This document shows positions 1-32,127 of a stretch of 32,127 nt of DNA, in pieces. Position 1 is the stretch's first letter, and each line of letters begins with the position of its first letter. The stretch is taken from positions 1 to 32,127 of the forward strand of contig JBFMGO010000071.1 of the NCBI GenBank assembly GCA_040752695.1, read 5' to 3'. Origin of the DNA: a bacterium (GTDB lineage Bacteria > SZUA-182 > DTGQ01). The position numbers and the translations under genes are program-made. The notes below the pieces were generated by a model. It made no database searches. It was not told where the DNA came from and saw nothing but the letters and a program-made list of their open reading frames with translations.

Positions 1-1472
1 TCCGGCGCAGAAGGGGTGAGATTTTTCCTGTAGAGCGATGCAGTGAGAGTATCATCCTCCGCGAGTTTATAAGTCCCGGTTACCGAGAGGCTTACCCCCT
101 CATCTTTCAAGCGTTCATCTTGTCCTAACCCTGTTTCCGGGGCATTATAAGTATCAAAACGGATACCCGGTGTAAGCAGGAATCTGTCGGTTATGCTCCA
201 GTTATCCTGAAGATAGTATCCCCACATATGGCTCGATTGCCCGTCGCTTCTGGTGATTGTTCTGCCTGGTGCGTAATTTGGATCTACATAGTGGACATCC
301 TGACCTGCGGTAGAGATAACTTTCCCTTCGATTCCGCAGAGAATTTCGTGATCCTTCAAAGGCATATCAAACTCAAAGCTCCCGCCATATGACCTGTCGG
401 GCTTCACGGTTCTGTCAAGGACAAGCTGTCCATCGGGATACTTTTTGTTGAGCCAGCTTGCCGAGTAATTTTTTTCATCTCTGTCCTCATAATTTTTGTA
501 TGCCTTAAACTCAAAGAAGGCATTTCTAACGGGCTGTTTATATCCAAGATCGAGAAGATACTTTGTCTTTTCCCAGTGGGCTCCCGGACCGGGATTTGTT
601 AAATTACCCGCACCGGGAGAAAAGCTTTCCCCGAGGGAAAGTGGATAGTCAGGATTTCTTTTTACATTAAAGTTTGGATTATCAGGATTACTATGGAGTC
701 TGTTTAATATGGCAAAACCACGGTCAACATCGGTATATTGAACTCCTAAGGACATCTCTGCCATGAAAGGCATATCAACATAAAGCTTGGTTGAATAATT
801 TTTTGCTTCATAATCATTGTTCCAGAGAAATTCATCCGCCTTCTGGTAGCTTCCCCCGATAGAATACCCTAAAGGCCCGATCTTATAGGTATGGGTGATC
901 CGGTAACTCTGGGTGTAATCGATGTCCTCACCTGCGCCGTAATTGCCATAAAAGGAAAAAGTCGGTTTCTCGGCGGGCTTTTTGGTGACAACATTGATAA
1001 CTCCTCCTCCGGCATTATTGCCATATTTGACCGAGCTTCCGCCTTTCATCACTTCAATTCTTTCAATGTTATCCAAAGGGATCGTGCTCCAATCGATGAA
1101 ATAGCCGCCCTGGACTCCCGCAGCATTGATGGACCTGCCATCGATATTCAACATAATCCTGTTGCCTGAAAGCCCCCTGATCTTGAGTGTATCACTGGTA
1201 TCGCCAACTAAAGCTCTCCTGTTTATGTCTATCTCGGGCTCATTCTTTAAAACATCAGGGATATTGGTATTTTTACCCTTCTCGATAGTTTTCTCACCGA
1301 CTACCGTGACGGCAGATCCAGCTTCTTCCGATACCAGTATTTCCTCCAGGGTGAGATGCTTTACCGGCTGTCCTTTCTGTTCCGTATCCGGCGCGGTCCC
1401 GGCACCATATACAGTCGAGACCGTAATAATGACTAAGCTAAATATACTGATAAACTGAGAAAATTTCTTCAT
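1..1472 (-). CDS. TonB-dependent receptor, 3' end truncated by window start (absent from ORF track)
   Basis: Manual translation from ATG 1472 gives signal peptide MKKFSQFISIFSLVIITVSTVYG, TonB-box-like LEEILVS and plug motifs IRGLSGNRIMLNIDGR and IPLDNIERIEVMKGGSSVKYGNNAGGGVINVVTKK. AGGAGG SD upstream. Frame was open as far as read (to ~290). Confidence 0.9.
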   Translation of the reverse strand, partial: MKKFSQFISIFSLVIITVSTVYGAGTAPDTEQKGQPVKHLTLEEILVSEEAGSAVTVVGEKTIEKGKNTNIPDVLKNEPEIDINRRALVGDTSDTLKIRGLSGNRIMLNIDGRSINAAGVQGGYFIDWSTIPLDNIERIEVMKGGSSVKYGNNAGGGVINVVTKKPAEKPTFSFYGNYGAGEDIDYTQSYRITHTYKIGPLGYSIGGSYQKADEFLWNNDYEAKNYSTKLYVDMPFMAEMSLGVQYTDVDRGFAILNRLHSNPDNPNFNVKRNPDYPLSLGESFSPGAGNLTNPGPGAHWEKTKYLLDLGYKQPVRNAFFEFKAYKNYEDRDEKNYSASWLNKKYPDGQLVLDRTVKPDRSYGGSFEFDMPLKDHEILCGIEGKVISTAGQDVHYVDPNYAPGRTITRSDGQSSHMWGYYLQDNWSITDRFLLTPGIRFDTYNAPETGLGQDERLKDEGVSLSVTGTYKLAEDDTLTASLYRKNLTPSAP

Positions 1473-1505
1473 TTCAAGCCCCTCCTGATTTCAAGCCCCC
1501 TCCTG
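1471..1505. repeat. 17/18-bp tandem duplication containing the Shine-Dalgarno of the receptor gene
   Basis: atttcaagcccctcctg (1471-1487) followed by atttcaagccccctcctg (1488-1505). Confidence 0.85.
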
Positions 1506-1514
1506 GAATTGGAA

Positions 1515-1605
1515 TGTGGGCCGCATCCCTGACTTTGGATACGGCCCACAAAGAGAGTAAGCATGAATCCCACCACGATTGGTGGAGCCGTAATGTTCAC
1601 TGTGA
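1515..1605 (-). promoter_or_regulatory. Repeated two-hairpin leader element, copy 1 (candidate cis-regulatory RNA)
   Basis: 1550-1591 is identical to 6042-6083. Minus-strand hairpins CCACCA-AUCG-UGGUGG and GGCCGUAUCC-AAAGUCAG-GGAUGCGGCC. The repeat is certain, the function is inferred. Confidence 0.55.
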
Positions 1606-1629
1606 AGTAATATCTCTATAGTTATCTCC

Positions 1630-2085
1630 TTATTGACGGTGACGGCGCGCACGTTTCGCGAGCCCAATACAACCGATCAGGCCAAAGATAACGGCTATTC
1701 CCATACTGATTCTCAGGTACAGAGGAACGACTTTCTCCTCTCTTTTTCCCTCCACTTTCATAGTCTCATTTACCGGGACCTTGATTTCCAGACGGTGCCC
1801 CATCTGATCAAATACCAATATTTCCCACTCACCAGGTTTATCCGGGAAAAATGCAAACCTGCCATTCAAATCAGTCTTGCCCGTCTGGAATTTTTCTTTT
1901 GAGTTTGGGGCAAAAACAGCTACAGATAATCCTTTAGCAGGTAAATGATCGTCAAAAGATGCCTGGACCACAATTCCCCCTGAACCAAGCGAATATTCGA
2001 TCCCATGGGCATAAAGAAGGGCACTGTAACCTTGAGCCAGGCACAGCCCAAGGATTAACAATCCTATTTTCACGGGCTGTTTCAT
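1630..2085 (-). CDS. Exported, C-terminally anchored metal-uptake accessory protein (NikL/CbiL-like)
   Basis: Signal peptide ending ALLYA followed by His (HGIEY), motif QTGKTDLNGRFAFFPDKPGEW...DQMGH, C-terminal TM helix. Overlaps the DUF4198 stop by 4 bp. Confidence 0.7.
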   Translation of the reverse strand: MKQPVKIGLLILGLCLAQGYSALLYAHGIEYSLGSGGIVVQASFDDHLPAKGLSVAVFAPNSKEKFQTGKTDLNGRFAFFPDKPGEWEILVFDQMGHRLEIKVPVNETMKVEGKREEKVVPLYLRISMGIAVIFGLIGCIGLAKRARRHRQ

Positions 2086-2804
2086 TTTATTTCAAAGGTC
2101 AACGAGGCTGAAAAATCCACCTTATGGTTACCAACTACCATCCATATACCCGGTTTGCTGATTTTTATCTGGGCTTCTCCCTGGTCATTGCTTTTGCTGA
2201 GGACGGGAAAGGGTTCATCCTCGGAGTAATATCCGGCATAAGTAGCATACAGATAGGTAGACAGGGGTTTGCCCTCAAAAAGTATCTTTACGGGAAGAGA
2301 ATCTCCGGGTTTTAATTCCTGGGGATTTTTTAAGGGAATAATCTCAATACGATGACCAAATTGACGGTTGATGTTAGCATTTCCTTTCCCTGCGATAATG
2401 ATGGATTTCCCATATTTTTCTGATGGTACATGTTCTTTATCCCCTTTCCTCTTCCGGTAAGTGCCGACTACATAGGTCCCTTTTTGATCGATGCTCATCT
2501 CTCCCACCAAGGCTCCTCCTGCTTTTTCTCCCTGCCTGTCTTCCCAGGTTTTGGTAATTTCCTTTTTCTCCCCGTCAGGAGAAAAATAACAAAACTCAGG
2601 TAGTTCATCTTTTTGAACCAAGATATCGTAATAAGGAAAATTATGGCCAAAAACGACCTTTATGTTAGTTTTTTGTCCCACTGCCGGCGAATGATTATCA
2701 ATATTGAGCCAAAGATCATGAGCTAAGACCCGGTTGGCATAAAAAGAGAAACAAGCTGAAATACACAATAAAGCCAAAGACAATCTTATCCACGTTTTTT
2801 CCAT
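2082..2804 (-). CDS. DUF4198 family periplasmic protein (NikK-like, nickel/cobalt uptake associated)
   Basis: Signal peptide then AHDLWL; motifs FGHNFP, EIIPLKNP, VKILFEGKPL, SNDQGEA...PGIWMV. Confidence 0.8.
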   Translation of the reverse strand: MEKTWIRLSLALLCISACFSFYANRVLAHDLWLNIDNHSPAVGQKTNIKVVFGHNFPYYDILVQKDELPEFCYFSPDGEKKEITKTWEDRQGEKAGGALVGEMSIDQKGTYVVGTYRKRKGDKEHVPSEKYGKSIIIAGKGNANINRQFGHRIEIIPLKNPQELKPGDSLPVKILFEGKPLSTYLYATYAGYYSEDEPFPVLSKSNDQGEAQIKISKPGIWMVVGNHKVDFSASLTFEIK

Positions 2805-2903
2805 GATACATTCCTCCCCGTTTTGTAAGATTTTTATAAGATTCCAGATGATTGGATTGTATGTTAAGAAAATATTCCTACACGCTCATCAACTCGATAA
2901 CCA

Positions 2904-4733
2904 TTAAAAGTTGATATGAAAGCCACCTGAATAGAGAATGGCCATATCGAAATATTTTGAAGACTCCGGCGTCTCATCAAAGATATTGTCGACAGCCAGG
3001 AACAATTGAACAGTTTTCGACAGGTCCTTCATGATCTTGGCGTTGGCCAGATAACATTCATCGGATTCTTGCGTAAGTTTACTGTCTTTAAACATCTTAC
3101 CAAGATATTCCATATCATAATGGAGACTGAAGCCATACGGTTTGTTCTCGTATCCGACCCTGAATTTGCCCGTATGTTTAGGCATGTTTTGGATTTGTTT
3201 CTTGATCTCCTTATCCTCTGTCTGGTTATAGGTATAGGCTATGGATGTAAACAGCCCTTTAATCGGTGCGGATTGTAATTCGATTTCAAAGCCTTGTGAA
3301 TAAGCGTCATTAATATTATAAGCCTGCTGTATAGGTTCCCCTGTTTCATAAGTACCAACCTCCCTGGAGCTGATCATATCTTTAATATCATTTCTGAAAA
3401 AAGAAATACGACCAAGCAGCATATCAGCCAGGGTGTGTTCCAGATCCAGACTGTATCCGATGGACTTTTCCGGTTTAAGGTCCGGATTGCCTATGATCCA
3501 ATACTGAACGTGATGATGCGGTGTGGTTTTATATAACTGATCAAGACTAGGTGCCAGGAAGGCACGGCCTGCATTCAATCGTAGATTAGTCTTTGGACTT
3601 ATCTTATAAAGAATGCTTCCTTTAGGATTGAATTCGGTCCCCCATTGATCATGATGATCTATCCGCCCTGCCAAAACAATGGTCAACGATTCTATCAAGC
3701 CAATTTCATCCTGAAAAAATCCGCTGACAATATCTTCATCCTTCTTTCCTACCTCAGTGGAATCGATATTGTTTTGCCGATATTCACTGCCAAGGGTAAT
3801 CAGGTGCTTTTGGCCAATCATCCGGCTGTATTGAATTTCCCCCAGATAATTGTCATAATCCCAGTCTCTTGGGGTCTGCCCAGGGCGGATATCCTTTCGA
3901 TCAGCTCTATGGTCTGTAACCCTCAACTTGAGGTTCGAGGTTTCCCCGACATTGGAATCGAAAGATATCCCTACATTAACCTTGGTATCGTCCAAATACT
4001 CGCTCTTTTCATCATACAGATTGAGATTAAGGGACAGCCGGTCACCTGGGCTAAGATCGTATTGAAAATTGCCCAGCATATTTTTACCGTCGTATTCATA
4101 ACCGCTTCCCATTTGATCTGTTTTATGATTTCCTACACCAAAGGTATATGAAAATTTCTCATATCGATCTCCAAAATTCATCTGCGTATCTACCGTATTA
4201 CCAGTGCCATAGGATGCCGATCCATTGAAGTAGCTTCTCTTGACTCCCTTTTTGGTAATAATGTTAACTACTCCGGCAACGGCATCACTGCCATACAGAA
4301 CAGATGAAGGTCCCTTGATGACTTCAATTCTCTCGATCATCTCTGCCGGGATATTCGAAAGATCTATGGCATTAGCGTGTCTGCCGGTCTGCCTTTGGCC
4401 ATCGATCAAGACCAGTGTATATTTATCAGGCAGTCCCTCGATACTGACCGATTCCCGGGCAAATCCATTTGATTTAATGAAAACTCCCGGCACCCAGCGC
4501 AGGGCTTCTCCCGCAGTTTGGGCATTTGATTTTTGGATCTCCTCCTGGGTAATCAAATAGGTAGTGACAGGAGTATCCTCCAGTGTGTGCTGGGTTTTGG
4601 TAGCTGTAACTACAATATCCTCCAATCTTAAAGCATCTCTCCCTGGCTTTTCCTGATCAGCTCCTATGGCTGGTCTGGCAAGAAAAGTACAGGTCACAAC
4701 GAAAATAAAAAACAGGTACGTTATTCTCCACAT
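2904..4733 (-). CDS. TonB-dependent outer membrane receptor (probably for a metal or metal chelate)
   Basis: LEDIVVTATKT, IERIEVIKGPSSVLYGSDAVAGVVNIITKK, GNPDLKPEKS, C-terminal Phe; a PHHHV segment in a probable loop. Confidence 0.95.
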   Translation of the reverse strand: MWRITYLFFIFVVTCTFLARPAIGADQEKPGRDALRLEDIVVTATKTQHTLEDTPVTTYLITQEEIQKSNAQTAGEALRWVPGVFIKSNGFARESVSIEGLPDKYTLVLIDGQRQTGRHANAIDLSNIPAEMIERIEVIKGPSSVLYGSDAVAGVVNIITKKGVKRSYFNGSASYGTGNTVDTQMNFGDRYEKFSYTFGVGNHKTDQMGSGYEYDGKNMLGNFQYDLSPGDRLSLNLNLYDEKSEYLDDTKVNVGISFDSNVGETSNLKLRVTDHRADRKDIRPGQTPRDWDYDNYLGEIQYSRMIGQKHLITLGSEYRQNNIDSTEVGKKDEDIVSGFFQDEIGLIESLTIVLAGRIDHHDQWGTEFNPKGSILYKISPKTNLRLNAGRAFLAPSLDQLYKTTPHHHVQYWIIGNPDLKPEKSIGYSLDLEHTLADMLLGRISFFRNDIKDMISSREVGTYETGEPIQQAYNINDAYSQGFEIELQSAPIKGLFTSIAYTYNQTEDKEIKKQIQNMPKHTGKFRVGYENKPYGFSLHYDMEYLGKMFKDSKLTQESDECYLANAKIMKDLSKTVQLFLAVDNIFDETPESSKYFDMAILYSGGFHINF

Positions 4734-4888
4734 TTCAATCTCTCTCCCTTTTTGATTTCAACCTATCGACGGTCAGTGTAATGGCCGAAGATCCTCCCCC
4801 TTGTCTGTTTGCAGTTCACCTCCATTCCTCTTTCCGGTTTCATTTTTTTGCCGATTTAGCCATAGCTAATGGCCAAGGTAATAAAATG

Positions 4889-4948
4889 AAAAAAGGCCAT
4901 GACTCCCTCACTGATCTTCCGATCTGTTTAGGGCCTTCATGGCCTTTT
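4889..4948 (-). terminator. Leader terminator/attenuator copy C with GGCC-AUGAA-GGCC in the 5' arm
   Basis: AAAAGGCCAUGA pairs with UCAUGGCCUUUU, then CCCU/AGGG and apical GAUC-GGAA-GAUC, ending in U6. About 155 nt upstream of the receptor start. Confidence 0.7.
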
Positions 4949-5000
4949 GTTTTACACGATAATATCTGTGATCTTTTCTGCACTCTCAAGGATCGCCGTG

Positions 5001-5031
5001 TGGACGATTCCTTCGTATGGACGACTCCTTC
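5001..5031. repeat. 14-bp direct repeat with 17-bp period between the two leader terminators
   Basis: tggacgattccttc (5001-5014) and tggacgactccttc (5018-5031). Confidence 0.7.
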
Positions 5032-5068
5032 AGTGGTTCTGCTGAAAAATGCTGGTAATGGAATCTCT

Positions 5069-5148
5069 CCGAAAAGAGAAAAAGCCATGAAGGCTTTTTC
5101 TCTTTTCGGCTGTTTCTTAGCCAGCGAAAAAGCCTTCATGGCTTTTTT
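5069..5148 (-). terminator. Leader terminator/attenuator copy B with an alternative fold
   Basis: 22-bp perfect inverted repeat 5079-5100/5126-5147, and an alternative 18-bp perfect hairpin 5069-5086/5092-5109. Confidence 0.7.
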
Positions 5149-5244
5149 ATTACGTGGTTTTACTATTGCCCTTCTGTTCTTATGAAATCGGGAATAGCCT
5201 TATTTTTAGATTTCTGCTTCTTTCTGAAGCAATTATTGCTATAA

Positions 5245-5273
5245 TAAATACCAAGCGAGGCTCTTTTTGTCAA
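5245..5273 (-). promoter_or_regulatory. Putative sigma70 promoter for the TonB receptor operon
   Basis: TTGACA-N17-TATTTA with TG upstream of the -10. Confidence 0.45.
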
Positions 5274-5299
5274 GGGGAAAATAGTGGCCCTGCTTATGG

Positions 5300-5494
5300 T
5301 TATTCTGTTCTTTCCAACAAAATCTTATGATTAAGTAATGAGATCTTTTTGATTTTGCCCTGTAAGATCTTTTGATCGCCGAATATATTCACAATGAGCA
5401 GACTGTTCTCGTTTTCAGGCTGAATCACATCTACCAATTCCATAAAAAGCTCTTCATTTCCTTCCGCTTCAAGATAGGCATTTGCTTCGCACAT
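5300..5494 (-). CDS. cooT: CooT family nickel-binding protein
   Basis: 64 aa, MCEANAYL start with Cys2, NIFGDQK motif, C-terminal NHKILLE. Confidence 0.88.
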   Translation of the reverse strand: MCEANAYLEAEGNEELFMELVDVIQPENENSLLIVNIFGDQKILQGKIKKISLLNHKILLERTE

Positions 5495-5500
5495 GATGTT

Positions 5501-5926
5501 TTACTCCTTCTCTCCTTTTATCATTTCCTTAACCTTTCGAACCAGTTTATCAGTCAGATGAGGCAGCGGTTCATTTTGATAGCCGATAAGGGAAACAGCC
5601 TCCATAGGAAGGGGCAACAGGAGCTTTAAGGCCCTGCTGTTGGCAATCGCCTCCGCCATTTTTGGCGTTAATTCCCCCATCATGGAATTGGACATGACCA
5701 CATTAACCGATCCAATAATAATGTCTACACGATCAATAACATACCTGATGGCATTTTCTCCGGAAGCACCCTTGTTAGCCTTGGCTTTCATCATAACCGA
5801 AGTAGCCAGAGAATTAGTGCCTAAGGCGATAATTTCCAGGGACTGCAATTCCGCTTCATCTCTCAGCCGTTTAATGATATAACTTCCAATACCACCACCA
5901 TGCCCATCGACAACCGCAACAATCAA
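5501..5926 (-). CDS. DUF3842 family protein
   Basis: VAVVDGHGGGIG, IIALGTNSLATSVM, GASGENAI, NSMMGELTPKMAEAIA. Start moved from 5980 to TTG 5926, which follows AAGGAGG. Confidence 0.85.
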   Translation of the reverse strand: MIVAVVDGHGGGIGSYIIKRLRDEAELQSLEIIALGTNSLATSVMMKAKANKGASGENAIRYVIDRVDIIIGSVNVVMSNSMMGELTPKMAEAIANSRALKLLLPLPMEAVSLIGYQNEPLPHLTDKLVRKVKEMIKGEKE

Positions 5927-6000
5927 TGGATTGCCCTCCTTTTCGTAGTCCGCTCGTATAGAGGGATAGACACGGGACACCCCATGTTAAAAAAGCTGCT

Positions 6001-6096
6001 TGCGGCAGGCCGCATCTCTGAATTTAGATGTGGCTCGCACAAAAGAGAGTAAGCATGAATCCCACCACGATTGGTGGAGCCGTGATGCCGCTGTGA
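6001..6096 (-). promoter_or_regulatory. Repeated two-hairpin leader element, copy 2
   Basis: 6042-6083 is identical to 1550-1591; the flanking hairpin has a C-G to U-A compensatory change at its apical pair. Confidence 0.55.
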
Positions 6097-6159
6097 TGCA
6101 CTCTTTTCCGGGTTTTCCGGGGTCTCCTCTCCCTGTTCTTTGTTCATTGTCAGTCGCCT

Positions 6160-6218
6160 AAAAAACAAAAAGCCATGAAAGCTCCGGATATTCCATCCGA
6201 AAAAAGCCTTCATGGCTT
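6160..6218 (-). terminator. Leader terminator/attenuator copy A upstream of DUF3842-cooT
   Basis: AAGCCAUGAAGGCU pairs with AGCUUUCAUGGCUU (14 bp, one G-U), inner UCGGAU/AUCCGG stem, tail UUUUUGUUUUUU. Confidence 0.72.
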
Positions 6219-6412
6219 ATATAGTCTCAAAAGAGTAAATGACTTAAATAACTATTTTATAGCCTTCGCCCCTGCATCAGCTTGAAGGCATTGCCGCTTT
6301 TCTCAAACTATTTCGCTTCGTCATCAGGCTTTCCCCGCTCTTTTTCGTTTATTGAAACACAAAAGGGTGTCACAAGCCTGGTCACGAAACATGAATTTTT
6401 ATCATTTATGTA

Positions 6413-6442
6413 ATTATTAGCAAGAGATGCTATGCTTGTCAA
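6413..6442 (-). promoter_or_regulatory. Putative sigma70 promoter for DUF3842-cooT
   Basis: TTGACA-N18-AATAAT in the divergent intergenic region. Confidence 0.4.
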
Positions 6443-6695
6443 GCGATTATTTTTTTCCTCAATTCCCGTTCAATTCAACAAGAGCTGCCTATGGTTCAGA
6501 TTACGACAGCGGGACAATTACTCTCAACAGAAATATAAGTATCCATAGAGAGAAAATACACCGTGGTCTCAGATTTCAGCCGATCGAGACGATAATAATA
6601 GTATACGAAGGGATGAGAATGGAGGTTTTTTTCTCATCCTTTGCAGTTCTCCGCTACCGTTGTCCTTAAGGTATCTTCACCGCAAAAAGGTTATC

Positions 6696-8477
6696 ATGAA
6701 AGAACGACTCGGCGAATTACTCCTCAAGGCAAAAATGATTACTGAGGAGCAGCTTCAGCTTGGATTGGAGGAGCAAAAAAAAACGGGTGGACGCCTGGGC
6801 TTTAACCTGATCAAGCTCGGCTTTCTGCAAGAGGAAGATATCCTCTGGTTTTTAAGCAAGCAGTATGGAGTTCCAACCATCAATTTAAACGGCTTTGACG
6901 TGGATGATGATGTAATCAACCTCGTCCCGCAGGACCTGGCGAGAAAATACAGTTGCATTCCCATCAGTCTTACGGCTGGCATCCTGACCCTGGCCATGGT
7001 TGATCCTTCCAATGTCTTTGCCATCGATGATATCAAATTTTTTACCGGCTGTTCCGTGGAAACGGTGGTCACCTCTGAATCCTCCTTTAAAAAGGCCTTT
7101 GATAAATACTACCGGAAGAAGCCCTCTGCCACGATGGAAATCGATGCCAAGGATTATGATATCGATGAACAGAAATCCCCGGGTATCGATTTCATGGAAG
7201 AAGTGGACGATGCTGTCGTAGACATCGAAGATTTTGATACCATTGTCAAGGGTGCAATTGATAATGTAGAAGTGGTGGAGGATCAGGAAGAAGACAGCAT
7301 ATTGGACGTTGATGCTCCGATTGTCAAACTGGTCAACGGCATCCTGATCAAGGCTGTGAAAATGGGGGTCAGTGACATTCACATCGAGCCGTATGAAAAA
7401 AGCTTCCGTGTCCGCTACCGTCTGGACGGGGTGCTTCGCAAGGTTATGGGCCTGCCGCTCAAGATCAAGAATGCCGTGGTTTCCCGGATCAAGATCATGT
7501 CCAGGCTGGACATTGCGGAAAAGCGACTGCCTCAGGATGGCCGCATTAAATTGAAACTTGGGAAAAAAAGAGACATGGATTTCCGGGTTTCGGTACTCCC
7601 TACCCTTTTTGGAGAAAAGGTGGTTATGCGGTTGCTGGATAAGGCAAATCTGCAACTGGACATGAGTAAACTGGGATTCGAACCCAAGACCCTGGAACTG
7701 TTTCAGGAAGCCATCCATAGTCCTTACGGCATGGTTCTGGTGACCGGACCTACGGGAAGCGGCAAGACCACCACTCTCTACTCGGCCCTGAACCAGCTCA
7801 ATGACGAAGAAACCAATATCATGACTGCCGAAGATCCGGTGGAATTCAACCTGGCAGGTATTAATCAGGTTCAGGTGAAGGAGCAGATCGGTCTGACCTT
7901 TGCCGCTGCCCTGCGATCCTTCCTGCGTCAGGATCCGGACGTGATCATGGTGGGAGAAATCAGGGACGCCGAAACCGCTGAAATCGGGATAAAAGCGGCC
8001 CTGACCGGACATCTTGTATTAAGTACTCTTCATACGAATGATGCACCAGGCACAATTGGCCGATTATTAAATATGGGGATGGAACCTTTTCTCGTTTCAT
8101 CGTCCGTGATTTTGATTGTGGCCCAGCGGTTGGCCAGAAAGATTTGTTCCCATTGCAAGACGGAAATCGAAGTGCCTCAGAAGGCCCTGGTCCGGCTCGG
8201 TTTTTCGTCCGATGAGGCTGGCGGGATGAAAATCTACAAGGGAAAGGGCTGCGGCAACTGTAATAACACCGGCTATAAGGGCCGGATCGCCCTCTATGAG
8301 GTCATGAAAATTTCAGAAAGCATTAAGCTGCTTATTCTGAATGGTGCTCCGATTAACGAACTCAAAGCGCAGGCCCGCAAAGAGGGTATGAAAACTCTCA
8401 GGGACAGCGGCCTGCAAAAGATCCGGGAGGGAGTCACCTCGATCGAAGAAGTGTTGCGGGTATCTTTCGATGATTAA
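6696..8477 (+). CDS. pilB: Type IV-A pilus assembly ATPase PilB with N-terminal MshEN domain
   Basis: RLGELLL...RLGFNLIKLG, SDIHIEP, RLPQDGR, Walker A GPTGSGKTT, LRQDPDVIMVGEIRD, CSHC...CGNC. ATG 6696 preferred as start. Confidence 0.96.
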   Translation: MKERLGELLLKAKMITEEQLQLGLEEQKKTGGRLGFNLIKLGFLQEEDILWFLSKQYGVPTINLNGFDVDDDVINLVPQDLARKYSCIPISLTAGILTLAMVDPSNVFAIDDIKFFTGCSVETVVTSESSFKKAFDKYYRKKPSATMEIDAKDYDIDEQKSPGIDFMEEVDDAVVDIEDFDTIVKGAIDNVEVVEDQEEDSILDVDAPIVKLVNGILIKAVKMGVSDIHIEPYEKSFRVRYRLDGVLRKVMGLPLKIKNAVVSRIKIMSRLDIAEKRLPQDGRIKLKLGKKRDMDFRVSVLPTLFGEKVVMRLLDKANLQLDMSKLGFEPKTLELFQEAIHSPYGMVLVTGPTGSGKTTTLYSALNQLNDEETNIMTAEDPVEFNLAGINQVQVKEQIGLTFAAALRSFLRQDPDVIMVGEIRDAETAEIGIKAALTGHLVLSTLHTNDAPGTIGRLLNMGMEPFLVSSSVILIVAQRLARKICSHCKTEIEVPQKALVRLGFSSDEAGGMKIYKGKGCGNCNNTGYKGRIALYEVMKISESIKLLILNGAPINELKAQARKEGMKTLRDSGLQKIREGVTSIEEVLRVSFDD

Positions 8478-8597
8478 AGTAAGAACCAGATGATGATGAA
8501 AGCGACAGGCCGGATGCGAAAAGATTCGTTTTGAATCCAAAACTGCTGATTACTAATACGATTCATAGTCACTCATGCTATTCATGCTGCTACGATC

Positions 8598-9692
8598 ATG
8601 ATTTCACGCTATGCGCAAGCGGGTATAAAATTGCAGGATCTTTTGGAAGCCATGTTTCTTGAGAAGGCTTCCGACCTTCATATAACGAGCGGAATTCCTC
8701 CTCTGGTGCGGGTAAACGGGCACATCCGCCATATGGACTATCCCCCCTTAACACCGGAGGATACCAGGTATCTTGCCTTTGAAATCCTTTCCGGATATCA
8801 GAGAATCAAGCTCAAAAGGAATCGTGAGCTTGATTTTTCCTTTGGAATCAATGGCTTGAGCAGATTTCGTTTCAATGTATACTACCAGCGGGGAGCCATT
8901 GCCCTGGCCATCCGGAGTGTTCCCTTCACCATTCCCAGCTTTCAGGAACTGAACCTTCCGCCGGTTATCAGCGAACTGTGTGAGCGGCCCAGGGGGCTCA
9001 TTCTCATTTCCGGCCCTACGGGCAGCGGAAAATCAACCACTCTGGCGGCCATGGTTGAATGGATAAACACCCATGCCCGAAAACACATCATAACGGTGGA
9101 AGATCCCATCGAATATATTCACAGTCACAAGGGGTGCATGATTAACCAGCGGGAATTACACTCCGACACCCGCTCCATGGCCAGAGCACTTCGATCCGTT
9201 CTGCGGGAAGACCCGGATGTGGTCATGATCGGGGAAATGCGGGATCTGGAAACCATGGAGGCGGCTTTAGTCATTTCCGAGACCGGCCATCTTACCCTGG
9301 CCACGCTTCACACCGACTCCTGTGTCCAATCCATCAACCGGATTATCGATGTTTTTCCGCCCCATCAACAAGGTCAGGTCCGGACTCAACTTTCTTTCCT
9401 TCTGGAAGGGATTCTCTGTCAGCAGCTTTTACCAACAGTGCTTGAAGAAGGACGGGTCATGGCCCTGGAAATCCTCATTCCCAGTCATGCCATCCGCAAC
9501 CTGATTCGAGAAAGCCAAATCCAGCAAATCTACAGCCTTATGCAAAGCGGAAGCCTGAAAACGGGAATGCAGACTATGAACCAGGCTCTCTTTACACTGT
9601 ATAAGTCAAACCTCATCAGTAAAGAAATTGCTCTGGGAAGATCCTCTTATCCGGCTGAGCTGCTTCAACTAATGCAAAACAGCAGGCTGTAG
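8598..9692 (+). CDS. pilT: Type IV pilus retraction ATPase PilT
   Basis: ASDLHIT, GPTGSGKSTTLAAM, EDPIEY, LREDPDV, AIRNLIRE, GMQTMNQAL. Confidence 0.95.
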   Translation: MISRYAQAGIKLQDLLEAMFLEKASDLHITSGIPPLVRVNGHIRHMDYPPLTPEDTRYLAFEILSGYQRIKLKRNRELDFSFGINGLSRFRFNVYYQRGAIALAIRSVPFTIPSFQELNLPPVISELCERPRGLILISGPTGSGKSTTLAAMVEWINTHARKHIITVEDPIEYIHSHKGCMINQRELHSDTRSMARALRSVLREDPDVVMIGEMRDLETMEAALVISETGHLTLATLHTDSCVQSINRIIDVFPPHQQGQVRTQLSFLLEGILCQQLLPTVLEEGRVMALEILIPSHAIRNLIRESQIQQIYSLMQSGSLKTGMQTMNQALFTLYKSNLISKEIALGRSSYPAELLQLMQNSRL

Positions 9693-9787
9693 GAGGAGGG
9701 AAGGCGCGATCATGCTTCACATATCAGTATGCGTTTTGGGGAAAAAAAATCTCTCATCGCTGATAAATCAAAGGAGGTAAAGCAGTC

Positions 9788-11002
9788 ATGCCCATATTTC
9801 AATACAAAGGAAAATCCATGCAAGGCAAGCCTGTCAGCGGGGAAATCGAGGCCGAAAACGAAAAGCAGGCGGCGAAGGACCTGAGAAAACAGGCCGTTAT
9901 CGTTACCTCCTTACAGAAAAAGGGAAAATCCGCCTCGATCAAACTCCCCGGCGTGGGAAAAAAGAAGGTCAGTACCCGGGATATCGTTATCCTTACCCGG
10001 CAGCTTTCCACGATGATCGATGCAGGACTGCCATTGGTTCAGGCACTGGAAATTCTGTGTGCTCAAACCGAAAACAAGACCTTGGCTCAAGCGATCAAGG
10101 AGGTCAAGCAATCGGTGGAGGGTGGGACATCCTTTGGTGATGCACTCCGCAAGCACCCCAAGATCTTCGATGGCCTGTATGTGAATATGGTGGATGCCGG
10201 AGAATTGGGAGGGATTCTTGATACCATTCTCACCCGGCTCTCCATCTACATAGAGCGGGCCATGAATCTGAAAAAGAAGGTCAAGTCCGCCATGGTTTAT
10301 CCGACTGTCATTCTTGTCGTTGCCGTGGTGATCGTGGCCGGTCTTCTCATTTTCGTAATCCCGCAATTTGCCGGTCTTTTCACCAGTTTCGGCGGAACCC
10401 TGCCAGCCCCGACCCGTCTGGTCATAGCCATGAGCGACTTTATGGTCGGCTGGGGAGGAGGTGTCATCTTCATCTCTCTGGTATCTCTGGCCTTCACCCT
10501 GAAGGGTGCTTATAAAACAAACAAAGGGAAAATGGCCATTGACCGGTTCCTTTTGAAAACTCCCGTTTTCGGCATCCTGCTTCGTAAGGTCGCAGTGGCC
10601 AAATTCGCTCGAACTCTGGGAACCCTGATCGGCAGCGGCGTGCCGATGCTGGATGCCATGGAGATTACGGCCAAGACTTCCGGCAACAAGGTGGTGGAAT
10701 CTGCCCTTATCGATACCAGGGCCAGTATCAGTGAGGGGAAAACCATGGCTGAGCCTCTCAGTCAGAGCAGGGTTTTCCCGCCCATGGTGGTTCAAATGAT
10801 TACCGTAGGTGAGACCACAGGAGCAATGGACGGTATGTTGAATAAAATTGCCGACTTTTACGACGATGAGGTGGATGTGGCAGTAGAGGCCCTGACCTCC
10901 ATGCTGGAGCCGATGCTTATGGTGTTTCTCGGTGTGGTGGTCGGATTTATCGTGGTCGCCATGTATCTGCCGGTATTCAAACTGGCCGCAGCTATCAGTT
11001 AA
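9788..11002 (+). CDS. pilC: Type IV pilus platform protein PilC (GspF family)
   Basis: TRQLSTMIDAGLPL, AGELGGILD, KVKSAMVYP, GETTGAMD, LEPMLMVFLG...AMYLPVF. Confidence 0.96.
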   Translation: MPIFQYKGKSMQGKPVSGEIEAENEKQAAKDLRKQAVIVTSLQKKGKSASIKLPGVGKKKVSTRDIVILTRQLSTMIDAGLPLVQALEILCAQTENKTLAQAIKEVKQSVEGGTSFGDALRKHPKIFDGLYVNMVDAGELGGILDTILTRLSIYIERAMNLKKKVKSAMVYPTVILVVAVVIVAGLLIFVIPQFAGLFTSFGGTLPAPTRLVIAMSDFMVGWGGGVIFISLVSLAFTLKGAYKTNKGKMAIDRFLLKTPVFGILLRKVAVAKFARTLGTLIGSGVPMLDAMEITAKTSGNKVVESALIDTRASISEGKTMAEPLSQSRVFPPMVVQMITVGETTGAMDGMLNKIADFYDDEVDVAVEALTSMLEPMLMVFLGVVVGFIVVAMYLPVFKLAAAIS

Positions 11003-11005
11003 ACG

Positions 11006-12739
11006 ATGAGGATGGAGGATAGGAAGCGAATCATGACCAAACCGAAGGAAGCAGCTTTCCTGGGGCAGGATCTTTTAACGAAGATCAAGTGGCTGATCAT
11101 TATCAGGGTAATGGTGGTTACCCTGATTCTGGGCTCCATCACTGTCTTGCAGTGCATCAAAAAGATCCCGCTCCCCCTCTTTCCTTTCTCCACCCTGATT
11201 ATCATTACCTATGTCATGACTATCCTCTACGCCGCGATCATGCGCCTTGGGCCGCCAGACCCGGTTTTTTTTGCCTACATCCAGATCTGCGGGGACCTGA
11301 TCATCGAGACCGCCCTGGTTTTTTATACCGGCGGGATACGCAGCCCTTTCCCTTTCACCTATATCCTGACGATTATCGCTACCAGTATCCTTTTGTCGAG
11401 AAAAAGCAGCCTGATTGTTGCCAGCTTCAGCGGCCTGGCCTACGGTTTGATCATGGCCCTGCAATTTAACATGGCAATCACTCCCGGCCACAGCTATATT
11501 CCGAAATGGATTGAACTCAACCTCCCCTATGTCTCCCACACCATCTTCACCAATATTTTCGCCTTTTTTCTCACCGCCTTCTTAAGCGGTTATCTGGCCG
11601 AGTTGCATCGCAAGGCAGGCAGAGAGATTCAGGCCCGGGATGGTGATATCGCTCAACTTCAAACCTTCAACGAAAACATGCTTCAGAGCATGAGCAGCGG
11701 CCTGATCGTCACCGACCTGACCGGTACGGTCACCCTGATGAACCGGGCCGCCGCACATATCCTCGATCTGGACTCTCCGGACGTTCATTCCACCTGCAAA
11801 AGGCACTGGAACCAGCTCTTTGAGCCCCTCCGGATCGAGCCTCTGCATCAATCCATGGAAGCGGCAGGCCGCAATTCCCAAAGACTTGAGTGCAGGCTCA
11901 AAAGAGGTGAGCAGGAGATTTTCCTTGGCCTGACCATCTCCATTCTGAAAAATCCGATGGGAAAGGCCGAAGGGCTGATTACCAACTTCCAGGATCTGAC
12001 AGATTTCAAAAAAATGGAAGAACAGGTCAAGCAGGCGGAGGTTTTGTCCACTATCGGTCAGATGTCGGCCAGCATCGCTCATGAGCTTCGCAACCCCATG
12101 GCTTCGATCAGGGGCTCGGTTCAGTTCCTCCACGATGAGCTCCACGACGAACTGGATCAGGAGCATCGCGGTCTGATGGAGATCATCCTGAAAGAATCGA
12201 ACCGGCTGAACAGAATTATCACTGATTTTCTGATGTATGCCAAACCTCAGCCTCCCAATCATGTACAATGCTCCCTCCGCGACCTCATGCAACAGACCGC
12301 TACCCTCATTCAAAAGACCGGAGAATGGAGCGAGAAGATAAGAGTCTGCATCGAAGTCCCCGAATCACTTCCTCCGATTGAAGTAGATCCCGGGCAAATC
12401 AGTCAGGTATTCTGGAATCTGGCTATCAATGCCTGTCAGGCCATGCCTTGTGGCGGAACACTCACCATCCGAGCCAGACAGGGGTCCAGTGGTGATCGGG
12501 TCCTGATCGAGTTTACCGACACCGGTCTTGGTATCCCTGAGGATGCAATCAGGAAGCTTTTCACCCCGTTCTATACTACCAAAGACAGAGGTATGGGGCT
12601 GGGACTGAGTATCGCTTACCAAATTGTCGAAGAGCATAAAGGGAAAATCGAGGTCATCAGTACACCGGGCAAGGGGAGTACTTTCCGTGTCAATCTCCCT
12701 GGTGCCTCTTCAATCCTGCAAGAGGGCTTAAAGGTATGA
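11006..12739 (+). CDS. pilS: Sensor histidine kinase PilS
   Basis: Multi-TM N-terminus with TGGIRSPF, PAS-like region, H-box AHELRNP, FWNLAINA, DTGLGI, GMGLGL; lies between pilC and pilR. Confidence 0.9.
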   Translation: MRMEDRKRIMTKPKEAAFLGQDLLTKIKWLIIIRVMVVTLILGSITVLQCIKKIPLPLFPFSTLIIITYVMTILYAAIMRLGPPDPVFFAYIQICGDLIIETALVFYTGGIRSPFPFTYILTIIATSILLSRKSSLIVASFSGLAYGLIMALQFNMAITPGHSYIPKWIELNLPYVSHTIFTNIFAFFLTAFLSGYLAELHRKAGREIQARDGDIAQLQTFNENMLQSMSSGLIVTDLTGTVTLMNRAAAHILDLDSPDVHSTCKRHWNQLFEPLRIEPLHQSMEAAGRNSQRLECRLKRGEQEIFLGLTISILKNPMGKAEGLITNFQDLTDFKKMEEQVKQAEVLSTIGQMSASIAHELRNPMASIRGSVQFLHDELHDELDQEHRGLMEIILKESNRLNRIITDFLMYAKPQPPNHVQCSLRDLMQQTATLIQKTGEWSEKIRVCIEVPESLPPIEVDPGQISQVFWNLAINACQAMPCGGTLTIRARQGSSGDRVLIEFTDTGLGIPEDAIRKLFTPFYTTKDRGMGLGLSIAYQIVEEHKGKIEVISTPGKGSTFRVNLPGASSILQEGLKV

Positions 12740-14127
12740 GATCGATTCTCGTTATTGATGATGAAGAAAGTATGTGCATATGCCTGGCTGTCATTCTCCG
12801 CAAGGAGGGGTATACGGTTCAGTACGCAACTCAACCGGAAAAAGCAATTGAATTGATCAAGACGCATACCTTCGATCTGGCCCTTTTGGATATCAAGATG
12901 CCTGGTGTGAGCGGATTGGATCTGCTCAAAGTCATTAAGCAGATAAGCCCCGAAACAGTGGTCATCATGATGACCGCTTATGCATCAACCGAGACAGCGG
13001 TTCGGGCCATCAAGTGGGGAGCCTACGACTATCTCACCAAACCCTTCAAGGATAATGACGAGGTTAAGCATATCATCAAAAACGCCCTGGAAAAAAAACA
13101 ACTGGCAGAGGAAAATCGTGCTCTGCGCAGCGAGCTTTTTGATCTTAAAGACCATTACCAGCTCGACAGCATCGTGGGCAAGAGTAAAAAAATGAAAGAG
13201 ATTTTCTCCATTATCCAAAGGATCGCCGACACCGGCAGTACGGTTCTGATTACCGGAGAAAGCGGGACGGGCAAGGAACTGGTAGCACGTGCCATTCATA
13301 ATCACAGCAGCCGCAAAGACAAACCCCTGGTCAGCCTTAATTGCGGTGCCATGCCCGAAGGACTTTTGGAGAGCGAACTGTTCGGACATGTCAGGGGGGC
13401 CTTCACCGGAGCAATCGCCACCAAAAAAGGGCTCTTCGAGCTGGCGGACGGAGGGACATTATTCCTGGACGAAGTCGGCACCACTCCACTGCCAATCCAG
13501 GTCAAACTGCTCCGTGTTCTTCAGGACCGGGAAATACGCAAAGTAGGGTCTACGGAAAAAGCCCAGGTGGACGTGCGGCTGATAGCAGCCACCAACATCG
13601 ATATAAAGGCCGCCGTTGCCGAAGGAACCTTCAGGGAGGATCTGTACTATCGCCTCAATGTTATCCCTGTCCACATGCCCCCCTTAAGGGAGCGGGAAGG
13701 AGATATCCCTTTACTGGCCGATCATTTTCTCAATCTCTTCAATCAAAAATCCCGGCAGGAGCCCAAAAAGATCTCTCCAGAGGCAGTACGGCTTCTGGCC
13801 GACTATGCATGGCCGGGAAATGTCCGGGAAATGGAAAACACCATTGAGCGGGTCGTGGCTCTGACCACGAAAAGTATCATAGGGCCGGAAGACTTGCCGG
13901 AAAATGTCCGGCACTTCTCGACGAATGAAGGACCTGCCATAGATTACAGCATCGAGCAGGGTGTAGATCTGGAAAAAATCATGGACAGCCTGGAAAAAAG
14001 CCTCATTTTCCAGGCCCTGGATAAGAGTAACGGTAACAAGACCCGGGCAGCGGAGCTCCTGAATCTGAGCTTTCGCTCCTTCCGGTATCGCCTGAAAAAA
14101 TATGATCACCAGGAAACCGGCGAGTAG
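12736..14127 (+). CDS. pilR: Sigma54-dependent response regulator PilR (NtrC family)
   Basis: Receiver domain (DDE, DIKMP), GESGTGKE, GAFTGA, WPGNVRE, Fis-type HTH ending SFRSFRYRL. Confidence 0.92.
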   Translation: MRSILVIDDEESMCICLAVILRKEGYTVQYATQPEKAIELIKTHTFDLALLDIKMPGVSGLDLLKVIKQISPETVVIMMTAYASTETAVRAIKWGAYDYLTKPFKDNDEVKHIIKNALEKKQLAEENRALRSELFDLKDHYQLDSIVGKSKKMKEIFSIIQRIADTGSTVLITGESGTGKELVARAIHNHSSRKDKPLVSLNCGAMPEGLLESELFGHVRGAFTGAIATKKGLFELADGGTLFLDEVGTTPLPIQVKLLRVLQDREIRKVGSTEKAQVDVRLIAATNIDIKAAVAEGTFREDLYYRLNVIPVHMPPLREREGDIPLLADHFLNLFNQKSRQEPKKISPEAVRLLADYAWPGNVREMENTIERVVALTTKSIIGPEDLPENVRHFSTNEGPAIDYSIEQGVDLEKIMDSLEKSLIFQALDKSNGNKTRAAELLNLSFRSFRYRLKKYDHQETGE

Positions 14128-14191
14128 TCCCCCCCCCTTTAAGCGCCCTCTTAAGGGCAGGCACTGATTATACTGTCTGATATGAAAGGAT

Positions 14192-14971
14192 TTACCTTTT
14201 CAGGTAAACCAGTGAGGTGCCTTCAATGTGCCGCATCGAGGCGAATCTTCTGTCGGTCGAGTAGCGCTCGTTCAGTGCCCTGGTAACTCCATCCCACTCG
14301 CCGTAGTCATGCCATAAAATGATGCTTTGGTTTGCTCCCTTTGTCATTTGAAGAGCCTCTTCGGTATCGTGCATTACATAATCATAGGCATGTGAGCCGT
14401 CAACGAAAACGAGATCGATTTTTTCGTAAAACGGGGAAAAATCAAATTTGGCAGAATCTTCGTAAAACTGGGTTATTCTCCCCGCGAATTCTGTTCCCCG
14501 ATACCTTGTGCCGGATGTCTCTTTATCAACATATGCCCTGTCACCGGGATCAAGTGCAAGGGCTGTGGAATAAAGACCGCTTTTCGGCAGGTCAAGAGTA
14601 TAAATCTTTGATTCTACAGAACAATTTCCAGCCATATTCAAGGTGGTTCTCCCATCGAATGTTCCAATCTCGAAGACCTCCAAAGGCCGGTATTTTCGAA
14701 TAAACAGGACAATCGCCATCAACTCCATGGGAGAAATATCTCCATCCACCTGATTGAGGCCATAGAGCTGGATGGACAGATCCTCGGAAAAAATTTCCGA
14801 CAACTTTGCCCTGGGGATTAATGTTCTCACTGCTCCTTTACAGCCAAAATGGTAACAAATAGTTGATATAAAAGATCGATGTCTTGAAGAGGAAAAACCA
14901 ATCGTGAACAGATACAGGCACGATCCGGCAGCGCGGAAATATTGCCCCATAAACCTCATTGCTCTTTTCAT
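14192..14971 (-). CDS. Class I SAM-dependent methyltransferase (Methyltransf_24-like)
   Basis: VFEIGTFDGRTT, DLVFVDGSHAY, IILWHDY. Confidence 0.85.
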   Translation of the reverse strand: MKRAMRFMGQYFRAAGSCLYLFTIGFSSSRHRSFISTICYHFGCKGAVRTLIPRAKLSEIFSEDLSIQLYGLNQVDGDISPMELMAIVLFIRKYRPLEVFEIGTFDGRTTLNMAGNCSVESKIYTLDLPKSGLYSTALALDPGDRAYVDKETSGTRYRGTEFAGRITQFYEDSAKFDFSPFYEKIDLVFVDGSHAYDYVMHDTEEALQMTKGANQSIILWHDYGEWDGVTRALNERYSTDRRFASMRHIEGTSLVYLKR

Positions 14972-15281
14972 TCTACCTCCGCCTCTCTTATCACTTGAAT
15001 TCTATCTGGTCAACATCTCTCTTACAGAGGGTCTTTTTAATAATAACACATTCGATGCAAAAAGAAAAATTCCATTGAGTATGGGAGAAAAATGCTTATG
15101 CCTTATCCTTTCTTCTGCCCTTTTTGAAGGAGGGCTTGCGCCAGTGATCATCTTTCTTTGGAGTTTTCAACCATAACTATTTGAAAAGCTCAACCCCTGG
15201 GTGTTATACTTTAATAAGATAAACATTATTTATCCAAACTCACATGATTCGAAGATGCTCAATCGAGGGAGGTACCGGAAA

Positions 15282-15854
15282 GTGCGGAACTCATTTTTTC
15301 CCCTTCTAACCAGTGTATTCATTATCACAACTTTCTTTCACTCCTTCCCTGGCCACTCAGAGGCACTGACCAGTACCATGTATGTTACTGCAATACACTG
15401 GATCAACATGCGGAGTGAGCCGAACATGGGAAGCGAAATCATTGCCCGCGCCAAATCCGGAGAGCCCATAAAGATACTCGACCAGAAAGGCGGATGGTGC
15501 TATATCCGCACCCCCAAAGGCGAAGAGGGCTGGTCAGTGACGACACTCCTTACAAAGGAAAAACCTCTTGAAGAGCGGTTCGACATCCTGACCCGCAGGG
15601 CTGAGGAACAATCCCGCCTGATTGCCAAATTGGGTAAAGAGAATGCCACGCTCAAAAAATATATCCAATCGTTTAAAATTACCGACGATGAGCTGAAGCA
15701 CCTCAGAGAAACGAATTCCCGGTTAAAAAGCCGCAAAGAACATATCTGGGCTGCCTTTGGTGCCGCTCTCCTCCTTCTTGGATGGATTGTCGGGATGATC
15801 ACCAGGGCCTTTCCCTGGAGAAAGAGAGCCAGGTACCGCTACGTGATCGATTAG
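15282..15854 (+). CDS. SH3 domain protein, YgiM/TIGR04211-like (signal peptide, SH3b, coiled coil, C-terminal TM)
   Basis: INMRSEP...GWCYIRTPKGEEGW, coiled-coil segment, hydrophobic C-terminus. GTG 15282 follows GGAGG. Confidence 0.8.
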   Translation: MRNSFFPLLTSVFIITTFFHSFPGHSEALTSTMYVTAIHWINMRSEPNMGSEIIARAKSGEPIKILDQKGGWCYIRTPKGEEGWSVTTLLTKEKPLEERFDILTRRAEEQSRLIAKLGKENATLKKYIQSFKITDDELKHLRETNSRLKSRKEHIWAAFGAALLLLGWIVGMITRAFPWRKRARYRYVID

Positions 15855-15929
15855 GATAAAGAAAGGCCATAGGCCGATCCTTTGACGCTTTAGGTAAAAA
15901 AGTAAGTTACCCGCTGTATCGTCCGATCA

Positions 15930-15984
15930 TTATTCGGCCACAACTCCCCCTGATACCTCATTTGGCCACAACTCCCCTGATGCC
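15930..15984. repeat. Tandem duplication (~27-28 bp) of the mprF 3' end including the stop codon
   Basis: Minus strand GGCATCAGGGGAGTTGTGGCCAAATGA followed by GGTATCAGGGGGAGTTGTGGCCGAATAA. Confidence 0.85.
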
Positions 15985-18630
15985 TCCTGAGATGAGAGAA
16001 GCAAGATTGGTGAGAATGCGGGGCAAGACAAGACCTCCCGGGGATGCCAGGTATTTGGGTTCCCATACGGGGGTAAATTTCTCCTTGTATCGTCTAAGGC
16101 CCTGGAAGTTATAGAAATGTTCCCCATGACGGAAAATAAATGATCCAAGCCTGTTCCATCGGGGAGCCAGTGTCCGGCTCTCAAGCCCTGACAAGGGAGC
16201 CATGCCCATGTTGAACCATGCGTACCCTTCTGTCTTGCCCCAGAGAATAAGTTGCGTGAACAGGTAATCCATGACTCCGTCAGGGGCATCAGGAAGATAA
16301 CGCATCAGATCGACGGAAAATTCCTCCAGCCCCGCTCCAGGCCAGATATTGGCAAAGGCCACGGTCTTCCCCCCCTTGCTCACCAGTGCGGCAGGAAACA
16401 TTTTCAGGTACTCAGGAGTAAAGGATCCGAGGGAGAAGCGTTTTTCCCTGGTATCTTTCTCCTTGAGCCAGGCATCGGATATCTCTTTCAGCTCCCCCAG
16501 GCGGCCTGAAACTTCCACCGGTGGAATGAGTTCAAAGGTGAACCCCTCCTTGTCAAATTTATGCAGGATATAGCGAAACCCCTTCCGGTTACTCCCTTCA
16601 AGGGAAAAACGCTCAACCGAAATCCTGGCCTCCTCTCCGAGCTTGAGCAAAGTAAGGCCAAGATCAAGATAAAGATGGAGATTTTTCGCCTCGTAGAAGA
16701 CAGCCCATCCGCCATAGCGGTCACACATCTCGCGGAACTGCCAGACCAGGTCCACACGCTCTTCCTCAGGGCCGACCGGATCACCCATGGCTATCCAGCT
16801 TCTGCCTTCGACGCCGTACATGATAAAAGCTTTCTTGTTCTGATTGAACAAAAACGCCTTATCCCCGAGCAGGGCAAGATTGGCCGATGATCTCGGTGAT
16901 TCCGAGATAACGGCCCGGACCGTGTCCAGGTCAGCAGCTCTTGAATACGCAAATCCCGGCCTGCCAGGCTGCAGCAACCTGGACAGGGCAAAGAACAGAG
17001 CAACACTGATAACCCCCACCGTGGCCCGCAGGAATCGGGGTGCATCACCCAAAAGAGCGAAGCGCCACCATAATTGATTCGAGTACTCAATATGCTTGTA
17101 GGAAAAAAGCCCCAGCCATACCGAGCCAAGAAGAACCAGAATAATGGCCGTAATCCAGCCAGTGGTAAACCGCTGGCTGATGAGGGATGCCTTGCGGTAG
17201 AAATGCCTGCGGCAGGGCAAAAGCGCAGCCAGCATAATGGAGAGAATAGTCGCCTCTTTATAATCGAATCCTTTGAGCAGGGAGAAGAAAATCCCTGCAC
17301 CCAAAAAGGATGTCGTGAGAACATAGGCGGCATCGAGTCTGCGTTGCAGGCCCCGGGCCAGGAGAATCAGCCCTACGCCGGCCAGACTGCCCAGAAAGTG
17401 GGAAATTTCCGTTACCGGCAGGGGAAGAAAACGGCTCAGCCACAGAACACGCGGTCCGGCTTCCGGCGTGGCGCCGGAAAAAAGGAGAACTGCACCGCCG
17501 ATGAAGGCGGTGAAAGCAAGTACATGCGGCACCAGTTCCGGAACCCAGTGGCCAAACAGACGGGCGATCCGGGCGATCCGGGCGATCCCCTGCTTCCTTT
17601 CGAGCGCCTCATGTGCCCCAAGCAGCGCCGCTGCCGCTCCCAAAGGACACAGGTAGAATATCCCCCGGAAAGCCAGCAGGGAGCCGAGAATCACGGAAAC
17701 CGGTAAAACGGGCGAGAGGAAAAAAATAACGACCGTCTCAAAAACCCCAAGCCCGCCAGGAACCTGACTGATGATACCCGCACTCTGGGCCAGTATATAG
17801 ATGCTTAAAAACACAGGAAAAGAAAGTACCGGAGGAAAAAGCACATAAAGCGCGCCTGAAGATATAATCCATTCCAGGGAAGCGAGTGCAATCTGGAGGC
17901 ATGAAACTCTGGGCACAGGGAGGCTGAATTCCCACTCCGAAATTCTGATCGGCTTCTTTCTTACGGCTCCCAGCATCAGGTACACGGCAACCAGCCCAAG
18001 AAAAATCATCCCGAGAGGCCGGACTGAAGTGAAGCGAAGAAAGTGAAGAGAGGGTGGAATGTTCACCGGCCTGAACAGAAAAACAGTGCCTGCAACCGTC
18101 AGGAATCCGAGATTGAAGGTCAGGGCATTAAAGATGATCACTTTGCCGATCTCGGCGGCCGAAAGCCCCCATCCTGAGTAGAGCCGGTAGCGTATCGGCG
18201 CGCCGCTGGCCAGAGGCAGTCCGATATTCTGGCTGAAGGCATAACTGATAAAAGAGGCCAGTGCGGTCTTGACGTAAACAACCGGATGTCGAATGTAGTG
18301 CAGGGAAAGGCTGTCATTTGCGGTCAGGAGCAGATAACTCAGTATGGTCAAACCAGATGCCAGAAAGATGCGGTGGACGGGAAGCACTGCCAGTGTGCTC
18401 ATCACCTGATGGTAATTATACCCCTTTAGCGCGCGATGAAGTGTCCAAAGGGCTATCGTGAAAAGGATGATGATATACAGAGGAATAAAACTGCGGAGGA
18501 CCGAGGCTGCCTTCCTTACACCGGCAGAAGAAACATCCTTATCCCTGGTGAGGTTATCGGCTGATGACAATGGCTGTCTTTCTTTTGTAGACTTTCGGCA
18601 TTCCGTTTCCCGGCGCGTGAGATAATGCAA
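15958..18630 (-). CDS. mprF: Bifunctional aminoacyl(lysyl)-phosphatidylglycerol flippase/synthase MprF
   Basis: Many TM segments, RYRLYSGWG, SQVPGGLGVFE, NLALLGDK, MGDPVGP, DLMRY, GMAPLSG, FYNFQGLRRYKEKF. Exact start uncertain. Confidence 0.95.
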   Translation of the reverse strand: MHYLTRRETECRKSTKERQPLSSADNLTRDKDVSSAGVRKAASVLRSFIPLYIIILFTIALWTLHRALKGYNYHQVMSTLAVLPVHRIFLASGLTILSYLLLTANDSLSLHYIRHPVVYVKTALASFISYAFSQNIGLPLASGAPIRYRLYSGWGLSAAEIGKVIIFNALTFNLGFLTVAGTVFLFRPVNIPPSLHFLRFTSVRPLGMIFLGLVAVYLMLGAVRKKPIRISEWEFSLPVPRVSCLQIALASLEWIISSGALYVLFPPVLSFPVFLSIYILAQSAGIISQVPGGLGVFETVVIFFLSPVLPVSVILGSLLAFRGIFYLCPLGAAAALLGAHEALERKQGIARIARIARLFGHWVPELVPHVLAFTAFIGGAVLLFSGATPEAGPRVLWLSRFLPLPVTEISHFLGSLAGVGLILLARGLQRRLDAAYVLTTSFLGAGIFFSLLKGFDYKEATILSIMLAALLPCRRHFYRKASLISQRFTTGWITAIILVLLGSVWLGLFSYKHIEYSNQLWWRFALLGDAPRFLRATVGVISVALFFALSRLLQPGRPGFAYSRAADLDTVRAVISESPRSSANLALLGDKAFLFNQNKKAFIMYGVEGRSWIAMGDPVGPEEERVDLVWQFREMCDRYGGWAVFYEAKNLHLYLDLGLTLLKLGEEARISVERFSLEGSNRKGFRYILHKFDKEGFTFELIPPVEVSGRLGELKEISDAWLKEKDTREKRFSLGSFTPEYLKMFPAALVSKGGKTVAFANIWPGAGLEEFSVDLMRYLPDAPDGVMDYLFTQLILWGKTEGYAWFNMGMAPLSGLESRTLAPRWNRLGSFIFRHGEHFYNFQGLRRYKEKFTPVWEPKYLASPGGLVLPRILTNLASLISGGIRGVVAK
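17562..17588. repeat. In-frame 9-bp tandem repeat x3 in mprF
   Basis: (gggcgatcc)3, encoding GIARIARIAR. Confidence 0.9.
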
Positions 18631-18642
18631 ACGAATGGCTGA

Positions 18643-20085
18643 TTATTCCACTTTCGTTTTTTGCTCATTGGCAAGGACCTTGCAGATCCACTTCTCCTTC
18701 TGATCGGCATACATAAAGTGCAAAAGATTATAGGCAAGCTGGTTGAAAGTTTTCTTGCTGGCAAGTTCCAGTTTCTTGCCTGCTGGAAAATCGGTTTTCA
18801 GGGGGTTGATATATTCGTTGTAATGTTTCACCCGGTAGTCCAGATGGGGTCCGGTTGAAAGGCCGGTCGTGCCGACAAAGCCAATTACCTGCTTTTGCGA
18901 AACCCGGACACCCTTTTTTATTCCCTTGCCAAATCGGGAGAGGTGATTATAACAGGTTTGATACCCGTTCATATGCCGGACAATTACCTGATTTCCATTG
19001 CCCCCCTCATACCCGGCCGAGGTAACCACGCCGTCAGCAACCGACCAGACAGGTGTTCCTGATGGAGCAGCATAGTCAATCCCTAAATGAGGACGGACAT
19101 ATCCGAGAATGGGATGCAGTCTGTGGTAGGTATATCCTGAGCTGATATAGTTAAATTGCAGAGGAGCGCGCAGAAAGGCCCTGCGCAGGGATACTCCTTT
19201 TAAATCGTAATAATCTCTCCTGCCGAGTTCGTCCTCAAAGAGAACGGCCTGGTGGAGGCCGCAGGCACCGTTGTATTCGGCAGCGAGAATATCTCCATAC
19301 TCGATGAAGGTGCCCTTCAAAAAATATTTTTCTACGATCAGCCGGAATTTGTCTCCTTTTTTGAGCTCATTGTGAAAGTCGATCTTCCAGGCGAAAATAT
19401 CGGCAAATTTGGTGGCTAAAGCAGCGTCTCCGCTTGCAGCCATAATGGATTGAAACAATGAGCCCTCCATCTGCCCCGAAAAGGTGACCCAGTATTTTTC
19501 GAGCTCTACCTTTTTCCTGAAACCATCGTACTTGCCATCCGAGCCGCGCTCAATAATATACGTTTCGATGGGTCCTGTACGGTATTCAAACCGGTGGAGG
19601 TTTTCTTCCGGATCGAGGGTCAGGACGAAAGAATCTCCCGGCATAATGGTATTCATGGGCACCATAGGCCGCAAGTGCTCGATAATAGTGTGAATGATGG
19701 ATTTTTTTATCTTTTTATCCAGCAGGGAGTTGTAGAGCGTGCCCCCTTTTTCAAGAACGCCGTCCACTTTGCGGAAATGTATCTTGGCGATATCTGCTTC
19801 TGCGGAGCGAGGCCTGAATGGCGATTTGCTGGAAACGGGGAATGATTCCGGCAGGTCCTGGCTCTGGACCAGAGCCTGACTTTCCGATTCATCCTGGCTG
19901 ATGAGCAACTCCTCATCATGAACCGGCGTTGGAGCCGAGGCAATTCGGGAAGGAACGGAAGAAAACATCATGGCCAGACAAATGCTGGTCAGAACGCACA
20001 GAATGAGAAAAAGGAGCAATTGCAGCCCTTTTCTCTTCTTGCGCTGCTTTTGGTATCTCGTTAAAAATGGTTGATATATTACCAC
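18643..20085 (-). CDS. M23 family peptidoglycan DD-endopeptidase (MepM-like)
   Basis: N-terminal TM, RLHPILG, HLGIDYAAP (HxxxD), STGPHLDY, INPL. Confidence 0.92.
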   Translation of the reverse strand: MVIYQPFLTRYQKQRKKRKGLQLLLFLILCVLTSICLAMMFSSVPSRIASAPTPVHDEELLISQDESESQALVQSQDLPESFPVSSKSPFRPRSAEADIAKIHFRKVDGVLEKGGTLYNSLLDKKIKKSIIHTIIEHLRPMVPMNTIMPGDSFVLTLDPEENLHRFEYRTGPIETYIIERGSDGKYDGFRKKVELEKYWVTFSGQMEGSLFQSIMAASGDAALATKFADIFAWKIDFHNELKKGDKFRLIVEKYFLKGTFIEYGDILAAEYNGACGLHQAVLFEDELGRRDYYDLKGVSLRRAFLRAPLQFNYISSGYTYHRLHPILGYVRPHLGIDYAAPSGTPVWSVADGVVTSAGYEGGNGNQVIVRHMNGYQTCYNHLSRFGKGIKKGVRVSQKQVIGFVGTTGLSTGPHLDYRVKHYNEYINPLKTDFPAGKKLELASKKTFNQLAYNLLHFMYADQKEKWICKVLANEQKTKVE

Positions 20086-20103
20086 GTTAATATTATAGGG
20101 GAC

Positions 20104-21546
20104 CTATCTCATCAGTTTCCGTTGCAAAATCTCGTTGACTAAAGCAGGGTTAGCTTTTCCAGAGGTTGCCCTCATCACTTGCCCCACTAAAAATCCCATC
20201 GCCTGTTTCTTCCCCTTTTTCCAATCTTCCACAACCGATGGATTTTCAGTCAAAATGTGATCAATAATCTTTTCCAGTTCAGCCTCGTCCGAAATTTGAA
20301 TAAGCCCTTTTTCACGCACAATCTGCTCAGCGGGTTTTCCCGTCTCGAATATCTCTTCAAAAATTGGCTTTGCTATTTTATTATTTATTATACCTTGCTC
20401 GATCATTTTGAGCAAGTCCGAAAGTGCTTTTGGACTCACAGGACTTTTCGAAATATCGATATTCCTGCTGTTCAGCTCACGCAGGACATCTCCCATAAGC
20501 CAGTTGCTCACCACTTTCGGATGGGGGAACAGGGCTACGCATGCTTCGTAATAATCGGCCAGAGCCTGCGTTGCACTCAAAACCCCGGCATCATACCGCG
20601 GGATCTGATAATCCCGGACAAACCGCTCTACCTTGGCCTCAGGCAACTCCGGCAGGCAGGAGCGTATCTTTTCGGTCCATTCATGGTCTATATGCAGGGG
20701 AACCAGATCGGGTTCAGGGAAATAGCGGTAATCGTGAGCCTCTTCCTTGCTGCGCATGGAAACGGTTCGATTCTGTTCGGTATCCCACAACCGGGTCTCC
20801 TGCACAACTTTTTCTCCTGCTTCCAACAGGTTGATCTGCCTCTGGACCTCATATTCCAGCGCCTTTTGCAGAAAGCGGAAAGAGTTCAGGTTCTTTATCT
20901 CCGCCTTTGTCCCTAATCCCTGAGCACCCACGGGCCGTACGGAGACATTGCCGTCACACCGAAGACTCCCCTCCTCCATATTGCCATCACAGACCCCGAG
21001 GTACTGCACAATACTCCTCAGCTTCTGGAGATACTCCCGCGCCTCCTGCGGTGAGCGGATGTCGGGTTCGCTGACTATTTCGATCAAAGGGACGCCGGTA
21101 CGGTTAAAATCGACGTAACTTTTGTTAGCCGAAACGTATCCTTCGGCATGGACCAGTTTTCCTGCATCCTCTTCCATGTGGATACGGGTTATGCCTATCT
21201 TTCTGACGCGATCGTTCTCGTCGGTGATCTCAATATATCCGTGCTCGGCCAGAGGAGCCGCAAATTGCGATATCTGATAGGCTTTGGGCAGGTCAGGATA
21301 AAAATAGTTTTTCCGGTCGAATCTGCACCATTCATTGATCCGGCAGTTCATGGCCAGAGCTGCCTTGATGGCGTATTCCACTACCTTGCGGTTTAAAACG
21401 GGAAGTACGCCCGGAAACCCAAGACAGACGGGGCATACCTGAGAATTGGGCGATGCGCCGAAAGCCGTGCTGCAACCACAAAAAATCTTCGATTTGGTCA
21501 AAAGTTGGGCATGAACTTCAAGCCCGATAACCGCTTCATATTTCAT
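20104..21546 (-). CDS. gatB: Asp-tRNA(Asn)/Glu-tRNA(Gln) amidotransferase subunit B
   Basis: [46 protein letters not shown]. Confidence 0.98.
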
Positions 21547-21602
21547 GAACTTCTCTACCTGGATTTTTAGAGCTTAAAGGATCGGCCAAAGGCGCAATCC
21601 CC

Positions 21603-23102
21603 TTATCCCTTACGCTTGATCTCAAGATTGGGGCGCTGTTTATGGTAGTCGGTATTTTGTTCGAAAGCATAGGCAGCCTGCAGGATTTTTTCCTCCTGAA
21701 AATGACTGGCCAGCAATTGCAGGCCAACAGGCATCCCGTCGCTGGAAAAGCCGCACGGGACCGAAAGAGCGGGAACCCCGGCTAAATTAGCTGAAAGGGT
21801 AAAGATATCGATCAAATACATCTGCAGGGGATCCGCGATCTTTTCTCCGATGCCAAATGCAGGGACCGGAGCCATGGGAGCAGCCAGGACATCGACTTTT
21901 TTAAAGGCTTCCTCGAAATCCCGCTTGATGAGAGTCCGGACCTTCTGGGCCTTCAGGTAATAGGCATCATAGTAGCCTGAGCTTAAGGCATAGGTTCCCA
22001 GCATGATCCTGCGCTTTACCTCTTGACCGAACCCTTTTTGTCGTGTATTCTCATACATTTCAATCAGATGAGAAAAATTCTTTTCACGAAACCCGTATTT
22101 CACACCGTCATATCGGGCCAGGTTTGAACTTGCCTCTGCCGTAGCCAGAATATAGTAAGTGGCAATGGCATACTCGGTATGCGGAAGTCTTACTTCCTCC
22201 ACTTCCGCCCCCAGGTTCTCAAGGAGTAAAATAGCCTGCCGGACCTTTTCTTCCACCTCTTTGTCCAGTCCCTCGCGGAAGTAGTCTGAAGGAATACCGA
22301 TTTTCATTCCCCGCACATCAGGAATCAGCGACTTGTGGAAAGCTCCTACAGGTTTAGGTACGGAAGTGGAATCAAAAGGATCGTATCCGCTGATAATCTC
22401 CAGCATCAAGGCGCAGTCGGTGACATTCTTGGTGATGGGGCCTATCTGATCCAGAGAGGAGGCATAAGCCACTAACCCGTATCTGGAAACCCGGCCATAG
22501 GTGGGTTTCAGGCCAACGACACCGCAAAAGCCGGCTGGCAGGCGGATGGAACCTCCCGTATCCGAGCCGAGAGCGCACAGAGCGGAATCCGCAGCCACAC
22601 AGGCGGCAGAGCCGCCGCTCGATCCGCCGGCAACCCGCTTCAGATTCCAGGGATTGCAGGTAGTACCGAAATGTGAGGTTTCCGTGGAAGAACCCATGGC
22701 AAACTCATCAAGGTTCGTCTTGCCAAGAATGATCGCTCCCTGATCCAGGATCTTTCTGACTGAAGTGGCATCATAGGGAGGAATGAAAGTACTCAGGATC
22801 TTTGAAGCGCAGGTCGTCCTCATCCCTTGAGTACACATATTGTCCTTGATCGAAACGGGTATTCCCAGGAAAAGAGAGGAATTCACCACCGTATTGCCGG
22901 ACAATATTCCATCGGCTTTTCGGGCCTGGTCCAGAGCTCTTTGCGCATCCACGGTAATGTATGCATGAATAGAGGGGTCTACCTCCTGGATACGGTCAAG
23001 CACCGAACTTACCAACTCTACGGATGAGATCTCCCTCTTTTGGAGCATTCGGGATGCTTCGTGGATAGAAAGCTGATATAATTCTTGCGCTGAATCACTC
23101 AC
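21603..23102 (-). CDS. gatA: Asp-tRNA(Asn)/Glu-tRNA(Gln) amidotransferase subunit A
   Basis: [64 protein letters not shown]. Confidence 0.98.
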
Positions 23103-23124
23103 GTCTTTTCGAACTCTTTCAAAG

Positions 23125-23172
23125 AAAAAAAGGGGGTAACTGGGTAAAGATGCCGGATCGGTTACCCCCTTT
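23125..23172 (-). terminator. Intrinsic terminator after hup
   Basis: AAAGGGGGTAAC/GTTACCCCCTTT 12-bp stem with a T7 tail. Confidence 0.7.
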
Positions 23173-23191
23173 CAGACTGTGCTCCCCTTAC

Positions 23192-23464
23192 TTATTCTAC
23201 TGCGTCTCTCAAGCCTTTTCCCGCTTTAAATTTAATAGCCTTTTTAGCGGGTATTTGCAACTCCTCGCCTGTTTGTGGATTTCTACCAGTCCGGGCCTTT
23301 CGCTCAGTTACGGAATAGGTACCAAAACCAATCAATGTTACAGGCTCCCCTTTTTGCAGGGCAGTCTTGATGCCATCAGTCAAAGCTCCCAGTGCCTTTT
23401 CCGCGGCAGCTTTGCTGATGCTCGCCTCGGTAGCCATCTTATCTATCAAATCAGCTTTATTCAC
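23192..23464 (-). CDS. hup: DNA-binding protein HU
   Basis: MNKADLI...GFGTYSV...ARTGRNPQTG...FKAGKGLRDAV; GTG start after AAGGAGG. Confidence 0.96.
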   Translation of the reverse strand: MNKADLIDKMATEASISKAAAEKALGALTDGIKTALQKGEPVTLIGFGTYSVTERKARTGRNPQTGEELQIPAKKAIKFKAGKGLRDAVE

Positions 23465-23508
23465 CTACTAATTCCCTCCTTTCCTGTTTGAATTACGTTT
23501 TTTCAGTA

Positions 23509-23537
23509 TAAATATACTAAAGGCCCAGTATTGTCAA
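23509..23537 (-). promoter_or_regulatory. Putative sigma70 promoter for hup
   Basis: TTGACA-N17-TATTTA, 45 nt upstream of the start codon. Confidence 0.45.
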
Positions 23538-23999
23538 GCTTTTTTCTCAGACATGCCAGTGTTTTCCTCTCACTTTTCCGGCTCAATTCAGCTCTCTTTT
23601 TTCCCTTAAAGCTATAATATGTTGTTTTATTTACTATACTAAATACCAGGGTATAGAAAAAACCGTTTAAAGCTAAACTTTCCAAGCCGTGTACAGAAAA
23701 AACGGATTAAACGTGAACGAATAAAACAGGATAACGGGACTGTAAAATGAATCTTCTGAACAGGAAATTTCCCCCCTTCTTTTCGGAAAAGGTTTATGCT
23801 ATCATGAAAGGATTTACTTATAGCAAACCGTCCAAACTAAGGACAGGTCGCGTTCAATATGCGGCCGGTTATCGCCCCCGTTGATAAAGGGATATTTTAT
23901 TCCCTCCCTTGGTAAAGGGAGTTAGGGGGATTTTCGAGAAATGCCCCCATTCAATGACTGGCCGGAAAATTCCCAGCCGGTATACTCAAGGAGAGCACG

Positions 24000-24818
24000 A
24001 TGTCTAGGTATGCTGATAAGCTTTTCTGGATTGCTATGGCCATTATCGTCCTGGTGATCGCCTTCCTCAGTTACATTACTTTCTTTTATCAGACTTCGCC
24101 CATGCAATCAACGGCGGATGAAAACAAGCTTGTTACAGAGCAAAATCAGCCCAGGGAAATCCGGAATCTCTTTATCTGTGCTGACGAAGCCACAATCATG
24201 TCCCTCCCCAAAGAGAACAGCCAAACCGTCAAACCAGCCAGGAAAGGTGAACAGATCGCCATCGTCGGAGAAGAAAAGGACTGGTTCGAGGTAAAAATAG
24301 CGGAAGATAAAACCGGCTGGATAGAAAAGAAGTATGTTTGCGACCATCCGCCAAAAGAAGAAGCCAAACCAGGCGAAGCCAAGCCAAAACCGGTAAAGCA
24401 GGAGCCTAAACCTCAGCCCCCTAAAAAAGCGGAACTGGATAAGAGTGCCCCCATTGAAGCTCCGCCTGATTATCCTGCCGGAACGGCCGAGTCTATGGAG
24501 ACACTTGTCGATGGCTTATTTGAGCGCATCAATGCAAGGACCCAGATGCAATTCGGGCAGGCTCTTTTCGAAGATCATACCGTGCTCGATTCCGGCATGC
24601 GCCTGGAGGTAAGAGCTACCGGCATCTGGAAAGCTCTCCCCCAGAACAGCAAAGCGCAGGTGCTCCAGATCCTCTCTAACCAATACACCCTTATCGCCTG
24701 CAATATAGCCAGAGTTGCCAACTGCACTCCCAGCAATACTCCTACCATCAGTGTCATCGATGCAACCGGGCATGAGATCGCCTACCAAAACTCCAGCGGC
24801 ACACAAATCCTGGAGTGA
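24000..24818 (+). CDS. Membrane-anchored SH3b domain protein with Pro/Lys-rich linker
   Basis: N-terminal TM, DWFEVKIAEDKTGWIEKKYV, EAKP/EPKPQPP linker, unrecognised C-terminal domain. Confidence 0.75.
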   Translation: MSRYADKLFWIAMAIIVLVIAFLSYITFFYQTSPMQSTADENKLVTEQNQPREIRNLFICADEATIMSLPKENSQTVKPARKGEQIAIVGEEKDWFEVKIAEDKTGWIEKKYVCDHPPKEEAKPGEAKPKPVKQEPKPQPPKKAELDKSAPIEAPPDYPAGTAESMETLVDGLFERINARTQMQFGQALFEDHTVLDSGMRLEVRATGIWKALPQNSKAQVLQILSNQYTLIACNIARVANCTPSNTPTISVIDATGHEIAYQNSSGTQILE

Positions 24819-25037
24819 AAAACAATTGCGGAAAATAAAATGTAAAAACCTTCTTCTCCTGTAGCTGCTCTGATCGAGCCCTTCCGAATAAGAAAGCTCT
24901 AAAGGGAGTAAGCACTGTCTATCGTATGAGAGATACCCTCTTCTCCCCCATCTCCCTTCAAGAGAAAAGGAAGAAAGGGGAGTCTTTCGGGTCAGGCTCA
25001 CAAAAAAACGTACAAGGAGGCGGAAGGAAGATTATCC

Positions 25038-26633
25038 ATGCCCTACCCTACCCTTCGCACGGTGATCCGCTTTGCGTGGATGCGGCGACTCCGGCCCCTG
25101 ATAAAGGCGCTCGGCGCACTCGGCAGTCTAAAGTTCCTTTCCCCTGCTCTTCTTATCCTCATGGCAGCGGCAGCGATCTTGACCATCCCTGCCTCTTTTG
25201 TCACTGGATCAGACGCACCAGCAGTGCGAGAACCCGTGATCACAGAATCAGAAGCAACAGCAGTGCGCGAATCCGTGGCCACAAGACCAGAAGCAGTGAC
25301 AGTGCGCGAATACGCACCTCACTCCTTGCCTGCAACAACCGGCTCATCATCCCAGGACGCCGATGCGGTGCTCTCTCCCGTACCTGACCAGGTGAAGGAG
25401 GATGGCCGCATCGGATCGATTTTCCCTCTTTTCGATTTTGTGAAAAATGCCTCCTCGTCGTTTACCTTCTCGATCGAGGAGGAGTACGACAATACCGTAT
25501 ACAAGGATGCAAATGCCAATCAGCCCGGTGACTTCATTACCATTATCAAATTGGATATGAGCACAAGGCTGTCAGGACACCTTCTGGATATCAGGTTAAA
25601 CTACCAGCCTGAACAGTTACTCTTTTCACACGATGTTGACAGGAATGAATTACGGCATGAATTCAGTGCTATCCTGAATACCAGCCCGGAGGGGGGAATA
25701 ATCCTGGTCCGGAACCTGGCTTTCCTCGACCTGTCCGACACGGTCACGCGAAAGGATTTCTATTCGCGGCGGGAAACAAAGAAAGAGGATTTATCTGCCA
25801 GGCAAGCGAGTGAGAATAAGCTGAAAGTTCACCCTTACATCAGGAAAAATCTCACCAGAACCGACAGCCTGGAATGCGGATATGAGTATACCAACACCGC
25901 ATACAGCATTTCTCAGGCTACAGACCGTGAATCCAGTACAGGCTCATTGATAGTGAACAGGATATTCTCCCGGAAACTGGAAGGAAAAATCATATACCGA
26001 CTGAAAAAAGAGTTTGTCCGCAGCGGTGATTTTCATGACTACAAAAGCCAGGAGATCGGCCTTGGCCTGTCCAGGCGGGTTGGTACATCGCTGAGCCTGA
26101 CCGGCACAGGAGGGTATACCTGGCTCACATTGAGTAACGACCACAAAGACGAGAAAACCTTCTTGAGTGCCGGCCTCGATGGAGCACTTCCATTCATGAA
26201 ATCTCAGACCCTTTCCTACAGCTATGAAGAATCCTTCCAGAACAGCATCGACAGCGGCGTTTTCAGGCTCAGGAGGCATAGTCTGGGGGGGAACTATCAC
26301 CGCAGGATTCAAATCGCCTGGACACTGTTCAGTCAGAAGGAACACTACCAGGAAAGAAGATGGATAGACAGGTCGTGGGGTGCAGACGCTTCCCTGACGG
26401 TGCCCTTGCACAGAAGGGTGGACCTTAATCTTGCCGCTGAATGGACGAGCAGCGATTTTGAGCCTGAAGAGGAAGTCGTCAAGTATCGCTCCGCGAATAC
26501 CGGCCTCCTCTTCAGGCTCTCTCCCTGTTTCAAATGCGCAGTCGGATATACCTATTCCAGAAATGATTCAAATGTCAAGGCAAATGATTACCGGGACACT
26601 ACTGCCTCTGTCAGGGTAAGCATGGAGTTATGA
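25038..26633 (+). CDS. Outer membrane beta-barrel protein (exopolysaccharide/PEP-CTERM-associated barrel-like)
   Basis: SIEEEYDNTV...DFITII start of barrel, alternating beta pattern, C-terminal YTYSRNDSN...YRDTTASVRVSMEL. Start uncertain. Confidence 0.65.
   Translation: MPYPTLRTVIRFAWMRRLRPLIKALGALGSLKFLSPALLILMAAAAILTIPASFVTGSDAPAVREPVITESEATAVRESVATRPEAVTVREYAPHSLPATTGSSSQDADAVLSPVPDQVKEDGRIGSIFPLFDFVKNASSSFTFSIEEEYDNTVYKDANANQPGDFITIIKLDMSTRLSGHLLDIRLNYQPEQLLFSHDVDRNELRHEFSAILNTSPEGGIILVRNLAFLDLSDTVTRKDFYSRRETKKEDLSARQASENKLKVHPYIRKNLTRTDSLECGYEYTNTAYSISQATDRESSTGSLIVNRIFSRKLEGKIIYRLKKEFVRSGDFHDYKSQEIGLGLSRRVGTSLSLTGTGGYTWLTLSNDHKDEKTFLSAGLDGALPFMKSQTLSYSYEESFQNSIDSGVFRLRRHSLGGNYHRRIQIAWTLFSQKEHYQERRWIDRSWGADASLTVPLHRRVDLNLAAEWTSSDFEPEEEVVKYRSANTGLLFRLSPCFKCAVGYTYSRNDSNVKANDYRDTTASVRVSMEL
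25197..25316 (+). repeat. 39-bp (13-aa) degenerate tandem repeat, ~3 units
   Basis: AVREPVITESEAT / AVRESVATRPEAV / TVREY; cagtgcg(a/c)gaa recurs every 39 bp. Confidence 0.8.
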
Positions 26634-26722
26634 TTTATAAAGAAACGAGGAGCCATCAAAAGTGGGAAAAGCCCGCCTCCTCCCCTCATAACAAAGGGTT
26701 TTATTCTCTCCTGAATCTAAAC

Positions 26723-27088
26723 TCACTGCTTTTGGCTTCTGGCTTCCTGACTCGAGGCTGCCTTTTCATCAAAATGCAGCCAAAATCCCTGATAAAGCTC
26801 TATCAGTTCATCCAGGGCAAGCGGTTTATTGTTTAAATACCTCCAAAAGGAAGTGAGGATAATGTCTGACATATCGTCAGCATGAAAGATACCGAGCCGA
26901 TTGAAGTACTGAGTAAGGGGTGAAAGAGTGTGCCACAATTCCCATCGGTTCTTCAGTGAAGTTCCAAGACCATAATGAACCATGCAAATATCACTTTCTT
27001 TTTCGTTTCTGATCTCATTCACCACCAAAGATCCCAGCATTCTCTGTAACTCGATAAAGCATTCGTCTAAGTTTTTTGGAATAGCCAT
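26723..27088 (-). CDS. DUF6794-like hypothetical protein
   Basis: IPKNLDECFIEL, HYGLGTSLKNRWELW, YFNRLGIFHADDMSDIILTSFWRYLN; AGGAGGAG SD. Confidence 0.7.
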   Translation of the reverse strand: MAIPKNLDECFIELQRMLGSLVVNEIRNEKESDICMVHYGLGTSLKNRWELWHTLSPLTQYFNRLGIFHADDMSDIILTSFWRYLNNKPLALDELIELYQGFWLHFDEKAASSQEARSQKQ

Positions 27089-27234
27089 GTTTATCTCCTC
27101 CTGCTTTCCTCAAAACCTCATCGATACACCCGTTTTTCTTCATCCGAAAGGAAAAATCCTTCCATCCGGCACGTCAAATAATGCCTGCCGTCATATGACA
27201 GGCTCTTCGCTCATCCGCCGCAAATCACAAAGGG

Positions 27235-27765
27235 TTATGATATGTTCTGCGGCTTTGGATGGAGCCTGAAAAAGGCATCAACAGCATACCAGACAAGAAC
27301 ATAGCCCGGCACCTGAGAGATTCCCAACCCATGCCGGATAATTTGCCGTATTCCAATCGCTCCCATCGTTAGCGGGATGATAAGCTTCAAGTTCACTTTC
27401 CCGCCGGTTAACTGAAAAATACGGTTATCCAGGTCACTGATAACCCTGCTCATCTGGGCAGCGGCTGTGCATTGGCCGGTATCCAAAAGGCTCCATTCTC
27501 CACCAGACATAACATCGCGCAGAATTACACCCATATCATGGAGTAAGGTGATAAGACTGTCATATGAATGTGTGTCTGTATCGTATCGAATGGTAATACT
27601 TCCCGTTGTATGATTCGCATCGACCCTGTGGATACCCGGCCGGTCAGTCAGATATGTTTTGACGCGCTGCAAAAACTCTGGATGTCTTCCTGGATGATAC
27701 ATACGCAGGCGCAACCTTCCTGGCGTACTGCTGGCAATTCGGACCTCACCCTTCATATCTCCCAT
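27235..27765 (-). CDS. HMA2-domain membrane protein (FezC-like)
   Basis: STPGRLRLR, NHTTGSITIRYD, no CxxC, C-terminal hydrophobic GAIGIRQ...PGYVLVWYA. Start moved to ATG 27765 after GGGAGAG. Confidence 0.72.
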   Translation of the reverse strand: MGDMKGEVRIASSTPGRLRLRMYHPGRHPEFLQRVKTYLTDRPGIHRVDANHTTGSITIRYDTDTHSYDSLITLLHDMGVILRDVMSGGEWSLLDTGQCTAAAQMSRVISDLDNRIFQLTGGKVNLKLIIPLTMGAIGIRQIIRHGLGISQVPGYVLVWYAVDAFFRLHPKPQNIS

Positions 27766-27948
27766 ATTCTCTCCCTTTTTGTGATCATCTGCCGCCTCCC
27801 TTCGAAACATACATCCCCATAGAGAGGGGGGAAGGGCCGTTATCAGGCAACTTGAGCCGCATCCCTCGGATATCACGGTCTTTATTCAGCAAATGGGATC
27901 TTCCTCGTGCCCTGAAGATATGATGTCACGTGGGGTGAGTGGCGGTCG

Positions 27949-28254
27949 CTATCCTTGCACCGGGTTTTCAACTGGAGCGGACGAGGCGCTCACTGCCTGC
28001 TCAGCAGCCTTGGCAAGTGAGGCTGCGCTCTCGGCCTTGACTTCGGCGACCAGATCACTTACCTGTTCGCTGATCTCAGCAGTCACCTCTTTTACCCTGT
28101 CTCCAACAGCAAGCCCTCCTTTGACTATCGACTTGGCTACAGGGCGAACCAGATTGCCCATCACCGGTAAAACGAGAGGCGCAGCTAAAGCGATACCAAC
28201 GCCAAGTAAAATACCCGGCCCCAGTCCTTCAACCATACCTTCTAATAAGGCCAT
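27949..28254 (-). CDS. DUF5132-like small glycine-zipper membrane protein
   Basis: GMVEGLGPGILLGVG (repeated GxxxG), LAAPLVLP...RPVAKSIVKGG...SDLVAEVKAE; AGGAGG SD. Confidence 0.78.
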   Translation of the reverse strand: MALLEGMVEGLGPGILLGVGIALAAPLVLPVMGNLVRPVAKSIVKGGLAVGDRVKEVTAEISEQVSDLVAEVKAESAASLAKAAEQAVSASSAPVENPVQG

Positions 28255-28528
28255 GATCCATACCTCCTGATTGAAATAGGTTATTTATACATCGAATGAT
28301 CCGGGATGTCATTTTCACCCTTTCTTTCTCTTTTCACTCTTTCAGCCCCGCTCACCCTGTACCTCCTTTCCAGGCCAGCAGGTATTGGTGAAACAAGTGC
28401 CTATCCCTCAAGATCATTCATCTAAATATTTATCTGTATACGGTATCGGCAATTTTTTATTTTTAAATGATCCAATATTTTCTTAATCTTTTATTTTTTT
28501 AAAATATTCCCCTGCGTGCCTCCAGAAT

Positions 28529-29584
28529 CTATGGCCCGATTATCTGAATTTGCTCCGGCCCTGCGGTTACTTCACCAATGATGGCAGCAGGCAGTCCCTG
28601 ACGCGTCGTAGAGAGGATTTTCAAAAAATCCCTGGCTGAATCCGGTGGAAGACTCATCAAAAGGCCGCCAGAGGTCTGCGGGTCCACGAGTACATCCTGC
28701 AACTCCTGAGCAATGGATTCAAAACCGGCCAGATATTTCTGGACATACTCCCTGTTGCGATAGGCACCTTCTGGAATCAATCCCATCCGGGCATAATCAA
28801 GGGCTCCATCCAGCAAGGGGATATTTTGGCTATGGATACGAACGGCACAGCCCGAACCATCAACCATCTCCCTGATGTGTCCCAAAAGCCCAAAGCCGGT
28901 AATGTCCGTACATGCATGGACCTCATAAGACTCCATGAACCGGGAGGGGACTTTATTCAGGCTGCTCATGCACCGCACCATAGCCCGGATATGCTCGCCC
29001 TCAGCCATCTCTGCCTTTAATGCCGTAGCCACGATTCCCGTGCCGACGGGTTTCGTCAGCAGAAGACTGTCCCCCGGCCTTAAGGTATTGTTTCTCATAA
29101 TTTTTTGAGGGTGAATGAGCCCGGATACGGCCATGCCGTATTTGATCTGTTCATCCTCGATACTGTGGCCGCCGATCAGGGGGATCTCGGCTTCGGCCAA
29201 AGCTGCCATTCCTCCTTGCAGTATCTTTTCCAGAATCCCGATTTCCATGCAGCGGACGGGAAAAGCCACGATGTTCAGGGCACAAATCGGGGTGCCCCCC
29301 ATGGCGTATACGTCGCTCAGTGAATTGGCTGCTGCAACTTTTCCGAAATCGTAGGGATCGTCTACAATAGGAGTAAAAAAATCTACGGTTTGAATTAAAG
29401 CCGTATCCTCCGAGATTTGATACACTCCTGCATCCTCAGCGTGACCGAACCCGGCCAGCACCCTCGGGTGCTCCGCCTGCGGCAGATGAGCCAGGAGAGC
29501 TTGCAGGTCACCCGGACCCAATTTGGAAGCTCAGCCAGCAGATTTGACCCCTTGAGTCAGTCTGATTTTATCCTCTTTGCTCAT
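28529..29584 (-). CDS. selD: Selenide, water dikinase SelD, selenocysteine form (UGA at codon 18)
   Basis: Upstream in-frame extension MSKEDKIRLTQGVKSAG-U-ASKLGPGDL; EDAGVY, QTVDFFTPIVDDPYDFG, TDITGFGLLGH, DPQTSGGLL. Confidence 0.95.
29497..29533 (-). promoter_or_regulatory. Putative bacterial SECIS hairpin following the selD UGA
   Basis: UGAGCUU-CCAAAUU-GGGUC-CGGGU-GACCU-GC-AAGCUC: apical stem starts ~12 nt after UGA with a G-rich loop, plus basal GAGCUU/AAGCUC pairing. Confidence 0.7.
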
Positions 29585-29813
29585 GCTCTTTCAATCACCT
29601 CTTTTCCAGTGTTCAGGAGTCAAAAATTCCAGAAATCAGGGAAAAAACCAGGGAAGGAATAGAAGAGTAAGCATCCCCCCTTAAGCCTGCCTTTTTCTAT
29701 TCTCCAGAAAAAAAATGGGCTGAGATCAGATTGCCCCTTCTGATCGACCTCCCTGGAAAAATTCATTTTCTCATCGCCATGATCGTGAAATAGGCTTTCT
29801 TTGCTCATATCGG

Positions 29814-30641
29814 TCACGTCTTGATTCGCTCCTGGCCTGCATAAATATTCATCCCGCCGGGGCGCAAAAATCCGATCAGCGTCATCCCGACTTTTTTGCT
29901 TAAACTCACAGCCAAAGAAGTGGGAGCAGAGACGGAAGCGACAACGGGGATGCGGCTCTTTGCCGCTTTGCGAATCAGGGTGCAGTTGGTTCTGCCGCTT
30001 AGGAATAAGATCTTGTCAGAAAGATCCTCACCGCAAAGCAAAGCATGCCCGATGGCTTTATCCAGGGCATTATGCCGTGCCATATCCTCGAAGCAGAACA
30101 AGTAATTCCCCTCGCGGTCGAAGATACAAGCTGCATGCGTTGCACCGGTGAGAGCAAAAAGCGCCTGTCTGTGCCTGGACTGGTTCTCGATGTTTTGCAG
30201 CGTCAAGAGGGATATATGAAGCTGAGATTCAATCCTGCCGCTGAGAGAGGGAAAAATCCGGGTTACTGTTTCTTCTTCGTCCTCTGCGACTTCCACTGCC
30301 GGATTTTCCGCTGAGTCGGCAAAGGGCATCAAGGACATCACAGGTCGGGAGAGGCATGAGCAGTCGAGGAGCAGGCCAATGCAGTTTTTTTTTGGCTCTT
30401 CCCATTGCAAGCCGCCCTCTTTCCACGAATCAGATAAGATTCCTTCGGTAAAACAAAAGCCTAAAGCCAGCTCTTTTTCCTGTCCGGGAGTGCGCATCAG
30501 GGTTGCACATGGCGATCCATTGATCCTGATCAGCAGGGGAACTTCCCGAATGACCTCATCCTGAACCGCGATCCATGTATCTTTCTTAACCTTGATGATT
30601 ACAGCCGAGGTATGATCCTTCACCTGGCCCATTCCCTTCAT
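29814..30641 (-). CDS. fdhD: Formate dehydrogenase accessory sulfurtransferase FdhD
   Basis: EVPLLI, LMRTPGQEKELALGFCFTEG, TGATHAA, EDMARHNALDKAIG, SGR, SAPTSLAV, TLIGFLR. Confidence 0.92.
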   Translation of the reverse strand: MKGMGQVKDHTSAVIIKVKKDTWIAVQDEVIREVPLLIRINGSPCATLMRTPGQEKELALGFCFTEGILSDSWKEGGLQWEEPKKNCIGLLLDCSCLSRPVMSLMPFADSAENPAVEVAEDEEETVTRIFPSLSGRIESQLHISLLTLQNIENQSRHRQALFALTGATHAACIFDREGNYLFCFEDMARHNALDKAIGHALLCGEDLSDKILFLSGRTNCTLIRKAAKSRIPVVASVSAPTSLAVSLSKKVGMTLIGFLRPGGMNIYAGQERIKT

Positions 30642-31024
30642 TTACCTTTGGCCCGATCAGCCGGTTCAGACATTCCACTGCCAGATTCGACATCCTCACT
30701 CATGTCTTCTTTCAGAATCTGGCGCTTCCATTTCATAATCTGGAATGTTACTCCGGCCACAACCACAAAGATAATGGCGCCGGAATAAAACCACGCCTTG
30801 CTGCCTGCGTAGAGTCTGGCTAAAAACAACAGGGAGAGAACGAAAAGAACACTTCCCATGACCAATAAGAAAACGAGACAAAAAATCAGGCCTCCTTTTC
30901 CTCTTATCGAACCCTGACGCTGGCCATACCTGATACGTAAAAAAATATCGTAAGAGCCGAACAACAGTACCAGGCCCAAGATATACAAACCAAAGGAATC
31001 AAAAATAATGTCAGATCCAGACAT
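30638..31024 (-). CDS. Hypothetical membrane protein (~3 TM)
   Basis: Three hydrophobic segments, AAGGAAAGG upstream, 4-bp overlap with the fdhD start. Confidence 0.7.
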   Translation of the reverse strand: MSGSDIIFDSFGLYILGLVLLFGSYDIFLRIRYGQRQGSIRGKGGLIFCLVFLLVMGSVLFVLSLLFLARLYAGSKAWFYSGAIIFVVVAGVTFQIMKWKRQILKEDMSEDVESGSGMSEPADRAKGK

Positions 31025-31159
31025 GCCTTTTCCTTATCGTGTTTTCCTTGCTTTTTTTGTTTCGCTTAACAATTCTTTAACACTTTTCTTTACATAATTA
31101 AACAATATCACTTTCAGCTATCTTTCGCAAGGGAGGAAAATGAGGAGTTCTCTTATTCT

Positions 31160-31846
31160 CTACTGCGCTATGATAAATGAGCCAGTATAACCCATGTTTT
31201 CAAACTCTTGTAGAGTTTTTTGGGCCATAGAGATATGGTCGAAAGGACCGATCCAGACCCGGTAGAGCTCCGCAGAGCCTGGCCTCTGGAAGACTACCAG
31301 ATGAGTCGGATAATAGGCGGAAAAGTGCTGCAAAAGACCATCTGCATTGGACCGATAGCTGAAGGCTCCGATCTGTATGAAGAAGCCGCCTTCGGGTCCC
31401 TGAATCTCAGGCAATTGGACAATCTCAATCTGTACCGGAGCTAGACCGTCATCTGCCATGTCCAGAGCACAGGCCGCACCATACGATAGATCAAGGATTC
31501 TGCCTTTCACAAATGGCCCCCGATCATTGACCTTGACCACGAGCGACTTTCGATTCTTCAGATTCGTTACCCGTGCATAGCAGCCCAACGGCCAATACCG
31601 GTGAGCAGCCGTACTCTTATACATATCGTAGACCTCACCGTTTGCAGTCTTTTTGCCATGAAAATCCGCTCCGTACCAGGAGGCGATCCCCTCCTCCATG
31701 TGATGAAGGGGAAAGTCACGACCCTTTCTGGGACCTCGCGGATAGACAGTGTGTCTTGCGGCACAGGCCAGACAGGCAGTATAAAGCAGCATAAGAAAAA
31801 TATATCGGATAGTGGTGCGAAATAAGTGCATAATTAATTTTGCCAT
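31160..31846 (-). CDS. rlpA: Septal ring lytic transglycosylase RlpA with SPOR domain
   Basis: GIASWYG..FHGKKTANGE, VKVNDRGPF, ILDLSYGAA, SPOR motifs IQIGAFS and YRVWIGPF, lipobox-like CLAC. Start probably 31846 or 31831. Confidence 0.93.
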   Translation of the reverse strand: MAKLIMHLFRTTIRYIFLMLLYTACLACAARHTVYPRGPRKGRDFPLHHMEEGIASWYGADFHGKKTANGEVYDMYKSTAAHRYWPLGCYARVTNLKNRKSLVVKVNDRGPFVKGRILDLSYGAACALDMADDGLAPVQIEIVQLPEIQGPEGGFFIQIGAFSYRSNADGLLQHFSAYYPTHLVVFQRPGSAELYRVWIGPFDHISMAQKTLQEFENMGYTGSFIIAQ

Positions 31847-32127
31847 TTTTGGTATTTTAAAATCAAGAGGGAAATGCTTAAAAAGGCACCACAGGCAAAT
31901 GCTTAAAAAGGAAGAGAAGGGCCCCTGGCTGCAGATAAACCAGGGGCCTCTACCGACACGTCGCCTTGTCGGTTGGGGTGAAGGGTCAATATCTACCAAT
32001 TCAGCTTGCGAGAACCTCCCGTTCTCCCGTGCCGAAATGGGGTCTTGATTGCTGGGGTACTGATATGGCCTCGCCTGGGGCTAAAGACTTTTATCTATAC
32101 ATAAGGCTGAAAGTCTTCCAATTCTTT

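Follow-up and report, generated by a model that had tools for sequence, protein, structure and literature searches.

A widespread leader-attenuator family upstream of nickel uptake genes and its association with DUF3842-CooT

The window analyzed here is a stretch of 32,127 nucleotides of bacterial DNA (contig JBFMGO010000071.1); all features described below lie on its minus strand. The DUF3842 gene (positions 5501..5926; PF12953, E 8.4e-50) encodes 141 aa from a TTG start at 5926, with the Shine-Dalgarno-like sequence AAGGAGGG 8 nt upstream of this codon. It is followed by a gene for CooT (5300..5494; PF10133, E 2e-22; PDB 6fan, E 6.9e-14), a protein of 64 aa with the conserved residue Cys2 (C2), which is invariant in 8/8 aligned sequences. 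Further downstream, the stretch 3..4733 contains genes for a TonB-dependent receptor (2904-4733), a DUF4198/NikK-like protein (2082-2804) and a second TonB-dependent receptor that runs off the window (3-1472), all identified with Pfam, as well as a NikL-like gene (1630-2085) that matches the NCBIfam NikL family at E 2.6e-14, below the cut-off of that family.

We identified the exact 11-mer GCCATGAAGGC at positions 6206-6216 (copy A), 5132-5142 (copy B), and 4933-4943 (copy C). With at most one mismatch there are seven matches in the window against 1.0 expected, a count reached by 0/100 shuffles; the additional matches come from the 3' arms of copies A and B, in reverse complement. Attenuator A (6160..6218) is located upstream of DUF3842-CooT. 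It starts with the 15-mer AAGCCAUGAAGGCUU (6204-6218), after which come the inner hairpin, the 3' arm (6172-6182) and a U tract (6160-6171). Attenuator B (5079..5148), between CooT and the TonB receptor operon, comprises the 15-mer (5130-5144), a perfectly complementary 3' arm (5084-5094) and a U run (5079-5083). Attenuator C (4889..4947) ends its fold with a 3' arm at 4895-4902 and a U tract at 4889-4894; the 5' element is GGCC-AUGAA-GGCC (4932-4944), and the attenuator is found 158 nt before the start of the TonB receptor. B and C precede, and would serve, the genes of the stretch 3..4733. Our covariance model R1 scores A, B and C at 62, 69 and 50.5 bits, respectively.

Folding of the complete hairpins gave -29.0 (A), -41.9 (B) and -29.3 kcal/mol (C), with z-scores of -4.8, -7.2 and -5.0 and 0/200 shuffles as good for each copy, and U runs of 5-6 directly follow the hairpins. 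A, B and C thus have the make-up of intrinsic (Rho-independent) terminators, a stable G+C-containing hairpin and then a U run. When folded alone, the mini-hairpin has an energy of -5.5, -8.4 and -6.8 kcal/mol in A, B and C. A first-pass annotation, made from the letters of this DNA, had reported the 11-mer GCCAUGAAGGC at three sites, and all three coordinates were confirmed. Its description of each copy as the 5' arm of a long hairpin with a U-rich tract agrees with the energies, z-scores and U runs, and the computed energies bear out its view that the 11-mer is able to fold by itself. We also agree that the flanking pair changes in a compensatory way (A-U in A and B, G-C in C), that the hairpins show no sequence relationship in their inner parts, and that the AGG of copy C lacks a partner in the 3' arm, as it is unpaired in the minimum-energy terminator.

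The promoter of leader A (TTGACA, 18 nt, AATAAT; 6413..6442) was found in a consensus scan with 11/12 matches, and orthologues of attenuator A that share its inner hairpin lie upstream of DUF3842 in two other genomes (G001 and G002). Leader B has a -35 TTGACA at 5268..5273, read from the sequence; it is absent from the list of the simple promoter scan, and the promoter block is conserved in the relative G002. The TTGACA promoter that had been annotated before each copy therefore holds for A and B and falls for C, upstream of which there is only a weak TTGAGA/GATATT match (9/12). More likely, C belongs to leader B, where it would form the second of two tandem stops, 135 nt beyond the first. Folding also predicts a 5'-proximal hairpin, H1, in leader B (GCUUC-AGAAA-GAAGC; 5216..5230), a near-variant of the C-(N)NGAA-G loop hairpins found in the family. 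Between B and C, two tandem 17-nt direct repeats, GAAGGARUCGUCCAYAC (4998..5031), can be read from the sequence; each opens with the YGAAGG word of the motif.

The three attenuators are members of a family that is widespread, has no catalogue entry and lies in the leaders of genes for nickel (possibly nickel/cobalt) uptake. A search of the whole window against Rfam 15 at gathering scores, cobalamin and NiCo riboswitches included, gave 0 matches, in line with the earlier judgement that no cobalamin or NiCo aptamer is to be seen; at E up to 10, the region 4400-6800 returned chance matches only (rli52, trpB and microRNA models), all on the B hairpin. The element was not described in the literature found by searches on CooT, DUF3842 and nickel riboswitches or RNA motifs, and a paper on nickel in cable bacteria (PMC11247825) uses neither the word riboswitch nor the word terminator. 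The source genome contains five hairpin-plus-U-tract elements. A scan of related genomes with a covariance model, as the first-pass annotation had proposed, showed that the family recurs: R1 yielded 44 unique matches, 43 of them credible, in 11/20 genomes of the phylum, the search at phylum level covering the same 20 genomes as that at class level. The loci that an exact-pattern scan identified beyond the phylum number at least 122, corresponding to 118 unique copies, and fall in Desulfobacterota, Nitrospirota, some Firmicutes and one Treponema MAG, with Thermodesulfovibrio sp. N1, Alkalibaculum sporogenes and Desulfovirgula thermocuniculi as cultured carriers.

Across the family, the downstream genes encode TonB receptors, CbiM/NikM, porins, TonB/ExbB, FmdE, chelatases and DUF3842-CooT. 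The 30 downstream ORFs of the phylum set include the TonB receptor Plug domain (7), FmdE (4) and porins (2), plus one occurrence each of DUF3842, DUF4198 and a ChlI-like chelatase. In the wide set (55 downstream ORFs) we found Plug (10), outer-membrane channels (11), CbiM (7) and TonB/ExbB/DUF3450 (4), next to single occurrences of a NikA-type binding protein, CobN, FecCD and a corrin methylase. Nickel/cobalt genes are thus located downstream in many genomes, as expected from the earlier suggestion that nickel handling and uptake genes are served. The most enriched word upstream of the family is CTTGACA, corresponding to the -35 element (18/44 copies against 0.2 expected). The elements sit behind strong promoters, which supports their initial reading as leader terminators and not gene-end terminators, and their leader position and restricted gene set do not fit a generic repeat at random gene ends, which the same annotation had named as a counter-indication.

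The conserved 15-mer of the family, AAGCC-AYGAA-GGCUU, is the base of the terminator 5' arm and is able to fold by itself into a hairpin that excludes the terminator. The terminator stem is genuine, with pairing in 91.5% of cells, and four pairs with 13 cells are changed on both sides, which 0/500 shuffles reach. In the wide set (n = 118) the Y/R pair is C-G in 68, U-A in 42, U-G in 8 and C-A in 0 copies. The 5' arm had been proposed to be conserved beyond the need of the terminator, and this is borne out by G19 and G20, which are invariant in 43/43 copies despite terminator partners that are unpaired in 7/43 and 10/43; the terminator partner of C21 fails in 19/43 copies. The same bases pair within the mini-hairpin in 97.2% of cells. 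Its fourth pair changes from A-U to G-C in 2/43 copies, and again in G162. Covariation of the mini-hairpin is weak (one pair, two cells changed on both sides, reached by 39/500 shuffles), and the terminator, like the A and U tracts, imposes constraints of its own on the bases of both sides. The support for the predicted mini-hairpin fold is mostly conservation, which does not prove pairing. A leader peptide starting at the AUG of the motif was rejected, because the ACG variants cannot start translation; the corresponding ORFs (5923-6213 and 4840-5139) are without a Pfam match.

Besides the promoter, the sole enriched words upstream of the elements are CACGAAG (8/44) and CATGAAG (6/44), against 0.1-0.3 expected. 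Hairpins with a C-NNGAA-G loop occur in 19/44 leaders compared to 2% of random genome windows, and in a census of loops without a preset pattern CAGAAG, CAUGAAG and CUGAAG top the list. With the more general pattern C-N(1,2)GAA-G, hairpins were found in 55/115 leaders, against 1% of shuffles, and permuted loops gave 0-2. They start 23-205 nt before the element, and in these hairpins the loop at the center is conserved, whereas the flanking stems vary yet stay complementary. About half of the leaders have no such upstream hairpin; its presence with the same loop in the other half, approximately, is what a loop-reading factor predicts. We also considered whether the upstream hairpin could pair in antisense to the terminator arm and rejected this, since it fails for CACGAAG and for GUAAUC-type stems.

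Element-bearing genomes encode DUF3842 in 48/50 and CooT in 47/50 cases, compared to 1/41 and 2/41 of unrelated genomes, in samples that include close kin and are not independent. Within one order (91 genomes), the element is present in 7/8 genomes with DUF3842 and has 0 credible copies in the 83 without it, and the layout element-DUF3842-CooT-element recurs in this distant order. CooT adjoins DUF3842 in most element-bearing genomes; in the sampled order the CooT copies beside DUF3842 form a distinct high-scoring subset, and generic CooT is found in 79/91 genomes. Among 129 copies of the element, three are located directly before DUF3842 and eight directly after CooT. A second DUF3842-CooT pair in the source genome (contig 26) has a TTGACA promoter and lacks the element. 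Apart from this pair and transport genes, no gene family recurs beside the element. As the DUF3842-CooT pair is the sole genomic correlate of the element, we consider it the likeliest candidate for reader and sensor, while it could track the element merely as its most constant target.

Based on these observations, factor-dependent antitermination of a nickel regulon, with DUF3842-CooT as the most likely reader, is the best reading and one that we hold to be somewhat probable. Transcription would start at a strong promoter and by default stop at the very stable intrinsic terminator. On leaving the polymerase, the 15-mer at the base of the 5' arm would fold into a 5-bp hairpin with a pentaloop. 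A trans-acting factor, whose binding, identity, direction of control and signal we infer, would read the C-AYGAA-G loop and, in many leaders, the like loops further upstream. By holding the mini-hairpin it would keep the 5' arm off the 3' arm, allowing read-through into the uptake genes when nickel is scarce, and the tandem stops B and C would sharpen the response of the TonB receptor operon. The candidate reader and sensor would combine CooT, a nickel-binding protein, with DUF3842, a small nucleotide-binding-like domain. The more far-reaching proposal, that DUF3842 and its dedicated CooT constitute a new metal-sensing RNA-binding antiterminator that reads C-(N)NGAA-G loops and switches nickel-uptake regulons in at least four phyla, is tentative, and we would give it less than even chances.

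Several known systems share part of this logic. In ANTAR targets (PMC8934654), a free first hairpin is followed by a second that overlaps the terminator 5' arm, both share a hexanucleotide loop with A at position 1 and G at position 4, the bound protein prevents termination, and the action of EutV is abolished by a 20-nt longer linker. The leaders described here resemble those of EutV, NasR and AmiR in the free first hairpin that many of them have, in the second hairpin that overlaps the terminator 5' arm and in the shared loop. They differ in their loops, which are not hexaloops but pentaloops (AYGAA) or tetraloops (NGAA) with a closing C-G pair; A occupies position 1, whereas G occupies position 3 in AYGAA and position 2 in AGAA, in agreement with the first-pass annotation, which had set the loop apart from the ANTAR A1/G4 hexaloop. 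In addition, the hairpins are 23-205 nt apart without a short fixed linker, and the regulon is one of metal uptake. The element resembles ANTAR in logic and fails its defining features. PF03861 (ANTAR) had no match in the genome and likewise none in 14 control genomes, so that this search is uninformative as to an ANTAR protein.

The BglG/LicT/SacY antiterminators, which use RAT sites, and the attenuation proteins PyrR, TRAP and HutP are similar in that a ligand-controlled RNA-binding protein picks between a terminator and an alternative leader fold. TRAP and HutP read repeated short words, and the repeated YGAAG words found here might be read likewise. None of these systems is known for metal sensing in the control of uptake. 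The motif is different from that of the BglG/LicT type, and CAT_RBD (PF03123) had no match in the source genome (96.6% complete), while 4/14 controls were positive. With respect to NikR, a DNA-binding repressor of nikMNQO/nikKL and TonB receptors with the operator GTGTTAC-N13/14-GTAACAC, PMC545781 describes the same kind of regulon. No NikR-type operator with at most three mismatches is present near the leaders, and NikR_C was not found in the source genome (controls 5/14 positive). In the sampled order, NikR_C is present in 83/91 genomes, including 7/8 with DUF3842. Displacement of NikR as a general rule was therefore rejected, and this coexistence indicates that the system is not a plain NikR substitute.

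The main rival to a protein reader is a protein-free riboswitch with a terminator-embedded sensor, in which the conserved 5' arm, with the GAA loops perhaps taking part, would itself bind Ni2+/Co2+ or a metabolite related to nickel and so shift the balance between mini-hairpin and terminator. Such a design is known from the HMP-PP (thiS) riboswitch, the aptamer of which is embedded in a terminator, and which shares with our element the conserved bases inside an intrinsic terminator stem; the NiCo (czcD) riboswitch, a four-way junction turning on efflux genes, shows that RNA can sense Ni/Co. The near-identical sequence across several phyla is usual for ligand pockets, and a regulon with CbiM, TonB receptors, CobN, FecCD and a corrin methylase is like those of metal or cofactor riboswitches. 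In contrast to HMP-PP and NiCo, however, the conserved core is much smaller, only about 15 nt plus the complementary arm, it has no Rfam match, and it precedes uptake genes where NiCo drives efflux genes. The alignment shows no conserved internal-loop bases, and outside the core the leaders differ in both sequence and length. Repeated hairpins with the same loop at 23-205 nt upstream fit a reader protein better than one pocket, and strict co-occurrence with DUF3842-CooT is not required of a self-sufficient RNA. We consider the riboswitch rather unlikely, though the most probable of the alternatives.

Improbable, in our estimation, is a different trans-acting reader, be it a protein that binds RNA or a small RNA with complementarity to CAYGAAG, with DUF3842-CooT no more than a constant member of the regulon. 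In its favor, a genome of the same phylum (G013, 85% complete) has a good copy of the element and DUF3842 was not found in it, and neither DUF3842 nor CooT resembles an RNA binder. The AF2 model of DUF3842 (pLDDT 88.8) has a Rossmann-like fold, for which Foldseek against the PDB (best TM 0.5; UbiX, USP, SDR) and a wide VIA-align comparison (Z at most 9.2, many Rossmann-like families) found neither a specific nor an RNA-binding relative; the ESM Atlas returned DUF3842 clusters only, and a PDB sequence search gave no match below E 0.68. CooT is acidic (pI 4.4-5.1 in 7/8 sequences) and DUF3842 near neutral (5.6-8.9), and the authors of the R. rubrum CooT structure reportedly looked for an RNA role and found none. 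On the other hand, another protein reader would be expected neither from the genes beside the element, where only transport genes recur besides DUF3842-CooT, nor from the CAT_RBD search. For a small RNA, hairpins with the antisense word (CUUCRUG) are at background genome-wide (45 versus 52 for the sense word, a count that by itself is uninformative), and AGGAA and AGAA loops are unable to pair with one antisense word.

Each of the hairpins doubles as a palindrome in the DNA, and CTTCATGAAG, which some upstream hairpins contain, is perfectly palindromic over 10 bp, as would suit an operator for a dimeric transcription factor with only incidental RNA hairpins. Such an operator is nevertheless very improbable: the arms are 43-57 nt apart with variable spacing, a U tract closes every element on the strand of the gene, and upstream hairpins that keep the loop and vary complementary stems are the reverse of what an operator shows. 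Ordinary terminators or a dispersed repeat, sharing sequence by descent and without regulatory meaning, are hardly credible, since, even though AAAAGCC...GGCUUUU is a common terminator base and a model match in G191 and another in G016 are plain terminators, the elements lie in leaders behind promoters of a restricted gene set, the same 15-mer occurs with unrelated inner stems in several phyla, and GCCATGA is the commonest terminator stem base in the source genome owing solely to the five loci.

NikR and other repressors are regarded as controlling nickel uptake at the DNA level, and RNA-level control of nickel import was not found in Rfam or in the literature searched. If DUF3842-CooT does act as such an antiterminator, the pair would be the first known case of a protein that links nickel status to RNA and not to DNA. 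The element provides a testable role for two little-understood proteins, DUF3842 and the non-CODH CooT subfamily. The 15-nt hairpin inside the terminator is a compact handle on a regulon in many uncultured anaerobes that ranges from outer-membrane receptors and ECF importers to chelatase-like genes and chaperones and, being defined by sequence, it can predict which transporters handle nickel. A protein reader would represent a new antiterminator family; should the RNA itself be the sensor, it would represent a new metal riboswitch.

The 11-mer GCCAUGAAGGC occurs as exact matches on the minus strand at 6206-6216, 5132-5142 and 4933-4943 (copies A, B and C), as reported in the first-pass annotation. 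With up to one mismatch, the window contains 7 matches against 1.0 expected, a number reached by 0 of 100 shuffles; the complementary 3' arms account for most of the additional ones. In each of the leader attenuators A (6160..6218), B (5079..5148) and C (4889..4947), all on the minus strand, the 11-mer opens a long hairpin with a U run at its end, with folding energies of -29.0, -41.9 and -29.3 kcal/mol, respectively (z-scores -4.8, -7.2 and -5.0; 0 of 200 shuffles equally good in each case). The 11-mer also folds alone into a mini-hairpin (-5.5, -8.4 and -6.8 kcal/mol), in which GCC/GGC is flanked by an A-U pair in copies A and B and by a G-C pair in C. In copy C, the motif's AGG is kept while the terminator fold leaves it unpaired. 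These structural observations of the first-pass annotation were thus reproduced; its claim of a TTGACA promoter before every copy does not extend to C, for which only a weak TTGAGA/GATATT match is present. C lies 135 nt downstream of B, and the two look like a single leader with two tandem stops.

Attenuator A precedes the DUF3842 gene (5501-5926), which is followed by the CooT gene (5300-5494). B and C fall between the CooT gene and that of a TonB-dependent receptor (2904-4733); next come a DUF4198/NikK-like gene, a NikL-like gene and another receptor gene. The opposite side of the window carries type IV pilus genes, and the remainder is housekeeping. Within the 230-nt gap between A and the start of DUF3842, a small hairpin with a T run (GCGGCCUGCCGC...CUUUUUU, approximately 5989-6013, minus strand) could be a further stop or processing site. 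Two ORFs of 96 and 99 codons (5923-6213 and 4840-5139, minus strand) start at the AUG of the motif, lack a Pfam match and are not conserved; they are likely spurious.

The 6.05-Mb source genome contains 19 exact 11-mers, compared to 2 for the reversed control; 14 of the 19 fall within coding-like sequence. The non-coding ones are found at A, B (two, one per strand), C, contig 73 and contig 102, and the same five loci combine hairpin and U tract. Downstream of the contig 73 copy lies a TonB receptor, and downstream of the contig 102 copy a gene for a 715-aa protein and, beyond it, ExbB/ExbD-like genes. The stem base GCCATGA...TCATGGC with T5 is the commonest among terminators of this genome (6 occurrences versus 4 for the next). 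On contig 73 (approximately 13090-13106, minus strand; locus L021/L055), a hairpin GCCCUGAAAAAGGGC is located 7 nt upstream of the element copy (copy D); its orthologue in genome G002 reads GCCCUGGAAAAGGGC. We take GCCCUGAAAAAGGGC to be identical to lambda nutR boxB, letter for letter, which is probably a coincidence.

The exact pattern was present in 7 of 61 related and unrelated genomes, with a maximum of 10 copies per genome, and the inner stems of these copies diverge yet stay complementary. A covariance model trained on 26 of them gave 44 unique matches in 11 of 20 genomes of the phylum and no match in one six-genome family; one match, in genome G016, was a plain terminator and was dropped. 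The model matches include natural variants (GCCACGAAGGC with CUUCGUGGC, and GCCGUGAAGG with CUUCACUGC), and GAAGG is unchanged in all of them. A pattern of AAGCCAYGAAGGCUU and, after a gap, UCRUGGCUUUU was scanned against 185,579 species genomes and yielded at least 122 loci, giving at least 118 unique copies, with hosts among the matches listed that include Desulfobacterota, Nitrospirota with Thermodesulfovibrio, Alkalibaculum, Desulfovirgula and a Treponema MAG.

Aligning 43 copies found by the model shows the outer 14 pairs of the terminator formed in 91.5% of cells and the five pairs of the mini-hairpin in 97.2%. Covariation is evident for the terminator stem (4 pairs and 13 cells with two-sided changes; 0 of 500 shuffles do as well) and weak for the mini-hairpin (1 pair and 2 cells with two-sided changes; 39 of 500 shuffles do as well). 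The Y/R pair, left free in the wide-scan pattern, is C-G in 68, U-A in 42, U-G in 8 and C-A in 0 of 118 copies among the matches listed. G19 and G20 are invariant despite their terminator partners being unpaired in 7 and 10 of the 43 copies, and C21 lacks a pairing terminator partner in 19 of them. In line with the first-pass annotation, the 5' arm is thus more constrained than terminator pairing demands; as the model was trained on pattern-selected copies, this core conservation is partly ascertainment.

In the 130 nt upstream of 44 copies, only three words are over-represented: the -35 box CTTGACA (18/44, 0.2 expected), CACGAAG (8/44) and CATGAAG (6/44; 0.1-0.3 expected for the latter two). 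CACGAAG and CATGAAG form the loops of small hairpins with differing stems, such as GUAAUC-AUGAA-GAUUAC and UCUUC-ACGAA-GAAGA, found in 19 of 44 leaders, a frequency that falls to 2% in random genomic windows and 0.6% in shuffles. When hairpin loops of every kind were counted in the wide set, with none preset, the most frequent among the matches listed were CAGAAG (20), CAUGAAG (11) and CUGAAG (11), each with at most 0.17 expected. Likewise among the matches listed, 55 of 115 leaders carry a C-N(1,2)GAA-G hairpin, compared with 1% of shuffles and with 0-2 leaders for six loops permuted as controls; C-AGAA-G is the terminator apical loop in 14 of 118 copies. In the window, the 5' end of leader B carries a near-variant of these hairpins (GCUUC-AGAAA-GAAGC), and a search of leader A for a C-(N)NGAA-G-type upstream hairpin found none. 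Between B and C (4998-5031, minus strand) are two tandem 17-nt direct repeats, GAAGGARUCGUCCAYAC, both of which open with the motif's YGAAGG word and may be additional sites for the same putative reader.

Among 30 first downstream ORFs of the phylum set, we found TonB receptor Plug (7), FmdE (4), porin (2), and one each of DUF3842, DUF4198, ChlI-type chelatase, methyltransferase, permease, BlaI-type repressor, CMD and membrane protein; 8 were without family and 1 belonged to the discarded match. The 55 first ORFs of the wide set, among the matches listed, comprise outer-membrane channels (11), Plug (10), CbiM (7), TonB_C/ExbB/DUF3450 (4), methyltransferases (4), FmdE (2), one each of FecCD, NikA-type binding protein, CobN, corrin methylase, TrmO_N, Fe-hydrogenase, DsbD_2/VIT1 membrane protein, response regulator and transposase, and 8 without family. 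Clustering all ORFs around 156 loci, some overlapping, identified TonB receptors (29 loci), CbiM (23), CooT (13) and DUF3842 (12) as top neighbors. Together these genes make up a nickel (or nickel/cobalt) uptake set. In distant genomes the regulon also includes TrmO/TsaA-like barrel genes (loci L026, in G002, and L159) and small histidine-rich proteins (L017 and L006).

The element lacks the loop size, the A1/G4 bases (a mismatch to the ANTAR hexaloop already noted at first pass) and the short linker that define ANTAR targets. It is not a NikR site, and NikR_C was not found in the source genome (96.6% complete, rich in nickel-uptake genes; controls matched in 5/14). No Rfam family matches the element, no CAT-domain partner was found for it, and a literature search covering mainly journals open without subscription found no description of it.

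The element co-occurs with the DUF3842-CooT pair. In counts where related genomes are not independent, 50 element genomes from the wide scan (among the matches listed, irrespective of completeness) include 48 with DUF3842 and 47 with CooT, versus 1 and 2 of 41 unrelated genomes. Within the phylum, DUF3842 occurs in 10 of the 11 genomes that hold the element and in 2 of the 9 that do not; of these two, one is 76% complete and the other holds weak element variants. Of 91 genomes sampled evenly from a Desulfocapsa-type order, 8 have DUF3842 and 7 have model matches. The lone match in a DUF3842-less genome lacks GAAGG and is a plain terminator, and in G162, an apparent miss, two copies flank DUF3842-CooT as in the window; thus corrected, the element is present in 7 of 8 genomes with DUF3842 versus 0 credible of 83 without. 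The CooT family occurs in 79 of the 91, with high-scoring DUF3842-adjacent copies only in the same 8. Instead of being the reader, the pair could be the most constant member of the regulon. CooT matches the solved CooT 6fan, retains Cys2 and is acidic; DUF3842 has a near-neutral charge and a predicted Rossmann-like fold with a glycine-rich first loop (pLDDT 88.8), for which structural comparison found no specific relative. Neither resembles a classical RNA binder. A second DUF3842-CooT pair in the source genome (contig 26, 16561-17212, minus strand; L063) has a CTTGACA promoter and no element, so the genus has one attenuated and one unattenuated pair. In one family of the phylum (L068 and L069, in G016 and G017), DUF3842 follows a CheY-like receiver gene without a preceding element.

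As the hairpins are very stable and the U tracts good, the default state of the leaders must be termination. The mini-hairpin takes the base of the 5' arm and is therefore mutually exclusive with the terminator; in folds of partial leaders it is the first to form during transcription. At -5 to -8 versus -29 to -42 kcal/mol it cannot compete unaided, and thus something must hold it for read-through. The repeated upstream look-alike loops suit a reader that binds early and is then handed on, as is proposed for ANTAR proteins (PMC8934654). We infer direction, signal and reader alike: read-through into the uptake genes would occur when nickel is scarce. NikR and the element coexist in a distant order, so they may work in parallel.
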